A program made the position numbers and the translations under genes. A model generated the notes under the pieces. The model saw only the letters and a program-made list of their open reading frames with translations, ran no database searches and was not told the DNA's origin. Source: a virus (taxonomy: Duplodnaviria > Heunggongvirae > Uroviricota > Caudoviricetes). From it: 64,000 nucleotides of DNA. Location of the stretch: the IMG/VR virus record IMGVR_UViG_2667528037_000002, positions 1 to 64,000 of that record. The stretch is one strand, 5' to 3'. Positions 1-64,000 of the stretch are shown here, piece by piece; the stretch's first letter is position 1, and every line of letters starts with the position of its first letter.

Positions 1-38
1 TCAGAAGGTTAGGGGTTCGAATCCCTTCGGGCGCACCA
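1..38 (+). tRNA. Partial tRNA, 3' portion only (window starts mid-gene): T-arm AGGGG-TTCGAAT-CCCTT, acceptor 3' strand CGGGCGC, discriminator A, CCA. Likely attachment-site core.
   Basis: GGTTCGAATCC T-loop motif, 7-nt acceptor strand plus ACCA read directly. 5' half lies outside the window. Confidence 0.6.
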
Positions 39-303
39 CAGACGGCCCGTCGCCCTCGGGAGGCTGCTCACCTTCGCCCTCGGCTAACCAACTGACTGGG
101 ACACCGCAGGCGAGTGCCCAGGCGTTTAGGACAATCTTCTTGGGGACGGTCCGGCCCTTTTCGCAATTGCCAATTACCGACCGGCCGACGCCCATCATTT
201 CGGCCAGTTGCCTTTGATCTAGTTGGGCTTCTTCCCGTGCGATCTGTAGGCGGTATCGCAGACGCATTGGGGGGATAGTCCCGGTTTCGTATGCAACGGT
301 CAT
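1..303 (-). CDS. XRE-family HTH immunity repressor-like protein. C-terminus is encoded antisense to the tRNA 3' end and the stop codon (pos 1-3) lies inside the tRNA. Alternative upstream starts at 405 or 417.
   Basis: ORF 1..417(-). HTH motif QRQLAEMMGVGRSVIGNCEKGRTVP. The Met at 303 leaves a 120-bp divergent operator region. Stop TGA is the complement of tca at 1-3. Confidence 0.6.
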   Translation of the reverse strand: MTVAYETGTIPPMRLRYRLQIAREEAQLDQRQLAEMMGVGRSVIGNCEKGRTVPKKIVLNAWALACGVPVSWLAEGEGEQPPEGDGPSVVRPKGFEPLTF

Positions 304-462
304 ATGCGCATGGTATGCGCGTACGCGCACGCTCGCAAGGTGGTGCAAATTGACCCGATCCGCAAACACCCCCTGATTGCTACTAAAGCCCAATAAGTTC
401 CCCATCTGCGAAAACATCTATAGATGCGCTTGCGCGCACTATGCGAATATGCGCAAGATGGG
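288..462. promoter_or_regulatory. Divergent promoter/operator region between repressor and cro/xis-like gene. Repeated TATGCG(C/A)A half-sites plus palindromes ATGCGCAT and GCGCGTACGCGC.
   Basis: Repeats read at ~302, 313, 438, 446. Perfect palindromes at ~304-311 and ~318-329. AT-richer than surrounding sequence. Confidence 0.5.
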
Positions 463-699
463 CGTATGGCCGCACCAACCGCTGAGACACCCGAGCAGCC
501 AGACGAGATCACCGTCACCAAGGCCGCGACTACATACAACGTCTCCAAACGGACCCTCCAGGCACTCGCCGTGTCCGGCCGCATCCCTGCACGATTGGTC
601 GGCAAGACCTACCTGCTCGACCACCAGGCAGTCCGCCTATACGCACAGGCGCGCCAGGCCACCCGCGACCTCAACGACTACGCCCAGGCCGCGTCATGA
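424..699 (+). CDS. Cro/excisionase-like HTH DNA-binding protein (MerR/Xis-type HTH_17). Alternative start 466.
   Basis: ORF track. Motif TYNVSKRTLQALAVSGRIPARLVGKTYLLD. Divergent from repressor. Confidence 0.55.
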   Translation: MRLRALCEYAQDGRMAAPTAETPEQPDEITVTKAATTYNVSKRTLQALAVSGRIPARLVGKTYLLDHQAVRLYAQARQATRDLNDYAQAAS

Positions 700-1610
700 G
701 CACCGTCGCAGCCACCGCCATGTCCCCGTCGGCCGCCCGTGACCTCACCGAGCGCATCCGCACCACCATTGACCGCACCTGGGACCTCATCGCGAAGGCA
801 TACACCGACCGCGCCTGGGCAGTCCTCGGATACCCGACCTGGGACGTCTACTGCGAACGCGAGTTCGGGTCCACCTGGTTCAAGCTGCCCCGCGAGACCC
901 GCGGCGAGGTAGTGCAGTCCCTGCGCGACCTCGGCCTGTCCACGCGCGCCATCGGCTCCGCGATAGGGGTCGATGACCGCACCGTCCGCCGCGACCTGTC
1001 AGGCGCGGCATCTGCCGCACCTGCGGCTGTCATGGGCACCGACGGCAAGACGTACGCGTCTACCCAGCCTGTCCGCCCTCACCTGGCCGTCGTGCCAGAC
1101 CTCCCCACAACCGAAGACCACCCGGAGACCGCCCCGATGTGCGAAGGCGGGACGGCCTCCGGGGTTCCACTGACCCCGTCGCTACTTATCTCCGGCGACG
1201 GGTACTCAGTCGTGCACAACGCACCCGTGACCGACGGCGTAGAGCCGACCCTCACCTCGTTCGCCATGTGCCCCTGCGGTGCCCGAGCTGAGCTGTACGA
1301 CAACGCCACCCAAGAAGATCGCGAACGCTTCGACGAGTTCGACGACATCCACCGCTACTGCGACGACCCGACAGAACCTGTCGCGGCAGAACCGGAACCC
1401 GAGCCAGCGCCAGCCCCAGCGCGCCGGAAACCGATCACAGACTCCTTCGACGACGCCACCACGGCAGTCACGAAGGCGGTGAAGCGGGTAGAGGCACTGG
1501 CGGCCGACGACCGCTTCGACAAGAACGCGGACCAACTCGCCCTACGCAAGAGCGACCTGGTCCGCGCACGAGACGCGCTGCAACGCGTCATCGAGAAGTT
1601 CCCCTCGTAA
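696..1610 (+). CDS. Hypothetical protein with central HTH-like segment (LRDLGLSTRAIGSAIGVDDRTVRRDL)
   Basis: ORF track. ATGA overlap with upstream gene. Confidence 0.5.
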   Translation: MSTVAATAMSPSAARDLTERIRTTIDRTWDLIAKAYTDRAWAVLGYPTWDVYCEREFGSTWFKLPRETRGEVVQSLRDLGLSTRAIGSAIGVDDRTVRRDLSGAASAAPAAVMGTDGKTYASTQPVRPHLAVVPDLPTTEDHPETAPMCEGGTASGVPLTPSLLISGDGYSVVHNAPVTDGVEPTLTSFAMCPCGARAELYDNATQEDRERFDEFDDIHRYCDDPTEPVAAEPEPEPAPAPARRKPITDSFDDATTAVTKAVKRVEALAADDRFDKNADQLALRKSDLVRARDALQRVIEKFPS

Positions 1611-1630
1611 CCACAACAAGGAGTTGCTTC

Positions 1631-2494
1631 ATGTCGAATGCTATACCGCTGCACCGGCCACCGGCCATCACGACGGACATCGAAACCATCGACGGCCCGA
1701 CCGCCGACGCGTACCTCAAGTTCAACACCCACAACCGCCCCCTCAACGAGCGCAAGGTCATCCAGCTGGCCGCCGACATGGAGGCAGGCCGTTGGCAGAT
1801 GAACGGCGAGGCAATCAAATTCGATACCGAGGGCGCCCTGCTGGACGGCCAGCACCGCCTACACGCCGTCTCCTTGTGCGGTGTGTCCATCGACTCGGTC
1901 GTAGTCCGCAACCTGCCGCCCGAAACCCAGATCACCATGGATCAGGGCACCAAACGGTCACCCAGCGACCAACTCAACCTGTCCGGTATCACCGCCTCCA
2001 AGTCTGATGCGTCGGCCGTCAAGACGCTGATCATCTGGGAACGTGGCTGGTTCTACACCGACCGCGCCACAGGCTCCGTCACCAGCGCCGAAATCGTCGA
2101 ATGGACCCTCGCCAACCCCGACACCTTTGAGTTGATCAGGCGCGGTACCCACTACACGCGCATCAAGGCACGCCGCGGACTCATCATGGCCGTCTACGCG
2201 GGCATCGGACGCATCCACGGTGTCGAGGTCACCTCCGAATTCTTTCAACGCACCCTCGACGGCGTCGGACTCGAAATCGGCTCGCCAATCCTTGCACTGC
2301 GCAACAGGTTCGACCGCGTTCGTGGCGAGGGCTTCAAGATGCCCGACGCCGAGGCAATCGGCTACTTCGTCGCCGCCTTCAACCACTGGCTATCCGACCA
2401 CCACGTGGCCCGGTTGCAGCAGCCCAAGGGAGGCTGGAATAAGACCAACTTCCCGCAGCTCGTAGGCGCACCAGCACAGGAAGTACTCCGGTGA
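1631..2494 (+). CDS. ParB-like nuclease domain protein (DGQHRLHA motif)
   Basis: ORF track. RBS aaggag 8 nt upstream. ParB N-terminal domain signature LLDGQHRLHA. Confidence 0.7.
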   Translation: MSNAIPLHRPPAITTDIETIDGPTADAYLKFNTHNRPLNERKVIQLAADMEAGRWQMNGEAIKFDTEGALLDGQHRLHAVSLCGVSIDSVVVRNLPPETQITMDQGTKRSPSDQLNLSGITASKSDASAVKTLIIWERGWFYTDRATGSVTSAEIVEWTLANPDTFELIRRGTHYTRIKARRGLIMAVYAGIGRIHGVEVTSEFFQRTLDGVGLEIGSPILALRNRFDRVRGEGFKMPDAEAIGYFVAAFNHWLSDHHVARLQQPKGGWNKTNFPQLVGAPAQEVLR

Positions 2495-2536
2495 TCCGCG
2501 AGGTAGTCGTCCCCGTGTTCTGGATGCTCCTGTTCG

Positions 2537-2947
2537 GTGCCTTCGTTGGCGTCGTCCTCACGGTCAACGTCATGGCCGCCCGGTGATGACATGGCGCGCA
2601 TCCACCAACGACCCGAGTTGCCAATGCATCTCACGGACATCACCGGCGACCAAACCGTGGCCGACGCTGCGCGCCTGCTATCCCTCGACCCGGCAATCGC
2701 CGTCGGCCGCGACCAACTCTTCGACGCTATGGCCCGCGAGGAATGGATATTCCGCGGCCGTGACCACCGCTGGATCGCCTACGCCGAATCCGTAACCCTC
2801 GGCTACCTGGCACTCCACGACGGAGGCGAATACCAAACGCCCGCAGGACAAACCAAAGAACGTCCCAAACAGATCTACCTAACCCCTAACGGTGTCGCGG
2901 AAATGCACTACCGCCTCGGCGGCAGCCAACAACTAGCACTGACCTGA
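2537..2947 (+). CDS. Hypothetical protein (start uncertain; alt 2590)
   Basis: ORF track, protein-like composition. Confidence 0.4.
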   Translation: MPSLASSSRSTSWPPGDDMARIHQRPELPMHLTDITGDQTVADAARLLSLDPAIAVGRDQLFDAMAREEWIFRGRDHRWIAYAESVTLGYLALHDGGEYQTPAGQTKERPKQIYLTPNGVAEMHYRLGGSQQLALT

Positions 2948-3124
2948 TCAACCACTCACTCAGCACAAGGAGACAGCTATGCCCGTACGAGAATCCAAGT
3001 GGTGGCGCCGCGCCCTATTCGGTGTCCAACCGACACCGCCACCGACGCCCCCAAGTCCCAACCCAATCTGGGACGAGCTGGCCGCCAAGCACGGCAGCCC
3101 CGCCGAAATCTGGGGTGCAGCAGC

Positions 3125-3739
3125 ATGATTGAGAACACCTCGCAACGCCACCCCATCGAGCACCTAGCTGGCTGCCTGGACGGCAACACCTCCAACTACA
3201 TCGAGGGCATGGAGCGGTCCGGGCAACAGCAGCTCCTCACGTCCGACCTCCTCCCTGCCAACGCCGGGCGGGTGTGGTCAGGCGAGGGCGACGAAATGCT
3301 CAGCATCAATGGTTGGGATGTTCTGGAACAGTGGGGATTCCAACGCGGAGAAATCGTTGAGGGCGACCCGCTGTTCGTCCGCGCCACCCTCCCGGAAGGG
3401 TGGTCACGCAAGGGCAGTGAACACGCCATGCACTCAACCATCGTCGACGACCGCGGCGTAGAACGCGTCAGCGTCTTCTACAAGGCCGCCTTCTACGACC
3501 GCCGCGCCAGCATGTCCGTGATCACCGACCCCGGAGGCAATCTCGGAAGCACCGCGATCTATGGCGACGCCGCCGTGGCCCTGCCGGAGGAATGGGCGGT
3601 GCTCACCGCCGAAGAGCGCGACGGATTCCGAGGCGCGCTCGATAGCTATCTGCGTCGAGCCGACGAGTATCCAGACATCTACAAGGACCGAGTGCCCCGC
3701 GTGCGTAGCCTCCTGGCGCTGGTGGAGGCCGCAGCATGA
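3125..3739 (+). CDS. Hypothetical protein
   Basis: Met 43 of ORF 2999..3739 (MIENTSQ). Upstream part of the ORF is P/R-rich and overlaps a small RBS-preceded ORF. Confidence 0.5.
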   Translation: MIENTSQRHPIEHLAGCLDGNTSNYIEGMERSGQQQLLTSDLLPANAGRVWSGEGDEMLSINGWDVLEQWGFQRGEIVEGDPLFVRATLPEGWSRKGSEHAMHSTIVDDRGVERVSVFYKAAFYDRRASMSVITDPGGNLGSTAIYGDAAVALPEEWAVLTAEERDGFRGALDSYLRRADEYPDIYKDRVPRVRSLLALVEAAA

Positions 3740-4035
3740 TGCGCCGACTTCCTACCGCCGCTATGGCTGCCGCGCTGGCGCTCGCTACCGCAGCGCCTGC
3801 GTCGGCCGACAGGGTCAATGACGTCGCCAATGACATCGGCGGCGCGGTCTGCGTCATCGTCGGCGCTGACCCAACCTTCCACGGCATCAACAGCATCGGC
3901 CAGGCGCTCAACCAGCGCGGGTTCACCGACCAGGCCGCCGGACGGGTCATCGCCCTCTCAGTGTCCGCCTACTGCCCGTGGCACCAGCCACTCATCGACC
4001 TGTACACCAAGGCATCTCGCTGGAGGTCAGCGTGA
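3736..4035 (+). CDS. Small secreted protein with N-terminal signal peptide (MMRRLPTAAMAAALALATAAPASA|DR)
   Basis: ORF track. Hydrophobic h-region and AXA cleavage motif. Confidence 0.55.
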   Translation: MMRRLPTAAMAAALALATAAPASADRVNDVANDIGGAVCVIVGADPTFHGINSIGQALNQRGFTDQAAGRVIALSVSAYCPWHQPLIDLYTKASRWRSA

Positions 4036-4604
4036 GCCGTGACGTGTGGGTCGTCGACCTGGAAACAACCGGACTGGACCGGAATGTCCACCTCCCTGTT
4101 GAGGTGGCGGCCGTGAACCTCAAGACCGGGCGCGAAATCCGCTTCGTGCCCTTCATTACCGGAGATGAGCTGGGCAAGGCAGACCGGGAAGCCATGCGGA
4201 TCAACATGTACTACGAGCAGGGCCTGTACAAGGACCAGCTTGACCGCGACACGTCAATCCGCTGCTACCAAGACGTTTTCGAGCTGCTACAAGGGCAGAC
4301 CCTGGCAGGCGCAAACCCCCGATTTGACGCCGACATGCTGCTGATCGGCTACGAGTGGCTACTCCAGCTGGAACCACGGCTACCCGGTGCCAGCACTCGC
4401 GTAGAGGCGCCATGGCATCACCGCCTGGCAGACGTATGCGCCTACGCCGCAGGCACTCTCAACATCCCACCCGACGACATACCCGGCCTCGCTGGGGTGT
4501 GCCAACTACTTGGCGTCACCAACGAGGCCGAGCACACCGCGCTGGGAGACGCCCGCGCGACCGTCGAATGCTTCCGCCGCCTCTACCCCGGGAAGGACCA
4601 ATGA
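4032..4604 (+). CDS. DnaQ-like 3'-5' exonuclease (DEDDh)
   Basis: Motifs VVDLETTGL (Exo I) and HTALGDARA (Exo III). GTGA start overlap. Confidence 0.7.
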   Translation: MSRDVWVVDLETTGLDRNVHLPVEVAAVNLKTGREIRFVPFITGDELGKADREAMRINMYYEQGLYKDQLDRDTSIRCYQDVFELLQGQTLAGANPRFDADMLLIGYEWLLQLEPRLPGASTRVEAPWHHRLADVCAYAAGTLNIPPDDIPGLAGVCQLLGVTNEAEHTALGDARATVECFRRLYPGKDQ

Positions 4605-4855
4605 ACGACCCCGTCGCACGCCACAACCAACTGGTGAGCAAGAACATCGAGATCGCCACGAGCAAGTTGTCTCCCATGGAGCGGCTCCGGAAGCAGGCAG
4701 CCGCCAATTCCAACACCCTCGGATACGCCGTCTTCCTGGGACTGCAACGACAGGCCAACACCTACGCCGGGACAGTGCCCGCAGACGAAGTCCAGCGTCG
4801 GCGCCGCCGGAACCGCGCGGCCCGCAAAGCACGGCGCAGGAACCGCGCGTCATGA
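4601..4855 (+). CDS. Hypothetical protein, basic C-terminus
   Basis: In-frame ATG with ATGA overlap in ORF 4355..4855. Confidence 0.45.
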   Translation: MNDPVARHNQLVSKNIEIATSKLSPMERLRKQAAANSNTLGYAVFLGLQRQANTYAGTVPADEVQRRRRRNRAARKARRRNRAS

Positions 4856-5637
4856 GGAAGGAATGCACCCGCCCCAACTGCACCGAGTTGGTACAGGCCC
4901 GCGGACTGTGCCCCACCCACTACGCAAAGTACCGGCGCCTCGCCGTCTCCGACGGCCGCTGGAGCCCACTACACGTACCAGCGGACGACACCCGCAGCCG
5001 CGTCCTCGCCCTCATGGCAGCGGGGGTCGGCATATCCCGGATCGCAGAACTTGCCGGAGTTACCCACCGGGCCATCGACTTCCTGACGCGGGAAGACCAG
5101 CGCCTGGTGAAACGAACCACCCGCGCCGCAATCCTCGCTATCCCGGTGCCCGTGTGTCCGTTTGGGCCACAGATGGCCGCTGGCGCGCGGATAGATGCCA
5201 CCGGTTCACGGCGCCGCGTCCTGGCCCTTTCCGCGGTCGGATGGTCTCAACAGCACCTCTCGGTGCGCCTCGGGCTACACCCCGGCCGCCTGTCCAAGGT
5301 CGCAACCGGCGCCGTCAAGAAGGTCACGGTGTCCCGCGCCCGAGAGATCGACGCGCTATACCGCGAATTACAGGAGGTACCAGGTCCTTCCAACGTCGCA
5401 CGGCGCATCGCGGTGCAGAAGGGATGGCCGCCGCCGGTGGCATGGGACGACACCGAAATCGACGACCCCGCCGCAACGGCCCACGTCCGCGGAGGACAGG
5501 TCGTATGGATCGACCTCTACCGCGACTACCTCGACCTCGGATTGTCCAACGACCAGATCGCCGAACGCATGGGAGTCACAACGGAATCCGTCGAAGCACG
5601 GCTCAAGCGGCTACGCAAGAAGGGCATAGCGGCATGA
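4852..5637 (+). CDS. DNA-binding protein: N-terminal Cys motif (CTRPNCTELVQARGLCPTHY) plus repeated HTH segments
   Basis: In-frame ATG in ORF 4510..5637. Three HTH-like repeats (RVLALMAAGVGISRIAELAGV etc.). Confidence 0.55.
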   Translation: MRKECTRPNCTELVQARGLCPTHYAKYRRLAVSDGRWSPLHVPADDTRSRVLALMAAGVGISRIAELAGVTHRAIDFLTREDQRLVKRTTRAAILAIPVPVCPFGPQMAAGARIDATGSRRRVLALSAVGWSQQHLSVRLGLHPGRLSKVATGAVKKVTVSRAREIDALYRELQEVPGPSNVARRIAVQKGWPPPVAWDDTEIDDPAATAHVRGGQVVWIDLYRDYLDLGLSNDQIAERMGVTTESVEARLKRLRKKGIAA

Positions 5638-5846
5638 CAGCACGCAAGAAGGTCAACCCGCTACCGGGTGCCATAACCACCCAGAAACGCAACGACGGCA
5701 CCGGTTGGAGCTGGCGCTGGCTCTCCAACAAGGGCAACGTGCACTTTCACCCGGGACCGTTCCCAACCACCACTGCTGCGCGCGCCGCAGCCCGTAAATG
5801 GGTACGAGACAAAGTCCTTCGCGAGGCCCCCGGTGACGACGAATGA
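5634..5846 (+). CDS. Hypothetical protein
   Basis: In-frame ATG (MTARKK) with ATGA overlap. Confidence 0.4.
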   Translation: MTARKKVNPLPGAITTQKRNDGTGWSWRWLSNKGNVHFHPGPFPTTTAARAAARKWVRDKVLREAPGDDE

Positions 5847-6028
5847 GCGCGCGGCGACGCTGCCCAGTGTGTGGTGCAACCGTGTTCCGCACACCCAAGG
5901 GCAACGTTCTCGCACATCACGACCCACACGGCATCGCGCGCTGCCCCATGTCATACGAGAAGTTCGACCTGTGCGAGCCGTGGACCCCACGCGTCAAACA
6001 CCTTTGGGAACGGCGCGCCGCAGCGTGA
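5843..6028 (+). CDS. Small zinc-ribbon protein (CPVCG...C)
   Basis: ORF track. Confidence 0.4.
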   Translation: MSARRRCPVCGATVFRTPKGNVLAHHDPHGIARCPMSYEKFDLCEPWTPRVKHLWERRAAA

Positions 6029-6375
6029 CAACCGACGACATCTGGTCAGAGCCGTACATCACCGAGTGGAACGAAGACCTGACCCGTGAACACGTCAAGG
6101 GCCGGTCAATGGGCTGGTGCGAGTGGTGTGGCAAGCAGCACGGGACTGACATGCACCACCGCCGCAATCGGTCACAGGGCGGCCAGTGGCATCCCGCCAA
6201 CATCGTGCACCTGTGTCGCGACTGCCACCACTGGGTCACCACCAACCCGGCGGACGCCGAGGCCGTCGGACTCACCCTCACCCACGGCCAGGACCTCTAC
6301 GACACCCCCATCGCGCTGCCTCTGCACGACATCTATCTGCACGACAACTACCTACCGAAGGGCCGCAACGCATGA
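6025..6375 (+). CDS. HNH endonuclease
   Basis: Motif HHRRNRSQGG...NIVHLCRDCHHW. GTGA start overlap. Confidence 0.7.
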   Translation: MTTDDIWSEPYITEWNEDLTREHVKGRSMGWCEWCGKQHGTDMHHRRNRSQGGQWHPANIVHLCRDCHHWVTTNPADAEAVGLTLTHGQDLYDTPIALPLHDIYLHDNYLPKGRNA

Positions 6376-7268
6376 CCGCCGCCGACACCAAGCTGATCCC
6401 CGACGCGGACGGCATGTATGCCGGTATCCCCGACGAGGCATACCACGCAGACCGCGGCAGCCTGTCCTCCTCCGGTGCTCGCGCGCTCCTGGCGCCGTCA
6501 TGCCCGGCGATATTCCGCCACTACCAGGACCAGCCGCGGACACCGAAGAAGGAATACGACTTCGGCCACGCCGCCCACCTGTACGTCCTCGGCGAGGGCG
6601 GGGAGATCGTCGCGCTAGACCCGAAGGAACACGGGTTGACGAAAGACGGCAAAGTGTCCGACTCGCCCACATCGACCGCCATGTGGAAGGAGGCGGCGAA
6701 GGAGGCCCGCGCTAACGGCCAGATACCCATGCACATCGACGATGTCGCGGAGGCAAAGGCCATGGCCGCCAAGGTCCGCGAGCACCCCATTGCCCGCATC
6801 CTGCTGGCAGACGGAACACCTGAGCTGTCCGGGTACTGGCACGACCCGGAAACCGGGGTGCGACTGCGTCTCCGGCCAGACTGGCTCCCCAACCCGGGCC
6901 GCCATCGCCTGGTGGTTGTCGACTACAAGACCTCGACGTCAGCGCACCCAGGTCACTTCGCCAAGGCGGCAGCCGAATACGGATACCACATGCAGGCCCC
7001 CTGGTACCTCGACGGGCTAGCGGCATGCGAGATAGCCGACGACGCCGCGTTCGTGTTCATCGTCCAGTCCAAGAACCCGCCCTACCTCGTGTCGGTCAAC
7101 GAACTAGACCCCGCCGCAATCGATCTCGGCCGACGACGCAACCGCAAGGCCATCGACCTGTACGCGCGTTGCGTGGCCAACGACCACTGGCCGGACTACG
7201 GCCAGGACATCAACTCCATATCCCTGCCCAGCTACGCCATCTACCAGCAAGAAGGAGACCTTGACTAA
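6372..7268 (+). CDS. RecE/Cas4-like PD-(D/E)XK exonuclease
   Basis: VVVDYKTS motif. Located immediately upstream of RecT-like gene. Confidence 0.6.
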   Translation: MTAADTKLIPDADGMYAGIPDEAYHADRGSLSSSGARALLAPSCPAIFRHYQDQPRTPKKEYDFGHAAHLYVLGEGGEIVALDPKEHGLTKDGKVSDSPTSTAMWKEAAKEARANGQIPMHIDDVAEAKAMAAKVREHPIARILLADGTPELSGYWHDPETGVRLRLRPDWLPNPGRHRLVVVDYKTSTSAHPGHFAKAAAEYGYHMQAPWYLDGLAACEIADDAAFVFIVQSKNPPYLVSVNELDPAAIDLGRRRNRKAIDLYARCVANDHWPDYGQDINSISLPSYAIYQQEGDLD

Positions 7269-8479
7269 TGACCGTCTCGCAGTACCAGCCCATAGCCGCC
7301 GCACCCCGGACCGCGATCAGCCAAGCCACCTCGGTGGAACAGTCCCGTGCCGTCGCCGAGGTCCAGTCAGCAGTCATTGTGGCGCAACAAATTCCCCGTG
7401 ACCTCCAGCGCGCAGAGGCGGAAATGCGGGACGCGTGCAGCCGCATGGCCATGGCGGTACAGGCGTTCTACCAGGTGCCCAACCGCGGCACCGGCCCCTC
7501 CGTGCACCTCATGCGCGAGCTGGCCCGGCTATGGGGCAACGTGCAATACGGCGTCAACGAGCTGCACCGCGACGACCTCAAAGCTGAGTCCGAGATCCAG
7601 GCGTTCGCCTGGGACGTCCAGACCAACACGCGCTCAACGCGCACGTTCATCGTGCCGCACGCTCGCATGAAGCAGGGACGCCGCGAAGAGCTAAACGACC
7701 TCGGCGACATCACGAACAACAACAACAACGCCGGTGCACGCGCTGTCCGCGAGTGCATTTCGTCGGTGCTGCCGAAGTGGTTTACCGAGATGGCGCAGGA
7801 CCTGTGCCGCAACACCCTGGAAAAGGGCGAAGGCGTCCCCCTCAAGGACCGCATCGAAACCATGGTCGCCAAGTTCCGGCAGGAACTCGGTGTCACCGAG
7901 GCCCAGATGGAGGCCCGGATCGGGAAGAAGCGCGGCGCCTGGGACGCCGGAGACGTCGCCCAGATGGGCATCACGTACACCTCCATCACCCGCGACGGCA
8001 TGGACAAGCGCGAGATCTTCCCACCCGCGTCGCAATCCACTCAGGACGAAATCAGCGCCCGTGCAACAGAAAAGAAGACCAACCCCCAGACGGACTCCGA
8101 GGCAACGACCACCGGCGATCTGGCACAAACTGTGACGCACCCGGAACAGGGTGCGGGTGCTACAGAACCCGCGGCCGAGGAAGTCCCCGCGTCGGGCGGC
8201 GGTGACGACACCCCGCCGCCCGACGACGGCACCCCAGGCCCGGACGGTGACCCGGCAGAGGTCAACAGCCGCGGCGAATACCTGGCAACGAAGAAGGACA
8301 TCGGCACTATCCGCGGCCTTCTCGCCAATGCCAAGTACTCGTTCCGCACCAAGGAATCCGCTGCCGAAACGTACACCTACCTCTGGTCGGTCATCGGCAG
8401 GGAAATCTCGGACATCAATGACCTGTCCGAGTCAGAAGCGGCAGACATCATCACCGCACTCAAAAACAAGGAGAACTAA
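7268..8479 (+). CDS. RecT-like single-strand annealing recombinase
   Basis: Size, position after exonuclease, RecT-family-like N-terminal region. D/E/P-rich C-terminal tail. Confidence 0.6.
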   Translation: MTVSQYQPIAAAPRTAISQATSVEQSRAVAEVQSAVIVAQQIPRDLQRAEAEMRDACSRMAMAVQAFYQVPNRGTGPSVHLMRELARLWGNVQYGVNELHRDDLKAESEIQAFAWDVQTNTRSTRTFIVPHARMKQGRREELNDLGDITNNNNNAGARAVRECISSVLPKWFTEMAQDLCRNTLEKGEGVPLKDRIETMVAKFRQELGVTEAQMEARIGKKRGAWDAGDVAQMGITYTSITRDGMDKREIFPPASQSTQDEISARATEKKTNPQTDSEATTTGDLAQTVTHPEQGAGATEPAAEEVPASGGGDDTPPPDDGTPGPDGDPAEVNSRGEYLATKKDIGTIRGLLANAKYSFRTKESAAETYTYLWSVIGREISDINDLSESEAADIITALKNKEN

Positions 8480-8483
8480 CCAA

Positions 8484-9371
8484 ATGTCCTGGGAATTCGT
8501 AACATTCCTGATCTTCGGCAGTATTGCGTTACTGCTACTGCTGGGCGGGCTTGTCGGCCGCCGATTCAACCGGCGTGCTGATGGCCCCGTAGTGACACTG
8601 TTCATTGGCGGTATCGCCTTGGCTATCGCCGTCCTCGTCCTCGTGATCGGCTCCTTCACGGTCGTTGGTACACGCAAGGTTGGTATCGAGACGGTATTCG
8701 GCAAGCCGTCCGGCGACACCCTGTCCAACGGTCTGCACTGGAAGAAGCCGTGGGCGACAGTCGATGAGATGGACGCAGCAGTCCAGATCGACAAATACGA
8801 GGGCACCGGCCGCATCAAGGTCCGCCTGGGCAACTCGTCCACCGCCGACGCTGACGTGTCCGTGCGCTGGCAGATCAAGCAGGACGCCGCCGACGAGCTG
8901 TACGTGCAATACCGGTCATTCGACAACGTCCGCACCAACCTGATCACCCGCAACCTCCAGGTCTCACTCAACGACGTGTTCTCCAAGCTCGACCCACTGG
9001 CGACCAAGTGGGCCAACGGATTACCGCTGGAGACCTTCGCCAAGGACGCGTCCGAGAAGCTGCGTGCCCTGGTGGGTGACCAGGTCGACATCCTGGACGT
9101 CGCCGTCCCCACCATCGACTACGACGACGGCACCGAGGCCCGTATCAACGAGCTGAACGCAGAGCGCGCGAACACCGCGAAGGCCGAACAGGCAAAGAAG
9201 ACGGCCATCGAACAGGCCGAAGCCAACCGCATCCTCTCGTCGTCAGTGTCTAACGACCCCAACGTGATTGTGCAGAACTGCATCACCAAGGCACTCGACA
9301 AGGGCATGTCGCCGTGGGGCTGCTGGCCCGGAACCGGCGCCCTCGCCACCATCCCCGCACCCATCAAGTAA
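8484..9371 (+). CDS. SPFH/band-7 (prohibitin-like) membrane protein
   Basis: N-terminal TM segments then SPFH-like core. Strong RBS aaggaga. Confidence 0.55.
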   Translation: MSWEFVTFLIFGSIALLLLLGGLVGRRFNRRADGPVVTLFIGGIALAIAVLVLVIGSFTVVGTRKVGIETVFGKPSGDTLSNGLHWKKPWATVDEMDAAVQIDKYEGTGRIKVRLGNSSTADADVSVRWQIKQDAADELYVQYRSFDNVRTNLITRNLQVSLNDVFSKLDPLATKWANGLPLETFAKDASEKLRALVGDQVDILDVAVPTIDYDDGTEARINELNAERANTAKAEQAKKTAIEQAEANRILSSSVSNDPNVIVQNCITKALDKGMSPWGCWPGTGALATIPAPIK

Positions 9372-9397
9372 CACCCCACGAAAGGAACACCGCCCAT

Positions 9398-9763
9398 ATG
9401 ACCACTCCAGCACCCGAGGAAGAGGACCGGGTACGCCCGTTCGCCGACTTCCTGCGGGAACTCCAGAAGGGCCGCGTGCACGACGAGCTGTCCGACGGCC
9501 TCAAGGAAGTCGTTGCCGCCGTCCGCGCGACCGGCAAGGCCGGGTCACTCACGTTGAAGCTCAGCGTTTCTGAGCAGGCCAACACCTCCATGTTGGTCAT
9601 CAAGGACGACGTGACTGTCAAGGCGCCGCAGGCCGACCGCCAGGTATCCCTCTGGTTCGTCGACCGCGAGGGCAACGTCACCCGCACCGACCCGGCGCAA
9701 CTCCAGTTCGAGTCCATGAAAGCGGTCGCCGAGAGCACCACGAACATCCGAAAGGAAGCCTGA
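9398..9763 (+). CDS. Hypothetical protein
   Basis: RBS gaaaggaac, ORF 9314..9763 frame. Confidence 0.5.
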   Translation: MTTPAPEEEDRVRPFADFLRELQKGRVHDELSDGLKEVVAAVRATGKAGSLTLKLSVSEQANTSMLVIKDDVTVKAPQADRQVSLWFVDREGNVTRTDPAQLQFESMKAVAESTTNIRKEA

Positions 9764-9766
9764 CCC

Positions 9767-10591
9767 ATGACCGACGAAATCCGTACCGAGGCAGACGCTG
9801 TCGCCGAACTCACCAACGCGGCGGAGCGCTACAGCACCGAACAGGTTGTGCCCGACACCGAGCATGTCCTGTCGTACGTCACCAACTCCGACGAACACCG
9901 TGATTTCGACTCGCTGGAGCGATATCTGCCGAACCCTCGACGCGACCGCGGCACCACCACCGTGCTGGACGTCGACAGCTTCAACAAGCTGATCGACGGC
10001 GCCCTGCACCTCGATGCCGTCGCGTACGCCGACCGCGGCCCCAGCCGAATCACCGCGGTACTTAACGACAAGGGCTGGCGTGACCACCGCATCGTGGTAG
10101 CGCTCCAGCTGTCCCGCGAGTGGAACCACTGGGCGGCAGCCGACGGCAAGCTGCTCAACCAGATTGCGTTCGCCGAGCACATCGAGGACGGCCTAGCCGC
10201 CATCACCTCGCCACCGGCGGCCGACCTGATGGAGGTCGTGCAGAACTTCCAGACGAAGCGCAAGGTCGAGTTCCAGTCCGGCCACCGCACCCAGTCCGGT
10301 GAGGTGCAGTTCCAGTACAAGGAGGAGGCCACCGCGACCGCTGGCGGCAAGGGCGGACATATCGAGGTGCCCGAGCACTTCACCCTCCGCATCCCCGTCT
10401 ACGAGCGCGGCGACGTGTACGACCTCACCGCCCGCCTGCGGTTCCGCATCGGGCAGGACGGCTTGCTCCTCGGCTACAAGCTGGACCGCGCCGGGGACGT
10501 CAAGGACGTGGCGTTCGACGCTGAGGTGGCGAAGCTGGCCGTCATCAAGTCCGTGTTCGGTCCCGCGCCCGACACGATCCGCGAGCTGTGA
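9767..10591 (+). CDS. Hypothetical protein
   Basis: ORF track. Confidence 0.5.
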   Translation: MTDEIRTEADAVAELTNAAERYSTEQVVPDTEHVLSYVTNSDEHRDFDSLERYLPNPRRDRGTTTVLDVDSFNKLIDGALHLDAVAYADRGPSRITAVLNDKGWRDHRIVVALQLSREWNHWAAADGKLLNQIAFAEHIEDGLAAITSPPAADLMEVVQNFQTKRKVEFQSGHRTQSGEVQFQYKEEATATAGGKGGHIEVPEHFTLRIPVYERGDVYDLTARLRFRIGQDGLLLGYKLDRAGDVKDVAFDAEVAKLAVIKSVFGPAPDTIREL

Positions 10592-10989
10592 GCAGGAGGA
10601 AGGAGTTCCCGTTGGTGGCGGTGTTAGCCGTCACCAACGGACTCCCCGAAGGCGCCATCTGCACCGTGGTGCAGGTGCAGGACCTGTTGTCGCACATGAC
10701 CGGCAACCGCATCTTCTTGCACCAGATACCCCGCGCGAAGGACGTGTGCGGCAAGTTCCTCCGCGACCAGCACACCTGGCTAGACAACACCTGTCCCTCG
10801 TCGGAGCAGCTGGCCGACGTCGCCAAGTTGCGGCGCTGGGCGAATGCAGTCCAGAAGGTGCGCGGCGAAACGGTGAAGGTAAGCGTGTTGCCCGGGGACG
10901 CGTACACGTACATGGACCCGATCATCGAGAACGCGGTCAACATCAAGGCCGCGGAGCAGGCTGCCAAGGAGAAGGCGGCGGCCGGGTGA
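10588..10989 (+). CDS. Hypothetical protein
   Basis: ORF track. Confidence 0.5.
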   Translation: MSRRKEFPLVAVLAVTNGLPEGAICTVVQVQDLLSHMTGNRIFLHQIPRAKDVCGKFLRDQHTWLDNTCPSSEQLADVAKLRRWANAVQKVRGETVKVSVLPGDAYTYMDPIIENAVNIKAAEQAAKEKAAAG

Positions 10990-11264
10990 CTACGCACACC
11001 GCCACCGGCTACCTGATCTTGGAGGCGTCCCGCGGTTACCGCACAGGCGACGACGGACTCAAGGTCGTCAACGGCCTGCGTATCGCCGGGTACCGGGCCA
11101 AGCGCCCGGCGATGCTGGCGCGCGACCAGATCACCGTCAAGGTCGGGGTGACAGTGGATGCGGCTGAATTCTCGCCTATAACAGCAGAAATCGCGGTCAC
11201 CCTCGCCCCGTCTCAGGTCATCCACCCGGTCATTGAAGCCCTAGACCCAGCCAAGGAGCCCTGA
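10986..11264 (+). CDS. Hypothetical protein (GTG start)
   Basis: In-frame GTG with GTGA overlap. Confidence 0.4.
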   Translation: MTTHTATGYLILEASRGYRTGDDGLKVVNGLRIAGYRAKRPAMLARDQITVKVGVTVDAAEFSPITAEIAVTLAPSQVIHPVIEALDPAKEP

Positions 11265-11560
11265 TGGCCACCCTCACCCAGGCCGACATGTTCCCCACAG
11301 CCGAGCGGAACACCCTCAACTACCGGGGCGACATCGCCGACCACGTCATGATTGTCAACCAGCGATGGGGGCCGGACATGTTCGGTGCCCTCTACACACC
11401 CGTGGCGGCGGTCTACGACTCCGAGGCCGACCAGACAAAGGTCACCTTCCGGTCTATCCCACGCCCACAACCACATCGCGCCCACCAGCGCGACGAGATC
11501 CAGTTGGCACACCCGGACGGCAACCGGCGCCAGCGCCGACACAAGGGGAAGAAGCATTGA
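11264..11560 (+). CDS. Hypothetical protein
   Basis: ORF track. Confidence 0.45.
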   Translation: MATLTQADMFPTAERNTLNYRGDIADHVMIVNQRWGPDMFGALYTPVAAVYDSEADQTKVTFRSIPRPQPHRAHQRDEIQLAHPDGNRRQRRHKGKKH

Positions 11561-11868
11561 CCACCAACGACATCGAACGCGCCGTCAACGCGCTCCTAGA
11601 ACTGTCCGGCCGCCTGGTCCGCAGCATCGCCGAGAAGATCGAGGCCACCTCCAAGGCCGTCGACAGCAATGAGACGCCAGAACCCGTGTATGTCGAGACC
11701 CTACTGCGCTGCGCGTATTGCAAGGCGCCCCTCAAAGTCAAGACTGGGCACAGCCCGTTCGAAGCGTGGATATGCCAAGCCTGTGCCCGCACCTGGCACA
11801 ACTGGGATGGCATTACCCCGACCGTCGCCGCCCGTCTCCGCGTGACCGGAGCGGGTGATCGTCGATGA
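11557..11868 (+). CDS. Hypothetical Cys-rich protein (TTG start)
   Basis: ORF 11365..11868 frame, TTGA overlap. Confidence 0.4.
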   Translation: MTTNDIERAVNALLELSGRLVRSIAEKIEATSKAVDSNETPEPVYVETLLRCAYCKAPLKVKTGHSPFEAWICQACARTWHNWDGITPTVAARLRVTGAGDRR

Positions 11869-12473
11869 CTGCGCCTACCAACAAGGGCTGGCTACGGAAG
11901 TGGCTGCGCGGCGAGCCGCACCAGCTCATCGGCGCCGACCCCGACGCCCCGTACCTGTTGCGCTGGTATGTGATCCCCCGTAACCCATGGCTCAACGTAT
12001 ACGTGCATAAGTTCCTCCGCGATGACGATGACCGCGCCCTGCACGACCACCCCTGGGGGTTCCTGTCCCTGATGCTGTGGGGCCAGTACGTCGAGGTCAC
12101 CGACGAAGGCCGCGCAGTGCGCTCGGCGCCGGAGCCATGGCGCTGGTTCTGGGGCGACCACCCACTAGCGTTCCGGCCCGCCAAATGGACGCACCGCGTC
12201 GAGCTGATCAGCACCAGCGTGCAGGACCGTTACGAGGACGGCACGTGGGCCAGGAGCGCCACTCGGCACAAGGTGCCGTGCTGGACGCTCATCATCACCG
12301 GCCGCCGGTCCCGGCTGTGGGGATTCTGGTGCCGCCGCCTCGTTGACCTGCGGGGGCCGGAACCCATCGACGACGAGCTGGACAGGGTAGTTGCATCCAC
12401 CGACGGTCAGGCCATCGTCGAACGGTTCGTGCCGTGGGACGAGTTCGACGACGCCGGATGCGGTGAGTCGTGA
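11865..12473 (+). CDS. Hypothetical protein (HKFLRDDDDRALHDHPW motif)
   Basis: ORF track. Confidence 0.5.
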   Translation: MTAPTNKGWLRKWLRGEPHQLIGADPDAPYLLRWYVIPRNPWLNVYVHKFLRDDDDRALHDHPWGFLSLMLWGQYVEVTDEGRAVRSAPEPWRWFWGDHPLAFRPAKWTHRVELISTSVQDRYEDGTWARSATRHKVPCWTLIITGRRSRLWGFWCRRLVDLRGPEPIDDELDRVVASTDGQAIVERFVPWDEFDDAGCGES

Positions 12474-12898
12474 TGCACAACGCGCCTCCAGCGGCCGAGA
12501 CGACACCGACCGGACGTGTGTTGCAGATCGTGTTCTACGAGCGCATGTCTCAGGACGCGAAGTGGGGCGACCAGAACCACCCAAACGTCGACACTGTGCT
12601 CACGCAGCGGACGGGTGGTTGCACACCGGAACGCATGGCGGAGGAGTACGGCATACCGAGCGCGATGCGCGCAAAGTACCTGTGCCAGAAGGCGGCTAGG
12701 GAAGGCAAGCCCACCTGGGCACACGTCCTCGTCGAAGAGGTTGCAGAGGCCATCGAGGCGGCAACCCACCTCGACCGCGCAGCACACCTGGACTCCGACG
12801 CCTTCGACGCACTGCGCCAGCGACTCCACGCCGAGCTGATCCAAACAGCCGCGGTAGCTGTCGCCTGGGCCGAGAAGGTTGGAAGGGCAGAGAAGTGA
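12470..12898 (+). CDS. MazG-like nucleotide pyrophosphohydrolase (tentative)
   Basis: DAKWG and EEVAEAIEA (EExxE) motifs. Confidence 0.45.
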   Translation: MMHNAPPAAETTPTGRVLQIVFYERMSQDAKWGDQNHPNVDTVLTQRTGGCTPERMAEEYGIPSAMRAKYLCQKAAREGKPTWAHVLVEEVAEAIEAATHLDRAAHLDSDAFDALRQRLHAELIQTAAVAVAWAEKVGRAEK

Positions 12899-13365
12899 AT
12901 ATCATTGACACGCAACGCGAATGGATAACCGTTTGCATCGACTGCCTGGCCCCGCCCGGCGAGGACGAGGCTACCTGGGCGTTTCCAGGTACCGACGAAG
13001 GCCAGAAGCATGCGGACGCCTTTGCAAAACGCCACAACGCGCTGCAAGGGCACCGGACCCATGTCAACGAGCAGTTCGTGGTCACAGCCAGCACATACGA
13101 AGGCCCGCACCTCCTCTACGTGGACCCGCTGCGTGTTGGTGATGCCGGAGACACTGCCGCGTCGATAGGTGAGAGGGTCACCCAGACAACGGTATTCCCC
13201 GGCCGCCCCGCGGTGTACTACCTCGCCACCTGCCAGGAGTGCGTCGATATGAAGCTCCCGTTTGACACCGAGGACGACCGCGACATCTGGGCTGACACTC
13301 ACCACGCGGGCACTGGCCACGACGTCACCCCATCCGTCGAAGTGCGACCAGACCAAGGGGAATGA
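12895..13365 (+). CDS. Hypothetical protein
   Basis: ORF track. Confidence 0.5.
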   Translation: MNIIDTQREWITVCIDCLAPPGEDEATWAFPGTDEGQKHADAFAKRHNALQGHRTHVNEQFVVTASTYEGPHLLYVDPLRVGDAGDTAASIGERVTQTTVFPGRPAVYYLATCQECVDMKLPFDTEDDRDIWADTHHAGTGHDVTPSVEVRPDQGE

Positions 13366-13580
13366 CTGTGAGCCAGACAGTCCAGATCCGCACCGGCATC
13401 TACACCACCAGCGGTGGAATCACTTTCACCGTCAACGACACCGACCTCGGCGTATGCGGCATAACCCACTGTGGGCAGACCGCGATGATCGCCATAGACC
13501 TGGACGGCCAGGGCGGCGTTCGCTGCCCCGAGCACTACCAGCCGTGGGCGGACAACCCGGCAGAAACGAGCGAGCAATGA
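13362..13580 (+). CDS. Hypothetical protein
   Basis: ORF track. Confidence 0.45.
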   Translation: MTVSQTVQIRTGIYTTSGGITFTVNDTDLGVCGITHCGQTAMIAIDLDGQGGVRCPEHYQPWADNPAETSEQ

Positions 13581-14191
13581 CCATCTACTGCTACGACACA
13601 GAGTTCCTGGAAGACGGCCGCACCATTGACCTGATCTCAATCGGAATCGTGTGTGAGGACGGCCGCGAATACTACGCCGTCAACAGCGAGGCCGATTGGG
13701 ACCGTATCCGCAAGGACGACTGGCTCATGGACAACGTCGTACGTCACTTGCCCACCCACTCCACTGGGGAGGTGAAGAGGCGTCAAGAATTCGGGTCTAT
13801 CGGTTGGTCGTGGGGCGGAATCGATATGCGCTCGCCGCTGGTAAAGCCAAAGTGGGTAATTGCCAACGAGGTTCGCCAGTTCGTCATCGGTGACCTTGCC
13901 GACCGAGACGAGGCTGTCGCTGACCACGAGCTGCCGGTGCTCTGGGCGTACTACGGAGCCTACGACCACGTGGCCCTGTGCCAGCTGTGGGGTCGGATGA
14001 TTGACCACCCGCGGTTCATGCCCATGTACACCCTGGACCTCAAGCAGGAGATGGACCGCCTCGGTGTCAGCGGCAGCACTGTGCCGAAACCTGATACCGC
14101 GCACGACGCTCTTTCCGACGCCCGGTGGAACTGGCAAATGCTGCACAAACTGCGCGCGGTGGCGGCCGGGGCCACGGAGGTGCCTTTCTGA
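13577..14191 (+). CDS. Second DEDDh 3'-5' exonuclease (RNase T/oligoribonuclease-like)
   Basis: Motifs YCYDTEF and HDALSDARW. ATGA overlap. Confidence 0.6.
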   Translation: MTIYCYDTEFLEDGRTIDLISIGIVCEDGREYYAVNSEADWDRIRKDDWLMDNVVRHLPTHSTGEVKRRQEFGSIGWSWGGIDMRSPLVKPKWVIANEVRQFVIGDLADRDEAVADHELPVLWAYYGAYDHVALCQLWGRMIDHPRFMPMYTLDLKQEMDRLGVSGSTVPKPDTAHDALSDARWNWQMLHKLRAVAAGATEVPF

Positions 14192-15279
14192 TGGGCGACA
14201 AGACCGGCATCGAATGGACCGACGCCACATGGAATGTCGTGATCGGATGCGACAAAGTCAGTCCGGGCTGCGATCACTGCTACGCGATCCGCACGGCGCA
14301 CCGGATGCAGGCGCATCCGAATCCGAAGGTGGTCGAACCTTACGCAGGCACCGAGTCTAGCGGCGAATGGACGGGACGCGTCAACCTCGTGGCGGACCGC
14401 CTGGCATTGCCGCTGCAATGGAAACAGCCGCGTCGCATCTTCGTCAACGCGCAGTCCGACCTCTTCCACGACCAGGTGCCTGACCAGTACATCGCGCGTG
14501 TATTCGCCATCATGGCCGTCGCGCAGCACCACACCTTTCAGATACTCACCAAACGTCACGCGCGTATGCGGTCCTTGCTGTCCAGTGCTGACGGCAGTTT
14601 CATCTACAACGCACTGCTGTCCATGCTTGCCGATCAAACGCTGCGCGTGCCCGCGAAAGGGCCACTGACCGTTCAAGTACAGGAAGCGCTCAACCGCAAC
14701 GCGTTCGGGCAAGGGTGGCCGCTGCCCAACGTCTGGCTTGGAGTGAGCGCCGAGGACCAGAAGCGCGCGGACCTCCGAATCCCAGCGCTGCTCGATACCC
14801 CGGCCGCGGTGCGGTGGATCAGCGCCGAACCGCTACTCGGGCCGGTCAACCTGCACACCGATCCGATCAAGGCCGGTACGCCATTCTGGGGTAGCCAGCT
14901 CGACTGGGTGGTTGTCGGCGGCGAGTCCGGGTCGGGTGCGCGGCCGATGCATCCGTGGTGGGCGGAGAGCCTGCACCGCCAGTGTGTGGCTGCTGGTGTC
15001 CCGTTCCTGTTCAAGCAATGGGGCGATTGGACACCCATGGCGCCGTTGAAGAATGGCCGGTTCGACTTCTCGAACGGTATCGCGACGACCGACGACGGAA
15101 ACACCTACAACGCGGGTGATCTGGACTGGCCTGACGGCCCGCGTCGTGGTGAGGCGATACGCGCCGACTTCCCACACCACCACCCGACCTCCATGTACCG
15201 AGTCGGGAAGAAGGCGGCGGGCCGCGAGCTGTACCACGACGGCCGGACCTTCGACGGCTACCCCCAGGTGTTGGCGTGA
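14191..15279 (+). CDS. Phage Gp37/Gp68 family (DUF5131) protein with N-terminal C-x6-C-x2-C cluster
   Basis: GCDKVSPGCDHCYA, VVGGESG, FLFKQWG motifs. Confidence 0.55.
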   Translation: MGDKTGIEWTDATWNVVIGCDKVSPGCDHCYAIRTAHRMQAHPNPKVVEPYAGTESSGEWTGRVNLVADRLALPLQWKQPRRIFVNAQSDLFHDQVPDQYIARVFAIMAVAQHHTFQILTKRHARMRSLLSSADGSFIYNALLSMLADQTLRVPAKGPLTVQVQEALNRNAFGQGWPLPNVWLGVSAEDQKRADLRIPALLDTPAAVRWISAEPLLGPVNLHTDPIKAGTPFWGSQLDWVVVGGESGSGARPMHPWWAESLHRQCVAAGVPFLFKQWGDWTPMAPLKNGRFDFSNGIATTDDGNTYNAGDLDWPDGPRRGEAIRADFPHHHPTSMYRVGKKAAGRELYHDGRTFDGYPQVLA

Positions 15280-15473
15280 TGGCGTTCCAGGCTAAATACC
15301 GCGGGCAGTGCCGTAACTGCGGTGAGCAGATCGAGCCGGGTGAATTGGCGACCTACATGCACGATCACATCGTCCATGACCAATGCCCTGACGCGGTCGA
15401 TCCGGCACAGCCCGGGCGGCAGGAGCGAAAGTGCCCGGACTGCCACACAATCCACGCAGGGGAGTGCTTCTGA
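15279..15473 (+). CDS. Small zinc-finger protein
   Basis: ORF track. Two CxxC pairs. Confidence 0.4.
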   Translation: MAFQAKYRGQCRNCGEQIEPGELATYMHDHIVHDQCPDAVDPAQPGRQERKCPDCHTIHAGECF

Positions 15474-16108
15474 TGACGACCGTCTGGTTCACCTCCGACC
15501 TACACATCGGGCATGCCCTGGTCGCGGAGGAACGCGCCAACCGCGCCAACATCGCGGTCCCGCTGGCCCCTACGGAACGTAGTGAGCACTGCATCCGGTG
15601 GCACGACCGGACCCTCGCCGAGAATTGGGACGCAGTCGTTCAGCCGCACGACCAGGTGTGGGTGCTGGGCGACCTCAGCGCCGGATCATCTGGAGCACAA
15701 AGGAACGCGCTGAAATGGATCGAGCAACGGCCCGGCGAGAAGCACCTGGTTTCCGGGAACCACGACCGCGTCCACCCCATGTATCGGGACGCCCACAAGT
15801 GGCAGGCGCACTACCTGGAGGTGTTCCAGTCGGTGCAGCCGTTCGCCCGTCGCCGCGTGGGCGGACACACCGCGCTGCTGTCGCACCTGCCCTACCGCGG
15901 CGACCACACCACGGAGCAGCGCTACAACCAGTACCGGCTACGCGACGAGGGCGAGTGGCTTCTGCACGGGCACACCCATTCCCGCGCCAGCTTCCTCCCA
16001 CATGTGCACCAACGGCAGCTCCACGTGGGCGTAGACGCATGGCACATGGCGCCCGTGAACATCGACGTGCTGGCTGACGGCATAGAGCAACTGGGAGCCG
16101 AGTGGTGA
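15473..16108 (+). CDS. Calcineurin-like metallophosphoesterase
   Basis: SDLHIGH, VLGDL, GNHD, GHTH motifs. Confidence 0.7.
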   Translation: MTTVWFTSDLHIGHALVAEERANRANIAVPLAPTERSEHCIRWHDRTLAENWDAVVQPHDQVWVLGDLSAGSSGAQRNALKWIEQRPGEKHLVSGNHDRVHPMYRDAHKWQAHYLEVFQSVQPFARRRVGGHTALLSHLPYRGDHTTEQRYNQYRLRDEGEWLLHGHTHSRASFLPHVHQRQLHVGVDAWHMAPVNIDVLADGIEQLGAEW

Positions 16109-16458
16109 GCGGCGGCAGCTTCAACTACCTGTACTCGGACGACCTAGACGAAGTCATGTGCCGCATGTCCACCCTCAACGACATGGCCGACGCCCTCGAC
16201 TCGTCCTTTCCGGGGACTCGCGCCGCACGGGACACCCGTGCACTCATCGCCCGCATTAACGAGGCGTTCACCGCGTGGGAGTCCGAGCAGATGAAGGCGC
16301 TACGGGACGTCTGGCACGACGTCGAGTGGTGGATGTCCATGGACTACAGCCGAGATAAGGCACAGGCGGCCGTCGACAACTACCGCAGCAACCACAACGG
16401 GTTGCTCAGCTGGGCGCCCATGTCCGGCAACGCAACCCATGACAAGGAGACAGGGTGA
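16105..16458 (+). CDS. Hypothetical protein
   Basis: GTG start overlap, ORF track frame. Confidence 0.45.
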   Translation: MSGGSFNYLYSDDLDEVMCRMSTLNDMADALDSSFPGTRAARDTRALIARINEAFTAWESEQMKALRDVWHDVEWWMSMDYSRDKAQAAVDNYRSNHNGLLSWAPMSGNATHDKETG

Positions 16459-16877
16459 CCCTCAACGCGACACTGGACAACGACACACCGGCGCAGACCT
16501 CAGCCTCGCCGGAGGCGCCACTTGAATATCTGGACGGCCGTGTGACCGTTAGCGACACCGAGCTGTCCGCCATGATCGTATGGCTACAGAAGCAGATACC
16601 CAGCTTCCCGCAGAAGCTGGATTACAACATCGCCAAACATCTAGTGGTCGGGTTACTCCGCGCCCTCAACGTCAAGCGCCTGGGCTACGCCGAGGGCAGC
16701 GTGGCCGTCCACACAGACGGTCGCCTCGCCCGCCGCTACTACTCGGCCGCCGAGAAGCGGTTGACTTGGTTAGTGATTCAACCCCCCAGTGACGCGCAAC
16801 TGGAGGTAGACAGCAGCACGGAGCTGCCAGGTTTCAGCTGGACCGTCCATCCCGTGGAATGGGGCGTGACCCAGTGA
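16455..16877 (+). CDS. Hypothetical protein
   Basis: ORF track. Confidence 0.45.
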   Translation: MTLNATLDNDTPAQTSASPEAPLEYLDGRVTVSDTELSAMIVWLQKQIPSFPQKLDYNIAKHLVVGLLRALNVKRLGYAEGSVAVHTDGRLARRYYSAAEKRLTWLVIQPPSDAQLEVDSSTELPGFSWTVHPVEWGVTQ

Positions 16878-17608
16878 CCGCGTCGTACACATTCAACTCC
16901 CGCCCCGTGCGACCGGGTCCGGTCGTCGACTTCTTCGACTACACCGACCTCAAGTGCATACCGGCAACCCCCAACCTGGAACGCGCCAGCCTCCAGAACG
17001 CCGTCCTGTTCGGCGGCCCCGCTGTCCGGCGGTGCCTGGAGCAGGCGCCCATTGTCGGCGATCACACACACGTGCACGTCGACACGAAGGTGTCGCTGCT
17101 GCTGCCCGGGTTCATCCCTGCGATACCCGGCTGGCACACCGACGGCGTACCGCGGCGTAACGCAGACAAGCCGGGTGAGGAGACCAGCTTTATGTCGGCC
17201 AGCGCCTCCAACACCGGTGCTCCGTCGCTGGCGGCACAAACGCTCCTGGAGGCGCGGGGCTACCGGCCGCGGTTCCACACCGTCCACGTCGGGAACGACT
17301 GCCCCACACGGTTCATGCGGCACCCGTACGTCGTCGGCCTGGAGCACAGTGGGGACTCCGGCCTGTACCGCGAGCTGACACAAAAGGTGAACGCGGCAGC
17401 ACCACGTATGGGCAACGACGACTTCCTGGACGCTCCACTGGCGCAATGGATGTCGTGGGACTGGTGGAACATCCACACCGCTACCCCGGCCGAGACCCGC
17501 GGCTGGCGCCTCCTGATACGCGTCACCGAGTCCGACCAGCCGCCCCTAGACACTGGCTTCATCCGGTCCCAGACCCAGGTGTACGTGCCCACGGAGTTCG
17601 GCTGGTGA
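16859..17608 (+). CDS. Hypothetical protein, possible HxD...H metal-binding (2OG-oxygenase-like) fold
   Basis: IPGWHTDG motif. Start may be 16874 GTG. Confidence 0.4.
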   Translation: MGRDPVTASYTFNSRPVRPGPVVDFFDYTDLKCIPATPNLERASLQNAVLFGGPAVRRCLEQAPIVGDHTHVHVDTKVSLLLPGFIPAIPGWHTDGVPRRNADKPGEETSFMSASASNTGAPSLAAQTLLEARGYRPRFHTVHVGNDCPTRFMRHPYVVGLEHSGDSGLYRELTQKVNAAAPRMGNDDFLDAPLAQWMSWDWWNIHTATPAETRGWRLLIRVTESDQPPLDTGFIRSQTQVYVPTEFGW

Positions 17609-17610
17609 GC

Positions 17611-17988
17611 ATGCCCCAACGTATTCAGTTGCGGCGTAGTGCGGGCTGGCGGAAACCGGAAGGCGCGATCAGCGTGGCCCGGCCCGGGCGATGGGGGAAC
17701 CCGTTCAAGGTCGTGTGCGCCGGGACGGAGCCCGGCCTTTTCAGCTGCCGTCGCGAACGTGTCTGGACCGTCGAGGGGCCAGGGACGTTCTTCCAGGGCA
17801 CCGGGACACACGAGTGGGCAGCAACCTACGCAGTGCGCCTGTACCGCCGCTGGCTCCTCGGCTCCATGAAGCGCGTGGAGGACCTGGTGCCACTTCTCCG
17901 AGGCCACGACCTCTGCTGCTGGTGCCGACTCGACGCCCCCTGCCACGCGGACGTCCTACTAGAACTAGCCAACCAGAAGGAGATATAG
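17611..17988 (+). CDS. DUF4326-like protein
   Basis: RPGRWGNPF motif. Confidence 0.45.
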   Translation: MPQRIQLRRSAGWRKPEGAISVARPGRWGNPFKVVCAGTEPGLFSCRRERVWTVEGPGTFFQGTGTHEWAATYAVRLYRRWLLGSMKRVEDLVPLLRGHDLCCWCRLDAPCHADVLLELANQKEI

Positions 17989-17990
17989 CT

Positions 17991-18935
17991 GTGCCGCGCG
18001 ACCATGGTCGGATTCTGACAATCATATGGCGGGACAAAGACTTTCAGCAGCGATCCGTCGAGGCGCAGCGCATGTATATGCTCCTGTTGTCGCAGCCGAA
18101 CGTGAACAATGCCGGTGTCCTGCCGCTGCAACTAAGCAAGTGGGCGAAGGGCTGCGACCAGACCAGCGTCGCCGATGTACGCCGCGCTACAAACGAACTC
18201 GCCGAGCACCTCTATGTGGCCTACGACGAGGACACCGAGGAACTGCTGGTCCGCTCGTACATACGCAACGACGGCGTGCTCAAGCACAAATACCTGTTCG
18301 CTAATGCTCTGAAATGCGCCCAGGCCGTCGAATCACCCAGCCTGCGTGCGGTGCTGGCGGCCGAGTTGAGGCGCACCCGCCGTGCCGATGCGGTGACGGT
18401 CGCCAACCAGATCGACCCGTCTGGCCCCGGGCCAGACGGCACCCCGACAGACCCAAGGCCGGACGACGACCCAACGCCCCCAGACAGTGACCTCGACGGC
18501 ATTTCGATGCCATCCGAAACCGACCACAATGGCATCGAAAACCCATCGCAATCAGATGTGCCATTGGAATGCCATTCCGATGGCATCGCGATCACTAGGG
18601 GGAAGGGGAAGGGGAGGGGGAGGGGGTCACCTTGGGTAGGTGGTTACGTTGGGGAGGCGCCCACCCGCTGCCCCAAGCACATCAAGGACCCACACCCCCC
18701 AAACTGCCGCGACTGCATGACAGTCCGACTGGCATCCGAGGCAGCCGCCCAGGAGGCAGCCGAACGTCAGAAGTCGGACCGGGCAGCCGCCCTGGCCCGG
18801 CGGGAGGCGTGCACCCGCTGCCAGGGCGGCGGCTGGATCGAGGCCGACGACGGTTCCGGCGTCCTGCCCTGCACGTGCCGTAAACCCCTACAGCTCGTCC
18901 CACGACCCACCGACGACCAGAGGGTGGCCGGATGA
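17991..18935 (+). CDS. Putative replication initiator/DNA-binding protein: N-terminal winged-helix-like region, GK/GR repeat, C-terminal Cys4 zinc finger. Contains iteron-like repeats.
   Basis: GTG start with RBS agaaggag. ATGCCAT/ATGGCAT repeats inside coding sequence. Confidence 0.5.
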   Translation: MPRDHGRILTIIWRDKDFQQRSVEAQRMYMLLLSQPNVNNAGVLPLQLSKWAKGCDQTSVADVRRATNELAEHLYVAYDEDTEELLVRSYIRNDGVLKHKYLFANALKCAQAVESPSLRAVLAAELRRTRRADAVTVANQIDPSGPGPDGTPTDPRPDDDPTPPDSDLDGISMPSETDHNGIENPSQSDVPLECHSDGIAITRGKGKGRGRGSPWVGGYVGEAPTRCPKHIKDPHPPNCRDCMTVRLASEAAAQEAAERQKSDRAAALARREACTRCQGGGWIEADDGSGVLPCTCRKPLQLVPRPTDDQRVAG

Positions 18936-19144
18936 ACGCCAGCGAGAACACGACAACCCCTCAGCCAGAGGTCTTCCACGAGTACGCGCGGCACAACATG
19001 CTCCGGCAGATCACCCTCGCTGAGATCGACATGAAGCGGGCCACTGTTGCCATCGGAGACAAGGAGGCGCAGGACCTGCTCAAGTCGGCGTCCTGGCACC
19101 TGTACGAGGCTTTCAGGGCGATTGGCGGGTGGCAGTGGCCATGA
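18932..19144 (+). CDS. Hypothetical protein
   Basis: ORF track. Confidence 0.4.
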   Translation: MNASENTTTPQPEVFHEYARHNMLRQITLAEIDMKRATVAIGDKEAQDLLKSASWHLYEAFRAIGGWQWP

Positions 19145-19533
19145 CCGACGGTCGGCTCACCGACGAGCAGATCGCGGCGCTTGTCGATACCCAGCTGGTC
19201 GGACTCAATGACCAGTTCATCGGCCGACGCCCCACCTGCCAGCACCCGCAACACGCGTGTAGGCGGCCGGTCACCGCAGTCGTCTCGGTACACGTCCTGG
19301 ACAACTGCGACGGCGAGGAGGCAGACGAGTTCGGCAACGAGGTGTTCCTGTTGTGCACGAATTGCGCACGGGCGCTGTGGATGGCGGCCCAGTGGGAGGT
19401 ACGCGACCGCACGGTCGCCGCTACCCGTGCTGGCGTTATACCCATGTGCTCTACCTGCCAGGCGCCGGTGGTCAAGCCATCGCACATCGTGCGCGATGTA
19501 CGAAAATTCGAGGAGGTTTTCAATGCACCGTGA
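19141..19533 (+). CDS. Hypothetical Cys-rich protein
   Basis: ORF track frame. Confidence 0.45.
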   Translation: MTDGRLTDEQIAALVDTQLVGLNDQFIGRRPTCQHPQHACRRPVTAVVSVHVLDNCDGEEADEFGNEVFLLCTNCARALWMAAQWEVRDRTVAATRAGVIPMCSTCQAPVVKPSHIVRDVRKFEEVFNAP

Positions 19534-19840
19534 GTGGACCCCGGAGCAGCTAAAGCGTTGGCGCATACGCAAAGCGCAGGACGGCGAACAGACACCCTGG
19601 CAGCGCCGGGACTGGTCCGCACTGCCTGACGACGTCCTGACCGCGTCGCCGCAATGGTGCATATGGCGGCCCTGGGAGCAACATCCCATCGCTTGCGTCG
19701 ACACTCAGCAAGACGCCATACGGCACGTCATCCTCCAGTTGCAGAGTGCGTACCTACGCGCGGCTGAGCGGGAGGAACTGGAGCGACAGGGCATGGAGCT
19801 AGCGCGCATCAACAACCGGCCGCGGGTGTTGGAGTCATGA
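19523..19840 (+). CDS. Hypothetical protein
   Basis: RBS gaggagg, in-frame ATG of ORF 19181..19840. Confidence 0.45.
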   Translation: MHREWTPEQLKRWRIRKAQDGEQTPWQRRDWSALPDDVLTASPQWCIWRPWEQHPIACVDTQQDAIRHVILQLQSAYLRAAEREELERQGMELARINNRPRVLES

Positions 19841-20448
19841 GCGTGATTCTTGAGGCCCTGGCGCTATTTCTTGCGGCCAGTGGCGGATTCACCGCGTACC
19901 TGTTGACGCTCGGCCAGCGCCGACGCGGCAACCAGATCCAGATCTCCGGCGACAATTCCGTCGCTATCCAGGCTGGCGGGACCATCACGGTGCAGGCCAG
20001 CCGCGGTAGCATCGCCGCCCACACCATCGTCGGCAACGTGAACGTCGGTGGTGAGCGCTGGGTCGGAGTCGAACCGAACCCGCTACGGCGTGCACTACTT
20101 GCCCGCTCTGGTCCGGGCCAGCCGCTGTACATGTTCGGCGAGGTCGACTCCTACGACGAGTTGCCCAGCATGGTCAACGCAGCCACCGACCACATCGGCA
20201 AGTGGTGGTGGGACCGCACGAGCGAGGTCGCATACCTCTGGCTCGGCCAGGGCTACAAGGTCCTAGGGGCACCCGGGATAGTCAAACCGACACGACCCGA
20301 CACCTACCGCATATCTGAGTTTGCCGCACAATGCGCCTGCCCCCGTTGCGGATTCATCAACACCCACTACATCCAGCCATGCACACAGGACCCCGGCTCT
20401 GTTACCCGGGAGTGCACGGAGTGTGGACAGACTTGGAGGCAGCAGTGA
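19837..20448 (+). CDS. Membrane-anchored protein with C-terminal zinc ribbon
   Basis: N-terminal TM helix, CPRCG...CTECG. Confidence 0.5.
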   Translation: MSVILEALALFLAASGGFTAYLLTLGQRRRGNQIQISGDNSVAIQAGGTITVQASRGSIAAHTIVGNVNVGGERWVGVEPNPLRRALLARSGPGQPLYMFGEVDSYDELPSMVNAATDHIGKWWWDRTSEVAYLWLGQGYKVLGAPGIVKPTRPDTYRISEFAAQCACPRCGFINTHYIQPCTQDPGSVTRECTECGQTWRQQ

Positions 20449-20897
20449 TCTATCAGACCGTTCGCCTGGACGATCAGACCACCCCAGTTGCGTTACACCG
20501 CAACGGTAAGAAGTGGCCAATACCCTTCCGCCTTAACCTCGCACACGATGATTTCGTTCGCGCCAGGCTGACCGACACCCTGCACCCCGGCGACATCCTG
20601 GACCTGCCGTTCAACGTCACCGGCACCATAGTGGAGATCGCCGTATGGCCGCCGAAAGCCCGCGACAACGACGGCCACTGGTTCGCACGCAAGACCCACC
20701 CATACCGAATCGCCCTGCAATTCCACGCCTTCGATACCTGCCCTCAATGCGACACCCAGGCGGCACACCAGGTCGAGATACCCGAGTACGAGACGTGGTG
20801 GGACAGCCCGCTAACCGCCGAGTTCCCGCACCGCAGGTACGTCCTCCGCACCTGCATCACATGCCGCAACTCATGGGAACAGGACGAGGCGCAGTGA
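20445..20897 (+). CDS. Hypothetical protein with Cys4 motif
   Basis: GTGA overlap start. Confidence 0.45.
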   Translation: MIYQTVRLDDQTTPVALHRNGKKWPIPFRLNLAHDDFVRARLTDTLHPGDILDLPFNVTGTIVEIAVWPPKARDNDGHWFARKTHPYRIALQFHAFDTCPQCDTQAAHQVEIPEYETWWDSPLTAEFPHRRYVLRTCITCRNSWEQDEAQ

Positions 20898-21199
20898 GCA
20901 GCGCAGGCGCACCGGTCCTATGCGGCTGCGGCCACTACACCCCGGACATGGCCATGGTGTTGCAGGGCTACGGCTGGACGTGCCCCGGTTGCGGGCGCCG
21001 CTGGGTCAAATACCAGGACCGCATCTGGTTCCTGGAGCCAGGACAAGAGCTGCCCGTAACGGCCTGCCTCAAGTGCGGCCAACAGATTGACGACGACCAA
21101 CGATGCATACCTGTCCTAACCGGGCCACCCGTGCCAAACGTCCTCGTATCCAACCACGACTACATCCACCTCGACTGCCTGATAGGAGTAACCCTGTGA
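20894..21199 (+). CDS. Hypothetical Cys-rich protein
   Basis: GTGA overlap start. Confidence 0.4.
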   Translation: MSSAGAPVLCGCGHYTPDMAMVLQGYGWTCPGCGRRWVKYQDRIWFLEPGQELPVTACLKCGQQIDDDQRCIPVLTGPPVPNVLVSNHDYIHLDCLIGVTL

Positions 21200-22233
21200 C
21201 GCAACGTGATCCGCACCGCTGCGCGCTCGGACACCGATGCGTAAACCACGACTGGTCAACCATCGTCGACGAAGATGACGCACCCTCCGGTCAACTCATT
21301 GCCGACGGTGTGATCTGCGGCGGCTGCCTAACCCGCCTCCGGTACGCCGTCAACGGCCTACCCCGGGACTGGGACCGGCTCCACGAAGGCATCGGCGAAC
21401 GCGTGTACGTCGACCGAGCACGCGTCACCATGACCTCCACCGCAGCCATCAACCTCAACACCCAACGCGACGCCCTCCAACGCGACATCGTCGAGACCGC
21501 TGACCGCGCAGCGGAAATGGTTGAACACGCGATGAACCTGACCGGCAGGCAGCGCCACGGCCGCCAGGGCTTCACCGTCCACCAACGTCAGGTAGTCGCC
21601 CGCTCCGTCGCCGTCGTCAGCGAAAACCTGGACGTACTCCTGGCCCAACCCGCCCAACCCATGCTCGTCTGGGGCCGAGTACCCGACGGCGACGAGGGCT
21701 GGCATCCCCAGCACGGACAACCCCGCCACCTCGTAGACCGCGACGGCGTCGACATCGCCCTCCAACTAATCGAGCTGTCCCGCAACGTCTACCAGGCCCT
21801 CGGACTACCCCGACTACGCCACCACTCCGCCATGCCCTGCCCCGCAGTCAAACGGGACGGCCAGCAGTGCGGCGCCTACACCGTCGGCCGCTGGGACGGC
21901 ACCAGCCAATACGACTGCACCACCTGCGGCCGAACATATGGCGAACGGGAATACCCCTGGCTCCAGCGCGGCGTCATCGACCTCATGCGCGAACTCGAAG
22001 AACGGGAGAAAAACATGCAACTACTCGACCAACTCAAACACCTACTAGCCGAGGCATACTGGCGCCTCGACGGCATCAACGACATGGTCCAGCGTGTCGC
22101 CGACGAGCCACTGCTGGACGAGGCGGGCGCCGGACGACTGGTCGTCGACAAGGTGACCACGATCCTCAACGACGGGCTGGTACCGCACCAGACACCCGAG
22201 CAGCGGCAGACCACCCCGGCGGGCGGTAACTGA
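21196..22233 (+). CDS. Hypothetical protein with zinc-finger motifs
   Basis: ORF 21103..22233 frame. Confidence 0.5.
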   Translation: MTQRDPHRCALGHRCVNHDWSTIVDEDDAPSGQLIADGVICGGCLTRLRYAVNGLPRDWDRLHEGIGERVYVDRARVTMTSTAAINLNTQRDALQRDIVETADRAAEMVEHAMNLTGRQRHGRQGFTVHQRQVVARSVAVVSENLDVLLAQPAQPMLVWGRVPDGDEGWHPQHGQPRHLVDRDGVDIALQLIELSRNVYQALGLPRLRHHSAMPCPAVKRDGQQCGAYTVGRWDGTSQYDCTTCGRTYGEREYPWLQRGVIDLMRELEEREKNMQLLDQLKHLLAEAYWRLDGINDMVQRVADEPLLDEAGAGRLVVDKVTTILNDGLVPHQTPEQRQTTPAGGN

Positions 22234-22589
22234 TGGGCGTGCAGACGGTCGTCAGCACGATCTACAAATGCGACCGGTGCGGGTCCGAGTCCACCAGCTC
22301 CCGGGACTATGAGCGCGGCGCCCACGCAGGCGCCAAGGGCGAGAAGTACTGGTGGTGCGCCGCCTGCTACACCGCCTTCCTCCGGTTCGCCGCCAACCAG
22401 GGCACTACGCAGGAGGTCTGGCTGGGGTACCAGGGCGACGGCACCGCCCTCCAGGGCGGCTCCCGGCTGCAAGTGGTGTTCGGCGACGAGAGCACCGCCC
22501 AGGCGTGGTATTCAGGGCTGGAGCCGGGGTCGTGGGACTACCGCAGCATCACCCGGCACAAGGTCGTCAGCGCGGGGCAGACCCCATGA
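22233..22589 (+). CDS. Hypothetical zinc-ribbon protein
   Basis: ORF track. Confidence 0.45.
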   Translation: MGVQTVVSTIYKCDRCGSESTSSRDYERGAHAGAKGEKYWWCAACYTAFLRFAANQGTTQEVWLGYQGDGTALQGGSRLQVVFGDESTAQAWYSGLEPGSWDYRSITRHKVVSAGQTP

Positions 22590-22939
22590 CCGGCACCGCG
22601 GTCGAGGACCTGGAGGTCCTGGAGACCCGGGTCTACCGCCGGTACGCCCAGGCAGTCGCCGCCAGCATCCCCGCTATGCCGGACTTCTCCGACTGGCTGG
22701 ACATGCTGTCCGCGCCAACCAAGTACACCGTCGACACCGCGCTGGTATGCGCCGACACCGTCACACAGGTTCCGCAGTTCCCGCCCGAACGCTGGATCAC
22801 GTACCCGGCCCGGCGCCGCGTGTCGCTGATGCTGGCCGACGAGATGCTCAACCGCATCAACGACGGCAACACCGCCCACGACTGGCTCACCATGGCCGGA
22901 ATCCTGCTGACCTTCGGGGGACGGAGCCGCGAGGCATGA
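22586..22939 (+). CDS. Hypothetical protein
   Basis: ATGA overlap. Confidence 0.45.
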   Translation: MTGTAVEDLEVLETRVYRRYAQAVAASIPAMPDFSDWLDMLSAPTKYTVDTALVCADTVTQVPQFPPERWITYPARRRVSLMLADEMLNRINDGNTAHDWLTMAGILLTFGGRSREA

Positions 22940-23023
22940 CGCCGCGTACCCGGCACCTGCTTCCATGGAACCCAGAGACGGGACACATCAACGTATCCCG
23001 CAGCCCAGCGATAGGGCACGACT

Positions 23024-23449
23024 ATGACTGACCAGAAAGTTTGGAAGTGGACAGGCGACAGCCGCGAGGACAAGGCGAAACGTGTCGCACTGTCCTACCG
23101 CCAGCTCCTTGAGGACGTCGCGGCCGGACGCATCAGCGACCCCATGCAGGCCCTCATCGAACGCGACAGGTACTGGCAAGACCTCGGCGTCTACTGGGCA
23201 GTGCCATCCGTCGCCCCCGTCGACCAGGAGGCGTGGTTGTCGGCCGCCGACCTCGTCATCCACCTCGCCCACATCGTCCAACTCACCGAGCACCAGGTCC
23301 GCAACTGGGCGTACCGGCGACGAAAAGGACTGGGCGACGGCATAACCGAGCGCACCGGGCCAGAAGGCAAACCGGAATACAACGTCGCCGACGTCCTTGC
23401 CTACCTCACCCGCCAACGCGTCCGACGACAGGGAGGCACAAGCGCATGA
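23024..23449 (+). CDS. HTH DNA-binding protein (Xis/MerR-like)
   Basis: ORF track. Confidence 0.45.
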   Translation: MTDQKVWKWTGDSREDKAKRVALSYRQLLEDVAAGRISDPMQALIERDRYWQDLGVYWAVPSVAPVDQEAWLSAADLVIHLAHIVQLTEHQVRNWAYRRRKGLGDGITERTGPEGKPEYNVADVLAYLTRQRVRRQGGTSA

Positions 23450-23790
23450 TCTGGGAACTATGGGCCACCCCGTCCGGCCAGATCTTCTGGCAGCTCGACA
23501 ACTGGGGCGGCTTCTACAAATGCGAACCGCCCAGCAACGGCCGCGAGACGGTGGAGACGCTGCCCGCCGACGCCCGGCCACTGATCAACGACGGCAGGTG
23601 GATCACCGGCGTCATGGACGCCGCCGAAGACGAGGCCCAACGCCGCATCATGGAGCCCGACTGGCCAACCCAACGTGTAGAACGCCCCTACGAGAAAGCC
23701 CAGCGCCTGCGGTTTGAGCGGTACATGGCAGAGGTCAAGAGCATGACCGCAGCGGCCATCGCAACGCCCCAGAATGGCGGAACGTCATGA
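23446..23790 (+). CDS. Hypothetical protein
   Basis: ATGA overlap. Confidence 0.45.
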   Translation: MIWELWATPSGQIFWQLDNWGGFYKCEPPSNGRETVETLPADARPLINDGRWITGVMDAAEDEAQRRIMEPDWPTQRVERPYEKAQRLRFERYMAEVKSMTAAAIATPQNGGTS

Positions 23791-24221
23791 CCGGCATCGC
23801 CTTCGTCGACGTGACCCTGGCGTGGAAACGCATCGAGGACCGTTGGCATAAAGGCCGCTGGTTGTGGGTCGCCCACCACCGCGACGACATCGGCGGGACC
23901 TACACCCTGCTGCCACGGACAACGGAGTACCGCCTCTGGGACCCGCCGACCAACACCACCACCGAGGTCGTCAAACGCTGCTGGATCACTGAATACGCGC
24001 CCGGATCGCGCGACTGGGACGCTATTACGTCATCCCGGGACCTCTACTGCGGCAACGACCTACGCGCCGCCCGCAAGGCCGCTGAGAAACACCACGCAGA
24101 GACCCGCCGCCGTTCCGCGTGGGAACGCTACATGCGGAACAACGACCCGCCAGCACCCACAACCCCCGAGGAGCAGCAGCGGATGGACGCCCGTATCTAC
24201 TGGCCGCCGGTCGACGTTTAG
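23787..24221 (+). CDS. Hypothetical protein
   Basis: ORF track. Confidence 0.5.
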   Translation: MTGIAFVDVTLAWKRIEDRWHKGRWLWVAHHRDDIGGTYTLLPRTTEYRLWDPPTNTTTEVVKRCWITEYAPGSRDWDAITSSRDLYCGNDLRAARKAAEKHHAETRRRSAWERYMRNNDPPAPTTPEEQQRMDARIYWPPVDV

Positions 24222-24223
24222 TT

Positions 24224-24250
24224 GCTGGACAGTTCGGCCAACTATCCAGC
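24224..24250. terminator. Hairpin GCTGGA-N15-TCCAGC between convergent gene blocks (candidate bidirectional terminator)
   Basis: Inverted repeat read directly. No clear T-tract. Confidence 0.3.
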
Positions 24251-24505
24251 TCAGCTCGTCAGAGGCTGATCTTCAAGCGCCTGTGCCGCCCTCTTAGCCT
24301 CGTTGAGTGTCTTCTCGTCAGCGATTTCGGACCAGCCAATCGCACCTGGTTCATGGACTAGTGCCTGCCATCTGTACCCGCCATCCGCGGACTTGTAGCG
24401 CGCTAGCTCGTACTGCCTGCGGTAGGCGCCAATTTGCTTACCGCCGCCAATGGCGTCGTATAGGCCAGGGCGGACTTGTTGCCACGGAAGCCTCTCGGCC
24501 ATCAA
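24251..24505 (-). CDS. Hypothetical protein (minus-strand island)
   Basis: ORF track. Confidence 0.45.
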   Translation of the reverse strand: MMAERLPWQQVRPGLYDAIGGGKQIGAYRRQYELARYKSADGGYRWQALVHEPGAIGWSEIADEKTLNEAKRAAQALEDQPLTS

Positions 24506-24523
24506 GCACGGGACCCTTCGTGT

Positions 24524-24775
24524 TCAGGCATCGACGCTTCCGTACTCGGCAGCGGTGCGTTGCGCGGCATGTAGATTCGTGCCGCCAAGTCGCTCGGCTA
24601 CGGCCCGCTTCGCTTCGCGGAGCCCATCCGCATTGGTGATGTGCTCACCGTTGACCTTGGTCACCCACATCCATTCGTTGCAGCCGATCATGCCTTCGCG
24701 CATGCGTACGGCGGTGGCGGTGTTGGAGCCGTCGGTGCCGGTCCAGCGGCCGGGCCGCTCGCACGTCCACTTCAT
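24524..24775 (-). CDS. Hypothetical protein (minus-strand island)
   Basis: Met 40 of ORF 24524..24892 with GGAGG RBS. ATGA overlap with upstream gene. Confidence 0.45.
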   Translation of the reverse strand: MKWTCERPGRWTGTDGSNTATAVRMREGMIGCNEWMWVTKVNGEHITNADGLREAKRAVAERLGGTNLHAAQRTAAEYGSVDA

Positions 24776-25107
24776 CGCTGTACCTCCACATATGAGACGC
24801 CGTACGTTTCTATCTCGGGATGGTTGTCGAGTATTTCTGACCCGGTCGCGGGGTCGTAGTGCTCGATCGGGACGCCGACACCGCGCGCCCACTCAACCAA
24901 GGCCGCGGCGGCGCCTTCTGGCGTGACGTAGACGCCGATCCAACCGCCCCGATGCTCAATCAGTTCGAGTTGCGCGACCCACACCTTGGCTACTACGGCA
25001 TATCCGGCGCGTTCGAGTGCGTCCAGCGCAGCATCTGCCTGTGGCCATCCACCGCCCAGGCTGTCCGCGATGATGTCGCGCGGTGCGGCGACGTCAGGGC
25101 CGGTCAC
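24772..25107 (-). CDS. Hypothetical protein (minus-strand island)
   Basis: ORF track. Confidence 0.5.
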   Translation of the reverse strand: MTGPDVAAPRDIIADSLGGGWPQADAALDALERAGYAVVAKVWVAQLELIEHRGGWIGVYVTPEGAAAALVEWARGVGVPIEHYDPATGSEILDNHPEIETYGVSYVEVQR

Positions 25108-25298
25108 GGTCGGATGTTCTGGCGTCGGACCTCGGCCAGTGTCTCGTCGACCATCTTGTCTGCCGCGTCGTTGGTCAGCCGGACGCCGTCGCCGACGAGG
25201 AATTCTTCTTTGTCGAGGTCGATGTCGTCGACGACCAGGTCATCGCCGAAGGTGAGGCGCTTGAGGTCGGCTTCGCTGTGACTGCTCATGAGGGTCAT
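25104..25298 (-). CDS. Small acidic protein (possible antitoxin-like partner)
   Basis: Met 16 of ORF 25104..25343 preceded by AGGAGG. Confidence 0.45.
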   Translation of the reverse strand: MTLMSSHSEADLKRLTFGDDLVVDDIDLDKEEFLVGDGVRLTNDAADKMVDETLAEVRRQNIRP

Positions 25299-25546
25299 TG
25301 TGCCCCTCCTTTCCGGTACTTGGTGGGCATGGCGTGGATACATACCCAGGTCCAGTCCTGGGTGGCGTGTGGGACCAGGATCAGCTCCAGCTCGACACCG
25401 GTGTCGTCGGTGCCGATGAAGTAGAGGCGCCAGATGCCGTCGCGGTTGTCGACGAGGAGCGGCATACCTGCGTTGCGGAGTGCCGACGTGACGCGGCGCT
25501 TGTTGGCGCGCATCCGCGCTTTCGCTGTGAGTATCACTCTTGCCAT
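25295..25546 (-). CDS. Small basic protein, first gene of minus-strand operon. Start codon embedded in 30-bp repeat.
   Basis: ORF track. Confidence 0.5.
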   Translation of the reverse strand: MARVILTAKARMRANKRRVTSALRNAGMPLLVDNRDGIWRLYFIGTDDTGVELELILVPHATQDWTWVCIHAMPTKYRKGGAQ

Positions 25547-25573
25547 GACTCAGAATGTATAGCGCACTATACG
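25544..25573. promoter_or_regulatory. 30-bp repeat copy 1 (CATGACTCAGAATGTATAGCGCACTATACG): palindrome GTATAG-N4-CTATAC plus -10-like TATAC. Leaderless-type promoter/operator for minus-strand island.
   Basis: Inverted copy at 29063..29092. Start codon of gene 25295..25546(-) is inside the repeat. Confidence 0.5.
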
Positions 25574-25601
25574 AAAGAACAAGCCTTAACGACCTTGCTT
25601 C

Positions 25602-25633
25602 TGTGTATAGCTCTGTATACGTTCCGAGTCATG
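25602..25633 (+). promoter_or_regulatory. Third related promoter copy (TGTATAGctcTGTATACgtTCCGAgTCATG) driving secreted-protein gene
   Basis: Shares TATAC-N2-TCYGA-N-TCATG leader with the two 30-bp repeats. Confidence 0.4.
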
Positions 25634-25969
25634 AAAAGCCTTTATGTAAAACGTATTGCCGTCATCGGTGCCGCCATCGCGGCCCTAACGGTGCTCCCAA
25701 CTGCGACCGCCTCCGCGTTTCCCGACCGTTGCCTGTATGCCGCGACAGACGCCAAGACCTGCCTGGGCGCCCGACCGGCGCCCTTCACGCCAGCCGGTGG
25801 CGGCGGATACAAACCACCGGAGGACCCGGAATGCCCTGAGGGCCAGCACCGTCCATCTACAGCTCCGGCAGGTCCTCGCGCGGGCGAAACTGGAGGTAAC
25901 AGCGCTGGTAGCGGGTCTGCTAGTAGCGGTGGTTCCTCGGCGAGCGGAGGAGCTGGCGCCGGACGGTGA
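25631..25969 (+). CDS. Secreted protein with signal peptide, Gly/Ser-rich C-terminus
   Basis: Met 112 of ORF 25298..25969. MKSLYVKRIAVIGAAIAALTVLPTATASA|FP. Confidence 0.55.
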   Translation: MKSLYVKRIAVIGAAIAALTVLPTATASAFPDRCLYAATDAKTCLGARPAPFTPAGGGGYKPPEDPECPEGQHRPSTAPAGPRAGETGGNSAGSGSASSGGSSASGGAGAGR

Positions 25970-26016
25970 TGGTCGCGGCTACCGAGCGGCTATACAGCCA
26001 AGCCTCAATCCTGTTG

Positions 26017-26034
26017 CAGCACCGCTATACCGCG
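26017..26034. promoter_or_regulatory. Perfect 18-bp palindrome GCTATACCGCGGTATAGC upstream of ncRNA array
   Basis: Read directly. Arms related to the GTATAG/CTATAC operator motif. Confidence 0.4.
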
Positions 26035-26065
26035 GTATAGCTTCGTTTTCAGACAACAAAACAAC

Positions 26066-26189
26066 GGACGACGTGAACAGAATGCAGGTCGGTTATCTCG
26101 GGGTACGCCCCCGTAGTTCAAGTTAGAACGCCCCGAGCCAAGCGGGGAAATGGAGCCAAACCCGCCCAGCGCCAACCACGTTCACGTCA
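26066..26189 (+). ncRNA. Y-RNA-like unit 0 (variant): closing stem GACGTGAAC/GTTCACGTC, internal D-arm-like and CCCCG/CGGGG hairpins
   Basis: 9-bp perfect terminal pairing. Starts with shared motif GTGAACAG..GCAGGTCGGTTATC. Confidence 0.35.
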
Positions 26190-26220
26190 CCCCCAGGCCA
26201 CAACTACATAGACACCAGAT

Positions 26221-26359
26221 GGTGCGAGCAGGACGCAGGTCGGTTACCACTTGTAATGGAGAGGTCGCGGGTTCGAGTCCCGCCAGCCAGCCCCCGGCTG
26301 TAGCTCAGTTGGCAGAGCGCTAAACCCCGGTCAGCACACACACGTTCGCCCCATCACCC
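26221..26359 (+). ncRNA. Y-RNA-like (YrlA-type) unit 1 with permuted tRNA-like module: T-arm GCGGGTTCGAGTCCCGC, closed acceptor-like hairpin CAGCC-agccccc-GGCTG, D-arm TAGCTCAGTTGGCAGAGCG
   Basis: Canonical T-loop and D-loop sequences in T-then-D order with hairpin-closed acceptor stem. No anticodon arm. Flanked by conserved 5' and 3' motifs. Confidence 0.5.
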
Positions 26360-26381
26360 AACACAACTCCATGCACAGCAC

Positions 26382-26507
26382 GGTGTGAACAGGACTTCGT
26401 TCGGTTATCTCCTTTCCTGAGAGAGACGCGGGTTCGAATCCCGCCAGCCATGAAAGTGGTTGTAGCTCAGCGGCCTAGAGCGCTAAACCCGGACGAAACC
26501 CACACGC
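26382..26507 (+). ncRNA. Y-RNA-like unit 2: T-arm GCGGGTTCGAATCCCGC, hairpin CAGCC-atgaaagt-GGTTG, D-arm TAGCTCAGCGGCCTAGAGCG. Ends GGTGTGA/TCACACC pair.
   Basis: As unit 1. Exact 7-bp terminal pairing. Confidence 0.5.
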
Positions 26508-26547
26508 TCACACCACCTCAAACACCAGCAGACGCATGCGTGCAGGC

Positions 26548-26687
26548 GGTGTGGACAGGACGCAGGTCGGTTACCAAAACAGTCAGGTGTGGGTTCGAGC
26601 CCCACCACCTCGCCCGCGGGGTGTAGCCCAATTGGTAGAGGCAATTGTCCACATAGGCCGGTCAGCACCCCACACGCCCACACCACC
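26548..26687 (+). ncRNA. Y-RNA-like unit 3: T-arm GTGGGTTCGAGCCCCAC, short hairpin, D-arm GTGTAGCCCAATTGGTAGAGGC
   Basis: As unit 1. Terminal GGTGTGGA/CCACACC pairing. Confidence 0.45.
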
Positions 26688-26712
26688 TACGCGCACGCAC
26701 GACAGACAACCC

Positions 26713-26832
26713 GATGTGAACAGGAAGCTCGGTCGGTTATCACTCAATTGGTTAATGCAGGTTCAATCCCTGTCGCCTGCACTTAGTGCGGGTGTAAAAG
26801 CGAAATCCCGGTCAGCACACACACGTTCACAT
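26713..26832 (+). ncRNA. Y-RNA-like unit 4 (divergent): closing stem GATGTGAAC/GTTCACATC, T-arm GCAGGTTCAATCCCTGT, hairpin CCTGCAC-tta-GTGCGGG
   Basis: 9-bp perfect terminal pairing. T-loop TTCAATC. Confidence 0.45.
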
Positions 26833-26853
26833 CACCCGCCCAATAGCCCTCGC

Positions 26854-26935
26854 GGGTGGCACGAGCAGGATCGCAGTCGGTTACCCCACCCCTCGCAAGG
26901 ATGACGAACCCCGGCAGCCCTTCACACGTTCGCGC
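26854..26935 (+). ncRNA. Degenerate/partial Y-RNA-like unit 5 (5' motif present, no T-arm) abutting rsr RBS
   Basis: Shared 5' motif GGTGGCACGAGCAGGATCGCAGTCGGTTACC. Confidence 0.2.
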
Positions 26936-26965
26936 CGCCCGCACCCTCTAACAAGGAGATGCACG

Positions 26966-28681
26966 GTGGACGTTCTCACCACTATCGGAACCCGTAAGAC
27001 GCCGCAGTCGCAGCAGGCGGACCCCCGGCAGGTGAAGAACTCCGCCGGTGGCTACACCTTCACCATCGACGACGAGGCCCTGCTGCACCGCTTCCTCACC
27101 CTCGGCACCGACGGCGGCACCTACTACACCACCGCCCCCGACCTCACCAAGGAAACAGCGGCCGTCGTGCTCCGCGCAGCAGCGGCCGACCCAGTCCGCC
27201 TCGTCCAGCACATCGTCGAGGTGTCTGTGGCCGGACGCGCACCCCGGCAGAACCCGGCCCTGTTCGCCCTCGCCATCGCCGCCGCAGCAGAGGACGTCGA
27301 CGGCCGCCGCGCCGCCGCAGCAGCCCTGCCCACGGTCGCCCGCACCGGCACCCAGCTCTACACGTTCGTGAAGTACATGGAGCAGTTCCGCGGGTGGGGC
27401 CGCGCCATGCAGCGCGCCGTCGGCGGCTGGTACCTCGACAAGCCCGTCGACCGCCTCGCCTACCAGCTGGTCAAGTACCGGCAGCGCGAAGGCTGGATGC
27501 ACCGGGACCTACTACGCCTGTCCGGCCCCACCACGGCGGACCCGGCCCGCCGCCTCGCCTTCAACTGGGCAGTCGGCAAGGGCCTGAACGACTACATCGG
27601 TAAGGTCCAGCCCCTCACTGCCGAGCAGTTGAAGGCGGGGGAGCGCAACGCCTCCCGGCCCAAGCTGCCTAACGTCGAGCTTGTGGTTGACCACCCCCTG
27701 GCGATCATCGAGGACTTCGAGGATGCCCAGCGCGCCACCCAGCCCAAGGAATGGGTGAGCATCATTCGACGTGGCAACGGCCTTCCCTGGGAAGCGTTGC
27801 CAGACGTCGCGCTCAACTTCACCGCTGTGTGGGAAGCGCTGATTGAGCACGGTCTGCCGCAGACCGCATTGATGCGCCAACTGCCTCGCCTGACCCGGCA
27901 TGGGGTCCTCCATGGTGAATATCTGGATCGCGTGGTTGCTCAGCTCCAGGACGCCGACCGTCTACGCAAGGGACGCGTACACCCGGTCAACGTTCTGATC
28001 GCACAGCGCACCTACGCGTCCGGGCGTTCGGCGCGCGGCGACTCCACCTGGACGCCGGAACGCAAGGTCGTGGACGCTCTGGACGCCGCGTTCTACAACG
28101 CCTACGGCGCGGTAGAGCCGTCGGGCAAGCGCACCCTGCTGGCGCTGGACGTGTCCGGCTCCATGGGCGCCGCGATCTCGGGTATGCCGCTGACATGCCG
28201 CGAGGCCGCAGCCGCACTCGCACTCGTCACCACCAACGTTGAGCCCGACCACGAGGTCGTCGGCTTCACCGACGGACGACAGGCCGCGCGCTCGGGCTAC
28301 GGCTACCGGTCCCAGCACCACATCACCCCGCTGGACATCACACCGCGCCGCCGCCTCGACGACGTGTGCCGGTACACCGCCGGACTCAGCTTCGGCGCCA
28401 CCGACTGCGCACTCCCGATGCTGTGGGCACAACAGTCCAAGCGCGAGTTCGACACGTTCGTGGTCATCACCGACAACGAAACCTGGTTCGGCGACGTCCA
28501 CCCACACCAGGCGCTCCGCGACTACCGCAACAAGACGGGCATCAACGCCCGCCTGATCGTTGTCGGCATGACGGCAACCCGCTTCACCATCGCCGACCCC
28601 GACGACCCCGGCCAGCTCGACGTGTCCGGTTTCGACTCGGCTGTCCCGCAGCTGATCTCGGACTTCTCGGCCGGACTGTAG
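26966..28681 (+). CDS. rsr: Ro60/Rsr ortholog (TROVE domain + C-terminal vWA/MIDAS)
   Basis: Long colinear similarity to Ro60 C-terminal half (HRDLLRLS, LDAAFYNAYGAVEPSGKRTLLALDVSGSM, FGATDCALPMLWAQ, VVITDNETWFGDVHP, RLIVVGMTATRFTIADPDDPGQLDVSGFD). GTG start with RBS aaggag. Confidence 0.92.
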   Translation: MDVLTTIGTRKTPQSQQADPRQVKNSAGGYTFTIDDEALLHRFLTLGTDGGTYYTTAPDLTKETAAVVLRAAAADPVRLVQHIVEVSVAGRAPRQNPALFALAIAAAAEDVDGRRAAAAALPTVARTGTQLYTFVKYMEQFRGWGRAMQRAVGGWYLDKPVDRLAYQLVKYRQREGWMHRDLLRLSGPTTADPARRLAFNWAVGKGLNDYIGKVQPLTAEQLKAGERNASRPKLPNVELVVDHPLAIIEDFEDAQRATQPKEWVSIIRRGNGLPWEALPDVALNFTAVWEALIEHGLPQTALMRQLPRLTRHGVLHGEYLDRVVAQLQDADRLRKGRVHPVNVLIAQRTYASGRSARGDSTWTPERKVVDALDAAFYNAYGAVEPSGKRTLLALDVSGSMGAAISGMPLTCREAAAALALVTTNVEPDHEVVGFTDGRQAARSGYGYRSQHHITPLDITPRRRLDDVCRYTAGLSFGATDCALPMLWAQQSKREFDTFVVITDNETWFGDVHPHQALRDYRNKTGINARLIVVGMTATRFTIADPDDPGQLDVSGFDSAVPQLISDFSAGL

Positions 28682-28687
28682 GAACGC

Positions 28688-28918
28688 GTGGACCCAAGGG
28701 CACAGCAGGCGCGGGAGCATCACCGGTTGCAGCGTGATGCCTCCCGCGTCGGCGAACAACACCGGTACGAACGAGACCGGCTAGTTCGTGAACTGTGGAC
28801 CACCGAACGAGAGAAGTGGACCTACGCCACGTTGGCCGCGGCGGTGACGTGCAGCCCGGGACTGATCCAGAAGATTCTCGACGGCCGCACCCCAACAGCC
28901 CAGCACGTCACCAGGTAA
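28688..28918 (+). CDS. Small HTH protein downstream of rsr
   Basis: ORF track. C-terminal HTH-like YATLAAAVTCSPGLIQKILDG. Confidence 0.4.
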   Translation: MDPRAQQAREHHRLQRDASRVGEQHRYERDRLVRELWTTEREKWTYATLAAAVTCSPGLIQKILDGRTPTAQHVTR

Positions 28919-29062
28919 AGGAAGGCAGACGCCGCAATGGATTTCAACACCCCACTCCAAAGCCTGAACGGCTGGCCCGCCGCGGTCGTCCTTGCCGTCG
29001 TGGTCCTCTGCGTGACGGCCGTGATCATCGCGGTTATCCGCGCCGACTAACGCTCGACGCGA

Positions 29063-29092
29063 CGTATAGCGCACTATACAGTCTGAATCATG
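29063..29092. promoter_or_regulatory. 30-bp repeat copy 2 (CGTATAGCGCACTATACAGTCTGAATCATG), inverted relative to copy 1. Start codon of gene 29090 inside.
   Basis: Identity with copy 1 in reverse orientation in ~26/30 positions. Palindrome GTATAGCGCACTATAC at 29064..29079. Confidence 0.5.
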
Positions 29093-29419
29093 AATGAGAC
29101 CCTGACGGCCCAGCAGCTAGCGTCCTTTGAGGACAGCCTCAATAACTATGCAGGCGACGGTGAATTGCCCACTATCCGAACGGACTACAGCGGTCGGGCC
29201 ATGTACGGCAGGGAATGCCTAGCCGTCGTACTCGACGACTCCAGCTTCACCCCCGCAGTCACCGCCGAACTGGCCTACGTCCTGGCAGACACCGACGATG
29301 ACGTCGCGGAACTCGTAGACCGTATCTGGTCGCTGCCCACCTACACCGACAACATGGGCCACCGCACCGTCATCTACTGGCCAAACATCAAGGCTCCCAA
29401 CACTGCCGGAGAGGACTAG
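29090..29419 (+). CDS. Hypothetical protein
   Basis: ORF track. Confidence 0.5.
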   Translation: MNETLTAQQLASFEDSLNNYAGDGELPTIRTDYSGRAMYGRECLAVVLDDSSFTPAVTAELAYVLADTDDDVAELVDRIWSLPTYTDNMGHRTVIYWPNIKAPNTAGED

Positions 29420-29425
29420 ACGACC

Positions 29426-29812
29426 ATGACGACACCCGCCCCGCGCATGTTCGGCCTCGGCGCCATCTTGACCGTGACGACCGACCTGATGCTGGTAGCC
29501 GACATCGGCGACATCTACGCACTCCTCAACTACATGACCGGCGACAACCTGTTTACCCATCAATTGCCTCGTGCCGCAGGCGAATGCAAGCCAGCACTGC
29601 TGGCACAACATCCCCAACTGGCCGACGTCGACGTACCCGAAATGCCTGATGCAGAGGCCTACATGACCTACCTGGCCAACCTGGAAAAGGTGCACGGCGC
29701 CGAACTGGCCGTCACACCGCTGGCCGCGGGCGCGCACAAGCACATCAACCCGTTGACCGAGCTAGCCGACATGATGCCCGGCAGGCCCATCATCACCGTT
29801 GTCGCACCATGA
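29426..29812 (+). CDS. Hypothetical protein
   Basis: ORF track. Confidence 0.5.
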   Translation: MTTPAPRMFGLGAILTVTTDLMLVADIGDIYALLNYMTGDNLFTHQLPRAAGECKPALLAQHPQLADVDVPEMPDAEAYMTYLANLEKVHGAELAVTPLAAGAHKHINPLTELADMMPGRPIITVVAP

Positions 29813-30048
29813 AGCAGCCAGAACCAGGCGACTACGAAGTGGGAGAGCTTACCCAGGCCGCTATCGGCATGGGCATTAGCTTCGTCACTCTCGGCTCCCA
29901 AGACCGAGACATCACCGTGACCGGAGAATTACGGCAGATCTACTTCTGCGCCGACATGGCCACCCTGCACGTGCTGCATAGCGAAACCCCTTTCGTCATG
30001 GACGAATACATGTTCACTGGCGACGAGACAGTGACGTTGACGGCATGA
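29809..30048 (+). CDS. Hypothetical protein
   Basis: ORF track. Confidence 0.45.
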   Translation: MKQPEPGDYEVGELTQAAIGMGISFVTLGSQDRDITVTGELRQIYFCADMATLHVLHSETPFVMDEYMFTGDETVTLTA

Positions 30049-30497
30049 CCACCTCAACCCGTGACGCACTGCCGGACTGGATGACCGTCGGCGCCGAAGT
30101 GATGCAGATACAGGACCGGCGCTTCTACCCCAGCATCGTCACCCATGGCACTGTGGCCCGCATCCTCGGCCGGGACATCGTGGTGGTCGACACTGACTGC
30201 AAGGAGCTGCTGCGTTTCCGCCGCACCGACTACTCCCCGAATGACGATTACTTCCGGCGTCGTGCCAGCTCTTACGAATACGCCGATTCTGTCTACCTGT
30301 ATCGCGCCGACGACCCCATGGCGGTGGCCATAGAGCGCCGGGCCCTCATCGCGGAAGGCATCAGCAACATCGCCCGGTGCGCCCGCACGCTCTCTATGGC
30401 CAGTCAGCCGTGGAAGGACTCGCATACCGCCGACGCCCTCGAAGACATGGCGGCGACCGCCACGCAGTTGGCCGCACTGATCAGGGAGGGCCGATGA
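30045..30497 (+). CDS. Hypothetical protein
   Basis: ORF track. Confidence 0.5.
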   Translation: MTTSTRDALPDWMTVGAEVMQIQDRRFYPSIVTHGTVARILGRDIVVVDTDCKELLRFRRTDYSPNDDYFRRRASSYEYADSVYLYRADDPMAVAIERRALIAEGISNIARCARTLSMASQPWKDSHTADALEDMAATATQLAALIREGR

Positions 30498-30799
30498 TCC
30501 GGGAGCTAGGTATCCGTCGCTGGTTGGCTTGGCGCCTGGTCCAGCTGGCCCACCGCATTGCCGATACGACGGTCGCGGAGCGCATCGTGATCGTGGCGCC
30601 CGACGGCGGTCCGGTCATTGAATGGGAGATCGAGGGAGACGCCTACGGCAACGGGGTGTCCAGCCAGACCGGCCTCACCCACTTCGCGCCCGGCTATACC
30701 GCGCTGCACATTTTCGACGGCGAGCCCACCTACCCGTACGACCTACACGCGATGGCCGCGTGGGCGCGGCTGCGCGCCTGGGAGGCAGCGCACCGGTGA
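30494..30799 (+). CDS. Hypothetical protein
   Basis: ATGA overlap in ORF 30377..30799. Confidence 0.45.
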   Translation: MIRELGIRRWLAWRLVQLAHRIADTTVAERIVIVAPDGGPVIEWEIEGDAYGNGVSSQTGLTHFAPGYTALHIFDGEPTYPYDLHAMAAWARLRAWEAAHR

Positions 30800-31473
30800 G
30801 GAACCCGGAGGCCGATGTCGTCGACGCGATAGCAGCGCTGGTCGACGACCAGCTTGAGCAGGAACGGTCGGGCTACGACCACAACATCAACCAGGACACC
30901 TGCCCGAAGTGTGGCGGCCCCTGGCACGGCCTCGTGCGCGGCACCTGCCCTGGCGCGACCGGCGTCCGGGGGAGCGAATCAGAACCTGCGACGGTCTCGC
31001 CCCTCGCCCAGATCACCCTGCCCGTCGAGCCGTGGCAGTGGCAGCAGCAGCGTTACTCGCAGCCCACCGTCACCGACGACAACGAACCGCTCCACTCGGA
31101 GTTTCGCCTGGTCATACCTCAAGAAACACACCCCCGCTTTGAATTTCATGAACCCGGCGACGACCCGCCAGCGTTGGATTTTCGATACCGGGTCATCGAC
31201 CTACGCTGCATGTCGGCGTACTACCCCATGACAGACTTTGTGGCGCTAGGAATACGGGTGGAAGACCAAACCCTGACCCACACTTACCCGGCCGAGCTGA
31301 TACACCGCGTCGTGCCCGGCTACCGCTTGGCCCACACCGTGCTACCGCCACACCTGCCCGACAGCTACGTGGAGCTGTACACACACCCCAACTACGGCGC
31401 GGTAGCCATGTTCCGTATCAAGGGCGGCGCGCTCCAGTTCCGCCTCCGCTTTGCAGGGTTGGGTCGCCCATGA
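30796..31473 (+). CDS. Hypothetical protein (GTG start)
   Basis: ORF 30622..31473 frame. Confidence 0.45.
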   Translation: MRNPEADVVDAIAALVDDQLEQERSGYDHNINQDTCPKCGGPWHGLVRGTCPGATGVRGSESEPATVSPLAQITLPVEPWQWQQQRYSQPTVTDDNEPLHSEFRLVIPQETHPRFEFHEPGDDPPALDFRYRVIDLRCMSAYYPMTDFVALGIRVEDQTLTHTYPAELIHRVVPGYRLAHTVLPPHLPDSYVELYTHPNYGAVAMFRIKGGALQFRLRFAGLGRP

Positions 31474-31904
31474 CCGACAACCTGCCCGTTCAACAGCCAC
31501 AGCCGGTCATCGCGCGTCGACTGCCCGGCCCGGCCGACTGCTGGTGGCGCCTCGGTCCCAATATCCGTACCAGCAGGACTGCGGAGGACCGCGGCTTGGT
31601 CAACGTGGTGCAACACGTCGACTTCGACAGCAGGGGCTTCTACCTCACCATCGAGCTACGCGACGGCTGCACACAAGACGTCTGGCCGTCCGACTACAAC
31701 CTGGTGCTGACCGACCCAGACAACACCGACTTCTACCCACCGACACGTGTTGTGCCACAACGTTTGAAGGCACTAGACCTTCTGACGGCGCGACCGCCCC
31801 TGCTTCGTATCCCGTTGGAATGGCAGCAGATAACCCGCCGGGGCGACCACGACCACCCCGGCGAAGACATGCGCAACTGGAGGTACGACAACCCATGGTC
31901 GTAG
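31470..31904 (+). CDS. Hypothetical protein
   Basis: ORF track. Confidence 0.5.
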   Translation: MTDNLPVQQPQPVIARRLPGPADCWWRLGPNIRTSRTAEDRGLVNVVQHVDFDSRGFYLTIELRDGCTQDVWPSDYNLVLTDPDNTDFYPPTRVVPQRLKALDLLTARPPLLRIPLEWQQITRRGDHDHPGEDMRNWRYDNPWS

Positions 31905-32257
31905 ACGCCGACTGGAAACCACCCCGCACCAAGAACGGGCTACGCCGCCTGCTGGCGCGATACCGCGCCACCATCACCGGCCTGCGCACTGAGCGTGATA
32001 GGTGGGAGCAGCGTTACGAGGATGAGCACCAACGCATCGTCAACCTAGCTCTGGAGCACCTTCCCCAGATCGACGCCACATCCGAGGACAGCCTTCCCGG
32101 CTTCGATAAGACCATCTCACTGTTCGGCGACCATCAACCTAGGTTCACGTGCAAGGCGAAACATTGCTGCTACCTCTGGCCTTGCCCGACTTACAGATGG
32201 GCGACCGGCACCGCCGACTTCGCGCTGGTGATCGAGCGGAAAGCGCCGACCACATGA
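31895..32257 (+). CDS. Hypothetical protein
   Basis: In-frame ATG of ORF 31451..32257. Confidence 0.45.
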   Translation: MVVDADWKPPRTKNGLRRLLARYRATITGLRTERDRWEQRYEDEHQRIVNLALEHLPQIDATSEDSLPGFDKTISLFGDHQPRFTCKAKHCCYLWPCPTYRWATGTADFALVIERKAPTT

Positions 32258-32595
32258 CAACGGCCCGGCACATCCAAGCACTGATCGACTGCACACCGCT
32301 AGCGCAGATCGAGCACCCGCAGTACATCGAGGGCACGCTGTACATCACCCGGCGGCAGCTGGAGGCTATCGAGGCCACCAGCCCTGGTCTGCCGACGACT
32401 ATGACGTCCTACATCGCCCTCGGTTCTATCCCCGTGCGCGTTCTAGACCCCGGCGTACCAGTCCAGCTACCTAGCGGCAACGTGGTCATCTACTTACCGG
32501 AGCTGGGCTCCCTATGCGTCGTCAACGCCGCGACCGCACCGGTATTCACGCAGCGCGCCGCCTCCGACCCCGAGGCGGCCAGGTCCGATGGCTGA
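32254..32595 (+). CDS. Hypothetical protein
   Basis: ATGA overlap, ORF 32149..32595 frame. Confidence 0.45.
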   Translation: MTTARHIQALIDCTPLAQIEHPQYIEGTLYITRRQLEAIEATSPGLPTTMTSYIALGSIPVRVLDPGVPVQLPSGNVVIYLPELGSLCVVNAATAPVFTQRAASDPEAARSDG

Positions 32596-32777
32596 CGCGG
32601 ACGTGTCCCGGGTGCGCGACGCTATCTGGAATGAGCTGGAGCGTCAGGCCGCACGATTCGGGCACGTCGACCGTGACCAATCGGTCATAGACATGACCGC
32701 CATCGAGCTGGATATGGACCAGGTCGCCGTCGCGGCCATCAAGGCTGCTGTCGGTGACATCTGATAGGAAAGTGGCC

Positions 32778-33182
32778 ATGGCACGCCGTGTCGAGGCAAA
32801 GATCAGTCAGGCCATAGCAGGTATTCCAAACCTGCTCGGCACCACGCAGACTCGCTTGGGCGACAGCCACCCCACCACACTGGTCTATACCCCGGAGCAG
32901 GTCGCCGCCCGCATAGCGGCGGTTCTCCCTTCGCTGCTTCAATCGGCTGGCTGTCTGCTGGTGGAGTTGCCGGACGTGGCGCAGGATGCGTTCGGGTCCG
33001 AGTCGGTTCGCGTGCCGCTGGGCGGACAACCGTGGGCGGATAGCGCCGTCCGTCTGCACCGTGCTCCTCGCGGCAACCGACTAACCCTGTCCGGCATACC
33101 CACACCGCTCGCGGCCGATGACGCCCCAACCCTTGCCGCCGCTCTGCTGGCAGCACACGCGGCGTCTTGTCGTCCGGCCTAG
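32778..33182 (+). CDS. Hypothetical protein
   Basis: Met 9 of ORF 32754..33182. Confidence 0.4.
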   Translation: MARRVEAKISQAIAGIPNLLGTTQTRLGDSHPTTLVYTPEQVAARIAAVLPSLLQSAGCLLVELPDVAQDAFGSESVRVPLGGQPWADSAVRLHRAPRGNRLTLSGIPTPLAADDAPTLAAALLAAHAASCRPA

Positions 33183-33191
33183 AGGTACTGC

Positions 33192-33761
33192 CTATCCCAC
33201 GCCGTCCGGGTGGCTGGCATCGCTCATGACCTCTTCCGCGGCCGTTTCCCGGGCGACCACCTTCCAGTACGTCAGGGCCGCTGAGGGGTCGGGAAGGTTA
33301 ACCGGAAACAGCTTGGTGTCGCGGCGCGGCAACTCGGACGGCACGGGGAGTTCGCGCACGGCTGTCAGCTGGGACCACTGGTACCCAATGCGGTTCCACC
33401 ATGGGTACCTCGCTGGCCGGTCATTTACCGAGTTGGACACTTCAGAAGGTGTTGGTAGTCCCTGCCGGTTCAGAATGTCCTTCACCCCGGGGCCTCTAGC
33501 CAACGAGTACGTCGCCTCGTATCTTTCAGCGGCCTTGCGAAGCGCAGTCAGGGCATCGTCTTGCCGGTCCCAGCTGACCTCGGCATACCAGACCTTCGCG
33601 TAGATGGCGTAGTACTGCGGCAGTACGTAGAAAGAGCGCTCCCGCAGTATTTCCCGCGGGGCGCGCTCCATCGCTTCGTCGAGGACCTTGAGCAGGTTCT
33701 TGGTGATGACGAAGTCCTCGTAGGCGTCCATCGTGGACAGGTACACCTCTGACAGGTTCAT
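33192..33761 (-). CDS. Minus-strand accessory (moron) protein of unknown function, leaderless-like start
   Basis: Met 38 of ORF 33192..33872(-). Well-balanced composition. Opposite + strand frame is junk. Confidence 0.55.
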   Translation of the reverse strand: MNLSEVYLSTMDAYEDFVITKNLLKVLDEAMERAPREILRERSFYVLPQYYAIYAKVWYAEVSWDRQDDALTALRKAAERYEATYSLARGPGVKDILNRQGLPTPSEVSNSVNDRPARYPWWNRIGYQWSQLTAVRELPVPSELPRRDTKLFPVNLPDPSAALTYWKVVARETAAEEVMSDASHPDGVG

Positions 33762-33845
33762 GATGCCGACCCTAAACCGCAGAACACCAACCGTGCTGGC
33801 TACTCGGCAACCTCCCTGTCCCGCGGCTCGTGGCACGATTGCTGC

Positions 33846-34175
33846 ATGGCACTCACATTGGACGCGGACCACCTACGTACGTCTGTCACCGAGCTGCGTC
33901 GGCTTGAGGACAACGTGCGCCTGAACCCTGATGCCGTCTTTTGGTCGGAGATAAAGCGGATCGCCGAATCGGTGGGTGTCGACAAGAATGACCCAGTCAC
34001 TCGACCGCTGGCCGAACTGATTGCCGAAAAGGAACAAAGACAGAAGGTAACCGGCGATATCGTCCGCCTGTTCGTGGACGTGGTGTGGCGTGCCGCTCGA
34101 CTGGTCGAGGGATTGCAGGACGAGATCTACCACATGACGCGGCCGGTCCTGCACGACCAGCCCTACACAGGGTAG
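33846..34175 (+). CDS. Hypothetical protein, divergent from minus-strand moron
   Basis: ORF track. Confidence 0.5.
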   Translation: MALTLDADHLRTSVTELRRLEDNVRLNPDAVFWSEIKRIAESVGVDKNDPVTRPLAELIAEKEQRQKVTGDIVRLFVDVVWRAARLVEGLQDEIYHMTRPVLHDQPYTG

Positions 34176-34199
34176 ACCCCGACACACCCGTCTGACCTG

Positions 34200-34220
34200 C
34201 ATACGGGCCTGCGCCCGTAT
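34200..34220 (+). other. Perfect hairpin ATACGGGC-ctgc-GCCCGTAT
   Basis: Read directly. Confidence 0.3.
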
Positions 34221-34258
34221 CACGTGTTATACATATGTCGTTGGCACCGCTGTGCCCT

Positions 34259-34296
34259 AAACGCCCCCGGACCTCACCCCGGGGGCGTTTCGTTTA
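34259..34296 (+). terminator. Rho-independent terminator: AAACGCCCCCGG-acctcacc-CCGGGGGCGTTT followed by CGTTT
   Basis: 12-bp GC-rich stem plus T-rich tail. Confidence 0.55.
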
Positions 34297-34634
34297 TCCG
34301 CTTCCCGCCCCCGCGCCGCGTCAACCCGGTACCGCTGATACTGCCGGTAAGCGCGCGACCCCAGGTTCGCCGCGTGCTCGGCGCCAGGGTCACCAGGTAC
34401 GCCACCACATCGCCGCCCGGCCTGTCGGGCGGGTGGTACGCCGATGCCCAGGACGCCCCAACTCCTTGGGGGTGAGGGCGCGCTGCGCCGCGCTGGCGGG
34501 AAGCCCCAAGGCTGGTGCACCGGGCCGCCATTTGCCCTCGCGTGGAACAAGCTGGGCAGCTATCGCGTCACGGCCGAACGGGTAACTAGGCCCGGTGTAC
34601 CCCAAACATGTTGTTAGGCAGGGAGATACACGCA

Positions 34635-34940
34635 ATGGACGATTCTTCGATCCTGCCCGGTCAACGTCCTTCGACCACATTCGTCGACCGCCTGCTGGAC
34701 AAGCTGATTGACCGGGTACTAGACCGCGTATTCGCGCGAATCGGCGAACTCGACGACAAGCTGCCCGTGATCGCCGACGCCGTTACCCGCGCAATCCTGG
34801 ACCGCACTGGCCTCAACAAGTTCGACGAACTCGCAAAAACCATTGTGACAGAGCTACTTTCACGCCTACGCGGTCTCCCGTCCATCCCCTTCAAGAACCT
34901 CTTCCCCAACCTAGGAGACCCTGATGGCCGCACGCCTTGA
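34635..34940 (+). CDS. Hypothetical protein
   Basis: Met 10 of ORF 34608..34940 with RBS gggag. Confidence 0.45.
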   Translation: MDDSSILPGQRPSTTFVDRLLDKLIDRVLDRVFARIGELDDKLPVIADAVTRAILDRTGLNKFDELAKTIVTELLSRLRGLPSIPFKNLFPNLGDPDGRTP

Positions 34941-35274
34941 GATCCGCTTCAACGACCGCGTCATCTACTTGCAGGACGTCGACGAATACACCATCGACAC
35001 CACCGCGGAAGGCACGGTAACGCTGGCCGCCATCGAGTCCGGGCATCGCGCCGACCCCGCAATCCCGACCGGCACCGTCATGGACGGCGTCATCAGCCTC
35101 GACAACCTGCCGCCAGAGTCCGTCGTCATCGCGCCGGACGCCCACCTCAGCGATGTCACCAACCAGGACCCCGAGGTGCTGGAGACCGTGCACACCGGCG
35201 AGGCGTACACGACGACCGGCGGCGAGGACCACACCCCGGCGGCGGACACCGGTAAGGGCGCCAAGGGCAAGTGA
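34924..35274 (+). CDS. Hypothetical protein
   Basis: ORF track. Confidence 0.5.
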   Translation: MAARLEIRFNDRVIYLQDVDEYTIDTTAEGTVTLAAIESGHRADPAIPTGTVMDGVISLDNLPPESVVIAPDAHLSDVTNQDPEVLETVHTGEAYTTTGGEDHTPAADTGKGAKGK

Positions 35275-35753
35275 GCGCTCTGCCAGAGTCGTTCACGGTC
35301 AGCTACGACACCTGGGCCGGTGTCACCGACCGCCAGACCGACCCGGACAACGAGCCGGACATCCGACCCGTCACCGGCACCATCCTGTTCCGGTACCGGG
35401 TGCCGTCCGGCTGGGCGTTCCGCGCCGCCGAGTACGACCCACGCCCCACCGACTTCGCGCTCGACACCTTCACCGCCCGTCTCGACGAGGGCCGGTTGAA
35501 GCAGCTGGATGGCACGGTCAACGTCAAGCTCATCGCCAACACCCCCCTCCTGGCGTGGGACCAGCCGCTGTACATCGACATCAGCTTCTCCAACATCGTG
35601 TTCAACCGCGGTGACCGGGCATGGCGGAACTTCGCCATCGTCGCCCCCACCACCGGTGGTGGGACGGTCAACCTGACCACGGTGCAGCGGTACCCGTTCC
35701 TCACGCCGCAGCAGTACGAGGGCTGGTTCCAGAACCACCCGGCGCCCGTCTGA
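35271..35753 (+). CDS. Hypothetical protein
   Basis: ORF track. Confidence 0.5.
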   Translation: MSALPESFTVSYDTWAGVTDRQTDPDNEPDIRPVTGTILFRYRVPSGWAFRAAEYDPRPTDFALDTFTARLDEGRLKQLDGTVNVKLIANTPLLAWDQPLYIDISFSNIVFNRGDRAWRNFAIVAPTTGGGTVNLTTVQRYPFLTPQQYEGWFQNHPAPV

Positions 35754-36124
35754 TGCGCGCCGGTGTCGTAGTCGCCCGTAGCCGTGAGGACGGGGAGCGG
35801 GTGGCCGACCTCCTGGACCTGACGGGCTGGCAGATCATCACACCGGGGCAGTCCCGTAAGGGCCGCCGATGCAAGCCCGTGGTGATCACCACCGACCCCG
35901 ACCTCCTCACCCCCGACGTCGTGGCCACCGTCGCAGGCATGGCGTACCCGGCATCCCAGCCGCTGACCTTCTACACCCTGCTCCTCACACTGCCCACCCC
36001 GACCGCACCAACGCCGCGCGCCCCCGAGGTGTGCGGGCACTGCGGCCAGCAGCTCGGCGGCGCATGCCCCGGCTGCCACCGACGTCAGCACGACCACACC
36101 AAGAAGAAGTGCTACCTGTGCTGA
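35753..36124 (+). CDS. Hypothetical protein with C-terminal Cys cluster
   Basis: Met 45 of ORF 35621..36124. Confidence 0.45.
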   Translation: MRAGVVVARSREDGERVADLLDLTGWQIITPGQSRKGRRCKPVVITTDPDLLTPDVVATVAGMAYPASQPLTFYTLLLTLPTPTAPTPRAPEVCGHCGQQLGGACPGCHRRQHDHTKKKCYLC

Positions 36125-36501
36125 CCCCACCCCCACTCCACGACCCGCTGCTGCGAGCAGTGATCGACGAGGCAGGTCTGACCATGACCTGCAACCTATG
36201 GCGCCAAGGAGAACCAGCCATGTTCCACAGCACCCCCACCAGCCACGCAGACATCGACCACCGGTTCAACTACCACCGACCCGATGTCGACCAGGTCACC
36301 CGCCACGAGAGCATCCGCGGGAAGTGCCGGGACTTGGCGCACGACCTCGACTCGATCCTCCCGCCGGGCCGCGAGAAGGCCCTCGCGTTGACCAAGCTGG
36401 AGGAAGCGCTGATGTGGGGCAACGCAGCCATCGCCCGCGAGGTCCTGCGGGAGCCGATCGCCAACGCCCACCAGTCCGTCATCCAGGACCACCACGCATG
36501 A
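36118..36501 (+). CDS. Hypothetical protein (GTG start)
   Basis: ORF 35869..36501 frame. Confidence 0.4.
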   Translation: MLTPPPLHDPLLRAVIDEAGLTMTCNLWRQGEPAMFHSTPTSHADIDHRFNYHRPDVDQVTRHESIRGKCRDLAHDLDSILPPGREKALALTKLEEALMWGNAAIAREVLREPIANAHQSVIQDHHA

Positions 36502-36941
36502 CCACCGCAGAGAAGGTCCACCAGGACGCCGTCGCTGGGCCGAAGGTCACCGTGGTCACAGTTAGCGGCGACCGCCAGCACGGCAAGACCCATATCCTGC
36601 TCGACCTCGTCGCCGGTGAGATTCGGCGCGGCCGTTTCGTGCTGTACGAGACGTCGGACTGGCCCGTGGCACAGGAACACCACCGCAACCTGGTCGACAT
36701 CCATCTCATGCCGGGCATCGACGTGCTGGAGCGGGTCCGCCGCAGTGCTAACGACCTGTCCGTCCGACACCGCTCCGGCGGCCGGGTCCAGTTCCTGTCC
36801 ATCGGACGGACCCGTAGCGGCGCGCACTACCGGGCCGACACGTACGTCTTCGACGACGTCCCGGTACCGCGGGAGCTGCTGTACGGCCCGCCCGCCCGCA
36901 TCTACCACGCGCCGCGCGCCGATGATCGGCTGTTCTGGTGA
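36498..36941 (+). CDS. Small P-loop NTPase-like protein (Walker A SGDRQHGKT)
   Basis: ATGA overlap. Walker A motif. Confidence 0.45.
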   Translation: MTTAEKVHQDAVAGPKVTVVTVSGDRQHGKTHILLDLVAGEIRRGRFVLYETSDWPVAQEHHRNLVDIHLMPGIDVLERVRRSANDLSVRHRSGGRVQFLSIGRTRSGAHYRADTYVFDDVPVPRELLYGPPARIYHAPRADDRLFW

Positions 36942-37369
36942 GCAACCAGCGCACGATCCGCGCCGTTATCCCGGTCCTGCCCGACATGGACATGGACCAG
37001 GTGCTCTGGCACACCCGCGAGTCGATTGAGACCACCGCGGCGGCCGACGGCCTCACCGTCGTCGCTGTCACATCGGCCGTAATCCCTGTCGACGCCCTAC
37101 CGAAGGACCCGAACACCGGTGTACCGCTCGCAGCCGCCAACCTTGAACGGCCACTCGCCGAGTACACGTTCTGCGAGTTCGTAGCGACCGTAGAGCGACC
37201 CGAGGCCGACACCAGTAACCCCCCATGCGGCTACTGCGGACACCCCTCCCACGCCGACGGCAAGTGCGAGCACCCGGCACCCGACTGGCTCGGCGGCCCA
37301 GACGCCCTGTGCACTGGCTGCCCCGGTGACGCCGACATCCGCGGCCACAAGCCCGTGGGTCTCCACTGA
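36938..37369 (+). CDS. Hypothetical Cys-rich protein
   Basis: ORF track. Confidence 0.45.
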   Translation: MSNQRTIRAVIPVLPDMDMDQVLWHTRESIETTAAADGLTVVAVTSAVIPVDALPKDPNTGVPLAAANLERPLAEYTFCEFVATVERPEADTSNPPCGYCGHPSHADGKCEHPAPDWLGGPDALCTGCPGDADIRGHKPVGLH

Positions 37370-37623
37370 TGACCGGCCAGCGTGTAGGCGTCGTCATCGA
37401 CGGCGTCGTGTACATCGACCACGTGAGCGGCAAGAAGTATTCAGGGGTCCATGCCTTCGGCGGACTTACACCTGACTTAGAACCACCCGCCTGCCCGGCA
37501 CCCGGCCAGGACCCAGTCGCCCGCGCCCACAGGCGCATCACCGAGCTGTACGACACCGTGCGGTACCTGACCGCACCCCGCTGGAAGCGGCCACTGCTCC
37601 GCATACTCCGGTGGTTCCGCTAA
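37369..37623 (+). CDS. Hypothetical protein
   Basis: ORF track. Confidence 0.4.
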   Translation: MTGQRVGVVIDGVVYIDHVSGKKYSGVHAFGGLTPDLEPPACPAPGQDPVARAHRRITELYDTVRYLTAPRWKRPLLRILRWFR

Positions 37624-37847
37624 TGGCCGACAACGTCACCCGCCTCGACGACCACCGCACACCGCTGACCACCAACCACCGCTGCATCAAATGCGGTAGC
37701 GAGTGGTTCCGGCTGGACGGAACCCTCGCCGGACCCGATGCGCCCGCCCACGGCGCCGTGGTCCTGGCCGCCGACGACCGCATCCGCATAACCGGCTACT
37801 GCGGCACACCCCGCTGCCTGGAGTGCGGCCACCTGGTGGCGGTCTAG
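37623..37847 (+). CDS. Zinc-ribbon protein
   Basis: Met 5 of ORF 37611..37847. Confidence 0.4.
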   Translation: MADNVTRLDDHRTPLTTNHRCIKCGSEWFRLDGTLAGPDAPAHGAVVLAADDRIRITGYCGTPRCLECGHLVAV

Positions 37848-38599
37848 TGCTGTACGTGGTGACCGGCCCACCCGCAGCAGGCAAGTCCACCTGGGTACAG
37901 GCCAACGCCCAGCCCGGCGACATCACCATCGACTACGACGCCATCGCCAACGTCCTCACCCCGCCCGACGGTGACCCCCACAGCTACCCCGAGCATGTGA
38001 AGGCCGTAACGAAGGCAGCCCGGCAGGCAGCCATAGACACCGCGGTCCTACTGATCGCCACCACCGACGTGTACGTCATCCACTCCACCCCCAGCGAGGC
38101 CCTGCTCACCAAGTACCGAGCACTGGGCGCTGAGGTCGTAACCATCAACCCCGGCAAGGACGTGGTGCTCGCCCGCGCCCAGCAGCAGCGGCCCCACAAC
38201 ATCCAGCAGGCAGCCCGCCACTGGTACGAGACCCACGACGAAGCGCCCACCACACCCGTGGACCCCGCCAACGTCCAGGGCCTGGACGCAGATGGACGCC
38301 CACGTTCCCGCGCCTACCGCAAGCTCGTCGCCGACTTCCGCACCGCCTGCGCCCACCACACCAACGACGACGGCACCACCGGCGCACCCTGCTGGATCTG
38401 CCACCGACCCATCGACTACACCATCACCGACCCGTACCACCCCGACGTCTTCAACGCCGACCACGCCGCACCAGTCAAGGAACGCCCCGAGCTGGCCATG
38501 GACATCAACAACCTCCGGCCCTCCCACCGCGACTGCAACCTCAAACGCGGCACCGACGACGCCCACATCGACATCGGTTTGCCCTCAGAGCAGTGGTGA
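37847..38599 (+). CDS. P-loop kinase (AAA_33/PNK-like, GPPAAGKST) fused to C-terminal HNH endonuclease
   Basis: Walker A at N-terminus. HNH-like HAAPV...NNLRPSHRDCN at C-terminus. Confidence 0.55.
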   Translation: MLYVVTGPPAAGKSTWVQANAQPGDITIDYDAIANVLTPPDGDPHSYPEHVKAVTKAARQAAIDTAVLLIATTDVYVIHSTPSEALLTKYRALGAEVVTINPGKDVVLARAQQQRPHNIQQAARHWYETHDEAPTTPVDPANVQGLDADGRPRSRAYRKLVADFRTACAHHTNDDGTTGAPCWICHRPIDYTITDPYHPDVFNADHAAPVKERPELAMDINNLRPSHRDCNLKRGTDDAHIDIGLPSEQW

Positions 38600-38745
38600 C
38601 GCTGAAACGCCCTGTGCGCCCCTGCGCCACAGAGGACCGATGACACCCGACACCCCACAAACGGCCGTCTCAGGGCCAACCAGAGGGGTAAGGGGGCTCC
38701 GAAACTTCAAACGCCCAGGCGAGGCCCATGCCGCCCGGCTTGTGT

Positions 38746-38757
38746 CCTCCCCCCCCC
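38746..38757. repeat. Homopolymeric C tract (9-10 C) in 180-bp noncoding region upstream of structural module
   Basis: Read directly. Confidence 0.3.
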
Positions 38758-38779
38758 GACGAAAGTTGACGGAATCCAC

Positions 38780-40291
38780 ATGACCACGACCCCCGAGGAC
38801 CTGGTCGTCCGAGTGTTTGCTGTAACCGACCTGAGGACTTTCGCCGGCAACCCTCGGCGCGGACAGGTCGATGCCATCGTCCAGTCGCTCTCCCGTCATG
38901 GCCAGTACCGGCCGATTGTCGTCAACGCGGGCACTAAGACAGGTCGCCCGATGGAGGTGCTGGCGGGCAACCACACCCTCCTGGCGGCCCGCAAGCTGGG
39001 CTGGGACACCATCAGTGCCACGTTGCTGGACGTGTCCGAGCAGCAGGCCAAGGCCATCGTCGCGGCCGACAACCGTTTGTCCGACCTGGGTGACTACGAC
39101 ACCGCGGAACTGCTGGCGCTCCTGGAGGGCTTGGACGAGCTGGACGGCACCGGTTACACGGCGGCCGACCTGGAGGAGCTGGCGTCCGAGCTGACCGTGC
39201 CGGACGGAGACGGTGCGGTGTCCGATGCCAAGAGCACGCTGGCCTCCCGGTTCGGGGTTCCACCGTTCACGGTGCTCGATGCCAAGCAGGGCGCCTGGAA
39301 GCAACGGGTTAAGGCGTGGAAGGCGCTCGGAATCGCCTCGGCGTCCGGCCGCTCGGTCGATACAGAAGGTGGGTCGGATGCCCGTGCCGCAACGGGCATC
39401 ATGGCGTTCAAGGCGCCTCAGTCGATCTACGCCAACTGGTACGAGATCAAGAACGCCGCTGAGAAGAAGATCGGCCGGACGTTGACCACCGCCGAGATCA
39501 TGGAGCGCTACGGCGACGAGCTGAAGTTCTACGCCGAGGGCGGCGCCATCTCAGTATTCGACCCGGTGCTCGCCGAGCTGCTGGTGTCGTGGTTCTCACC
39601 GGTGGAGGCCGACGTCATCGACCCATGGTCCGGCGGCTCGGTCCGGGGTGTCGTATCGGCCGCCCTCGGCCGCAGGTACACCGGCATCGACCTGTCCGGT
39701 GACCAGCTGGCGGTGAACGGGGAACAGTGGGCGGTGGTGGAGCCGCGACTCCCGCAGATGGCCACGACCGTCACGGCACCGCAGTGGATTCAGGGCGACT
39801 CTCGCGACGTTCTCAAGACCCTGGATGACGAGTCGTTCGACATGATGATCGGCTGCCCGCCCTACTACGACCTGGAGCAGTACTCCAAGGACCCGGCCGA
39901 CCTGTCGGCCATGTCCACGGACGAGTTCGACGCCGCCTTCATCGAGACCATCGCCGAGGTGGCCCGGGTGCTGCGGCCCGACTCGTTCGCGGCACTCGTG
40001 GTCGGGTCAGCCCGCGACAAGCGCGGGGACCTACGCGATATGCGATCCCTGGTTTCCCGCGCGGCCGACGCCACCGGAATGAAGCTCGCCAACGACGCCG
40101 TACTCCTGACCGCCATCGGGTCCAACGCCGCCCGCGCGGCACGCCCCTTCTCCAAAGGTCGCGCACTGGGCCGGGTGCACCAGGACATCTTGGTGTTGGT
40201 GAAGGGCGACCGGATACGGGCTGCACGCCGTTGCGGGGAGGAAGTCACCTTGATCGCGGAACCCGAGCTGGACGAGGACGGTGAGGATTGA
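38780..40291 (+). CDS. ParB-like N-terminal domain fused to DNA (N6-adenine/N4-cytosine) methyltransferase
   Basis: ParB-N region (AGNHTLLAARKLGW) and methylase motif IV GCPPYYD. Confidence 0.65.
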   Translation: MTTTPEDLVVRVFAVTDLRTFAGNPRRGQVDAIVQSLSRHGQYRPIVVNAGTKTGRPMEVLAGNHTLLAARKLGWDTISATLLDVSEQQAKAIVAADNRLSDLGDYDTAELLALLEGLDELDGTGYTAADLEELASELTVPDGDGAVSDAKSTLASRFGVPPFTVLDAKQGAWKQRVKAWKALGIASASGRSVDTEGGSDARAATGIMAFKAPQSIYANWYEIKNAAEKKIGRTLTTAEIMERYGDELKFYAEGGAISVFDPVLAELLVSWFSPVEADVIDPWSGGSVRGVVSAALGRRYTGIDLSGDQLAVNGEQWAVVEPRLPQMATTVTAPQWIQGDSRDVLKTLDDESFDMMIGCPPYYDLEQYSKDPADLSAMSTDEFDAAFIETIAEVARVLRPDSFAALVVGSARDKRGDLRDMRSLVSRAADATGMKLANDAVLLTAIGSNAARAARPFSKGRALGRVHQDILVLVKGDRIRAARRCGEEVTLIAEPELDEDGED

Positions 40292-40740
40292 TGCGCGCTG
40301 CCGAGCGCCTGGAGCGGGATATGAAGGCGGTGCGGCTGTTCATCGCCGGGAAGTCATTCCGCGCCATCCAGGAGGCGTGCGGCTACAACACCCTGGCCGC
40401 CTGCCACAAGGCGGTACGCCGTGAGATGGCGAAGTCAGAGCGGCGCGACCTGCTCCGCGACAAGGCTTTCGACGTCTACCTGGAGCGGCTGGAGGCACTG
40501 TGGGCCGCCCACTACCCGCGGGCGGTCGCCGGAGACACCCGATCTGCTGAACACTGCCGCCGCGTCGCTCAACAGGAGGCCCGGCTATTCGGGCTTGAGC
40601 CAGCGGCCGGGAGCCGGGTTGGCGGAGACCCGCCGGACCCCGACGGCACCGAAGACGACGAGAGCACCGAGGGCAGTGGCGACGCCACCGGTGACAACGT
40701 GAGTGACCTCGACGAGTGGCGTTCTCGACAGAACGCTTAG
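40291..40740 (+). CDS. Putative terminase small subunit (N-terminal HTH, acidic tail)
   Basis: Position immediately upstream of TerL. HTH KSFRAIQEACGYNT. Confidence 0.45.
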   Translation: MRAAERLERDMKAVRLFIAGKSFRAIQEACGYNTLAACHKAVRREMAKSERRDLLRDKAFDVYLERLEALWAAHYPRAVAGDTRSAEHCRRVAQQEARLFGLEPAAGSRVGGDPPDPDGTEDDESTEGSGDATGDNVSDLDEWRSRQNA

Positions 40741-42313
40741 GGGACACACGGTCCCCAGGCTGTTCACGCCACCCCTAGCTGATCACTGCGACCCCGACCT
40801 ACCCGAGACCTGCGAATGCGGGTGTGGCCTAAACCCCGCTACCTCGTGGGGCTTTGGCTGCATCGACTTTCTCGAAAACGTCGTCAACTGGGAACTTCTG
40901 CCGTACCAGAAGTGGCTCTACATCCACGCCCTGGAGAAGGGCGCCAACGGAACCGGATTCAGGTTCCGCACCGTCTGCATTTTGATCGCCCGCCAGAACG
41001 GCAAAACCCAGTGGCTGCGCGGCCTCGGCCTCTGGCGCCTGTACCTCAACAAGACCGGCCGCCCGATGGTCGGGAAGCCACCGGCGGCGAAAACGGTCCT
41101 GATCGCCGCGCAGGGCCTGGAGTACGCCGAGGCGACGCTGGGCGAAGTCGTCATCAACGTCGACGAATGCCCAGCCCTCAAGCGGGAATTCGTCAAGCAC
41201 GTACAGACGAACGGCAAGCACCGCATGCTGCTGACTGGCCGCCGGTCATGGCGCGCGGTCGCCGCAAACCGCAAGGGCGGCCGTTCCTTCTCCGTCGATC
41301 TGGCGCAGCTGGACGAGCTGCGCGAGCACCACGACTGGCTGGCCTGGGATGCCATCGTCCCGACCACTACTGCCCGGCCGAACAGCCAAGTTGTCTGCGC
41401 ATCCAACGCCGGGGACAAGCGCTCCATGGTGCTTCGTTCTGTCCGGCAGGGCTGCCTAGAAGACATCTACCGGCGGGACACCGACGGCACCAGCACCGGC
41501 CTATTCGAGTGGTCGGCACCGGACGACGCCGAGCCGAGCAACCGGTCGGTGTGGCCCATGGCCAACCCCGCCCTCGGCTGGCTGCCGGGCCACGACGAGG
41601 AATCACTGGCCGCCAAATACGAGGCGAAGCGCGGCGACATCGCCGGATTCAAGACCGAGCACCTATGCCAATGGGTCGACACCTTGTTGCCCGGAATCAT
41701 CGAGCCCGAGCACTGGGCGGAAACGATGGACCCGGACTCACGCAGGGCTGAGGGGGCGCCTGTGTGGGCTGCCGTAGACGTCAACTTCCAACGCTCCCGC
41801 GCATATATCGCCATCGCGGCGCGCCGCGCGGACGGCCTTCTACACGTCGAAGTCGTGAAGGCCGGACGCGGAACCGACTGGATCATCCCGTGGTTCACCG
41901 ACTCCACACGCGCCGGAAAGTTCGTCGCAGTGGCTGTACAGGTCCGCGGTGCGCCAGCCTCCGGGCTGATCGAGGGCATGGAAAAGGCCCAAATCCCGGT
42001 ACTGGAGTGGGGCGGCCCGGACCTCGCGAAGGCGTGCGGCGACTTCTACGACGGCCTCGTGCAACGCGGCATCAAGCACCGGCCCCAGGCAGCACTAGAC
42101 ACCGCCGCCGCATCCGCCGCAGCGAAATCACTAGGCGACGCATGGGTATTCGACCGCAAGGGAAGCCCGGTCGACGCCTCTCCGCTGGTTGCCTGCGCCG
42201 CGGCGGCGTGGGCCGAATCCAAGGGGATACCGGAGCCAGAACCGGTACCCGTAATCCATGAATGGCCCGACGACGAGGAGATCGCGCGATGGGAACGAGG
42301 GGAGTTTGAGTGA
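40703..42313 (+). CDS. Terminase large subunit
   Basis: 536 aa. ATPase-like N-terminal region (ILIARQNGKTQW) and nuclease C-terminus. Synteny with portal. Confidence 0.85.
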   Translation: MTSTSGVLDRTLRGHTVPRLFTPPLADHCDPDLPETCECGCGLNPATSWGFGCIDFLENVVNWELLPYQKWLYIHALEKGANGTGFRFRTVCILIARQNGKTQWLRGLGLWRLYLNKTGRPMVGKPPAAKTVLIAAQGLEYAEATLGEVVINVDECPALKREFVKHVQTNGKHRMLLTGRRSWRAVAANRKGGRSFSVDLAQLDELREHHDWLAWDAIVPTTTARPNSQVVCASNAGDKRSMVLRSVRQGCLEDIYRRDTDGTSTGLFEWSAPDDAEPSNRSVWPMANPALGWLPGHDEESLAAKYEAKRGDIAGFKTEHLCQWVDTLLPGIIEPEHWAETMDPDSRRAEGAPVWAAVDVNFQRSRAYIAIAARRADGLLHVEVVKAGRGTDWIIPWFTDSTRAGKFVAVAVQVRGAPASGLIEGMEKAQIPVLEWGGPDLAKACGDFYDGLVQRGIKHRPQAALDTAAASAAAKSLGDAWVFDRKGSPVDASPLVACAAAAWAESKGIPEPEPVPVIHEWPDDEEIARWERGEFE

Positions 42314-42483
42314 TCAGGTTTGCCGTAGCAACGCTCGTTGAGCTGCTAGGAATCTTCGCGATTGTCGCTGGCGTGTGGGTAATTTACCCCCCAGCAGGGT
42401 TAATTGTCACCGGAATAGGTTGTGTAGCAATAGGTTTAGCGATAGACCCGCCTCCTAGTCGTGAGCGGCGGACTGAGCAGTGA
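42310..42483 (+). CDS. Possible 57-aa two-TM membrane protein between terminase and portal
   Basis: GTG overlapping TerL stop. Hydrophobic. Atypical A/T-ending codons. Confidence 0.3.
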   Translation: MIRFAVATLVELLGIFAIVAGVWVIYPPAGLIVTGIGCVAIGLAIDPPPSRERRTEQ

Positions 42484-43787
42484 GCTTCCTGTCCCGCATC
42501 TTCACCGGCGCACCCGCGGTGGAGGAGCGGGCCATCACCAGCTCGTCGTTTGTGCCCACCCCGGCCGAGGACGCCGCTATGAACGGCATGTACGGGTACG
42601 GGTCCATGACGCCGACGGGCACCCGCGAGATGCAGGTCGCCGCCTTCTCCGCCTGCGTAACGCTTCTCGCCGACACCATCGCCGCGCTGCCGCTTGTCGC
42701 GTACCGGCGTCAGGGCAAGACCAAGGTGGCCCTCGATCCCCAGCCCGTCATCGTCCAACAGCCTTACGTAGAAAACACGATCTTCGACTGGGTCTGGATG
42801 CTGGTTGAAGCGCTGGCTGTAACTGGAAACGGATACGGCTACATAACATCCCGCGGCCCCGACGATCGGCCACGCGGCATCATGCCCGTCCATCCCGACT
42901 GCATCACAGTGGAGATGCCCGACAAGGACCGGTGGCCCAACCCCAACTATTACGTTGAGGGCAGCAAGGTCGACCGCTCCGACATCCTCCATATCAAGCG
43001 ATACCCCATCGCCGGAGCGGCACTCGGACTGTCCCCCGTGCAACGCGCAGCAGCAGCCGTCGGCATCGCCCTTGCCGCAGAACGATACGGACTCAACTAC
43101 TTCCGCGACTCAGCCAACCCCAGCTCCGTCCTTGAAACAGACCTCGTCCTAGACGCCACCGCAACCAAGAATCTGCAACAGCAATGGATCGCCAGCCATG
43201 GCGGCCGTCGCCGCCCCGCGATCCTTTCCGGCGGGGTGAAGTGGCGTCCAATCGCCATATCGCCCAACGAGTCCCAGTTCCTGGAGACCCGTAAGTACCA
43301 GCGCGGCGAGATCGCCATGCTGTTCCGTATCCCGCCCCACATGATCGGCGACACCGAGAAGACGACCTCATGGGGTACCGGCATCGAGCAGCAGTCCACC
43401 GGCTTCGTCCGGTACACCCTGCGCCCCTGGCTCACCTGCATTGAGCAGCAACTGTCCGCACTGCTTCCGCGCGGCGTTTTCGTGAAGTTCGACGTCAACG
43501 ACCTGCTCCGCGGTGACATCAAGTCCCTATGGACGTCCTACAAGGCCGGTCGCGACGCCGGTGTCTACAGCGTCAACGACATCCGCGAACGCGAGGACAT
43601 GGAACCGGTTGAGGGCGGCGATATCCGGCTGCAACCCACCAACATGGCGCCCCTGGGCTGGACGCCCCCGGACCCACCCGGGACGGCCGAGGCAGAGCCA
43701 GAACCTGAGGACGACGAGACCCCCGAAGAAGAACCGGCCGACGAACCTGACGAGGACGAAGAAGGCACGGGACAGGAGGACCAATGA
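42480..43787 (+). CDS. Portal protein (HK97-like), acidic C-terminal tail
   Basis: 435 aa, synteny TerL-portal-protease-capsid. Confidence 0.85.
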   Translation: MSFLSRIFTGAPAVEERAITSSSFVPTPAEDAAMNGMYGYGSMTPTGTREMQVAAFSACVTLLADTIAALPLVAYRRQGKTKVALDPQPVIVQQPYVENTIFDWVWMLVEALAVTGNGYGYITSRGPDDRPRGIMPVHPDCITVEMPDKDRWPNPNYYVEGSKVDRSDILHIKRYPIAGAALGLSPVQRAAAAVGIALAAERYGLNYFRDSANPSSVLETDLVLDATATKNLQQQWIASHGGRRRPAILSGGVKWRPIAISPNESQFLETRKYQRGEIAMLFRIPPHMIGDTEKTTSWGTGIEQQSTGFVRYTLRPWLTCIEQQLSALLPRGVFVKFDVNDLLRGDIKSLWTSYKAGRDAGVYSVNDIREREDMEPVEGGDIRLQPTNMAPLGWTPPDPPGTAEAEPEPEDDETPEEEPADEPDEDEEGTGQEDQ

Positions 43788-44668
43788 CCACCAACACCAT
43801 TCGCGCCGACCGCGACAACCGCAAGGACGTCTGGGAGCACCGCCGGACATCCTCGTTCGAAGTCCGCGAGGACAGCGACACCATCACCCTCACCGGGTAC
43901 GCGTCGACGTTCGAGCCATACGAGATGTACGGCGGTCCCGACGCTGGCGGCTGGATCGAGCAGCTGGACAAGGCTGCGTTCACCAACACCCTCCGTGAGA
44001 AGCCGGACCTACACCTGCTGATCAACCACGAGGGCATGCCGCTTGCGCGCACCAAGTCCGACACCCTCCAGCTGGGTGTCGACCGGCACGGGCTCAAGGT
44101 CACAGCCCAGCTCGACCGGTCCGACCCCGACGTACAACGGCTGGAGCCGAAGATGCGCCGCAAGGACATGGACGAGATGTCCTTTGCGTTCCGCGTGAAG
44201 GGTCAGAAGTGGGAGTGCACCGAGGAATTCCCGGAGGACAACTACGCCCTCCGCACCATCACTGAGGTCTCGCTGCACAAGGGAGATGTGTCCGTGGTCA
44301 ACTTCGGCGCCAACCCCACCACCAGCGCCGAACTCAAGTCAGTCGACCAGGCCCTCGCGTTCCTAGCTGACTGCGACCCCGGAGCGCTCGCTGAAATCCG
44401 TTCCGACGGTGACCTTCTCCGCCGAGCACGCGCCGTCCTGAACTCCCTCGGCAGCATCGACAAGGTTGCCGCGCTACAGGCGGCCCAGGGCAATGCCCGC
44501 GCCGCCGCAGACGCTGCGTCTGCCGCAGCCCAGGTTCTGCAATCTCGATCCGAGAACGATGCCCCCAAGGGTATGTCGCTACGAGAAGCCATGGCCCGTC
44601 AGGGCTTTGCGTCTGAGGACGGCTCCGTGCTGTCCCTCAACGACGCGCTCGCAGTCATCGACCGGTAA
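43784..44668 (+). CDS. Prohead (capsid maturation) protease, HK97 family
   Basis: Synteny and HK97-protease-like N-terminal domain. Confidence 0.75.
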   Translation: MTTNTIRADRDNRKDVWEHRRTSSFEVREDSDTITLTGYASTFEPYEMYGGPDAGGWIEQLDKAAFTNTLREKPDLHLLINHEGMPLARTKSDTLQLGVDRHGLKVTAQLDRSDPDVQRLEPKMRRKDMDEMSFAFRVKGQKWECTEEFPEDNYALRTITEVSLHKGDVSVVNFGANPTTSAELKSVDQALAFLADCDPGALAEIRSDGDLLRRARAVLNSLGSIDKVAALQAAQGNARAAADAASAAAQVLQSRSENDAPKGMSLREAMARQGFASEDGSVLSLNDALAVIDR

Positions 44669-44720
44669 CACCCGGCGCCAGTAGGCGCCCCACAAATTCC
44701 ATCCGACGCACCAACCACAA

Positions 44721-44748
44721 GGCCCCCGCCACCCCGGGGGCCTTTTTC
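44721..44748 (+). terminator. Rho-independent terminator GGCCCCCG-ccacc-CCGGGGGCC-TTTTTC between protease and capsid genes
   Basis: 9-bp GC stem plus T5 tract. Confidence 0.6.
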
Positions 44749-44857
44749 GTGCGCCGGGTCGAACGGCCTGCCCCCGCTCGGGGCCGCCGGTGCCCCGCTC
44801 GGGCCGCCCACCAAATCAAAACGCCCACAAGGGCATACACGAAAGGAACGAACCTCA

Positions 44858-46252
44858 ATGACTGAGTCTGTTGAGGAAGCGCGCATCAAGCGGCTGTCTT
44901 CGCTGCGTGCCACGGCCGAGTCCGAGCTGGAGACCCTCGTGGCACAGCGGACGGCCATCACCGAAATCGTCAAGGAAGAGGCCCGTGAGGACCTCACCCC
45001 CGAGGAAGACGTCGATTTCCGCGCGAAGTCGGCCGCGATCAAGGCCAAGCAGGGTGAGATCGCGGGCTACAACGAGCGCATCCAGGAGCTGTCCGACGAG
45101 ATCGAGCGGTCCGGGAAGCTGAACGACGAGGCCGCCAAGGTCCGTCGCGCACAGGCCCGCGTCGAGTCGGTCAAGGAAGCAGCCGCCTACGCCAAGGGCA
45201 ACGGCCGGTCCTACCTCCAGGACCTCATGCGGGTCCAGCGGAACATGGACCCGAACGGCCAGAGCCTGGAACGGCTCCAGCGTCACGCCCAGGACGTCGC
45301 CAGCGACTCCGAGTACCGCGACCTGGACCGTACCGACGGCAACGGTGGCTACTTCGTGCCCCCGGCCTGGCTGGTCAACCAGTACGTGCCCCTGGCGCGC
45401 GCTGGCCGCGCCTACGCCAACCTGGTCACCTCCCAGCCGCTGCCGTCTGGCACCGACAGCATCAACATCCCCAAGGTCACCGCGGGGACCGCGACTGCTG
45501 TACAGACGGCCGATAACGCGGCCGTCGCCGAGCAGGACCTCGACGACAACTTCATCGAGGCCAAGGTGCGGACCGTCGCCGGTCAGCAGGACGTCGCAAT
45601 CCAGCTCCTGGATCAGTCACCCGTCAACTTCGACGAGGTCGTCTTCCAAGATCTGATCGCAGACTTCGGCACCAAGCTGGACCTCCAGGTCCTTGCAGGT
45701 TCCGGGGCCAGCGGCCAGGTGCTGGGTGTCCACGGCACCCCGGGCATCGGCACCATCGCCATCACCGCGCTGACGGTGGCCTCGTTCTACGCGGCCATCG
45801 CCGACGCGATCCAGCGGGTACACACCAGCCGGTTCCTGCCCCCGACGCACATCGTGATGCACCCCCGCCGTTGGGGCTGGCTCACCGCGTCGCTGGACGG
45901 CGATCAGCGTCCGCTCGTGCTGCCTGCGGCCAACGCACCGCAGAACGCCCTCGCCACTCTGGACGCCGTCGCGTCCCAGCAGGTGGTCGGCCAGCTCCAG
46001 GGCCTGCCGGTGGTGACCGACCCCAACATCGGCACCGCGTACGGCACCGGCACCAACGAGGACGTTGTGTACGTGCAGCGCTCCGCGGACCTGCTGCTGT
46101 TCGAGTCGGGTATCCGTACCCGCACCCTGCCGGAGCCGGGCGCGAAGAACCTGACGGTGTGCCTCCAGGTGTACGGCTACCTGGCCTTCACCGCCGGGCG
46201 CTACCCGCAGTCCGTGGTCGAGATCGGCGGACTGACCCCGCCCGCTTTCTGA
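44858..46252 (+). CDS. Major capsid protein (HK97 fold) with N-terminal coiled-coil delta/scaffold domain
   Basis: RBS gaaaggaac. 464 aa. Synteny. Confidence 0.8.
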   Translation: MTESVEEARIKRLSSLRATAESELETLVAQRTAITEIVKEEAREDLTPEEDVDFRAKSAAIKAKQGEIAGYNERIQELSDEIERSGKLNDEAAKVRRAQARVESVKEAAAYAKGNGRSYLQDLMRVQRNMDPNGQSLERLQRHAQDVASDSEYRDLDRTDGNGGYFVPPAWLVNQYVPLARAGRAYANLVTSQPLPSGTDSINIPKVTAGTATAVQTADNAAVAEQDLDDNFIEAKVRTVAGQQDVAIQLLDQSPVNFDEVVFQDLIADFGTKLDLQVLAGSGASGQVLGVHGTPGIGTIAITALTVASFYAAIADAIQRVHTSRFLPPTHIVMHPRRWGWLTASLDGDQRPLVLPAANAPQNALATLDAVASQQVVGQLQGLPVVTDPNIGTAYGTGTNEDVVYVQRSADLLLFESGIRTRTLPEPGAKNLTVCLQVYGYLAFTAGRYPQSVVEIGGLTPPAF

Positions 46253-46265
46253 CCCACCGCTAGGC

Positions 46266-46298
46266 CACCCACCGTCCCGTACCCCGGGGCGGTGGGTG
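46266..46298 (+). terminator. GC-rich hairpin after capsid gene (weak terminator, no T-tract)
   Basis: CACCCACCG...CGGTGGGTG. Confidence 0.3.
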
Positions 46299-46342
46299 CG
46301 CCCAGCACCCCGGCACGACAACAACAGAGGAGCTGAAATCCC

Positions 46343-46684
46343 ATGGCAGTACAGAAGCGCGACGCCGTCGCGGACACCGTCGCGGCACTGGAGACCAAGC
46401 GCGAGCTGCTGGCGTCCCTCGGCGAAGACACCTCCGCCATCGACGCGAAGCTCGCCGAGTGGCGCGCAGACATTGACCCGGTCGAGCCCGCCCCGCCGGT
46501 CGAGAACAAGGTCGCCCCCGCGGCGCCGGAGAAGGCAACCCCGCCCGCATCCGACAACGCAGCCGCCAAGCCCGGTAAGGCCGCGCCCGCCAAGGCAACC
46601 GCCACCAAGACGGAACCTGCACCGGCACAGGTGAAGACCGAGGAGACCAAGGCCGCTGATGGCGGACCTGGTAACGACAACTGA
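46343..46684 (+). CDS. Hypothetical head protein with Pro/Ala/Lys-rich tail
   Basis: ORF track. Confidence 0.45.
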   Translation: MAVQKRDAVADTVAALETKRELLASLGEDTSAIDAKLAEWRADIDPVEPAPPVENKVAPAAPEKATPPASDNAAAKPGKAAPAKATATKTEPAPAQVKTEETKAADGGPGNDN

Positions 46685-47213
46685 CCTCGGCAAGTTCGAG
46701 GCTGGTGACCGGCAGTGGTTCCTCGACACCGCTGAATCGGCGGTGCGGGACTACTGCGACTGGCACATCGCACCGTCTCGCCGTGAGGTGGATCGGCGAT
46801 GCGAAATTGGGGAGCGCGGCATCATCATGCTGCACTCCCTGCATGTCACCGACGTTGAGTCCGTGAAGGTCGACGGCCAGGTACTCGAACCAGATGAATA
46901 CGACTGGGACGAGGCGGGATTCATTACACGGACCCGCACCACCTGGCCGCGCGGCCGGTACTGGCCAGTCTTCGGGCTGCCCTCGCCGCGCTACGCCTAC
47001 GTCACCTTCACTCACGGCTACCCAGAGGTACCGCTGGCGGTGAAAGCGGTAATACTGGAGTTGGCGTCCAGCGGCATCGAGCTGCCGTCATCGGTAGCCA
47101 CCGAGGCCACCGGTGGCCCGTTCCGCATCAAGTTCAAGGGCACCTCGGGTCTGTCGCTCAACGACGACCACAAGTCCCGGCTGGCCGACTACCGCATCCA
47201 GGCCATCGCGTGA
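46659..47213 (+). CDS. Head-to-tail connector/adaptor protein
   Basis: Position and size. Confidence 0.5.
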   Translation: MADLVTTTDLGKFEAGDRQWFLDTAESAVRDYCDWHIAPSRREVDRRCEIGERGIIMLHSLHVTDVESVKVDGQVLEPDEYDWDEAGFITRTRTTWPRGRYWPVFGLPSPRYAYVTFTHGYPEVPLAVKAVILELASSGIELPSSVATEATGGPFRIKFKGTSGLSLNDDHKSRLADYRIQAIA

Positions 47214-47587
47214 GTGTCTTCCCCGAGCCCTACGACATCGCGCACTACCCGTACAGCGCGACAGCGGGAAAGAACGCCCACGGCAACACCATTGGCGGCG
47301 TCGCAGAGGCGCCGACGCCACGGCGGGCGATGGCCTTCTACCCCCGCGGTGAACGCGCAGCCGACAGGGTCGAGCCGGTAGCACCGGAGTACGTGGCCCG
47401 GCACATCGCCGAGCTGACAATGCTGGTGAAAGACCCAACGGTCTACAAAACCCAGGACCAGGTCGACATCCACGGCGCCCGCTTCGATGTCGTCGGCATG
47501 GGAGCTGACGGTGACTGGCGCAACGGGCCGTGGCGGAAGTACTCGCAGATGTTCGGCGGGGAAATCTCGCTCAAGCGAGTCGGCTAG
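47210..47587 (+). CDS. Head-tail joining protein
   Basis: Synteny. Confidence 0.45.
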   Translation: MSVFPEPYDIAHYPYSATAGKNAHGNTIGGVAEAPTPRRAMAFYPRGERAADRVEPVAPEYVARHIAELTMLVKDPTVYKTQDQVDIHGARFDVVGMGADGDWRNGPWRKYSQMFGGEISLKRVG

Positions 47588-47835
47588 TGGCCGTACGCAT
47601 CAAGTACAACATGGCAGGGTTCCGCAAGATCCGCCACGCCTACGGCGAGTACGTCGAGCAGATCGCCCGGCAGGCCGCCGAAGGACTACCAGACGGCTAC
47701 ACCATTGTCGTGCAACGCGATCCTAATACGCAGCGTCCGCGTATCTTCATCGTCGCCGCTTCGTACGCAGCACGCCGAGACGACGCAGCCAACTCGCGGC
47801 TCCTCAAGCTGATCGCTGGGTTACGGGGTCGCTGA
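47587..47835 (+). CDS. Tail completion-type protein (GTG start)
   Basis: ORF 47530..47835 frame. Confidence 0.4.
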   Translation: MAVRIKYNMAGFRKIRHAYGEYVEQIARQAAEGLPDGYTIVVQRDPNTQRPRIFIVAASYAARRDDAANSRLLKLIAGLRGR

Positions 47836-48272
47836 TGCCCGCCCTGTATCCGGCCATGCTGCCAGCGGACATGGTGGCGCTGGCAGTCGCGTACCTGACA
47901 CCCCAACCCGCCCTGACGGTTCCAGTCGGCTCCAAACTGCCGCCCACCCGAACAGATGCCACCTTGCCTGACGGGTTCCTGCGAGTCGAGTTCGGCGGCG
48001 GCTCCCGCGCCAACCTCCTCGAATGGGACCTCGACCTCATCCTGTTCGGCTATCACCCCGATGAGGTTGAAGCGTCCAACATCTCACGGACCGCGACAGC
48101 GCTCATGGACGCCGCGACCGGTCTCACCATCGACACCTGGTACGTCGTCTGGGCACGCGCCACAAGCCTGACGCACGAGTCGAAGGACCCGAACGTGGCG
48201 ACACCTCGATACCGGTCGATGGTCACCTGGCGCGTCCAGGGCCAACCCATCGGCTCACCCATCACCCCATAA
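47835..48272 (+). CDS. Tail terminator-like structural protein
   Basis: ORF track, synteny. Confidence 0.45.
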   Translation: MPALYPAMLPADMVALAVAYLTPQPALTVPVGSKLPPTRTDATLPDGFLRVEFGGGSRANLLEWDLDLILFGYHPDEVEASNISRTATALMDAATGLTIDTWYVVWARATSLTHESKDPNVATPRYRSMVTWRVQGQPIGSPITP

Positions 48273-48348
48273 CTCACCGCCCCCGCGCGGGAGATCAGGC
48301 CGTCCCGTCCGGGGCGGCCTTTCGCATATCACGAGAGGAAAGCCCCGC

Positions 48349-48930
48349 ATGGCTCTCAACAATGTGCTGGAGCTGGCCGCCCCGTCCCCGCGGGTCACCG
48401 GCGGCGTCCTGCGTGCACCGGTCGGCACGACCTTGCCGACCACCGCTGTCGGCGCCCCCGCAGTGGCCTTCAACAACCTTGGCCACGTCGGCAAGGACGG
48501 CCTGGAACGTACCGAAGATCGGTCGAACCAGGAGGAGTACAACTGGGGCGGCGACCTGGTCGCAGTGCTCCAGGAAAAGTACGGCCTGGAAATCAAGTTC
48601 AAGCTGCTCCAGGTCAACAACGTCGACGTGCAGAAGGCCGTGCACGGTGCATCCAACGTCACCGTCACCCCGGCCAGCACCACGTCCGGCACGGAGATCA
48701 AGGCCGAACTGAACGCCAAGCTCCTGGACACGGGCGCTTGGGTTTTCGACGGCTTCTACAACCTGATCTCCATGCGCCTGGTCATCCCGATCGGTCGTAT
48801 CACCGCCGTCGCGCCCATCAAGTGGACGCACTCCGAACTGGCGGCCTACGAGTGCACGCTCAAGCCGTTCCCCGACGCCGACGGTAACCACGGTTACCAG
48901 TACTGGAACGACGGCGTGGTGACGATTTGA
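48349..48930 (+). CDS. Major tail protein
   Basis: Position before chaperones and TMP. 193 aa. Confidence 0.65.
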   Translation: MALNNVLELAAPSPRVTGGVLRAPVGTTLPTTAVGAPAVAFNNLGHVGKDGLERTEDRSNQEEYNWGGDLVAVLQEKYGLEIKFKLLQVNNVDVQKAVHGASNVTVTPASTTSGTEIKAELNAKLLDTGAWVFDGFYNLISMRLVIPIGRITAVAPIKWTHSELAAYECTLKPFPDADGNHGYQYWNDGVVTI

Positions 48931-49325
48931 GCACCACCACCGCGCGCAAGGCATCGCCCCGCAAAGCGGGCGCGAAGAAGGCAGCCGCACCAGCGGCAGC
49001 CGACGCACCGGTGGACGAGACGAAGGAGGCCCCCGCTCCAGCGGGGGCACCTTCTCCGTACCCCGACGGCACGGCCCTATTCGAATTCACGACCAGCAGC
49101 GGGTATGTCGTCCAGTTCCCGAAGTACTCGGAGATCACGCCACCTACCCGCCAATTCTGGTGGGCGCTATACCAACTGGACGAGACCTTCCAGGCGTTCG
49201 AGTGGATGGACTGGGCAGGAGTGCCCAAGGAAATCCAACTCCGCGTCGTCGGCCTCGACGATGACGAGTACAAGGCTGTCTTCGACGCCTGGTTCGCCGA
49301 CTCCAAACTGACCGCGGGGGAATAG
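48927..49325 (+). CDS. Tail assembly chaperone (G-like)
   Basis: Synteny. Ends at GCGGGGGAATAG slippery region. Confidence 0.65.
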   Translation: MSTTTARKASPRKAGAKKAAAPAAADAPVDETKEAPAPAGAPSPYPDGTALFEFTTSSGYVVQFPKYSEITPPTRQFWWALYQLDETFQAFEWMDWAGVPKEIQLRVVGLDDDEYKAVFDAWFADSKLTAGE

Positions 49326-49759
49326 GTGCGCTCACCCGGGCCATCGGCCAGCACTGGCACGCGGTCGAGCGCGACCTCATATCGCTAGACAAGGACTCCG
49401 ACTTCGACGACCGGCGGCTGCCTGTTGCCAAGCTCGGGTCCATCGTGCTGGCCGCACCCCCCGGCACCGCGGTCTACCACGCCATCCACGGCGGGTGGAC
49501 CCGGGAATCTCACCTGCTAGCTGCCCAGATGGAGCAGCACGCGGGCCTGGTCACCATGCCCCAGCGCATTGCCCGTGAGGGCGTAGACCCCAACGCCCCT
49601 GTGCCGCAACCTGAGCGGCCGGTGGGACCACCACCGCCAGGGCTACTCGCCTGCGACGAGATGCCGCTTGAGGAATTCGAGCGGCTACGCGCAGCCAACT
49701 ACGCGCTGGGCGAGTCGCCCGGTCGCGTCATCGGAATGAAGAAAGGAGTAACCGGTTGA
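49325..49759 (+). CDS. Tail assembly chaperone -1 frameshift extension (T-like). Made as G-T fusion from 48927.
   Basis: -1 frame open from ~49290 to 49759. Run GGGGG at ~49316-49320. Confidence 0.5.
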   Translation, partial: GALTRAIGQHWHAVERDLISLDKDSDFDDRRLPVAKLGSIVLAAPPGTAVYHAIHGGWTRESHLLAAQMEQHAGLVTMPQRIAREGVDPNAPVPQPERPVGPPPPGLLACDEMPLEEFERLRAANYALGESPGRVIGMKKGVTG

Positions 49760-52700
49760 GTCCAGCAGTCGCCGCCGTTGAACTGGCGCAAGTATGGGTG
49801 CCACTCATGCCCGAGGCGTCCGGCCTCGCCGCGGGCGTCGAACGCATCGGCCGCGACGCGGAACGCCGCTTCGGCCGTGCCACCCGCACCATGGGCGCCG
49901 ACATGGCCCGCAACCTTGCCGCCAGCGGCAAGTCGGCAGTCGACGCACTCCGCCAGGTCGAACGTGCGGAGAAGGCACTCGCGACTGCGAAGAAGGCAGA
50001 CGCGGACGCCACCGGCCGCCTCTCCGTCGCACAGACACGACTCAACGAACTCAACGAGAAGGCCAGGGCCACAGCCACTCAGCGGGCCGCCGCTGAGGAA
50101 GGAGTGGCGCGGGCGCGGCGCGCGCAGGAGCTGTCGACACAGAATCTGACCCGCGCCACCCGGGACCTGGAGCGTGCGCAGAAGGCGCAGTCACAGGCGT
50201 CCAGTCAGGTCAAGATGCCGTTCGGCGCCGGGCTGATCATGCGGGCCGAGGCGTATGGGTCGGACTCCGGCGCTCGCTTCGCGCAGGGATTCCAGCGCGC
50301 CCTCAACACCGGTGCCGCACTGGCCGCAGGTGGAGGGTTCATTGCCGCCGTCAAAAGTGTTGTAGACACAGGACTTTCGTTCGACTCGGCACTCAACACC
50401 ATGCAGGGCGTCACCCGCGCCCTACCTGAACAGATGGCCGCCGTATCGCGGCGCGCCCGCGAGCTGGGCGCCGACACCCAGCTCGCCGGGGTATCGGCCT
50501 CCGACGCAGCCCAGGCGATGACCGAACTCGCCAAGGGCGGATTCGACGTCGACCAGTCCATGTCAGCGGCCCGCGGCACCCTGCAATTGGCCACCGCCGC
50601 ACAGGTATCCGCAGCAGAGGCGGCCAAGATTCAGGCCAACGCCCTCCACGCCTTCGGAATGGACGCCAACCAGGCGGCCAATATGGCCGACATGTTGGCG
50701 AACGTCGCCAACGCATCCACCGGCGACATCGGCGACTTCGCCCTCGGCCTCCAGCAGGCCGGTGCCGTCGCCCACGGCTTCGGCCTGACCGCCCAGGACA
50801 CCATCACTGCCCTCGGACTTCTGGCCAACGCCGGTATCCGCGGCTCCGATGCAGGCACCCTCATCAAGACCTCACTCCAGGCCATCACTGACCAGGGCAA
50901 CCCCGCCCAGGGCGCCATCGAAAGCCTGGGACTGACCCTGTACGACACCACCGGCAAGTTCGTCGGCTACCGCTCCATGCTGGAACAGGTTGCCGCAGCG
51001 TCAAAGAGGATGACCGAAGAGGAGTTCCAGGCCGACACCAACATCCTATTCGGCTCCGACGCCATGCGCGCCGCCATGGTCGCAGCCGGTGGCGGCGTCC
51101 AGATGTTCGACGAGATGTTCCGGGCCGTCGGCCGCGCCGGTGGTGCCAGCGAGATGGCCGCCGCCCAGATGCAGGGCCTACCAGGGGTCGTCGAAGGGCT
51201 CAAGAACACCGCCGAGAGCGCGAAACTTGCTCTTTACGATCTTGTTTCGCCGTCCTTGCAGTCAGCCGGTCGGGGGATGACCGGCTGGCTGGACAAGGCC
51301 GCCGACGCGATGCGTGACCTCAGGACCGGCGGTGGCGGCAGCGGTACCGCGGTCGACCAGATCCGGCAGGGCTGGCGCGACATTTCCAGCGCTGCCAAGG
51401 ACCTGGCACCCTCTCTCGCTGCTGCGTCCAAGGCCATCGCAATGGGCGCCGGAGCAACTGCCGTAGCAGGCTGGCGTGCACTAGGTTTCGCCATGCAGGC
51501 GTTGGAGCCGCCGCTGAAACTGGTAGCCGACATCCTCGGCAACAACCAATGGCTCACCACCGGTCTCGTCGCAGTCCTCACCGCCCTATACCTCAAGTCC
51601 AAGCTGACCGGCCCTGCTCTACAGGTTGCCGCCAAGGCCACCCAGGCATGGGGCACCGCCTTCGCGGGATGGCGTACCCCCGCCGCGCAGGCACAGCAGG
51701 CCATGGAGAACACGACACGCGCTGCTGGCGAATCGACACGCGCACAACGCGGATGGGCCACGCAGATGCGGGACAGCTACAACCAGGCGGCCGACCGGTC
51801 CCTGTTCTTCTCCCGCACAGCCGGAACCGCCGGGGCAGCCATGACCGGCATGAAGCTCGCCGGGTCCGGGGTCCTGTCCATGCTCGGCGGCCCGTGGGGC
51901 GTAGCCGCAGCAGGTGTCGGCATCGCGATGGGCATGATCGCCGACGCCCACCAGAAGGCCGCGCAGAAGGCGCAGGAGCAGAAGCAGGCCGAGGAGGAAT
52001 TGCGCGCCACCCTGGACCAGGACACCGGTCGCGTCACCGACGAAACCCGCAGGAAGGCCGCCGAGCGGTTCGGCAAGGAAGACCCCTACAAGACCACCGA
52101 CATCGGGCGCGCCAAGGGCCTAGGCATCGACCCAAACATGTTGGTAGACGCCGCAACTGGAACAGGCAACGCGCAGGCGTACGACATCATCAAGAAGCTG
52201 GCACTAGACAAGGGCGTGCGGGAGGGCCTGGACAAGGTCTCTATCACCGGATCAGGCGGCACCAAGCTGGACTGGAAGGTCATCCAGCAGCAATACCAGG
52301 CCATGGGGGTGTCATCCGACGAGCTGTACAACGCACTCCTCAAGGAGGGCAACGGCTGGGACACCGTCAACGAGAAGATCGCAAAGTACCGCACAGCTAA
52401 CCCAGGTGACCAAAACCTCGTTGGACTGCAACAGATTATCGACGCCATGCCCGACGTCAATGAGTCGCTTATCACGCTAACTCAGAACGTCAACGAGCAG
52501 CGACGCGAGACGGACAAGGGCGCACAGTCATTGCGCGACATGGCACAGGCCCAGTACGGCTTGTGGAAGCCGACCGAGGAAGGCGCCGCCCGGTTCAAGG
52601 AACTCGGCGCCGCCATCGTGTCGGTACCCAACAACAAGTCTATAGACCTCAAGGTCGACCCGACTAAGTACGACGAGACGAAGAAGAAACTCGAAGAACT

Positions 52701-54462
52701 CGGGTACACCGTCACGCAGCTGCCCGGCGGAATCGTAAAGGTCACTGCCGCAACCGATGAGGCGCAAAAGCGTTTCAACGACCTGGTGTACAAGGTCAAC
52801 AACACGACCGCCACCCTTCCCATCGATCTCAAACTGGCCAACTCGCTCGGCGCGATCTTGCCGCCCGGATTGCAGGGCGTATTCAGTGCAGCCACCCTCG
52901 CCGGGCAGGTACCAGGCCGCGCCTCCGGTGGACATGTCGACAGCCGCGGGGTCATCAGCGGCCCTGGGACGGGCACCAGCGACTCCATCCTCGCCCGCGT
53001 AATAGGCGGTGGTGCTGGGGGATTCATCAAGGTATCCAACCGGGAGTCGATCAACACCGCGCAGTCCACACGCGACAACATGCCGCTCATCAACGCCATG
53101 AACCGCGGCTGGGTACCGTCCGCCAACTTCCTGCGAATCCTCACCGGCATACCCGGATACGCGGGCGGAGGCCCCATCTCAATCGAGGACGCAGCCAACG
53201 ACATGGCGGGCGCGCCCTACGTACGCGGCGGCCACGGCCCATCCGGGACCGACTGCTCCGGCGCCGCATCCGTCCTTGTCAACGCCGCCGTCGGCCAGCC
53301 CCTGTACGGCGAGCGGATGGCCACCGGGAACGCAGCCGATTGGCTCGCGGCACGCGGCGCCATCATGGGCCGCGGACCAGCAGGCACCCTCCGCGTCGGA
53401 TGGAAGAACGGCGGCCCCGGCGGCGGCCACATGGCCGTCACGCTGCCCGACGGTCGCAACGCTGAATCCGGCGGCAGCGTAGGCAAGTTCACCGTAGGCG
53501 CGGGCGCCGCGGGCGCCGACGACCCCCAATTCACCAACCAGGCGTACATCCCCATGAACGCCATGTACCCCGACGGCTGGCCCAGCGGCGCAGCAGGCGG
53601 CGGCTACAGCATGTACGGCTCCGGCAGCGGAGGAGGCGGGGCAGGCGGCTATGGCGGTGGAGGAAGCGGTGGGGGCGGCGCATCCCCCGCACAGCGCCGC
53701 CAACTGCGCGACGCGGAGCAGAAGGTCCAGGACAAGCAGTTCGACATCGAACAGGCACAGCGCAAGCTCGACGAACTCCAGGGCAAGAAGAACGTCAAGC
53801 CGTCCGAGCAGGCAGCCGCCGAGGAGCGGCTATCCCGGGCGCAGCGCGAGCACAAGGACGCATTGGACGACCTGTCCACGAAGCAAGAACAGGTCAACGA
53901 CGCCGACGCCCGGGGCCGCGATGGACGCGGCCAGCAGCCGGGCAGCGGCCCCGACGGCAAGAGCTTCGCCAAGGACATGATGTCCGGCGCCATGGAGATG
54001 CTCGGCCTCGACGGCTCCATCTTCTCCAACCCCATGGACTGGGGAATCTTCAAGCTGTTCACCGGAGGCGCCAACGCCATCGGCGGAATGCTCAAGAACG
54101 CATTCGGCGGCCCGCAGCAACAGCAGCAGAACCCCTTGGGTACTCAGGCCATGCGCAACAACCGCCATGGCCCAGGCGGCGCCCCCGGCCCCGGCAACGG
54201 AGGCCTCGGAGAGTTCGACTTCGGCGACGGCGGCATGGGCGTAGTCGGCGACGCACTCCAAGCAGCGCTTCCACAGGTCGGCGACTTCCTGCCCAACAGC
54301 CAGAACCCGGGCGGGAACAACTACACGACCAACCAGAACAGCAACAACAGCAACGCCACCGGTGCCGCGTTCTACGGCCCCGTCACCATCAACGACCCAG
54401 GAGGCCTGGTGAAGCCGCCCGACCGGATGAACACCCGGATGACGGGACTGCCTAGGCCGTGA
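49756..54462 (+). CDS. Tape measure protein (1568 aa) with embedded NlpC/P60-like peptidase motif
   Basis: TTG start with RBS gaaaggag. Coiled-coil N-terminus. GTDCSGAAS...GGHMAVTL motif (~53.2-53.5 kb). Gly-rich C-terminus. Confidence 0.85.
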   Translation: MSPAVAAVELAQVWVPLMPEASGLAAGVERIGRDAERRFGRATRTMGADMARNLAASGKSAVDALRQVERAEKALATAKKADADATGRLSVAQTRLNELNEKARATATQRAAAEEGVARARRAQELSTQNLTRATRDLERAQKAQSQASSQVKMPFGAGLIMRAEAYGSDSGARFAQGFQRALNTGAALAAGGGFIAAVKSVVDTGLSFDSALNTMQGVTRALPEQMAAVSRRARELGADTQLAGVSASDAAQAMTELAKGGFDVDQSMSAARGTLQLATAAQVSAAEAAKIQANALHAFGMDANQAANMADMLANVANASTGDIGDFALGLQQAGAVAHGFGLTAQDTITALGLLANAGIRGSDAGTLIKTSLQAITDQGNPAQGAIESLGLTLYDTTGKFVGYRSMLEQVAAASKRMTEEEFQADTNILFGSDAMRAAMVAAGGGVQMFDEMFRAVGRAGGASEMAAAQMQGLPGVVEGLKNTAESAKLALYDLVSPSLQSAGRGMTGWLDKAADAMRDLRTGGGGSGTAVDQIRQGWRDISSAAKDLAPSLAAASKAIAMGAGATAVAGWRALGFAMQALEPPLKLVADILGNNQWLTTGLVAVLTALYLKSKLTGPALQVAAKATQAWGTAFAGWRTPAAQAQQAMENTTRAAGESTRAQRGWATQMRDSYNQAADRSLFFSRTAGTAGAAMTGMKLAGSGVLSMLGGPWGVAAAGVGIAMGMIADAHQKAAQKAQEQKQAEEELRATLDQDTGRVTDETRRKAAERFGKEDPYKTTDIGRAKGLGIDPNMLVDAATGTGNAQAYDIIKKLALDKGVREGLDKVSITGSGGTKLDWKVIQQQYQAMGVSSDELYNALLKEGNGWDTVNEKIAKYRTANPGDQNLVGLQQIIDAMPDVNESLITLTQNVNEQRRETDKGAQSLRDMAQAQYGLWKPTEEGAARFKELGAAIVSVPNNKSIDLKVDPTKYDETKKKLEELGYTVTQLPGGIVKVTAATDEAQKRFNDLVYKVNNTTATLPIDLKLANSLGAILPPGLQGVFSAATLAGQVPGRASGGHVDSRGVISGPGTGTSDSILARVIGGGAGGFIKVSNRESINTAQSTRDNMPLINAMNRGWVPSANFLRILTGIPGYAGGGPISIEDAANDMAGAPYVRGGHGPSGTDCSGAASVLVNAAVGQPLYGERMATGNAADWLAARGAIMGRGPAGTLRVGWKNGGPGGGHMAVTLPDGRNAESGGSVGKFTVGAGAAGADDPQFTNQAYIPMNAMYPDGWPSGAAGGGYSMYGSGSGGGGAGGYGGGGSGGGGASPAQRRQLRDAEQKVQDKQFDIEQAQRKLDELQGKKNVKPSEQAAAEERLSRAQREHKDALDDLSTKQEQVNDADARGRDGRGQQPGSGPDGKSFAKDMMSGAMEMLGLDGSIFSNPMDWGIFKLFTGGANAIGGMLKNAFGGPQQQQQNPLGTQAMRNNRHGPGGAPGPGNGGLGEFDFGDGGMGVVGDALQAALPQVGDFLPNSQNPGGNNYTTNQNSNNSNATGAAFYGPVTINDPGGLVKPPDRMNTRMTGLPRP

Positions 54463-55472
54463 GGTTCATCCGGCAGTCCGAGATCCCCGCCTACGACCAA
54501 TGGGACAAGCTGCCGAAGGCCCTCCAGGGCCTAGACACCCGGATCGTCCACATCTCACCGGACGGCGACTTCACCGACATGTACGGCGGAGTCAACGCCG
54601 GACGTCAAGGCGTGCAGCTGTCCGAAGACATTGAGGGCGAGCACCACTGGCCTTTCGAGCTACTGCTAACCGAGGGCGCATATGAGCTTGGGGCCACCGT
54701 CGAACGCGCCAACATCCTCAAACGAGAAATCAACTTCACCGTCTCCATCGGCGGTAAGGGAGTGCCGTTCAACAACTTCCAGTACCGAATGGCTGAGGAC
54801 CGCTGGTTCCGCGGCCAGGACGAGAACCGTGACGGATGGCTCGGTATCTACACCCGCTTCTCCGGCTGGCGATGGATCAGGGTCCGGCCCGCCCAGACCG
54901 TAGGCGGCAGCCAGAAGCGCGACCCCGTCGCCTTCGGCAACAACTTCGCCAAGTGGCCGATGAAGTGGCTGGCCCAGAAGCCGTACTACAGCAAGCCGTC
55001 CATCTGGGCGACGTGGCAGAACAACCCCGCCACCGCAGCACAATTCGGTGGCGACGGCGAAGGCATCATCGTCCTGCCCAACCGTGGCGACCTGGAGTCC
55101 TACACCCAATTCATAGTCCCGCCCGGCCGGTGCTGGGTTGAAGACGGCGACAGCGGACGCATGGTCGAACTACCCCTGATCGCCCCATCCGACGGATACG
55201 TCCTAGTCGACACCGACCCCAAAGAGCGGACACTCACCGCATCCAACGATCCAGTCGACAACATCTTCTACCAGATCGCCAGGCGCTCAAAGATATTGGA
55301 CTTCCTACTGCACGACCTGGCAGCCACCGGTGAGCCGGTGTGGAAGCGATTCGACAAGCGGTTCCAAGCATCAGTCCCATCCAGGCACGTCGCGCAGATC
55401 CGGGTCAAGCACAGCAACCCCAACGCCAAGATCACCGCGATACTGCCGCAACGCTATAAGAGGTCTCGGTAG
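54459..55472 (+). CDS. Minor tail protein (distal tail-like)
   Basis: Synteny after TMP. Confidence 0.6.
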   Translation: MRFIRQSEIPAYDQWDKLPKALQGLDTRIVHISPDGDFTDMYGGVNAGRQGVQLSEDIEGEHHWPFELLLTEGAYELGATVERANILKREINFTVSIGGKGVPFNNFQYRMAEDRWFRGQDENRDGWLGIYTRFSGWRWIRVRPAQTVGGSQKRDPVAFGNNFAKWPMKWLAQKPYYSKPSIWATWQNNPATAAQFGGDGEGIIVLPNRGDLESYTQFIVPPGRCWVEDGDSGRMVELPLIAPSDGYVLVDTDPKERTLTASNDPVDNIFYQIARRSKILDFLLHDLAATGEPVWKRFDKRFQASVPSRHVAQIRVKHSNPNAKITAILPQRYKRSR

Positions 55473-57308
55473 GTGACTAGCACACTCCTAGATGGCGTAC
55501 AGCACGGATTAACCACAGCGCCACTGGAGTTCACGCGCTGGCTCAACGACGCCCTCCTAGACACGATGAACCGGCCGACCAAGCCGGACCCGGCCACAGA
55601 CCCCATGTCGGCCTACAAGTACCTGCGCGGCCGACGCGACGCCATCGAAGGTGCGGCACGCCAGCGCCCCATGCTGCGCCTCTTCGACAAGAACATGGAC
55701 CCCATCGCCCAAATCGCGGGCGAGCGGCTGGCGTCCGTCGAAGAGATGAACTCTGACTCCGGCCAGGCGAATGTCGTACTGCGGTACGACAACTGGCTCA
55801 CCGACTTCATCCTCCAACAGACGAAGATCCACGAGGACCTGCACCTCGTCGTCGACCCCATCCCCACACAGCCAACCTGGCGGACCCGGTGGGGCGGGAA
55901 GGTCACCGGCATCAACGCCAAGCGTGACTCGTCCGGCGTCCACACGCTGGAACTGGAGGCGATCAGCAACCGGCAGCACGCAAAGAACCTGCTCTTCGCC
56001 GCTAACCCCGTGTTTCCTCCCGAGGTACAGCTGCCGAAAATGTGGGTGCTACCGGGCAATACACGCACCATCTTGTCCGCGTCCATGTTCATCAACCTGG
56101 CGCGCCTGTTCTTCCCGCTCCTGTCCATCCCGACCAACGTCTTCAACCCGTTCGGCTGGCTCAACGGCGGCATCAGCGGACTCGACCCGCTGTCCTGGCC
56201 GCTGCAAGTCGCTTTCGTCAACCCCATCCTCGACCAGTCCCGCCTCTCCGTCATCGGCGCCGCATGGACCGACTGGCACTCGGCGATGAACGACATGTTG
56301 AAGGACGCTGGCTGCGACTTCCGCGCCTACACCTGGCTCCAGGAAGACAAGGACTCCCCGCACACCGAACTCGTAGACCTGGTGCGCGGCACCGTCGCTG
56401 AGGACGCCGTCAACGACGCCACCAGGCCGCACCGCAACTGCATCGTCTTCGCCATCGAGGACAAGTCGGGCGTTACCGGCCCAACCGGAACGGCCGCCGA
56501 CGGCGTCATCAACCTCATCGGCGCCACGTTGGACGACATGATCACCGAAACCCTCATCAACCTCGATGAGGACGGCGACGGCGAGACCGATCCGGTGTTC
56601 CGAAAGCTGCTCGGCGTCGCACCCGAGAAGCCGAAAACCATATGGTACGACGGCCAATTCAGCGGAATCATCGAGTCAGAGCGCCGACAACACAAGGGGC
56701 CAGTCAAGACGGTGATGACGGGCTCCCGCAGCCCGCAGATTGTCAACCAAGCCCAGACATTTGCTATCAGATACGCGCTGTCGCAACTGGCGCAGGTAAT
56801 CAACTATGCAATAGGCGCCTACCAGCAGCCGGGCACCGAAGGTCTGGACAACCTCTACCAAGGCCAGCTGGACAATACTTTGCTGGCGTGGATGCGCTTC
56901 ACTGATCCGCGCCGCGCTCTCTGGACCGGCGACATGGCCTGGCAGGAGCATTTCGAGAAGGGCGGCGGCACCGCCTACACCCTGTCCGGTGTCGTCACCA
57001 TGCGCGTCGGCCACTACAAAACCCGTGCCTGGCAGGGCTTTACGGTCAAGGTCGTCAACGGCCGACCACACGCCATAGACATCGACATCGGCCTGGGCGA
57101 CCGGGCCGGGTTCGAGCAGGGCGGCATCATCTTCGTCGACCAGATCACCGCCATAAAGCGAACATGGTCCCGAAGTGAGCCAGTCACAGTGCAACTGGCC
57201 ATCGGCGATGACAGCGACAAGGAAGACCCCGCAGCGCGGGGTCTTCGTGCATTGCAGGCCGTTTGGACGACCCTGTCCCAATTCCTCGGCGAAGGGACCA
57301 TCTTCTGA
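55473..57308 (+). CDS. Minor tail protein (611 aa)
   Basis: Synteny. Confidence 0.6.
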   Translation: MTSTLLDGVQHGLTTAPLEFTRWLNDALLDTMNRPTKPDPATDPMSAYKYLRGRRDAIEGAARQRPMLRLFDKNMDPIAQIAGERLASVEEMNSDSGQANVVLRYDNWLTDFILQQTKIHEDLHLVVDPIPTQPTWRTRWGGKVTGINAKRDSSGVHTLELEAISNRQHAKNLLFAANPVFPPEVQLPKMWVLPGNTRTILSASMFINLARLFFPLLSIPTNVFNPFGWLNGGISGLDPLSWPLQVAFVNPILDQSRLSVIGAAWTDWHSAMNDMLKDAGCDFRAYTWLQEDKDSPHTELVDLVRGTVAEDAVNDATRPHRNCIVFAIEDKSGVTGPTGTAADGVINLIGATLDDMITETLINLDEDGDGETDPVFRKLLGVAPEKPKTIWYDGQFSGIIESERRQHKGPVKTVMTGSRSPQIVNQAQTFAIRYALSQLAQVINYAIGAYQQPGTEGLDNLYQGQLDNTLLAWMRFTDPRRALWTGDMAWQEHFEKGGGTAYTLSGVVTMRVGHYKTRAWQGFTVKVVNGRPHAIDIDIGLGDRAGFEQGGIIFVDQITAIKRTWSRSEPVTVQLAIGDDSDKEDPAARGLRALQAVWTTLSQFLGEGTIF

Positions 57309-57919
57309 TGGCCGCCGACCGGCCAGGCAAGGCGCACCGCGTACCGGCAGACCAGACGCCCTCACCGGCGGCCGACACTGCGACGCTGTCCCCGCGCGAC
57401 CTTGCCGTCTGTGTGGCAGCTGACGACGCCGAAAATGGCGACCTCACACCAGATATGCAGGTAGGACTCGACGCCGGACTGGACATCGAGCAGGCGGCGA
57501 AGGTCGCAGAAATGCGTGAGATACAGCGCGCATACCTGGAGCTGCTGGAGGTCATGGAGTACCCGGTCGACCAGAACGGGCGCGTCCACGACCTCAACCA
57601 CATGTCCGCCACCATCCTCGCAATCGCCTGGACCGCAGTGCTGTACGGCTTCCGCCGCACCGCCACCGCGCACATCAAGAAGCGCCGTATGCACGGCCCG
57701 GGCATCTACGAGAACGCGTGCACGTGGGTGGACGTCAACGCTCCCGACGATGCCGAACGAGACCTACAGCCAGGCGATTACAGCGACGACCGACTCCGCC
57801 CGCCCGACGTCCGCGGACTAGCCGCGCGCCGCGACGGCGAGGGGCCGGTCTTGACCGCCGAGTGGCACACGAAGCCAGAAGTCCGCTACACCGACGCACC
57901 CCGTCCCAAGGAGGACTAG
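57308..57919 (+). CDS. Hypothetical protein in tail module
   Basis: Met 16 of ORF 57263..57919. Confidence 0.45.
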   Translation: MAADRPGKAHRVPADQTPSPAADTATLSPRDLAVCVAADDAENGDLTPDMQVGLDAGLDIEQAAKVAEMREIQRAYLELLEVMEYPVDQNGRVHDLNHMSATILAIAWTAVLYGFRRTATAHIKKRRMHGPGIYENACTWVDVNAPDDAERDLQPGDYSDDRLRPPDVRGLAARRDGEGPVLTAEWHTKPEVRYTDAPRPKED

Positions 57920-59323
57920 ATGACTTCACCGGTACCACCCATCGGCCTGATGGTGTACCTCAAGTCGCTGCTGACGAACACCCACATCTACGCCGTGGTG
58001 TCCGATGGCGCGACACCGGACCAGTACGCGGTCACCATGGAAATCCAAGGCGACCAGGCGACTTTGGTGGTTCCCGCTCTCATGGGTCCGCAGGGACCGG
58101 CCGGTACCAACGCCTTCGCACTGCGCCTCCAGAAGTCGATGATCGATGACCCCGAGGACCTGCCGACCAACCTCCAGGACATCGAGGAGGACATCGGCAA
58201 GTACTGGATCATGAACCACTACGCCACCGTCAACGAGGTCCAGACGGTGACACTCAACGGCAACCCCACTTCCTTCACCATCGCGTACGACGGCCAGCCG
58301 ACCGCATCCATCGCCGGTAACGCCACCGCCCAGGCATTCGAGGACGCGCTGGTTGCCCTGCCCAACGTCTCGACCGGCGACGTCGAGGTCGTCGGCAACC
58401 CCGGCGGCCCCTACACGGTGACCTTCGCCGGTTCCAAGGCCGGTATTGGGCAGCCGCAGATGACCGGCACGCCCACCGGCGGCATCAGCCCCTCAGTGGT
58501 CGTGACAACCGAGCAGGAGGGCGTCACCAACCTCATCGGGTCTCGCGCCTACATCTGGTTCGGCACCGAATACCGGATCCTGATGATGGGATCGGAAGGC
58601 CCCCCGGGACCGGTGCCCCAGATCAGCTGGAGCGTTGAGCTTCTCCCGCCGGAGGGCGCCCAGGACTCCTACGTCCACCAGACCGGCTCCCCGTACGCGC
58701 CGTCGTGCCGCCTGTACTTGAAGGTCCCGCGCGGCCCGCAAGGCGTTGCCGCCAGCCTTGGGCAGGCCCCGGACGTCGACATGTCCACCCCGCCACAACA
58801 CCTCCAGGTTCTGGGCTTCGACGAGAACATCGGGGCGTCCGGTAAGTGGCGGCCCATGTCCATCGGGTCGATCCTGCCCAGGCCGTTCACGGTGCCCGAG
58901 GCAGCGTTCACCAACTTCCAGGGCTTCTCCACCCGGGCACCCATCGGGTCCTTTGCCATTCCCGCGCAACCGTTCCCGTGGAAGCCGATTGTGTTCGGGA
59001 AAATCAAGGCGACTGGTGTGGAGCTGGATCAGGACCCGCTCATCATCGGCTGCGAGGTCCGGCTGGGACACCCCACCTCCGGCCAGCTCATTGCCCGCGG
59101 CTTCGGCAACACCTCCCAGTGGGCGCACATGTCGCCGCACGCCTCGACACCGTCCGACCCCACCATGGCCATCACGCCGGACAACACCTACGCCCTGGTC
59201 CCCGCCAACCACACCGGCAACCAGGGCACCGTCTACGTCAACCTGTACAACGACGGCCTGGCCGGTGCCTACCTGTTCGACAAGGCCAACGCCCAGCTGT
59301 ACGTCGAGGTCATGCCGGTCTAA
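57920..59323 (+). CDS. Minor tail protein
   Basis: ORF track. Confidence 0.55.
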   Translation: MTSPVPPIGLMVYLKSLLTNTHIYAVVSDGATPDQYAVTMEIQGDQATLVVPALMGPQGPAGTNAFALRLQKSMIDDPEDLPTNLQDIEEDIGKYWIMNHYATVNEVQTVTLNGNPTSFTIAYDGQPTASIAGNATAQAFEDALVALPNVSTGDVEVVGNPGGPYTVTFAGSKAGIGQPQMTGTPTGGISPSVVVTTEQEGVTNLIGSRAYIWFGTEYRILMMGSEGPPGPVPQISWSVELLPPEGAQDSYVHQTGSPYAPSCRLYLKVPRGPQGVAASLGQAPDVDMSTPPQHLQVLGFDENIGASGKWRPMSIGSILPRPFTVPEAAFTNFQGFSTRAPIGSFAIPAQPFPWKPIVFGKIKATGVELDQDPLIIGCEVRLGHPTSGQLIARGFGNTSQWAHMSPHASTPSDPTMAITPDNTYALVPANHTGNQGTVYVNLYNDGLAGAYLFDKANAQLYVEVMPV

Positions 59324-61839
59324 TGCCTCGGTCAGTCGATCTGGTCCCGCAGAACTTCAAGACGGAATACGACCCGACCAACCAACTCGCCCAGGACCCG
59401 GCCCTCAAGAAGACGATCACCAACCTCGGCGACGTCCTCAAGCAGCTGCCGGTGATGATCCAGAAGGAGCTCCAGCGGCTCATCGACTCGCTGCTGGGAA
59501 TCGCCACCAACCCCATCCCCGAAATCATCGAGTGGCTGGACGAGCTGAAAAAGGGCATCGCCAACGTCCTGTCGTGGATCAAGCCTGGACTGCTGCCGCT
59601 TATCCCCCTGTCACAGATAGGCGAGTGGTTCCCGAACCTGCTTCTCAACGGCGGCTTCGACACCGACGCCGCGGTGGTCGACAACCCGGATTGGTTGTGG
59701 GACGGCACCATCGGCCGCACCAGCCCTTTGGGATCGGTCAAGGCCGTCATGGCAGGGACCGCAAAATACCTGCACTCCAACGCCATACCGGTGGCCAAGA
59801 AGCAGCACTTGGAACTGGAGGTATTCACCCGCTGGCAGGGCCTCACCGCCGGTGCTGGCACCAACCCCATCCGGCTGGTCGTCACCTCGTACCTGGCGGG
59901 CAACCCCGTCTCGTCGACAGTCGTTGCCCAGCACCAACCGTCGGCGGCCGACAGCAGCGGATGGGTGGAACTGCACGGCACCTACACCGTGCCCGACACC
60001 GGCGTCGACGAAGTCCGCACCACGCTCCTAGTGACCGGCGACGCCACCGCAGGCACCGTATGGTTCGACGACGCCGACACCTGGAAGACCGGAAAGCTCC
60101 CGCAGGACTACGTCCAGGATCTGGTCACCCAGCTGGAACAGTTCGGCACCGACATAGGCAACGCCTTGGAGGAGCTGGCGCACAAGGTCGGACTGGACCG
60201 ATTCAAGGAGTTCTTCGACACCGTCGCCGGTCAGGTCAACGCCGAAATCGGCGACATCCAAAACCGTCTCGCGGCAATCACCGCTGACGGCAAGATCGAC
60301 GCCGCAGAGATCCTGGGCTTGCTCGGCCTAGGCAACATCCCGCTACTCCCGCAGACCAAGGTCACCGATCTCCCCGATCTCAACGCCCAGCTGAACCAGA
60401 TACGGGACATCTTCGCCGGGCTCGTTGTCACACCCATCAACTCGACCATCCAGGCCGTCAAGGACTGGTTCGGGCTGAGCAACAACAAGACTCAGAAGCT
60501 CACCGCTGGCGGGACACTGAACGCGGGCGACGTCGTCGGCAATTTCGACATGGGCCGGGTCAACGATCTGGTCAGCAACCTCGGCAACATGCTAACCGGC
60601 GTCAAAACCGGCGCCGACGGAACAGCCACGGGCACAACGGGAACCATCGGCGAGCAGATCAACCAGGCCAAGGACTCACTACTATCGCTGCTCGGCCTGT
60701 CCCGCGATGCCCTCAAGAGCGCCATCGCGGCACAGACAACGCTCCAAGAGCAGGAAACCGAACAGAACACCGGCGGCGGCAACAGCTACAGCTTCACCTT
60801 CTCCGGTGCCGACGGCGCCGCGCTGAACTCGACAGACTGGACCACCGGCCCCAACCCCGGCGACATCACCATCCGCGGGGACTCGGGCTATGCGGGCGTC
60901 AAGAACGGCAACCCCGACGGGTACTTCTTCGCCAGCCCCAACTACACCTACGCCACCGACGGCCAATCAGCCTCATTTGTGTTGGGCGACACCCAAAACG
61001 GAAACTACTACTCCGGTGTCTACATCCGATGCGACTCGGGCCGCACCCAGGGCGCCTACTGCCTGGCCAAAGAGGGCGAAATCCGCATCGGCAAGTTCAC
61101 CCGCTCGGGCACCAGCTGGTCATTCAGCGCACCCCTGACCCTGCAAACCGGTCTCTCGGCGGTCAAGCAGGGCGCGCGCATCGAGATCCGCTGCTCAGGC
61201 ACCAACTACTTCGTCCGCGTCAACGGCCGCCAAATCCTCTCGGCCACAGACGCAGGCAACACCATCAACATCGGTGCCGCATACCGGTATTCGATGTTCA
61301 GCGTGCAGCGGGCAAGCCCGTTCTTCACCTACGACTCCTACCGCATCGCCGCCTTCGCGATGTCCGACTACACCTCAGCGGGAGCGGGATTCTCGATGTC
61401 AAACTCGTGGAGCATCCGACGCGACAGCACCGCCGACGTCACCTACGGCCCCTACTCGTCCGGCGCATTCCCGTCCGGGTTCTTCACATTCAACGACTAC
61501 ACCACCGACGTCACCCTCGACGACCTGGGCACAGCCCGCATCGAAATCACCACCACCGGCCTCTACCGCATCAACACCACCTACCGATCGGTCACCGCCA
61601 AGGGCACATCCGTGCCCTACTGGGTGGTGTACAAAAACGGCACCCGCATCACCGGCGCCATCCCGTCGGGTTGCCCGTTTGAAATCCCGCTGGTGGCCGG
61701 AGATGTCGTGCAGCCAGGATTCATCGCGGTCGACTACGACATACGGTCCAACGGCTCAACCGGCTCGGAAACCGTTGTCGCACGCAGCATCACAGCCCTA
61801 TCCGGCATAGCCACATTCGACGGCCGCCGCATCGCATAA
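59323..61839 (+). CDS. Minor tail / receptor-binding protein with C-terminal jelly-roll lectin-like region
   Basis: In-frame ATG of ORF 58846..61839 after stop of upstream gene. C-terminal region has a LamG/ConA-like compositional pattern. Confidence 0.55.
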   Translation: MPRSVDLVPQNFKTEYDPTNQLAQDPALKKTITNLGDVLKQLPVMIQKELQRLIDSLLGIATNPIPEIIEWLDELKKGIANVLSWIKPGLLPLIPLSQIGEWFPNLLLNGGFDTDAAVVDNPDWLWDGTIGRTSPLGSVKAVMAGTAKYLHSNAIPVAKKQHLELEVFTRWQGLTAGAGTNPIRLVVTSYLAGNPVSSTVVAQHQPSAADSSGWVELHGTYTVPDTGVDEVRTTLLVTGDATAGTVWFDDADTWKTGKLPQDYVQDLVTQLEQFGTDIGNALEELAHKVGLDRFKEFFDTVAGQVNAEIGDIQNRLAAITADGKIDAAEILGLLGLGNIPLLPQTKVTDLPDLNAQLNQIRDIFAGLVVTPINSTIQAVKDWFGLSNNKTQKLTAGGTLNAGDVVGNFDMGRVNDLVSNLGNMLTGVKTGADGTATGTTGTIGEQINQAKDSLLSLLGLSRDALKSAIAAQTTLQEQETEQNTGGGNSYSFTFSGADGAALNSTDWTTGPNPGDITIRGDSGYAGVKNGNPDGYFFASPNYTYATDGQSASFVLGDTQNGNYYSGVYIRCDSGRTQGAYCLAKEGEIRIGKFTRSGTSWSFSAPLTLQTGLSAVKQGARIEIRCSGTNYFVRVNGRQILSATDAGNTINIGAAYRYSMFSVQRASPFFTYDSYRIAAFAMSDYTSAGAGFSMSNSWSIRRDSTADVTYGPYSSGAFPSGFFTFNDYTTDVTLDDLGTARIEITTTGLYRINTTYRSVTAKGTSVPYWVVYKNGTRITGAIPSGCPFEIPLVAGDVVQPGFIAVDYDIRSNGSTGSETVVARSITALSGIATFDGRRIA

Positions 61840-61861
61840 CCACCAGAGAGAGGCATCAGCG

Positions 61862-62026
61862 ATGACCACATTCACCATGCCCGAACTGCCCGGCATCACC
61901 TTCACCGCCGTGCGCGGCGGCCTGGACGCCGACGGGAAAACCAACCCACCCAACTGGATACAAATCACCGGCACCAACGACGCAGACGGTCAGATGGTCT
62001 CCTGCATAGGATTCGCCGGTCCGTAG
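61862..62026 (+). CDS. Possible small protein (54 aa)
   Basis: ATG with upstream gagagagg. Not in ORF track (<60 aa). Confidence 0.25.
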   Translation: MTTFTMPELPGITFTAVRGGLDADGKTNPPNWIQITGTNDADGQMVSCIGFAGP

Positions 62027-63160
62027 ATGAGTTGGACCACCAACCCGCAACCGGAATCATCAGAGCCGCAACTGGGTTGGTGGAAAGAACCACCACAGAC
62101 ACAGCAACAAGAGCCAGTCACCGGCTGGTTCTGGATACCCGATAGAACAGCCTCCCTCAGCGCCGAGGGCACCATGGCCGCCGACGTTGCGCAGGTGTAC
62201 ACCGTCGGTGCCGACATGGCGGGAGCGGGCACCCTCAACGCCCAGGTCTCCCAGATATACGGCATTACAGCGGGATACAACGGGGCAGGCGCACTGGCGG
62301 CCGACGTCCGACAGCTGTACCAACGTACGGCCGCCTTGGCTGGCACCGGCAGCATGTCAGTAGATGCGCGGGTTCGCCTAGACCGTCTGGCACAACTGGC
62401 TGGTGCAGGCACGCTGTCGGCACAACTACTCCAACAGTTCACCCGAAGCGCCACATTCGGCGGCGGGGGTACCTTGGCAGCACAGGTAGCGCAGGCGTAC
62501 GCCCTGGGCGCGGCCCTCGCCGGTGCAGGCACACTGGCTGTCCAGGTAGCCCAGAAGTACCAACTAGGTGCGGCATTCGCCGCAACCGGCACCCTCCAGT
62601 GCGGGGCGGCGTTCCCGGCGATGTCCCCGGTACGCACCGACATCACAGCGACCGGGTCCTACACCTACAACATCCCGTACTGGTGCCGGTACATCGACTA
62701 TGCCTACCTGCCCGGTGGGGGCGGCGGTGGCGGCGCCCAATTCTCCTTCACCCCCGCACAGGGCGGCGACGGCGGCCAATGGGTGTACGGAACCTGGGAA
62801 CGCGGCGTCCATTTCCCATGGACGGCCACACAAATCACCGGCTCCATCGGTGTCGGCGGCACAGCGGGCACCGGGGGAGGTAACGGCGGCAACGGCGGCC
62901 CCACAACCGGCATCGTCAACGGCTCCACCCTCGTCACCGCACCTGGCGCAACGGGACGCGGCGGCGTCGGCACACAGTCCGGCGACCCCGTCGGCGGCGG
63001 AAACGCCAACTCCAACCGCGACGTCTCCCTCAACGGCCAGACCTACACCGGCGGCACCGGCGACGGCGTCGCCCCCGGCTCGGGTGGCAAGGGCGGCGGC
63101 GCATTCAGCAACGGCAACGCGGGTGCCCGCGGCGAAGCCCACTTCTACGCAAGGCAATAG
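62027..63160 (+). CDS. Glycine-rich minor tail (fibre) protein
   Basis: Poly-Gly tracts (GGGGGGGAQFSF, GGTAGTGGGNGGNGG) typical of actinophage tail fibres. Confidence 0.6.
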   Translation: MSWTTNPQPESSEPQLGWWKEPPQTQQQEPVTGWFWIPDRTASLSAEGTMAADVAQVYTVGADMAGAGTLNAQVSQIYGITAGYNGAGALAADVRQLYQRTAALAGTGSMSVDARVRLDRLAQLAGAGTLSAQLLQQFTRSATFGGGGTLAAQVAQAYALGAALAGAGTLAVQVAQKYQLGAAFAATGTLQCGAAFPAMSPVRTDITATGSYTYNIPYWCRYIDYAYLPGGGGGGGAQFSFTPAQGGDGGQWVYGTWERGVHFPWTATQITGSIGVGGTAGTGGGNGGNGGPTTGIVNGSTLVTAPGATGRGGVGTQSGDPVGGGNANSNRDVSLNGQTYTGGTGDGVAPGSGGKGGGAFSNGNAGARGEAHFYARQ

Positions 63161-63168
63161 GAGACCAC

Positions 63169-63519
63169 ATGGCAATTCAAGTACCCCAGACGCGACAATC
63201 CCTCGCCGACGCCTGGAAGGCTCTAGGCAACTGGTTTGGGTGCGCGACCGGCGCACCCGGAACCTCACAGACACCCTCCAACGAGTCGACCGGCGGCGGC
63301 TACGCCCGCGCCCAAACCGTCTGGACATCCGGCTCAGGTGGGAACGTAACCGGCTCCGCGGTCAGCATCGCAGTCCCGGCATCCACCATCACCCACGCCA
63401 TCATGGCGTCCGCCGCAGCAGTCGGCGCAGCCAACATGATCGACAACTGCGCCGTCACCCAAGCCATCTTCTCCACCCCGGGCAACGTGGTTCTCACCCC
63501 TTCGCTGGGAATCGCGTGA
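63169..63519 (+). CDS. Minor tail protein
   Basis: ORF track. Confidence 0.45.
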   Translation: MAIQVPQTRQSLADAWKALGNWFGCATGAPGTSQTPSNESTGGGYARAQTVWTSGSGGNVTGSAVSIAVPASTITHAIMASAAAVGAANMIDNCAVTQAIFSTPGNVVLTPSLGIA

Positions 63520-63866
63520 CCGCCCCGGCCAAAGCCGACGGAATACTCCAAGTCGTCGTGTGGCCCGTCTACATCGGGCTGGCGGGTGAAGACGGCCGCG
63601 AACCCCTACACCCGGAGTATCGCCGCGGCCAGATCAATTGGCAGCCAACCCCTAACGGCACTATCGAGGGCGCGGCAGTCGTCCACGCCCCCGCAGGCCG
63701 GTACCCGTTCTTCACGTACTGGATGGAGCCGACAGGCGGCGCGCCGGTGGGAATGTCCCAACCCGAGCACCCTCTTGTATTCGACATCCGAACGGTAGTC
63801 GATATTCGACCCATCAAAAACGGCGACCTATTCGTCACCAACGAAATACGGCGCGCTGGACTGTGA
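63516..63866 (+). CDS. Hypothetical tail-module protein (GTG start)
   Basis: ORF 62568..63866 frame. Confidence 0.45.
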   Translation: MTAPAKADGILQVVVWPVYIGLAGEDGREPLHPEYRRGQINWQPTPNGTIEGAAVVHAPAGRYPFFTYWMEPTGGAPVGMSQPEHPLVFDIRTVVDIRPIKNGDLFVTNEIRRAGL

Positions 63867-64000
63867 TACGGGAAGTGCTCGCCCTCTGCGACGAGTACGG
63901 AGCGGACCTCCCCGCCTTCAACGAAGGCCACCCCGAGGACCGGTGTCCGATCTGCGGACGCCCCGTCGTCGACCACACCATCCACGGCGGCATCACAGCC
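63863..64000 (+). CDS. Partial CDS (5' end only), Cys-rich
   Basis: GTG start, runs off window. Confidence 0.35.
   Translation, partial: MIREVLALCDEYGADLPAFNEGHPEDRCPICGRPVVDHTIHGGITA

Follow-up and report, generated by a model that had tools for sequence, protein, structure and literature searches.

In phage BPs (cluster G), integrase, repressor and Cro are encoded in a cassette, int(32)-rep(33)-cro(34), for which the founding study is ref. 13 in PMC4557955. The BPs repressor gp33 occurs in two forms: the prophage form, of 103 aa, is a stable, active repressor of P_R, whereas the viral form, gp33-136, is inactive owing to a C-terminal proteolysis signal (Villanueva et al. 2015, PMC4557955). 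Location of attP inside the repressor gene has likewise been described for cluster MabK and five other clusters (PMC8092301). [quoted passage not shown] Two MabK prophages, prophiGD43A-5 (MW584167) and prophiT37-1 (OQ417969), encode tyrosine integrases and occupy attB-1 (Dedrick et al. 2021 mBio, PMC8092301, Table 1; PLoS One 2023, PMC9934374), a site so labelled in both papers that overlaps the 3′ end of a tRNA gene.

The locus described here lies at the start of a 64-kb stretch of phage DNA (the window). Very probably, this locus is the attL end of a cluster MabK prophage that is integrated in M. abscessus and carries an integration-dependent immunity switch of the BPs type. The window was traced to contig CSXT01000010.1 of M. 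abscessus GCA_001216145.1, whose left segment (L003) matches it as the reverse complement at 10,417/10,417 shared bases. ARAGORN, run on this source contig, identified a 76-nt tRNA-Arg(ACG) at L003 10380-10455 (minus strand), corresponding to window −37 to 38. Window 1-38 (TCAGAAGGTTAGGGGTTCGAATCCCTTCGGGCGCACCA; plus strand) therefore holds tRNA positions 39-76, comprising the end of the anticodon stem, the variable loop, the T-arm, the acceptor 3′ strand and CCA, and the initial annotation of the window, made from its letters alone, had read these 38 nt correctly as a tRNA 3′ end. The DNA upstream of position 1, which that annotation had recommended obtaining, is host DNA: the 5′ 38 nt of tRNA-Arg are followed outward by tRNA-Ser(GCT) and ordinary host and metabolic genes, with aminotransferase and TED-domain genes among those near tRNA-Ser. 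The fragment in the window is thus a real tRNA part, and the 5′ half of the gene resides in host DNA. In prophage-free genomes, the same tRNA-Arg is directly flanked either by the same host genes or by a 9.6-kb island.

Assignment to MabK draws on identity along the phage genome. Over window 2-3000, prophiT37-1 matches at 98% identity and prophiGD43A-5 at 92.9%, and for window 20,001-45,000 the corresponding values are 95% and 93% over 83-90% of the length; across the tested stretches, identity to MabK prophages amounts to 93-98% over 83-100%. Identity between attL and attR begins at window 2, with window 1 being the first host-specific base, and the longest identical run between the two ends of the prophage on this contig defines a 37-bp common core at window 2-38 (CAGAAGGTTAGGGGTTCGAATCCCTTCGGGCGCACCA). 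Both published MabK records have this same core at their ends.

No second copy of the core is present within the 64-kb window. The copy that had been predicted for the other genome end was located on the same contig at approximately 75.0 kb, in the right-end segment L033 (CSXT01000010.1 77918-91102; window coordinate = L033 position + 66,205). This attR copy spans L033 8791-8827, or 74,996-75,032 in the window frame, and is identical to window 2-38 at 37/37 positions. Beside it, 230 bp from the core, lies the gene for a 334-aa tyrosine integrase (PF00589; L033 7556-8560, minus strand) that is 61% identical to BPs gp32. The initial annotation had remarked that no integrase is encoded in the 64 kb and had placed it at the far end of the prophage, and both parts of that statement are borne out: no Phage_integrase, Resolvase or Recombinase is among the up to 25 Pfam families listed for the 41 window ORFs of at least 250 aa, and a tblastn search of the window with four tyrosine integrases yielded a best E value of 0.15. 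In the viral configuration, the integrase gene starts 124 nt past the stop codon of the viral repressor, on the same strand. The integrase terminates in ...DQLPPLYPGS, without an -AA degradation tag, which is treated here as a non-defining departure from the BPs pattern.

On the strand opposite the tRNA, the minus-strand ORF at 1-417 (138 aa) matches the Pfam families HTH_3 (2.6e-10), HTH_31, HTH_19 and Phage_CI_repr (1.1e-4). Translation most likely begins at the ATG at 301-303 rather than at the ATG at 417, giving an HTH_3/XRE-type prophage-form repressor of 100 aa plus stop (1-303, minus strand). The shorter start is preferred because in-frame stops precede the Met of prophiGD43A-5 that corresponds to window 301-303, and because Bipper gp51 and BPs gp33 begin at that same Met when the N-termini are aligned. 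The upstream part of the frame is thus probably non-coding and the 138-aa ORF over-extended; RefSeq versions of this gene are 138, 100 and 88 aa long. BPs gp33 shares 49.6% identity with the repressor (E = 4e-24), and Bipper gp51 shares 62%.

The repressor frame translates the tRNA segment antisense as VRPKGFEPLTF, so that the core (window 2-38) supplies codons 90-100. The ORF ends in a TGA at window 3-1 (feature 1-3, minus strand), opposite tRNA positions 39-41, exactly where the initial annotation had put it. Comparison of attL and attR resolves the origin of this stop codon: TG comes from the core, while the final A (T at window 1 on the plus strand) is supplied by the host. Fusing L033 8685-8792 to the sequence from window 2, with the core kept once, extends the repressor frame by 35 codons, which encode the tail WSVVRNPLTCIDTEPTDLVAHRSRRRAAELEADAA before a stop. 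The decisive position is the base next to the core, which is C in the phage P arm vs T in the host; in consequence, the excised form has a Trp codon, TGG, where the prophage has the stop codon TGA. In this reconstruction, the attP junction reads ...GAACTACTGAC-CAGAAGG...CACCA-CAGACGG, with a 135-codon frame that stays open across the core and past it. The attachment core accordingly sits inside the repressor gene, and integration changes the repressor C-terminus, from 135 aa ending in -EADAA in the rebuilt viral form to 100 aa in the prophage. Both had been proposed from the left end alone and now follow from the prophage's own attR. The final -AA of the viral form corresponds, at the level of sequence, to a putative ssrA-like signal.

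With the repressor start at 301-303, the divergent control region between the repressor and an excise/cro-like gene extends over about 304-465. The initial annotation had called this region rich in repeats and in 8- and 12-bp palindromes. These are present, and the 12-mer it singled out is contained in a longer element, TGCGCGTACGCGCA (316-329), which is a perfect 14-bp palindrome. Two 8-bp palindromes, ATGCGCAT (304-311) and TGCGCGCA (431-438), and the element TATGCGAATATGCGCA (440-455) complete the set of candidate operators. The repeat TATGCGCA occurs exactly twice in the 64 kb, at 303-310 and 448-455, with near copies at 314-321 and 440-447. Two blocks, at about 299-330 and 427-457, each beside one of the start codons, are kept in prophiT37-1, prophiGD43A-5 and Bipper, with a divergent spacer in between; it is plausible from this pattern that the conserved palindromes act as operators. 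A scan of positions 1-800 for sigma-70 consensus promoters and for terminators returned nothing. Mycobacterial promoters fit the sigma-70 consensus poorly, and that consensus is correspondingly ill suited to such a scan. Across the control region from the repressor, a 77-aa protein matching HTH_17 (8.6e-7) is encoded at 466-699 (plus strand; gene call at L003 9719-9952). The gene is annotated as excise in prophiT37-1 and prophiGD43A-5 and stands where BPs has cro (gp34).

The viral tail was also examined in related prophages. It is in frame and conserved in 18 of 20 mycobacterial prophage right ends that carry an integrase of this family, with the pattern VRNPLTC.DT.PTDL...AA and a terminus of -AAA (-TAAA) or -DAA in the relatives. 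Since this ORF is conserved at the protein level among diverged relatives, its conservation argues for selection on the tail. In prophiT37-1 and in an independent assembly, FVGK01000023.1 (L022), one C is missing at the junction of the P arm and the core (CCTAA-CAGAAGG vs CCTAAC-CAGAAGG). With a single core copy, the viral repressor of both would end in ...TFC followed by a stop, one residue longer than the prophage form. A model of the locus built with the right end of prophiT37-1, in which the repressor is left nearly unchanged by a 1-aa extension, was consequently dropped: the extension reflects a single-nucleotide deletion confined to prophiT37-1 and L022, and the window's own attR gives 35 codons.

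For prophiT37-1, the GenBank record describes a split repressor as a misc_feature joining 76069..76210 and 1..392 (534 nt). Its frame is open only when both 37-nt cores are retained, in which case the core is translated twice, in two frames; the annotated feature thus seems to owe its open frame solely to counting the core at both ends. PCR for attP of prophiT37-1 gave strong signals in cultures and in supernatants (PMC9934374, Table 3). Given that these signals were obtained despite the deletion, the tail may be dispensable for excision and release.

The junctions, both cores, the reading frames, the gene order and the homologies were computed directly, and a working model can be built on them with the help of the BPs and MabK literature. 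In the free phage, attP would lie within a repressor gene made up of an HTH domain, the antisense tRNA-Arg core and a 35-residue tail ending in -EADAA, in the gene order int, rep 3′ end, core, rep 5′ part, control region, excise. Upon infection, a leftward promoter would drive expression of Int and of the long, tagged repressor. [quoted passage not shown] Once integrated, the stable 100-aa protein would accumulate and repress the rightward (divergent) early lytic promoter, whereas without integration the long repressor would be degraded through its ssrA-like C-terminus and lytic growth would ensue. By homology to BPs, immunity would arise only in the integrated state. The differential stability, operator binding and decision logic of this model are carried over from experiments on BPs, and we infer that they would operate here by analogy.

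Three other explanations of the locus were weighed. The overlap of repressor and tRNA could be mere compact packing, in a phage that encodes the tRNA itself or is not integrated at all, and whose repressor ends at the same stop in all forms. The phage does encode a tRNA-Thr(TGT) at 26215-26293, and both an integrase and a second core are missing from the window taken by itself, yet the chance that this explanation is correct is vanishingly small. It is refuted by the host flank, in which the 5′ half of the tRNA lies beside tRNA-Ser and host genes, together with the second 37-bp core and the integrase 75 kb downstream on the same contig; in addition, prophage-free genomes keep the same tRNA next to the same host genes or the island. 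Neither a phage-encoded tRNA with one stop common to both forms nor a non-integrated genome with no second core was thus found, these being the outcomes that the initial annotation had itself named as speaking against its proposal. Alternatively, the prophage could be a tRNA-integrating one of the usual kind, in which the repressor end falls at attL by chance, the protein is changed trivially if at all, and immunity does not hinge on integration. The viral forms of prophiT37-1 and FVGK01000023.1, longer than their prophage forms by a single residue, would be expected under such an arrangement, as would a MabK integrase devoid of a degradation tag. Against it stand the P arm of the window's own contig, which adds 35 residues in frame and ends in -EADAA, the protein-level conservation of the tail ORF in diverged relatives, and orthology to BPs, in which the difference in length decides function. 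Coincidence of this kind is accordingly judged very improbable.

The architecture might also be intact in a prophage that is itself a decaying remnant, leaving the switch as a fossil. The prophage shares its tRNA with a second element arranged in tandem, which could complicate excision and would fit such a history, but the repressor, the full-length 334-aa integrase, excise and the structural and lysis genes all appear intact as ORFs, and the close relative prophiT37-1 yields the strong attP PCR signals cited above (PMC9934374, Table 3). We therefore regard decay as improbable too, and a BPs-type switch in an integrated MabK prophage remains the preferred interpretation.

The tandem partner begins immediately after the attR core and encodes an unrelated tyrosine integrase of 387 aa. 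It is the 9.6-kb island mentioned above and is bounded by the same tRNA-Arg 3′-end repeat, so that the MabK attR core doubles as the attL of the island. The island integrase is present on at least 300 M. abscessus contigs, and among the matches listed, four of five loci hold the island without the prophage. A search of the island against the phage collection gave no match. Where the island is missing, the host flank after the core reads GCGCAC followed directly by TCATCC, from which it follows that the native tRNA gene has no encoded CCA, whereas the end supplied by the phage does encode it. [quoted passage not shown] Among its other genes, the phage carries a Ro60/TROVE gene.

The system is already known, having been published for cluster MabK at attB-1 and for BPs, and in biological terms the present locus is a further instance that introduces no new principle. 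Its chief value is one of validation: the switch was inferred from 470 bases without tools, and the predictions held at the other end of the prophage. There are practical consequences as well. Use of the repressor as a cloned immunity marker requires the 100-aa prophage form, a point also made in the discussion of PMC8092301, and automatic annotation of the gene is inconsistent, with products of 88, 100 and 138 aa.

Compared with the described MabK prophages, the locus agrees with the published account point by point (PMC8092301; PMC9934374). The left-end gene order of repressor, excise, DNA-binding protein, ParB-like protein and antirepressor is shared with the MabK relatives. The viral tail of prophiGD43A-5 is identical to that of the window prophage, and the right ends of the two are colinear, whereas the tail of prophiT37-1 is out of frame. 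The window prophage is nonetheless a separate isolate (GCA_001216145.1), absent from the phage collection searched, and is mosaic, with a left end nearest prophiT37-1 and a right end (a gene for a 98-aa HTH protein, the 334-aa integrase and the P arm) nearest prophiGD43A-5.

BPs offers the closest experimental parallel, and the initial proposal of an integration-dependent immunity architecture is upheld by a BPs gp33 homologue that is read through the same attP segment in the same frame, with int beside attR. The annotated attP of BPs is the same tRNA-Arg 3′ segment with two substitutions, translated in the same frame as VRP(K/E)GFEP(L/P)TF, and the prophage and viral repressors are similar in size (100/135 aa in the window prophage vs 103/136 aa in BPs). 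In both, an HTH gene diverges from the repressor across a palindrome-bearing intergenic region. The tails are unrelated, ending in -DKAS in BPs and in -EADAA here; in BPs, int and the end of rep overlap, but a 124-nt gap separates the two in the window prophage; and integrases of the BPs type are typically tagged, unlike the one found here. The BPs operator is CGACATATGTCG (PMC4557955), while the candidate palindromes of the window prophage are rich in TGCGC. The neighboring gene is cro in BPs and is annotated as excise in the window prophage, which also differs in its M. abscessus host and in a phage genome of about 75 kb, compared with 42 kb for BPs.

The same plan recurs in Mycobacterium phage Bipper and Gordonia phage UmaThurman, which belong to different clusters and hosts. 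Each has an identical core of 35-36 nt within its annotated immunity repressor, in the same frame, and in each the ORF runs 30-32 codons past the core, with a tyrosine integrase immediately downstream. As both are virion sequences, the uninterrupted repressor is visible in them without reconstruction. The Bipper tail ends in -CDAA, but the tails of both phages are unrelated in sequence to that of the window prophage, and the N-terminal domain of the UmaThurman repressor aligns poorly with the others. Conventional tRNA-integrating phages share with the window prophage a tyrosine integrase, a core identical to a tRNA 3′ end and a tRNA rebuilt at attL with phage DNA. In those phages, int lies by attP and an intact repressor is encoded elsewhere, whereas in the window prophage the crossover falls inside the repressor ORF, so that integration itself edits the protein.

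The repressor gene appears in database entries at lengths of 138, 100–101, 99 and 88–89 aa. The conserved start is the ATG at window 301–303, which yields a protein of 100 aa, and the 138-aa open reading frame (RefSeq WP_217256992.1) is probably 38 codons too long, the surplus spanning window 304–417 on the minus strand.

Comparison of right-end loci (L018–L021, L023 and L024) with the prophiT37-1 record (L002 14160–14211, corresponding to record positions 76159–76210) and with assembly FVGK01000023.1 (L022 1–60) revealed that the latter two lack a single C at the junction of the P arm and the core, reading CCTAA/CAGAAGG instead of CCTAAC/CAGAAGG. Because this C is missing, the conserved tag-coding tail is out of frame in both, and the viral repressor predicted from a single core copy ends in ...TFC*, extending the prophage form by only 1 aa. 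The split repressor of prophiT37-1 is entered in GenBank as a misc_feature joining 76069..76210 and 1..392 (534 nt), an arrangement that keeps the frame only when both core copies are included. Two readings are open to this: a variant that has naturally lost the tag, or an artefact of annotation that deserves correction.

At attR junctions of loci without the adjacent island (L018 and L020), the host flank beyond the core is GCGCAC/TCATCC. Given this post-core sequence, the tRNA-Arg(ACG) gene native to M. abscessus does not encode a full CCA; the complete CCA is encoded by the tRNA 3′ end supplied by the phage (window 36–38).

Directly after the prophage attR core, a 9.6-kb integrative island is inserted in tandem. 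It is seen at positions 8828–13185 of L033, the source-contig stretch that holds the prophage right end (from about 75,033 in the window frame), and the full element is found at L041 1600–11254. Like the prophage, the island is bounded by the tRNA-Arg 3′-end repeat. It encodes its own 387-aa tyrosine integrase, which displayed no similarity to the MabK integrase by BLASTP, and also codes for one HTH_3 and one NLPC_P60 protein. Records of this integrase come from at least 300 contigs of M. abscessus; at four of the five places listed, the island occurs without the prophage. No match to the island was retrieved from the phage collection.

Mid-prophage, a phage-borne tRNA-Thr(TGT) lies at window 26215–26293 on the plus strand; the published table counts one tRNA for prophiGD43A-5 and none for prophiT37-1. 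Within about 26.9–28.7 kb of the window, one ORF of at least 250 aa with TROVE and Ro60 vWA matches encodes a Ro60/TROVE-domain protein, whose counterpart in MabK relatives and in phage Phox is annotated as "Ro-like RNA binding protein". Beyond the window, a leftward cassette (L033 1631–4480; about 67.8–70.7 kb in the window frame) separates the lysis genes from the integrase. Its products are a protein of 732 aa and, after it, a GAD-like/T6SS_Tdi1_C protein. The cassette is the equivalent of the polymorphic toxin-immunity cassettes known from these prophages, and it differs among the prophage studied here, prophiT37-1 and other relatives.

Follow-up and report, generated by a model that had tools for sequence, protein, structure and literature searches.

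Related regulatory systems

In temperate phages, repressor-operator regulons such as those of the lambda-type cI/Cro phages and of the integration-dependent immunity phages (BPs) place a palindromic operator over the -10 or -35 elements of several promoters. Stoperators, the many asymmetric 13-bp binding sites of the immunity repressor, are found inside transcribed regions and share the orientation of transcription. In type II toxin-antitoxin operons, autorepression commonly acts via palindromes in the promoter. Cluster A / MabJ stoperators are mentioned in PMC9934374, and a passage of PMC8485053 describes mycobacterial toxin-antitoxin transcripts as predominantly leaderless. Cluster O mycobacteriophages have divergent leaderless SigA-like promoters together with a dispersed 17-bp palindrome, TGTTCGG-N3-CCGAACA (PMC4351075).

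The DNA analysed here (the window) comprises the first 64 kb of an M. abscessus prophage of cluster MabK, to which prophiGD43A-5 is approximately 94% identical. Complete MabK genomes contain seven copies of a short palindrome, each directly upstream of genes, and four of these lie in the window (Table 1). Like the lambda-type and BPs operators, the sites consist of a short dyad with approximately 10 bp between the half-site centres, are located in the promoter core, and occur at several promoters of one phage. Also as in those regulons, the binding protein is probably a small helix-turn-helix dimer that controls its own gene as well. Unlike them, the MabK sites belong to promoters of accessory genes, mid-genome and at the right end; the immunity switch lacks them, as a different repeat is found in the repressor/P_R region. 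Cluster O and MabK phages both have a cluster-specific palindrome with invariant arms and a variable centre, predicted SigA-type promoters for leaderless transcripts, a divergent pair among them, and repeats at gene-insertion junctions. However, cluster O genomes include more than 30 copies, mostly apart from promoters (PMC4351075), whereas MabK has only seven, each built into a promoter. With stoperators the MabK sites share the presence of multiple repressor-binding sites (predicted, for MabK) over the prophage genome, but none of the stoperator traits given above applies to them. As in autoregulated type II toxin-antitoxin promoters, a palindrome covers the promoter of a (predicted) leaderless toxin-antitoxin operon, but no DNA-binding domain was detected in the MabK antitoxin, and the same site serves six units of other kinds. 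The proposed phage control circuit is of a familiar kind and is previously undescribed in this phage group.

Table 1. Genes, promoter elements and palindromes of the locus, in window coordinates.
Feature	Position	Strand	Sequence or description	Basis or remark
Antitoxin gene	25104-25298	-	directly after the brnT-like gene in the leftward operon	operon continues with three small ORFs to ~24251
BrnT-like toxin gene	25295-25546	-	first gene of the leftward operon	relatives' annotation; phrog_36779 toxin, E 3.6e-34
Left inverted repeat	25544-25573		CATGACTCAGAATGTATAGCGCACTATACG	brnT-like start codon (CAT 25544-25546), 7-nt gap, -10 and operator A
brnT promoter -10	25554-25559	-	TACATT, -13 to -8 from ATG 25546	read from sequence; geometry kept in all variants
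Operator A (predicted)	25557-25572		GTATAGCGCACTATAC, perfect half-site pair	half-sites invariant in 8 variants
brnT promoter -35-like	25577-25582	-	TTGTTC, 17-nt spacer to -10	putative, read from sequence
Secreted-protein promoter -35-like	25595-25600	+	TTGCTT	read from sequence
Operator B (predicted)	25605-25620		GTATAGCTCTGTATAC	ends 10 nt 5' of ATG 25631
Secreted-protein promoter -10	25618-25623	+	TACGTT, 7 nt before ATG 25631	read from sequence
Signal-peptide protein gene	25631-25969	+	112 aa	unannotated in GenBank relatives; intact in 9 variants, synonymous changes exceed nonsynonymous
Candidate Y-RNA/rsr promoter -35	26014-26019		TTGCAG
18-bp perfect palindrome	26024-26041		GCTATACCGCGGTATAGC	fourth TATA-N6-TATA site, edge G and C swapped
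Candidate Y-RNA/rsr promoter -10	26038-26043		TAGCTT
Y-RNA-like (YrlA-like) array	26065-26950	+	about five tandem units with tRNA-like domains	Rfam YrlA matches below gathering score (E 7e-6 to 0.01); ARAGORN tRNA-like call
rsr (Ro60 orthologue)	26966-28681	+	TROVE and vWA domains	Pfam TROVE on homologues
gp53	28688-28918	+	76 aa; long N-terminal helix, C-terminal helix-turn-helix (predicted)
gp54	28937-29050	+	37-aa predicted membrane protein, last gene before promoter C	relatives' annotation
gp55 promoter -35-like	29054-29059	+	TCGACG (TCGACA in relatives)	read from sequence; conserved in variants
Right inverted repeat	29063-29092		reverse complement is CATGATTCAGACTGTATAGTGCGCTATACG
Operator C (predicted)	29064-29079		GTATAGCGCACTATAC
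gp55 promoter -10	29077-29082	+	TACAGT, 7 nt before ATG 29090	read from sequence
gp55 homologue	29090-29419	+	first gene of the next rightward operon	phrog_14658, unknown function

Predicted promoter and operator architecture

Both 30-bp inverted repeats noted in an earlier sequence-only reading are present, matching at 26 of the 30 positions in inverted orientation, and their terminal CAT/ATG are, as had been stated, the start codons of the outward-facing BrnT-like and gp55 genes. GenBank relatives have the toxin start annotated 9 nt downstream of this ATG, at a GTG (window position 25537). The 16-bp core is the same in direct orientation at 25557 and 29064, the inversion being limited to the ATG-side flank. 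Also the third copy, reported upstream of the secreted-protein gene, was found there; in every variant the second half-site of this copy reads GTATAC. The perfect 18-bp palindrome exists as well, but at 26024 instead of the position of about 26017 given earlier. The idea that the repeats bracket a module did not hold, since the same element is present inside it (25605 and 26024) and at three loci approximately 40 kb off. The palindrome copies are not due to chance: when two mismatches or fewer were allowed, GTATAG-N4-CTATAC had three matches in the window versus 0.34 expected, with none of 100 shuffles reaching three, and TATA-N6-TATA had four versus 0.01 expected.

As read from the sequence, the inverted repeats are paralogous SigA-type promoter units of approximately 45 bp, each with a predicted operator. 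A unit consists of a -35-like TTGnnn or TCGACr followed after 17-18 bp by TAnnnT, and the palindrome sits in the -35/-10 spacer, overlapping the -10; the brnT and secreted-protein promoters together form a 45-nt inverted duplication. The overlap of palindrome and -10 near the ATG had been recognised earlier, but the hexamer is better taken to be TACATT, TACGTT and TACAGT, at -13 to -8 from the ATG, than TATAC. The gap from -10 to ATG is 7 nt at brnT, the secreted-protein gene and gp55, and 6-7 nt when gp109 of prophiGD43A-5 is included, so that transcription of these four genes is predicted to start at or beside the start codon, producing leaderless mRNAs. The rule for a mycobacterial -10 is a TAnnnT whose centre precedes the start site by 7-12 nt (PMC3898074). 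A promoter scan of 22-36 kb with an E. coli-style consensus found none, so that the -35 elements must be weak.

The 26024 palindrome is a candidate operator on the Y-RNA/rsr promoter, judged from the putative -35 and -10 around it, or it could alternatively be only a weak terminator hairpin of the secreted-protein gene: it received a terminator-like call and forms a hairpin of -12.2 kcal/mol (z -1.9). It is invariant across all MabK variants. In two other prophages (L181 and L186) the homologous position holds GGTATAGT and the palindrome is absent.

Conservation and distribution of the sites

Column variation was scored over eight orthologous site classes, drawn from more than nine variants of the prophage. 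No variation occurred in the eight TATA columns and 0.25 varying classes per column in the four edge columns, while the 4-bp spacer varied in 3.5 of the eight classes and the flanks in 2.5-3.5. The spacer of operator C, for example, is CGCA, CAGA, CGAA or TGCA among the variants with the half-sites constant, and the distance from operator to ATG is a constant 10 nt at brnT, the secreted-protein gene and gp55, although the intervening sequence is variable. Invariant half-sites combined with a freely varying 4-bp spacer and flanks are the signature of a dimeric DNA-binding protein. Exact half-sites within diverged flanks are also kept at the three right-end sites of L183, a more distant prophage with 62% identity in its gp109 homologue.

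In MabK genomes the motif is in every case just upstream of genes. Past the window, complete MabK genomes have three more TATA-N6-TATA copies close to their right end; these and the four of the window are the only ones. In both prophiGD43A-5 and prophiT37-1 one of the three is upstream of gp109, one in the gap that separates the lipoprotein gene gp113 from a plus-strand ORF, and one upstream of gp115, and no sites were found in 1-19 kb of these two genomes. In a set of 50,697 phage records, MabK genomes alone have the motif.

Proposed regulon and candidate regulators

We consider it probable that the promoter-operator unit, with its four copies in the window and seven per MabK prophage, contains an operator for a dimeric helix-turn-helix repressor, the likeliest being gp109. 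By occupying the palindrome, the repressor would shut RNA polymerase out of all seven promoters at once. The units controlled in the window would be the brnT-like toxin/antitoxin operon, the secreted protein and the gp55 operon, and probably also the Y-RNA/rsr/gp53 operon. Those beyond it would be gp109, the lipoprotein gene upstream of a type VII polymorphic-toxin cassette, a 105-aa ORF and gp115. The prophage would then switch its toxin-antitoxin pair, secreted protein, Ro/Y-RNA module and secreted toxins together. Apart from the bracketing, the lysogenic expression and the regulators named, the earlier suggestion of a regulon of leaderless promoters under one DNA-binding protein is supported and extended by comparison (seven sites, invariant half-sites, conserved geometry). 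The section of the published RNA-seq text that concerns the prophiGD43A-5 lysogen describes it as mostly silent transcriptionally and names only the toxin-immunity locus as expressed. This speaks neither for nor against activity of the promoters described here, whose expression may be lysogenic, as proposed earlier, or lytic.

A gp109-family protein is, from sequence and predicted structure, the most likely regulator. In prophiGD43A-5 gp109 is a 73-aa protein encoded at approximately 69.1 kb, outside the window, with weak matches to phrog_686 (HTH DNA-binding protein) and phrog_4268 (transcriptional repressor) and an AlphaFold model of a long helix and a helix-turn-helix (pLDDT 80). The helix-turn-helix assignments score under curated thresholds, and searches by fold yielded nothing significant. 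A terminator precedes the gp109 gene, which forms a unit by itself, and the operator covers the -10 of its own, predicted leaderless promoter, which suggests negative autoregulation. The motif is present at every locus with a gp109-family gene, these co-occurrences all coming from one related phage lineage and hence not being independent.

It is unlikely, though not far-fetched, that the same operators are bound by another protein, such as a host transcription factor, the immunity repressor, or phage gp2, gp3, gp11, gp36, gp46, gp80 or gp116. The prophage encodes many annotated DNA-binding proteins, and gp116 has homologues in both reference genomes. However, the intergenic region of repressor and P_R includes no GTATAG site but three clustered TGCGC-N4-GCGCA repeats, and among phage records the motif is restricted to MabK-type prophages. 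For a host factor, sites in other places would be anticipated; the matches listed in a genome-wide scan were only chance-level occurrences in unrelated taxa, which bear neither way on this.

That gp53 is the regulator of the same regulon, feeding back on its own operon and the adjacent promoters, appears distinctly unlikely. Sites B/H and C are on either side of its gene, whose 3' end is overlapped by the site in one variant, and the protein has a weak HTH_31 match (E 8e-4, below cut-off) and an AlphaFold model (pLDDT 83) with the same long helix and helix-turn-helix architecture as gp109. Nevertheless, gp53 homologues that keep SP(G/Q)LIQKI(I/L)DGR, the predicted helix-turn-helix segment, are found alongside rsr in two or more further prophage types (L181, L186-L190), where TATA-N6-TATA is absent from the 16-20 kb around the module and the Y-RNA promoter position has only the sequence given above. 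The regulators suggested earlier, gp53 and the immunity repressor among them, are thus not the strongest candidates; gp109 is.

It is very improbable that the palindrome is unbound, its symmetry arising from the promoter alone (a -10 on either strand) or from RNA or DNA hairpins. TAnnnT is legible on both strands at sites E and F, and the 26024 palindrome is able to form its terminator-like hairpin, but at sites A, B, C and D, with a usable -10 on one strand only, the distal half-site shows the same invariance. Because transcription is predicted to begin downstream of the palindromes, the RNA would lack the palindrome at six of the seven sites, and recognition by a dimer typically leaves an invariant half-site pair with a freely varying 4-bp spacer.

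There is very little likelihood that the palindrome is an autoregulatory operator bound by the antitoxin of the BrnT pair, with the other copies incidental duplications: site A does overlap the brnT promoter, but the antitoxin, 64 aa and very acidic, matched neither a ribbon-helix-helix nor an HTH in Pfam, NCBIfam or PDB sequences, the six other sites are conserved as well as site A or better, and in L183 the three right-end sites are strongly conserved.

The proposal that a 3.5-kb cassette with the secreted-protein gene, Y RNAs and rsr, mobile or acquired recently, terminates in the two repeats is rejected as largely refuted, with next to no probability left: two 30-bp repeats in opposite orientation do flank the module, and the rsr/Y-RNA/gp53 unit is mosaic and occurs in different prophage backgrounds, but there the shared segment covers only 26218-28666 and 28689-28890 without repeats, the element recurs within the module and at the distant loci, the terminal bases of the repeats are start codons of the flanking genes, the interval has no transposase or recombinase and no target-site duplication is seen in the sequence, the repeat is only approximately 20 bp in prophiGD43A-5 because the operator-to-ATG segment differs, and the MabK inter-genome homology block from 25094 to 29812 runs through both repeats.

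The prophage and its relatives

Megablast of the 24.5–30 kb interval of the window identified two close relatives, prophiGD43A-5 (94.6% identity) and prophiT37-1 (93.5%); both are M. abscessus prophages that belong to cluster MabK and have integration-dependent immunity. Position 1 of the prophiGD43A-5 record corresponds to window position 2 and the window's end holds tail genes, indicating that the window is the first 64 kb of a prophage of about 76 kb, the right-hand 12 kb being missing. The window opens with a tRNA gene's 3' end (GGTTCGAATCC T-arm, positions 1–40), the attL junction at the attB-1 integration site described for MabK. The studied interval is located within the long rightward early region, and in the annotation of the relatives its gene order is a leftward BrnT-like toxin and antitoxin, a gap with one 'tRNA', rsr (Ro-like protein), two small genes, and gp55 onward (numbering of prophiGD43A-5). 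An IMG/VR scan and contig look-ups yielded partial sequences from at least seven additional prophages of the MabK type.

Palindromic sites in the window and beyond

The two 30-mers reported by the sequence-only reading were present as described: 25544–25573 and 29063–29092 are inverted repeats, matching at 26 of 30 positions. The 16-bp core GTATAGCGCACTATAC is identical in direct orientation at 25557 (site A, at brnT) and 29064 (site C, at gp55), only the stretch up to the start codon being inverted. The third copy, GTATAGCTCTGTATAC, was likewise found at 25605–25620 (site B, at a secreted-protein gene). The 18-bp perfect palindrome GCTATACCGCGGTATAGC also exists, but slightly further right than first placed, at 26024–26041. 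With up to two mismatches, GTATAG-N4-CTATAC had three matches in the window against 0.34 expected, a count reached in no shuffle, and the looser form TATA-N6-TATA occurred at exactly the four sites against 0.01 expected. The promoter regions of brnT (25539–25583) and of the secreted-protein gene (25594–25638) also form a 45-nt inverted duplication.

Three further copies are present in the last 8 kb of prophiGD43A-5 and at the same places in prophiT37-1, and no GTATAG-type copies were found in 1–19 kb. Each genome therefore has seven sites; every one directly precedes a transcription unit, and there are no others, which agrees with the earlier claim of a regulon of promoters. In prophiGD43A-5 (MW584167) the seven begin at 25342, 25390, about 25809, 28849, 69101, 73200 and 73656. 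One of the right-end sites adjoins lipoprotein gene 113, which is upstream of a type VII polymorphic-toxin cassette. In the same region (L004 38223–38597, corresponding to 73.2–73.6 kb of prophiGD43A-5), gene 114 is annotated on the minus strand in prophiGD43A-5 and an overlapping plus-strand 105-aa ORF (MSIAST...) in prophiT37-1; the latter is probably the real gene, since it is preceded by a promoter-operator and followed by a terminator hairpin bearing a T-run.

Among 50,697 phage records, the element was present in only the two MabK genomes. In the IMG/VR scan with GTATAGNGCNCTATAC the informative matches were MabK-type isolate prophages, those in low-GC metagenomes being at chance level, and in a genome-collection scan with the same pattern (14 specified bases, 596 Gb) the matches listed were at chance level and in unrelated taxa. 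A description of the motif was found neither in the two MabK papers nor by full-text searching.

Genes, putative promoters and right-end sites of the MabK prophages (positions in the window)
Feature	Position	Strand	-35-like element	Spacer	-10 element	Distance	Remarks
brnT promoter		minus	TTGTTC	17 nt	TACATT	7 nt to ATG 25546	
Secreted-protein promoter			TTGCTT 25595–25600	17 nt	TACGTT 25618–25623	7 nt to ATG 25631	
gp55 promoter			TCGACG 29054–29059	17 nt	TACAGT 29077–29082	7 nt to ATG 29090	
Candidate promoter at the 26024 palindrome			TTGCAG 26014–26019	18 nt	TAGCTT 26038–26043	~20 nt to first Y-RNA-like repeat	
Right-end site at gene 109					TATACT (overlapped by site)	6 nt to ATG	Gene directly behind the strong terminator that closes the lysis cassette
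Right-end site at gene 113							Perfect 22-bp palindrome between leftward lipoprotein gene 113 and rightward 105-aa ORF
Right-end site at gene 115							Precedes gene 115; this gene carries a normal Shine-Dalgarno
Leftward operon		minus					BrnT-like toxin (phrog_36779), antitoxin, three small ORFs (24251–25107)
Signal-peptide protein gene, 112 aa	25631–25969	plus					Not annotated in MW584167 or OQ417969
Y-RNA-like array	26065–26950						About five tandem units of roughly 150–166 nt
gp55 and genes after it							Unit of the putative regulon within the window

Putative promoters and predicted leaderless starts

At all seven sites the palindrome fills the spacer between the putative -35 and -10 elements, and its right arm forms the first bases of the -10, an overlap with the promoter as in operators of dimeric repressors. 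The -10 elements at sites A, B and C are at -13 to -8 relative to the ATG, and that of gp109, a 73-aa candidate repressor, at -12 to -7 (TATACT). They conform to the TAnnnT of mycobacterial SigA-type leaderless promoters, and the geometry is kept in all variants. Genome-wide mapping in M. tuberculosis found TAnnnT centred 7–12 nt upstream of the transcription start, without a -35 consensus (PMC3898074). The distance from TAnnnT to the ATG predicts initiation at or beside the start codon, and consequently leaderless mRNAs; the gap is also too short for a Shine-Dalgarno. In 22–36 kb an E. coli-style sigma-70 consensus scan (TTGACA/TATAAT, ≥9/12) called no promoter. This is mild evidence against the promoters, although the consensus is not required in mycobacteria and the absence of a call is expected from the weak -35 elements. 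In the GenBank relatives a GTG located 9 nt into the ORF is annotated as the start of the BrnT-like toxin (window 25537–25546, minus strand). The conserved ATG 25546 is more likely the start; its 10-nt distance to the operator equals that of the other predicted leaderless starts.

Conservation of the putative operator

The sites were sorted into eight orthologous classes, and for each column the classes with any variation were counted. Per column, none of the 8 classes varied in the eight TATA columns and 0.25 in the four edge G/C columns, against 3.5 in the four spacer columns and 2.5–3.5 in the flanks. The 12 half-site columns were thus essentially invariant around a variable spacer, following the dyad symmetry of a dimeric-repressor operator. 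Among the variants, the spacer of the gp55 site is CGCA, CAGA, CGAA or TGCA, and the 10-nt stretch from operator to ATG has a different sequence in most variants but always the same length. In the more distant prophage L183, whose gene-109 homologue is 62% identical, exact GTATAG/CTATAC half-sites are present at three sites with unrecognisable flanks.

A dimeric DNA-binding protein imposes just such a pattern, with half-sites fixed at a separation of about 10 bp and the centre free to vary. If the symmetry came from a bare promoter or from an RNA hairpin, the half-site distal to the -10 would not be conserved, and for a hairpin the palindrome moreover precedes the predicted transcription start at six of the seven sites. 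The sequence evidence for the sites is solid, and a repressor acting on them as operators is a plausible mechanism.

Genes downstream of the sites

Two of the three small ORFs past the antitoxin match phrog_30044 and phrog_9162 (function unassigned), and the window exceeds prophiGD43A-5 here by about 570 bases (24526–25094). The signal-peptide ORF is intact in nine MabK variants, in which synonymous codon differences are about twice the nonsynonymous ones. The Y-RNA/rsr/gp53/gp54 operon probably belongs to the putative regulon as well. Y RNAs beside Ro60 genes in mycobacteriophages are already known (PMC4201824); here the units are tandem repeat families with Rfam YrlA matches (E down to 7e-6) below the gathering score. 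The ARAGORN 'tRNA-Thr(tgt)' annotated in prophiGD43A-5 (26215–26293) overlaps a YrlA-like match in one of the tandem units, and resembles a Y RNA's tRNA-like domain more than a functional tRNA. The uncharacterised proteins of the putative regulon had no defence-system match in a PADLOC scan. Published text describes expression of the polymorphic toxin-immunity locus in prophiGD43A-5, with most of the prophage silent.

In other prophage sequences, L181 (7692–10270) and L186–L190 (e.g. L186 4287–10219), a Y-RNA array, rsr and a gp53-like HTH gene occur together, with a DUF6283 gene between rsr and gp53. A rightward polymorphic toxin (Tox-REase-5) and immunity pair replaces the brnTA and secreted-protein genes in L186–L188 and L190, and L181 has a leftward toxin cassette further upstream. 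The palindrome was not found at any of these loci, nor TATA-N6-TATA within 16–20 kb of them; the position homologous to the 26024 palindrome has only GGTATAGT.

The inverted repeats as possible cassette ends

The sequence-only reading had alternatively taken the 30-bp repeats for the ends of an acquired cassette carrying rsr and the Y RNAs. The rsr/Y-RNA/gp53 unit is indeed mosaic, with 73–88% identity to otherwise unrelated prophages, but the DNA common to other rsr prophages comprises only 26218–28666 and 28689–28890, so that this homology begins and ends well inside the repeats. The module is present in all MabK variants, with homology continuous across both repeats from 25094 to 29812, and presence/absence polymorphism with breakpoints at the repeats was not found among them. 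Further copies of the element are found within the interval and at three remote loci, and the terminal triplets of the repeats are the start codons of the flanking genes. No target-site duplication was detected, the sequence outside the repeats being the coding sequence of brnT and gp55 without a direct repeat, and 25.5–29.1 kb contained no transposase- or recombinase-like ORF. In prophiGD43A-5 the stretch from operator to ATG at gp55 differs, leaving a repeat of only about 20 bp. This evidence argues that the full 30-bp likeness in the window arose from recent paralogy of promoter copies and does not mark a functional terminus.

In one variant (L182/L023) the promoter-operator is located at the 3' end of gp53, ahead of an extra 83-aa gene with a predicted leaderless start, and the gp55 homologue follows behind that gene with a Shine-Dalgarno. 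Promoter-operator units may act as junctions for accessory-gene exchange.

Candidate regulators

It is quite possible, if short of probable, that the sites are bound by gp109, which is encoded outside the window and would then be an autoregulated repressor. Binding by gp53 (28688–28918) is improbable, and the remaining probability lies with other phage or host factors. Both proteins match helix-turn-helix families weakly: gp109 (QST89516.1) matches phrog_686 and phrog_4268 (AlphaFold model pLDDT 80) and gp53 (QST89461.1) matches HTH_31 with E 8e-4 (pLDDT 83). The models have the same predicted architecture, a helix of about 40 residues followed by a two-helix HTH. Paralogy of the two was not supported, as BLASTP gave no alignment and hhalign a probability of 0.8%, only the predicted architecture being common to both. 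PDB fold searches with the models returned no significant match (nothing with E <0.7) and showed a resemblance of the C-terminal helices to HTH domains.

The motif is present at every gp109-family locus, including over the -10 of gp109 itself, whereas in at least two further types of Mycobacteroides prophage (L181 and L186–L190) gp53 homologues accompany rsr at motif-free loci. This distribution favours gp109, separating it weakly from gp53. The gp109 family was almost confined to M. abscessus prophages in the homologue searches, with distant relatives on very short contigs. In one such relative, on a metagenome contig (L193 800–850), a different palindrome, GTGTCTC-N5-GAGACAC, is immediately upstream of a possible leaderless start; this single case is anecdotal, yet consistent with autoregulation in the family.

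Of the binders proposed from the sequence alone, gp53 and the immunity repressor are not favoured, the region of the latter carrying different repeats. Also the antitoxin was rejected: in this acidic ORF of 64–79 aa no DNA-binding domain was found, it had no Pfam, NCBIfam or PDB-sequence match, and the ribbon-helix-helix domain of the antitoxin in BrnT/BrnA autoregulation was not detected.

A wider reading, which we consider rather doubtful, would be a second repressor circuit apart from the immunity switch. An HTH protein of the gp109 family, small and autoregulated, would hold the toxin-antitoxin operon, the Ro60/Y-RNA RNA-surveillance module, secreted or lipoproteins and the type VII polymorphic-toxin cassette under one operator, to be released together by some signal, and the 45-bp units would also be portable junctions for swapping accessory genes, as at site C in L182. 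The toxins, toxin-antitoxin pairs and Ro60/Y-RNA module of M. abscessus prophages may affect virulence, stress tolerance and phage resistance. One conserved putative operator on seven promoters offers a concrete handle on the control of accessory genes, with one candidate regulator and defined sites, and places the phage Ro/Y-RNA module under the same putative control as the toxin systems. The annotation is also corrected in three respects: a secreted-protein gene missing from the records, predicted leaderless starts, and a tRNA call that falls on a Y-RNA domain. As a regulated expression element of small size, the promoter-operator unit could be of use in M. abscessus genetics.

Known phage systems and the immunity region

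The nearest described mycobacteriophage relatives of the MabK system are the cluster O genomes. In these, SigA-like leaderless promoters occur in divergent orientation, and a dispersed palindrome has invariant arms and no assigned binder (PMC4351075). That one phage repressor acts on several operators is well known, and the classical repressor-operator set works similarly, but the MabK sites belong to promoters of accessory genes and not to the immunity switch. Stoperators of cluster A and MabJ are asymmetric 13-bp sites in tens of copies inside transcription units, whereas the MabK sites are symmetric, in seven copies and all in promoters. The MabK system is neither a stoperator system nor a transposon, nor is it simple toxin-antitoxin autoregulation.

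The immunity repressor is an unlikely binder, as its control region (window 300–466) has no GTATAG-type site and carries other repeats; the GTATAG-type sites do not occur at the repressor/early lytic promoter region, where immunity-repressor operators would be located. Three TGCGC-N4-GCGCA palindromes (two perfect, one with 1 mismatch) are clustered in the 170 bp that separate the immunity repressor gene from the first rightward gene, at 316–329, 425–438 and 442–455. Genome-wide this motif is not above chance, the clustering alone being notable. The three are probably operators of the immunity repressor, of a family distinct from GTATAG-N4-CTATAC.

Follow-up and report, generated by a model that had tools for sequence, protein, structure and literature searches.

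The window, the whole 64-kb stretch of DNA analysed here, carries the rsr locus of a MabK-cluster Mycobacterium abscessus prophage, in which six different Y RNA genes are arranged head to tail upstream of the gene for a Ro60/Rsr protein. The locus is a larger version of a type known from mycobacteria and their phages, and the explanation that fits it best, and which we hold with good confidence, is an rsr operon whose six Y RNAs would form RNPs with Rsr. The six units (U1–U6) were scored with R2, a covariance model built in this study whose training set included neither U1, U5 and U6 nor Mycobacterium smegmatis, and U6 additionally with a second model, R1. The features of the locus are:

26014..26041, + strand: candidate promoter and operator-like palindrome 5' of the array (from reading the sequence)
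26070..26191, + strand: U1, predicted Y RNA (R2 match 26070–26193, 38.6 bits, E 1e-6; fold z −2.35)
26219..26358, + strand: U2, predicted canonical actinobacterial YrlA (R2 137.6 bits; Rfam YrlA 37.6 bits, E 2e-6 over the T-AS-D core)
26382..26519, + strand: U3, predicted YrlA-type RNA (R2 128.2 bits; Rfam YrlA 28.8 bits)
26548..26689, + strand: U4, predicted YrlA-type RNA (R2 97.8 bits; full-length Rfam YrlA alignment, 26.7 bits, E 0.003)
26713..26838, + strand: U5, predicted Y RNA (R2 77.3 bits, E 3e-16; fold z −2.42)
26858..26941, + strand: U6, predicted short YrlB-like Y RNA (R2 39.7 bits, E 6e-7; R1 30.4 bits)
26953..26958, + strand: Shine-Dalgarno AAGGAG, 7 nt 5' of the rsr GTG start codon (from reading the sequence)
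26966..28681, + strand: rsr, 571-aa Ro60 ortholog with TROVE HEAT-repeat ring and vWA/MIDAS (Pfam, PDB sequence matches)

Pfam analysis of the rsr product revealed a TROVE domain (PF05731, E 3.5e-46) at residues 23–347 and a vWA_Ro60 domain (PF25045, E 1.8e-63) at residues 389–567, in agreement with an earlier note on this DNA, which had read the 571-aa ORF as a Ro60/Rsr with TROVE and vWA/MIDAS. The product aligned end to end with D. radiodurans Rsr (2NVO, 2e-103), human RO60 (2e-100) and Xenopus Ro60 (1e-99), and at full length with the Ro60/Rsr chains 2NVO, 9NEN and 1YVP. Its MIDAS residues DVSGSM...TDC...TDNET match those of Rsr and human RO60, and these columns were invariant across a 12-sequence alignment. 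Among 8000 candidates scored, 7400 homologues were found at E <= 1e-20, and GenBank labels the gene in prophiGD43A-5 and prophiT37-1 as 'Ro-like RNA binding protein'. The predicted product is, by these alignments, a complete Ro60/Rsr, and its identity to solved Ro60 structures would lead one to expect the ring fold, on whose outer surface Y RNA would bind.

The six Y RNA genes occupy 870 bp upstream of rsr (26070–26941) on the same strand (+). Their starts (26070, 26219 or 26221 for U2, 26382, 26548, 26713 and 26858) are spaced by 145–166 nt and all lie 24–896 nt upstream of rsr, within the 4-kb distance used for YrlA; 24 nt separate U6 from the rsr start codon, and the terminator scan detected no terminator between the two. 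The core TCGGTTAYC was found in every unit, its six matches in the window all falling in the array as against 0.49 expected by chance, and the complementary 3' strand is likewise present in each. R2 recognized U1–U6 with E values from 1e-6 to 5e-31 and gave no match beyond these six on either strand of the 64-kb window. The tandem units with a shared opening motif and a complementary closing strand described in the earlier note were thereby recovered as six, with a closing stem that covariation supports, and its view that the ~900 bp upstream of rsr are devoid of protein-like ORFs also stood. No conserved ORF was found there, the longest, an Arg/Pro-rich frame of 122 aa (26536–26904), being frame-broken in one related locus (L030) and missing from two others (L032 and L038) in which the repeats persist. 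In the GenBank relatives of the prophage none of the six Y RNAs is annotated, and the prophiGD43A-5 record shows a spurious tRNA-Thr inside U2.

All six units have in common a terminal helix of 9 bp, a conserved internal loop and a second helix of nine positions with GGUCGGUUAYC. The closing stem is kept by compensatory mutations across 45 units from 15 loci, so that the check for a conserved secondary structure turned out positive: 89.9% of the cells were paired compared with 25–41% when the partners were slid, none of 500 shuffles reached the observed covariation score, and RNAalifold independently predicted the same helices. Pair 2/62, for instance, was GC 21 times and AU 20 times, pair 3/61 UA 29 and CG 13 times, and pair 5/59 UA 27 and CG 15 times. 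For the full YrlA-type structure (22 units), 92% of the cells were paired versus 33–45% after sliding, with double changes at 20 of 34 pairs and covariation of all seven acceptor-like pairs. As the second helix contains a near-invariant U-G and frequent G-U pairs, which would give mismatches on the opposite strand, and as all model matches lie on the rsr strand, the RNA would be read from this strand. Folding of each single unit gave low z values for U1, U3 and U5, but U2, U4 and U6 were unexceptional in folding energy relative to shuffled sequences (z = +0.2, −0.3 and −0.3, respectively); the structural support thus comes from covariation and not from stability.

The modules enclosed by these stems differ from unit to unit. 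In U2 the closing stem is followed by a V hairpin (CCA-CUUGUAA-UGG), a T arm (GCGGGUUCGAGUCCCGC), a closed acceptor-like stem of 7 bp with one A-C mismatch, UA and a D arm (GCUCAGUUGGCAGAGC). Its identity is 89% with unit 2 of L038 and 84% with units in L032 and L040, and in the V region only three positions differ from the target of the published YrlA probe of M. smegmatis. U3 comprises a V hairpin (UCUC...GAGA), a T arm, a 7-bp acceptor-like stem closed by GAAA and a D arm (GCUCAGCGGCCUAGAGC); its second helix (UUCGUUCGG/CCGGACGAA) is fully paired via compensatory changes, compensatory differences also separate it from the orthologous unit in L026, and its MFE fold (z −4.14) shows the stem, V, T and AS elements. 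U4 has a T arm (GUGGGUUCGAGCCCCAC), a 7-bp acceptor-like stem (CACCUCG/CGGGGUG), a variant D arm (GCCCAAUUGGUAGAGGC) and a 3' extension. The order of T arm, closed 7-bp acceptor-like stem and D arm in U2–U4 is that of a circularly permuted tRNA-like module. U5 consists of the closing stem, a T arm (GCAGGUUCAAUCCCUGU) and a 9-bp hairpin at the acceptor position, with an A-rich single strand (UAAAAGCGAAAU) in place of a D arm, and shares 90% identity with unit 4 of L032, a locus with only 76% nucleotide identity in rsr. U1 (closing stem GACGUGAAC/GUUCACGUC; second helix GC-A-GGUCGG/CCGCCC-A-GC) encloses three hairpins, namely a UACG tetraloop hairpin, the D-arm-like GUAGUUCAAGUUAGAAC and a 5-bp stem capped by a 7-nt loop; a T arm is absent, and the D-like GTAGTTCAAGTTAGAAC is the only element of this kind (D-like motif at 26113). 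U6, free of tRNA-like parts such as a T or D arm, is reduced to the closing stem, the second helix and a pyrimidine-rich module of 24 nt that contains a small hairpin. The last units of L032 and L038 share 80% and 76% identity with it, respectively, and its place in the locus equals that of YrlB in M. smegmatis. U1 and U4 are confined to close relatives of the window's prophage. The motif GGTTCRANNCC is present in four units (U2–U5) and a canonical D arm in three (U2–U4), contradicting the earlier assertion that every unit contains both arms. U2–U4 would accordingly qualify as YrlA in the strict sense, with the permuted tRNA-like module, and U1, U5 and U6 as Y RNAs that are not strict YrlA, U6 fitting the YrlB-type description, a loosely defined class that has no curated model. 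What had been proposed as a Ro60 gene with about six YrlA-type Y RNAs can therefore be upheld for six Y-RNA-type genes, but for a complete YrlA in three only.

The Rfam YrlA model (RF02553) matched the array three times (37.6, 28.8 and 26.7 bits), in each case below the 69-bit gathering score, so that gathering mode returned nothing, whereas our own R2 detected all six units. These sub-threshold scores say little because the experimentally validated M. smegmatis YrlA, at 45.1 bits, fails the same threshold, which excludes true actinobacterial members. Upstream of M. smegmatis rsr, R2 gave exactly two matches, of 128.6 and 53.2 bits, and these contain the targets of the Northern probes published for YrlA and YrlB; judging from these matches, the units are homologues of the two RNAs that Rsr binds in this species. 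Their putative Rsr-contact motif, GUCGGUUA, agrees with the published GNCGAAN0-1G only in GNCG. In M. smegmatis, the validated YrlA and YrlB carry the same variant, GAUCGGUUA, and the Rfam alignment sets the motif of the units opposite GGCGAAUGC of the model. The units thus appear to fit an actinobacterial form of the contact motif and not the literal published one.

ARAGORN called a tRNA-Thr at 26215–26293, built from the 5' strand of U2 and its V hairpin, and the same call stands in the GenBank record of prophiGD43A-5; we rejected a canonical tRNA at this position, as the element order is permuted and the modules have no anticodon arm. The Rfam tRNA model also gave 33.7 bits on 26294–26452. 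Both calls could be taken to indicate that the repeats are a decayed cluster of phage tRNA pseudogenes, a reading that, together with that of a DNA-level repeat such as protein-binding iterons, denies them a function as Y RNAs and was already disfavoured. However, the order of T arm, closed acceptor-like stem and D arm gives no cloverleaf because it is permuted, and the Rfam tRNA match is composed of the D arm of U2 and the T arm of U3, with a 100-nt insertion between them. Moreover, the compensatory changes keep RNA helices on one strand only, the units are better conserved than the adjoining coding gene and they are homologous to validated Rsr-bound RNAs, which makes a tRNA remnant or DNA repeat scarcely credible.

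The degree of conservation is illustrated by U2 and U5, which are 89–90% identical across prophages with rsr genes of 76% nucleotide identity. The units seem to be more conserved than the coding gene next to them, and hence under constraint, and they are probably old paralogs, given that U2, U5 and U6 are 80–90% identical to their counterparts where rsr is about 76% identical. When 61 further viral contigs were searched with R2, 0–6 units were found per rsr locus (median ~3), with at least four units in roughly 20 loci; close relatives of the window's prophage have seven, and M. smegmatis as well as Mycobacterium MAGs have two. All 155 + 172 R2 matches across loci lie on the rsr strand, the great majority within ~1.5 kb upstream of rsr. 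The earlier notion that one or two Y RNAs are usual and six exceptional thus holds for the published and chromosomal loci sampled but not for phage loci (up to seven units), in which multi-unit arrays are common.

In every related locus a short YrlB-like unit is kept directly before rsr. Together with the proximity of U6 to the ribosome binding site and the missing terminator between array and gene, this would suit a cis-acting role, the repeats forming a structured leader of the rsr mRNA whose 5' UTR is bound by Rsr in order to autoregulate translation or stability, with free Y RNAs as by-products. Yet the homologous M. smegmatis RNAs, processed from one precursor, accumulate as discrete Rsr-bound species (PMC4201824), and a single binding site would suffice for such control, leaving six diversified modules and the covarying T, acceptor-like and D arms unexplained. 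We therefore regard a cis-acting leader as an unlikely explanation by itself, though compatible, as an added layer, with an operon of six Y RNAs that form Rsr RNPs.

Upstream of the array, a −35-like TTGCAG (26014–26019) is separated by a 16-nt spacer from a −10-like TATAGC (26036–26041), which is without the usual final T and lies inside the palindrome GCTATACCGCGGTATAGC (26024–26041), followed by TTCGTTTT. The palindrome CTATACCGCGGTATAG is unique in the window, and its equivalent CTRTAY-N4-RTAYAG occurs once per locus, directly 5' of the first Y RNA unit, in the family of the window and in L036/37, L039, L040, L042 and L046, where it overlaps a good −10 hexamer (TACAGT). As the consensus promoter scan gave no match at 26014–26041 and the terminator scan lists the palindrome hairpin as terminator-like, the role that we infer for this element is ambiguous. 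A ribonuclease-type toxin-antitoxin cassette is located directly upstream of the array.

The tRNA-like character of U2–U4 might alternatively point to tRNA decoys or sponges, largely independent of Rsr, which would only stabilise them, that titrate host tRNA-binding factors, for example modification enzymes, the CCA-adding enzyme and RNase P, or toxins and defence nucleases aimed at tRNA. In favour of this, all three retain the tRNA elbow (T loops UUCGAGU, UUCGAAU and UUCGAGC; D loops with GG) together with 7-bp acceptor-like stems, TruB and DusA act on YrlA RNAs, RNase P cleaves M. smegmatis YrlA, which then receives CCA in vivo (PMC4201824), and the neighbouring toxin-antitoxin cassette is of the ribonuclease type. 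Nevertheless, three of the six units are without a complete tRNA-like domain although their Rsr-type stem covaries, the modules have neither an anticodon arm nor a free CCA end, the array is invariably linked to rsr and runs in its direction, and the targeted toxin is purely hypothetical; we consider such decoys very unlikely.

Returning to Y RNAs that act with Rsr, we propose that the array and rsr, possibly with downstream genes, are transcribed as one precursor from the 26014–26041 promoter or by read-through from upstream, a step that we consider somewhat probable. The precursor would be cut in the spacers and, by analogy with M. smegmatis YrlA, maybe also by RNase P in the acceptor-like loops of U2–U4, for which the chances seem about even; the prerequisite, a 7-bp acceptor-like stem, is present in U3 and U4, and in U2 with one A-C mismatch. 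It is quite probable that the outer surface of Rsr would bind each closing stem and stabilise the RNA, yielding up to six distinct RNPs. The variable modules may link the Rsr ring, as adaptors or gates, to host proteins that handle RNA; PNPase, in a RYPER-like complex, is a possible but tentative candidate among them, and enzymes that bind tRNA could be the partners of the tRNA-like modules. The examined parts of the window and of the prophiGD43A-5 annotation showed no PNPase gene, and therefore the host enzyme would be needed for such a complex. As a result, the decay or the quality control of structured RNA would be altered, most likely in lytic growth. Lytic expression is favoured over lysogeny since RNA-seq of the GD43 lysogen, according to its published legend (PMC8092301), reportedly has prophiGD43A-5 mostly silent save for its toxin-immunity locus, although small structured RNAs may be under-sampled in these data.

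The idea of a programmable RNP that hijacks PNPase in a RYPER-like manner is not new. Phage Ro60 with Y RNAs has already been published (Chen 2014, PMC4201824; Thermus phage phiLo 2025, PMC12135203), and Rsr/Y RNA tethering to PNPase (RYPER) is the model already in the literature for Y RNAs of bacteria (PMC4201824). By contrast, phage Ro60 loci may in general possess expanded and diversified arrays of 3–7 units, a feature not described so far, each module type being a distinct adaptor that retargets one Rsr ring to several host RNA-processing or tRNA-handling partners in infection; this we put forward as a rather doubtful speculation. Compatible with it are the retention of module types where Rsr is ~75% identical, the gain and loss of units at conserved spacers, and the range of types in the array, from full tRNA mimics with differing V hairpins and acceptor-like stems to T-arm-only, D-like-only and short-hairpin modules. 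If true, a prophage-borne RNP set in M. abscessus could alter host tRNA/rRNA turnover or counter RNA-targeting defences.

Among known systems, Salmonella Typhimurium rsr-yrlBA-rtcBA and D. radiodurans Rsr/Yrn1/PNPase (RYPER) share the combination of a Ro60 ring with a modular Y RNA made of an Rsr-binding stem and an effector module, each species having at least two Y RNAs, and the tRNA-like YrlA fold has been solved (PDB 6CU1; bioRxiv 10.1101/312249). The Salmonella Y RNAs, however, lie 3' of rsr, under RtcR/sigma-54 control and beside RNA repair genes, all of which the present locus lacks, and the contact motif in these systems is GNCGAA in contrast to GUCGGUUA. The Rfam YrlA model is based on this lineage and scores actinobacterial RNAs below threshold. 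Thermus phage phiLo, with phiRo60 and the Y-like RNAs Yrl1 and Yrl2 encoded upstream (NAR 2025; PMC12135203), resembles our locus in carrying a phage Ro60, but has two RNAs, a distant protein lineage and a thermophile host. There, in vitro RNA binding by phiRo60 and its assembly with host PNPase correspond to the mechanism suggested in the earlier note. Cluster C1 mycobacteriophages (ET08, LinStu, Bxz1 group; Pedulla 2003, Chen 2014) also combine a phage Ro60 gene with an upstream YrlA-type RNA, with a ~72% nucleotide match over 500 nt of rsr and ~76% in the T-AS-D core of U2, and in GenBank their RNA is likewise unannotated or hidden under 'hypothetical protein' calls; unlike the present prophage, they are large lytic myoviruses of about 155 kb, with two units in LinStu (L003) and the C1-like L076 and L080 versus six here.

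The M. smegmatis rsr locus (Chen et al., 2014, RNA 20:1715; PMC4201824) differs in being chromosomal instead of prophage-borne, in having two units instead of six with no counterparts of the U1, U3, U4 and U5 module variants, and in the T arm of its YrlB, which U6 does not possess. Nevertheless, its Rsr is 65% identical to that of the prophage, its Y RNAs lie directly 5' of the gene on the same strand and are closed by the same stem (GAUGUGAGCCGGAC..GAUCGGUUAYC ... CCGG..ACACGCCCACAUC), and U2 corresponds to its YrlA in V, T, 7-bp acceptor-like stem and D elements, with a short YrlB-type unit adjoining the gene in both.

The ORF that the earlier note had read as Ro60/Rsr is the following:

26966–28681, + strand: rsr, GTG start, 571 codons
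26953–26958, + strand: rsr ribosome-binding site AAGGAG, upstream of the GTG start

This identification was fully borne out, as the product matched the Pfam families TROVE (3.5e-46) and vWA_Ro60 (1.8e-63), could be aligned over its full length with D. radiodurans Rsr (2NVO, 2e-103), human RO60 (2e-100) and Xenopus Ro60 (1e-99), and kept the MIDAS residues in the alignment to Rsr/Ro60 chains. Its nearest relatives were M. abscessus prophage proteins (74–98% identity), followed by chromosomal Mycolicibacterium Rsr (65% in M. smegmatis) and the protein of phage Sparky (64%). Window 26000–28700 showed 96% identity to prophiGD43A-5 (MW584167, host M. abscessus GD43A), which PMC8092301 places in prophage cluster MabK, and 95% identity to prophiT37-1; in both GenBank records the ORF is named 'Ro-like RNA binding protein'. 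The locus is located in a long rightward-transcribed early region, just past a leftward BrnT-like toxin/antitoxin cassette, and Pfam searches with ten neighbouring ORFs revealed no functionally linked gene (RtcB, PNPase, tRNA enzymes).

The 64-kb window has six copies of the nonamer TCGGTTAYC, where chance would give 0.49; all of them lie upstream of rsr on the + strand, at 26089–26885. Each nonamer lies inside a 28-nt 5' strand (consensus GGUGUGAGCAGGACGCAGGUCGGUUAYC), and a 3' strand (consensus CCCGGUCAGCACACACACGYYCRCAYCACC) is found 24–81 nt farther on. The Y RNA units so composed, U1–U6, are organized as follows:

U1, 26070–26191, + strand: UACG hairpin, D-like hairpin lacking the GG dinucleotide, then a hairpin with a 5-bp stem and a 7-nt loop; no T arm
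U2, 26219–26358, + strand: V hairpin CCA-CUUGUAA-UGG, T arm, acceptor-like stem, D arm
U3, 26382–26519, + strand: complete tRNA-like unit with its own V region and a 7-bp acceptor-like stem closed by GAAA
U4, 26548–26689, + strand: complete tRNA-like unit with its own V region and a 7-bp acceptor-like stem closed by CCCG
U5, 26713–26838, + strand: T arm and 9-bp hairpin, with an A-rich single strand at the position of the D arm
U6, 26858–26941, + strand: short YrlB-like hairpin, rich in pyrimidines

The canonical actinobacterial YrlA has its ortholog in U2. That every unit carries both a T and a D arm, as the earlier note had it, thus fails for three of the six (U1, U5 and U6). Within U4, the module sequence UGUCCACA is the perfect complement of UGUGGACA in the 5' terminal strand of the same unit (∼0.1 such matches expected by chance), a possible pairing alternative to the closing stem; the distribution of U4 is too narrow for a covariation check of this pairing.

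To define the closing stem, we compiled an alignment of 45 distinct units, taken from the window and from 14 related loci, in which only the 5' and 3' strands were kept and GAAA stood in for each module; the units had been picked by their similarity to the strand consensus sequences in local alignments, and not by pairing. The proposed stem has a terminal helix of 9 bp, which an internal loop separates from a second helix of nine positions, GC-R-GGUCGG/CCGGUC-R-GC, whose mismatch is usually purine–purine. In these 45 units, 89.9% of stem cells were paired, as compared with 25–41% when the 3' partners were slid by one to three columns. Three terminal pairs swap freely between two Watson–Crick types (GC 21/AU 20; UA 29/CG 13; UA 27/CG 15), the observed covariation score was reached by none of 500 shuffles, and RNAalifold predicted the same stem helices unguided. 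When 22 full-length YrlA-type units were analysed for the whole structure (closing stem, T and D arms, and the closed acceptor-like stem of 7 bp), 92% of cells were paired (33–45% when slid), with double changes in 20 of 34 pairs and covariation in all seven acceptor-like pairs. One U–G pair of the second helix is nearly invariant and G–U pairs are frequent, which on the opposite strand would give mismatches, indicating that the RNA strand is the rsr strand. Thermodynamic z-scores of single sequences were mixed (+0.2 to −4.1), did not tell the strands apart and were unremarkable for half of the units, and hence the case is made from covariation and homology rather than from stability.

The earlier note had called for a search with Rfam models. 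At gathering thresholds no Rfam family matched in the window, and at E-value thresholds the YrlA model (RF02553) did recognize U2 (37.6 bits), U3 (28.8 bits) and U4 (26.7 bits), all below its gathering score of 69. In a control, the experimentally validated M. smegmatis YrlA itself reached only 45.1 bits, so the curated threshold leaves out genuine actinobacterial members and the gathering-mode result does not count against Y RNAs. Our own mini-stem model R1 (5' strand, GAAA and 3' strand, with the module removed), which was meant to find every unit type by means of local ends, detected only the short U6, because long modules exceed the window of that model. In contrast, model R2, built from the 22 YrlA-type units, recovered not only the training units U2 (137.6 bits), U3 (128.2 bits) and U4 (97.8 bits), but also the untrained U5 (77.3 bits), U6 (39.7 bits) and U1 (38.6 bits; E-values from 3e-16 to 1e-6), and had no match in the window beyond these six. 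On 489 kb and 434 kb of related loci, all 327 matches were on the rsr strand, most of them within ∼1.5 kb upstream of rsr. In M. smegmatis, which was outside the training set, R2 gave exactly two matches upstream of rsr (128.6 and 53.2 bits), and these hold the targets of the YrlA and YrlB Northern probes without mismatch (probes of Chen 2014, PMC4201824), thereby tying the units of the window to RNAs experimentally known to be bound by Rsr.

The absence of protein-like ORFs ahead of rsr, also claimed in the earlier note, holds in the sense that none is conserved across relatives. An Arg/Pro-rich ORF of 122 aa runs over U4–U6, but its frame is changed in one 98%-identical relative and it is missing from 75%-identity relatives that retain the units; translation of the array region was rejected on this ground. 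Interpretations of the array as a tRNA gene cluster or as DNA iterons were also rejected.

Parts of the array are nevertheless called as tRNA. ARAGORN reported a tRNA-Thr(UGU) at 26215–26293, which GenBank lists too, as gene 51 of prophiGD43A-5. The called stretch corresponds to the 5' part of U2, with the V hairpin taken as the 'anticodon loop'; this explains the '1 tRNA' given for this prophage in the 2021 paper. Otherwise, the 900 bp upstream of rsr are empty in the prophiGD43A-5 and prophiT37-1 records, the 'tRNA-Thr' being present in one of them. The Rfam tRNA model matched 26294–26452 with 33.7 bits, above its gathering score of 29 bits. This match takes the acceptor-like strand and the D arm from U2 and the T arm from U3, treats 100 nt between them as an insertion, and is an artefact that arises because permuted tRNA-like units stand in tandem. 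At other loci, U2-type V hairpins have 7-nt loops CUNNNAA in which the middle triplet varies (CUUCUAA, CUUUUAA, CUGUUAA). Judged by its sequence, this loop is an anticodon-loop-like signature, of which we found no discussion in the papers accessible to us.

Paralogous units within the window share 37–75% identity, while U2, U5 and U6 are 89%, 90% and 80% identical, respectively, to units of prophages with an rsr nucleotide identity of only ∼76%. At least these units are old and individually constrained genes rather than products of recent amplification. In three relatives with 98–99% identical Rsr (L026, L027 and L031), U2 and U3 are separated by a seventh unit (3245–3391 in each), with a module made up of GCAUUCGGAGCGGGAGGUC and then T, acceptor-like and D elements, and the same type was found in the related loci L032, L034, L038 and L040. 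The U2/U3 junction of the window (26359–26381) looks, from its sequence, like a deletion between conserved spacer motifs ACACAACTCCAT. A short motif (ACAACTCCAT, ACAACTACAT or ACAACTTCAT) is common to inter-unit spacers of the window (26192–26218 and 26359–26381) and of L026, L032, L038 and L040, and could be a processing site or a mere remnant of ancestral duplication. A further unit type not present in the window (L032 3236–3405, L034 3239–3405, L040 3662–3805, L041 3758–3898, L042 3761–3895) consists of a T arm, a long hairpin, GUGGCAGAGCGGCCGAAUGC and another hairpin; its D-like part is perhaps comparable to the long D arm found in class II tRNAs.

Unit numbers vary between loci.

Units per rsr locus, counted as R2 matches
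7 units: three close relatives of the window
6 units: the window and seven relatives
5 units: L032–34, L040
4 units: L038, L041, L042
2 units: phage Sparky, C1 phage LinStu, M. smegmatis, three Mycobacterium MAGs

A further sample of 61 viral contigs encoding Ro60 relatives, taken from 318 found, had 0–6 units (median ∼3), with at least four in roughly 20 loci and six in L070, an unrelated 110-kb IMG/VR contig; as the sensitivity of R2 drops with evolutionary distance, these counts are lower bounds. Unrelated viral contigs with five to six matches upstream of rsr were L070, L075, L088, L105, L107, L118 and L121, the Rsr proteins of which are 46–56% identical to that of the window. Some bacterial MAG loci (L007, L009 and L010; uncultured Actinomycetota, Micropruina and Fimbriimonas) had four to five matches and may include prophages. 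Three to six units being common at phage rsr loci suggests that phages, more than hosts, exploit the modularity of Y RNAs, although the phage versus chromosomal difference in unit number is only suggestive.

Only 24 nt separate the end of U6 from the rsr start codon, and no terminator-like sites were found between the array and rsr or between rsr and the ORF at 28688. Upstream of U1, the palindrome GCTATACCGCGGTATAGC (26024–26041) overlaps a −10-like TATAGC, with a −35-like TTGCAG 16 nt upstream of this hexamer. At other phage loci, the palindrome CTGTAC-N4-GTACAG lies over a good −10 hexamer, TACAGT, 14–15 nt before the first unit. Taken as sequence, the arrangement upstream of U1 looks like an operator-controlled promoter. 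Against a clear promoter in the window, TATAGC does not end in the usual T, and the hairpin, tailed by TTCGTTTT, resembles a terminator as well. A scan for consensus sigma-70 promoters found no sites; the promoter proposal is drawn from conservation across loci. The array may also be transcribed by read-through from the upstream ORF. An RNA-seq legend in PMC8092301 describes most of prophiGD43A-5 as silent in the lysogen, the toxin-immunity locus excepted, which favours lytic-phase expression. The pattern CTRTAY-N4-RTAYAG was seen once per ∼9-kb locus, 14–30 nt upstream of the first unit (L036/37, L039, L040, L042, L046 and the window family), and where the −10 hexamer differs, as does TATAGC in the window, the other palindrome arm changes along.

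Related palindromes surround the locus. An identical 16-bp palindrome, GTATAGCGCACTATAC, is present at 25557–25572 and 29064–29079, with a variant at 25605–25620 (three versus 0.34 expected), and its inside-out version CTATACCGCGGTATAG at 26025–26040, just before U1. Each site overlaps a −10-like hexamer; for example, TATAGT, on the minus strand, lies ahead of the BrnT-like toxin gene, and TACAGT (29077–29082), 7 nt before an ATG at 29090, would give a leaderless mRNA. The palindromes, which may serve as a common set of operators or mark the edges of a module, bracket a ∼3.5-kb block consisting of the ORF 25631–25969, the array, rsr and two small ORFs. The first of these ORFs (+ strand, 112 aa), between the toxin–antitoxin cassette and the array, has an N terminus resembling a signal peptide (MKSLYVKRIAVIGAAIAALTVLPTATASA), a tail rich in Gly/Ser, no Pfam match, and no annotation in MW584167 even though the DNA is conserved there. 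The small ORFs, both 'hypothetical' in relatives, encode 76 aa (28688–28918, + strand, 7 nt past the rsr stop), with a weak, sub-threshold HTH_31 match (E 8e-4), and 37 aa (28938–29051, + strand), with a hydrophobic stretch. The HTH-like protein is a candidate binder of the nearby palindromes.

A prophage class of an important pathogen is thus mis-annotated, with six structured RNA genes absent from GenBank and one of them called tRNA-Thr. One promoter region, one Ro60 and six different Y RNA modules together make up a test system in a genetically tractable genus in which YrlA and YrlB have already been validated, and it could help to settle the partner of the tRNA-like domain and why organisms keep several Y RNAs. 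Greater use of Y RNA modularity by phages, if true, would bear on phage rewiring of host RNA decay. The function of the window locus we infer from homology alone.

In the searchable literature we found neither the MabK-prophage rsr locus nor a Y RNA array of five to seven units described. Among GenBank phage records, the array was present only in prophiGD43A-5 and prophiT37-1, unannotated in both; in C1 phages, the YrlA region stands under 'hypothetical protein' calls or nothing. What the earlier note had described is therefore real and right in outline as to identity, but overstated in detail and novelty, and the basic picture is unchanged by it. YrlA-like RNAs beside Ro60 are known from 254 bacteria and from 22 bacteriophages, mycobacteriophage ET08 among them; in M. 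smegmatis YrlA and YrlB are cut from one precursor upstream of rsr, and YrlA also undergoes RNase P cleavage and CCA tailing (Chen 2014, PMC4201824). The tRNA-like fold of YrlA has been solved (PDB 6CU1; bioRxiv 10.1101/312249), and the Ro60 of a Thermus phage has been shown to bind two Y-like RNAs encoded upstream of it and to form complexes with PNPase from the host (2025, PMC12135203). Loci of this kind, their layout and the mechanism proposed for them have thus been published before, and the locus of the window is an unusually large example of this known Rsr/Y RNA operon type.
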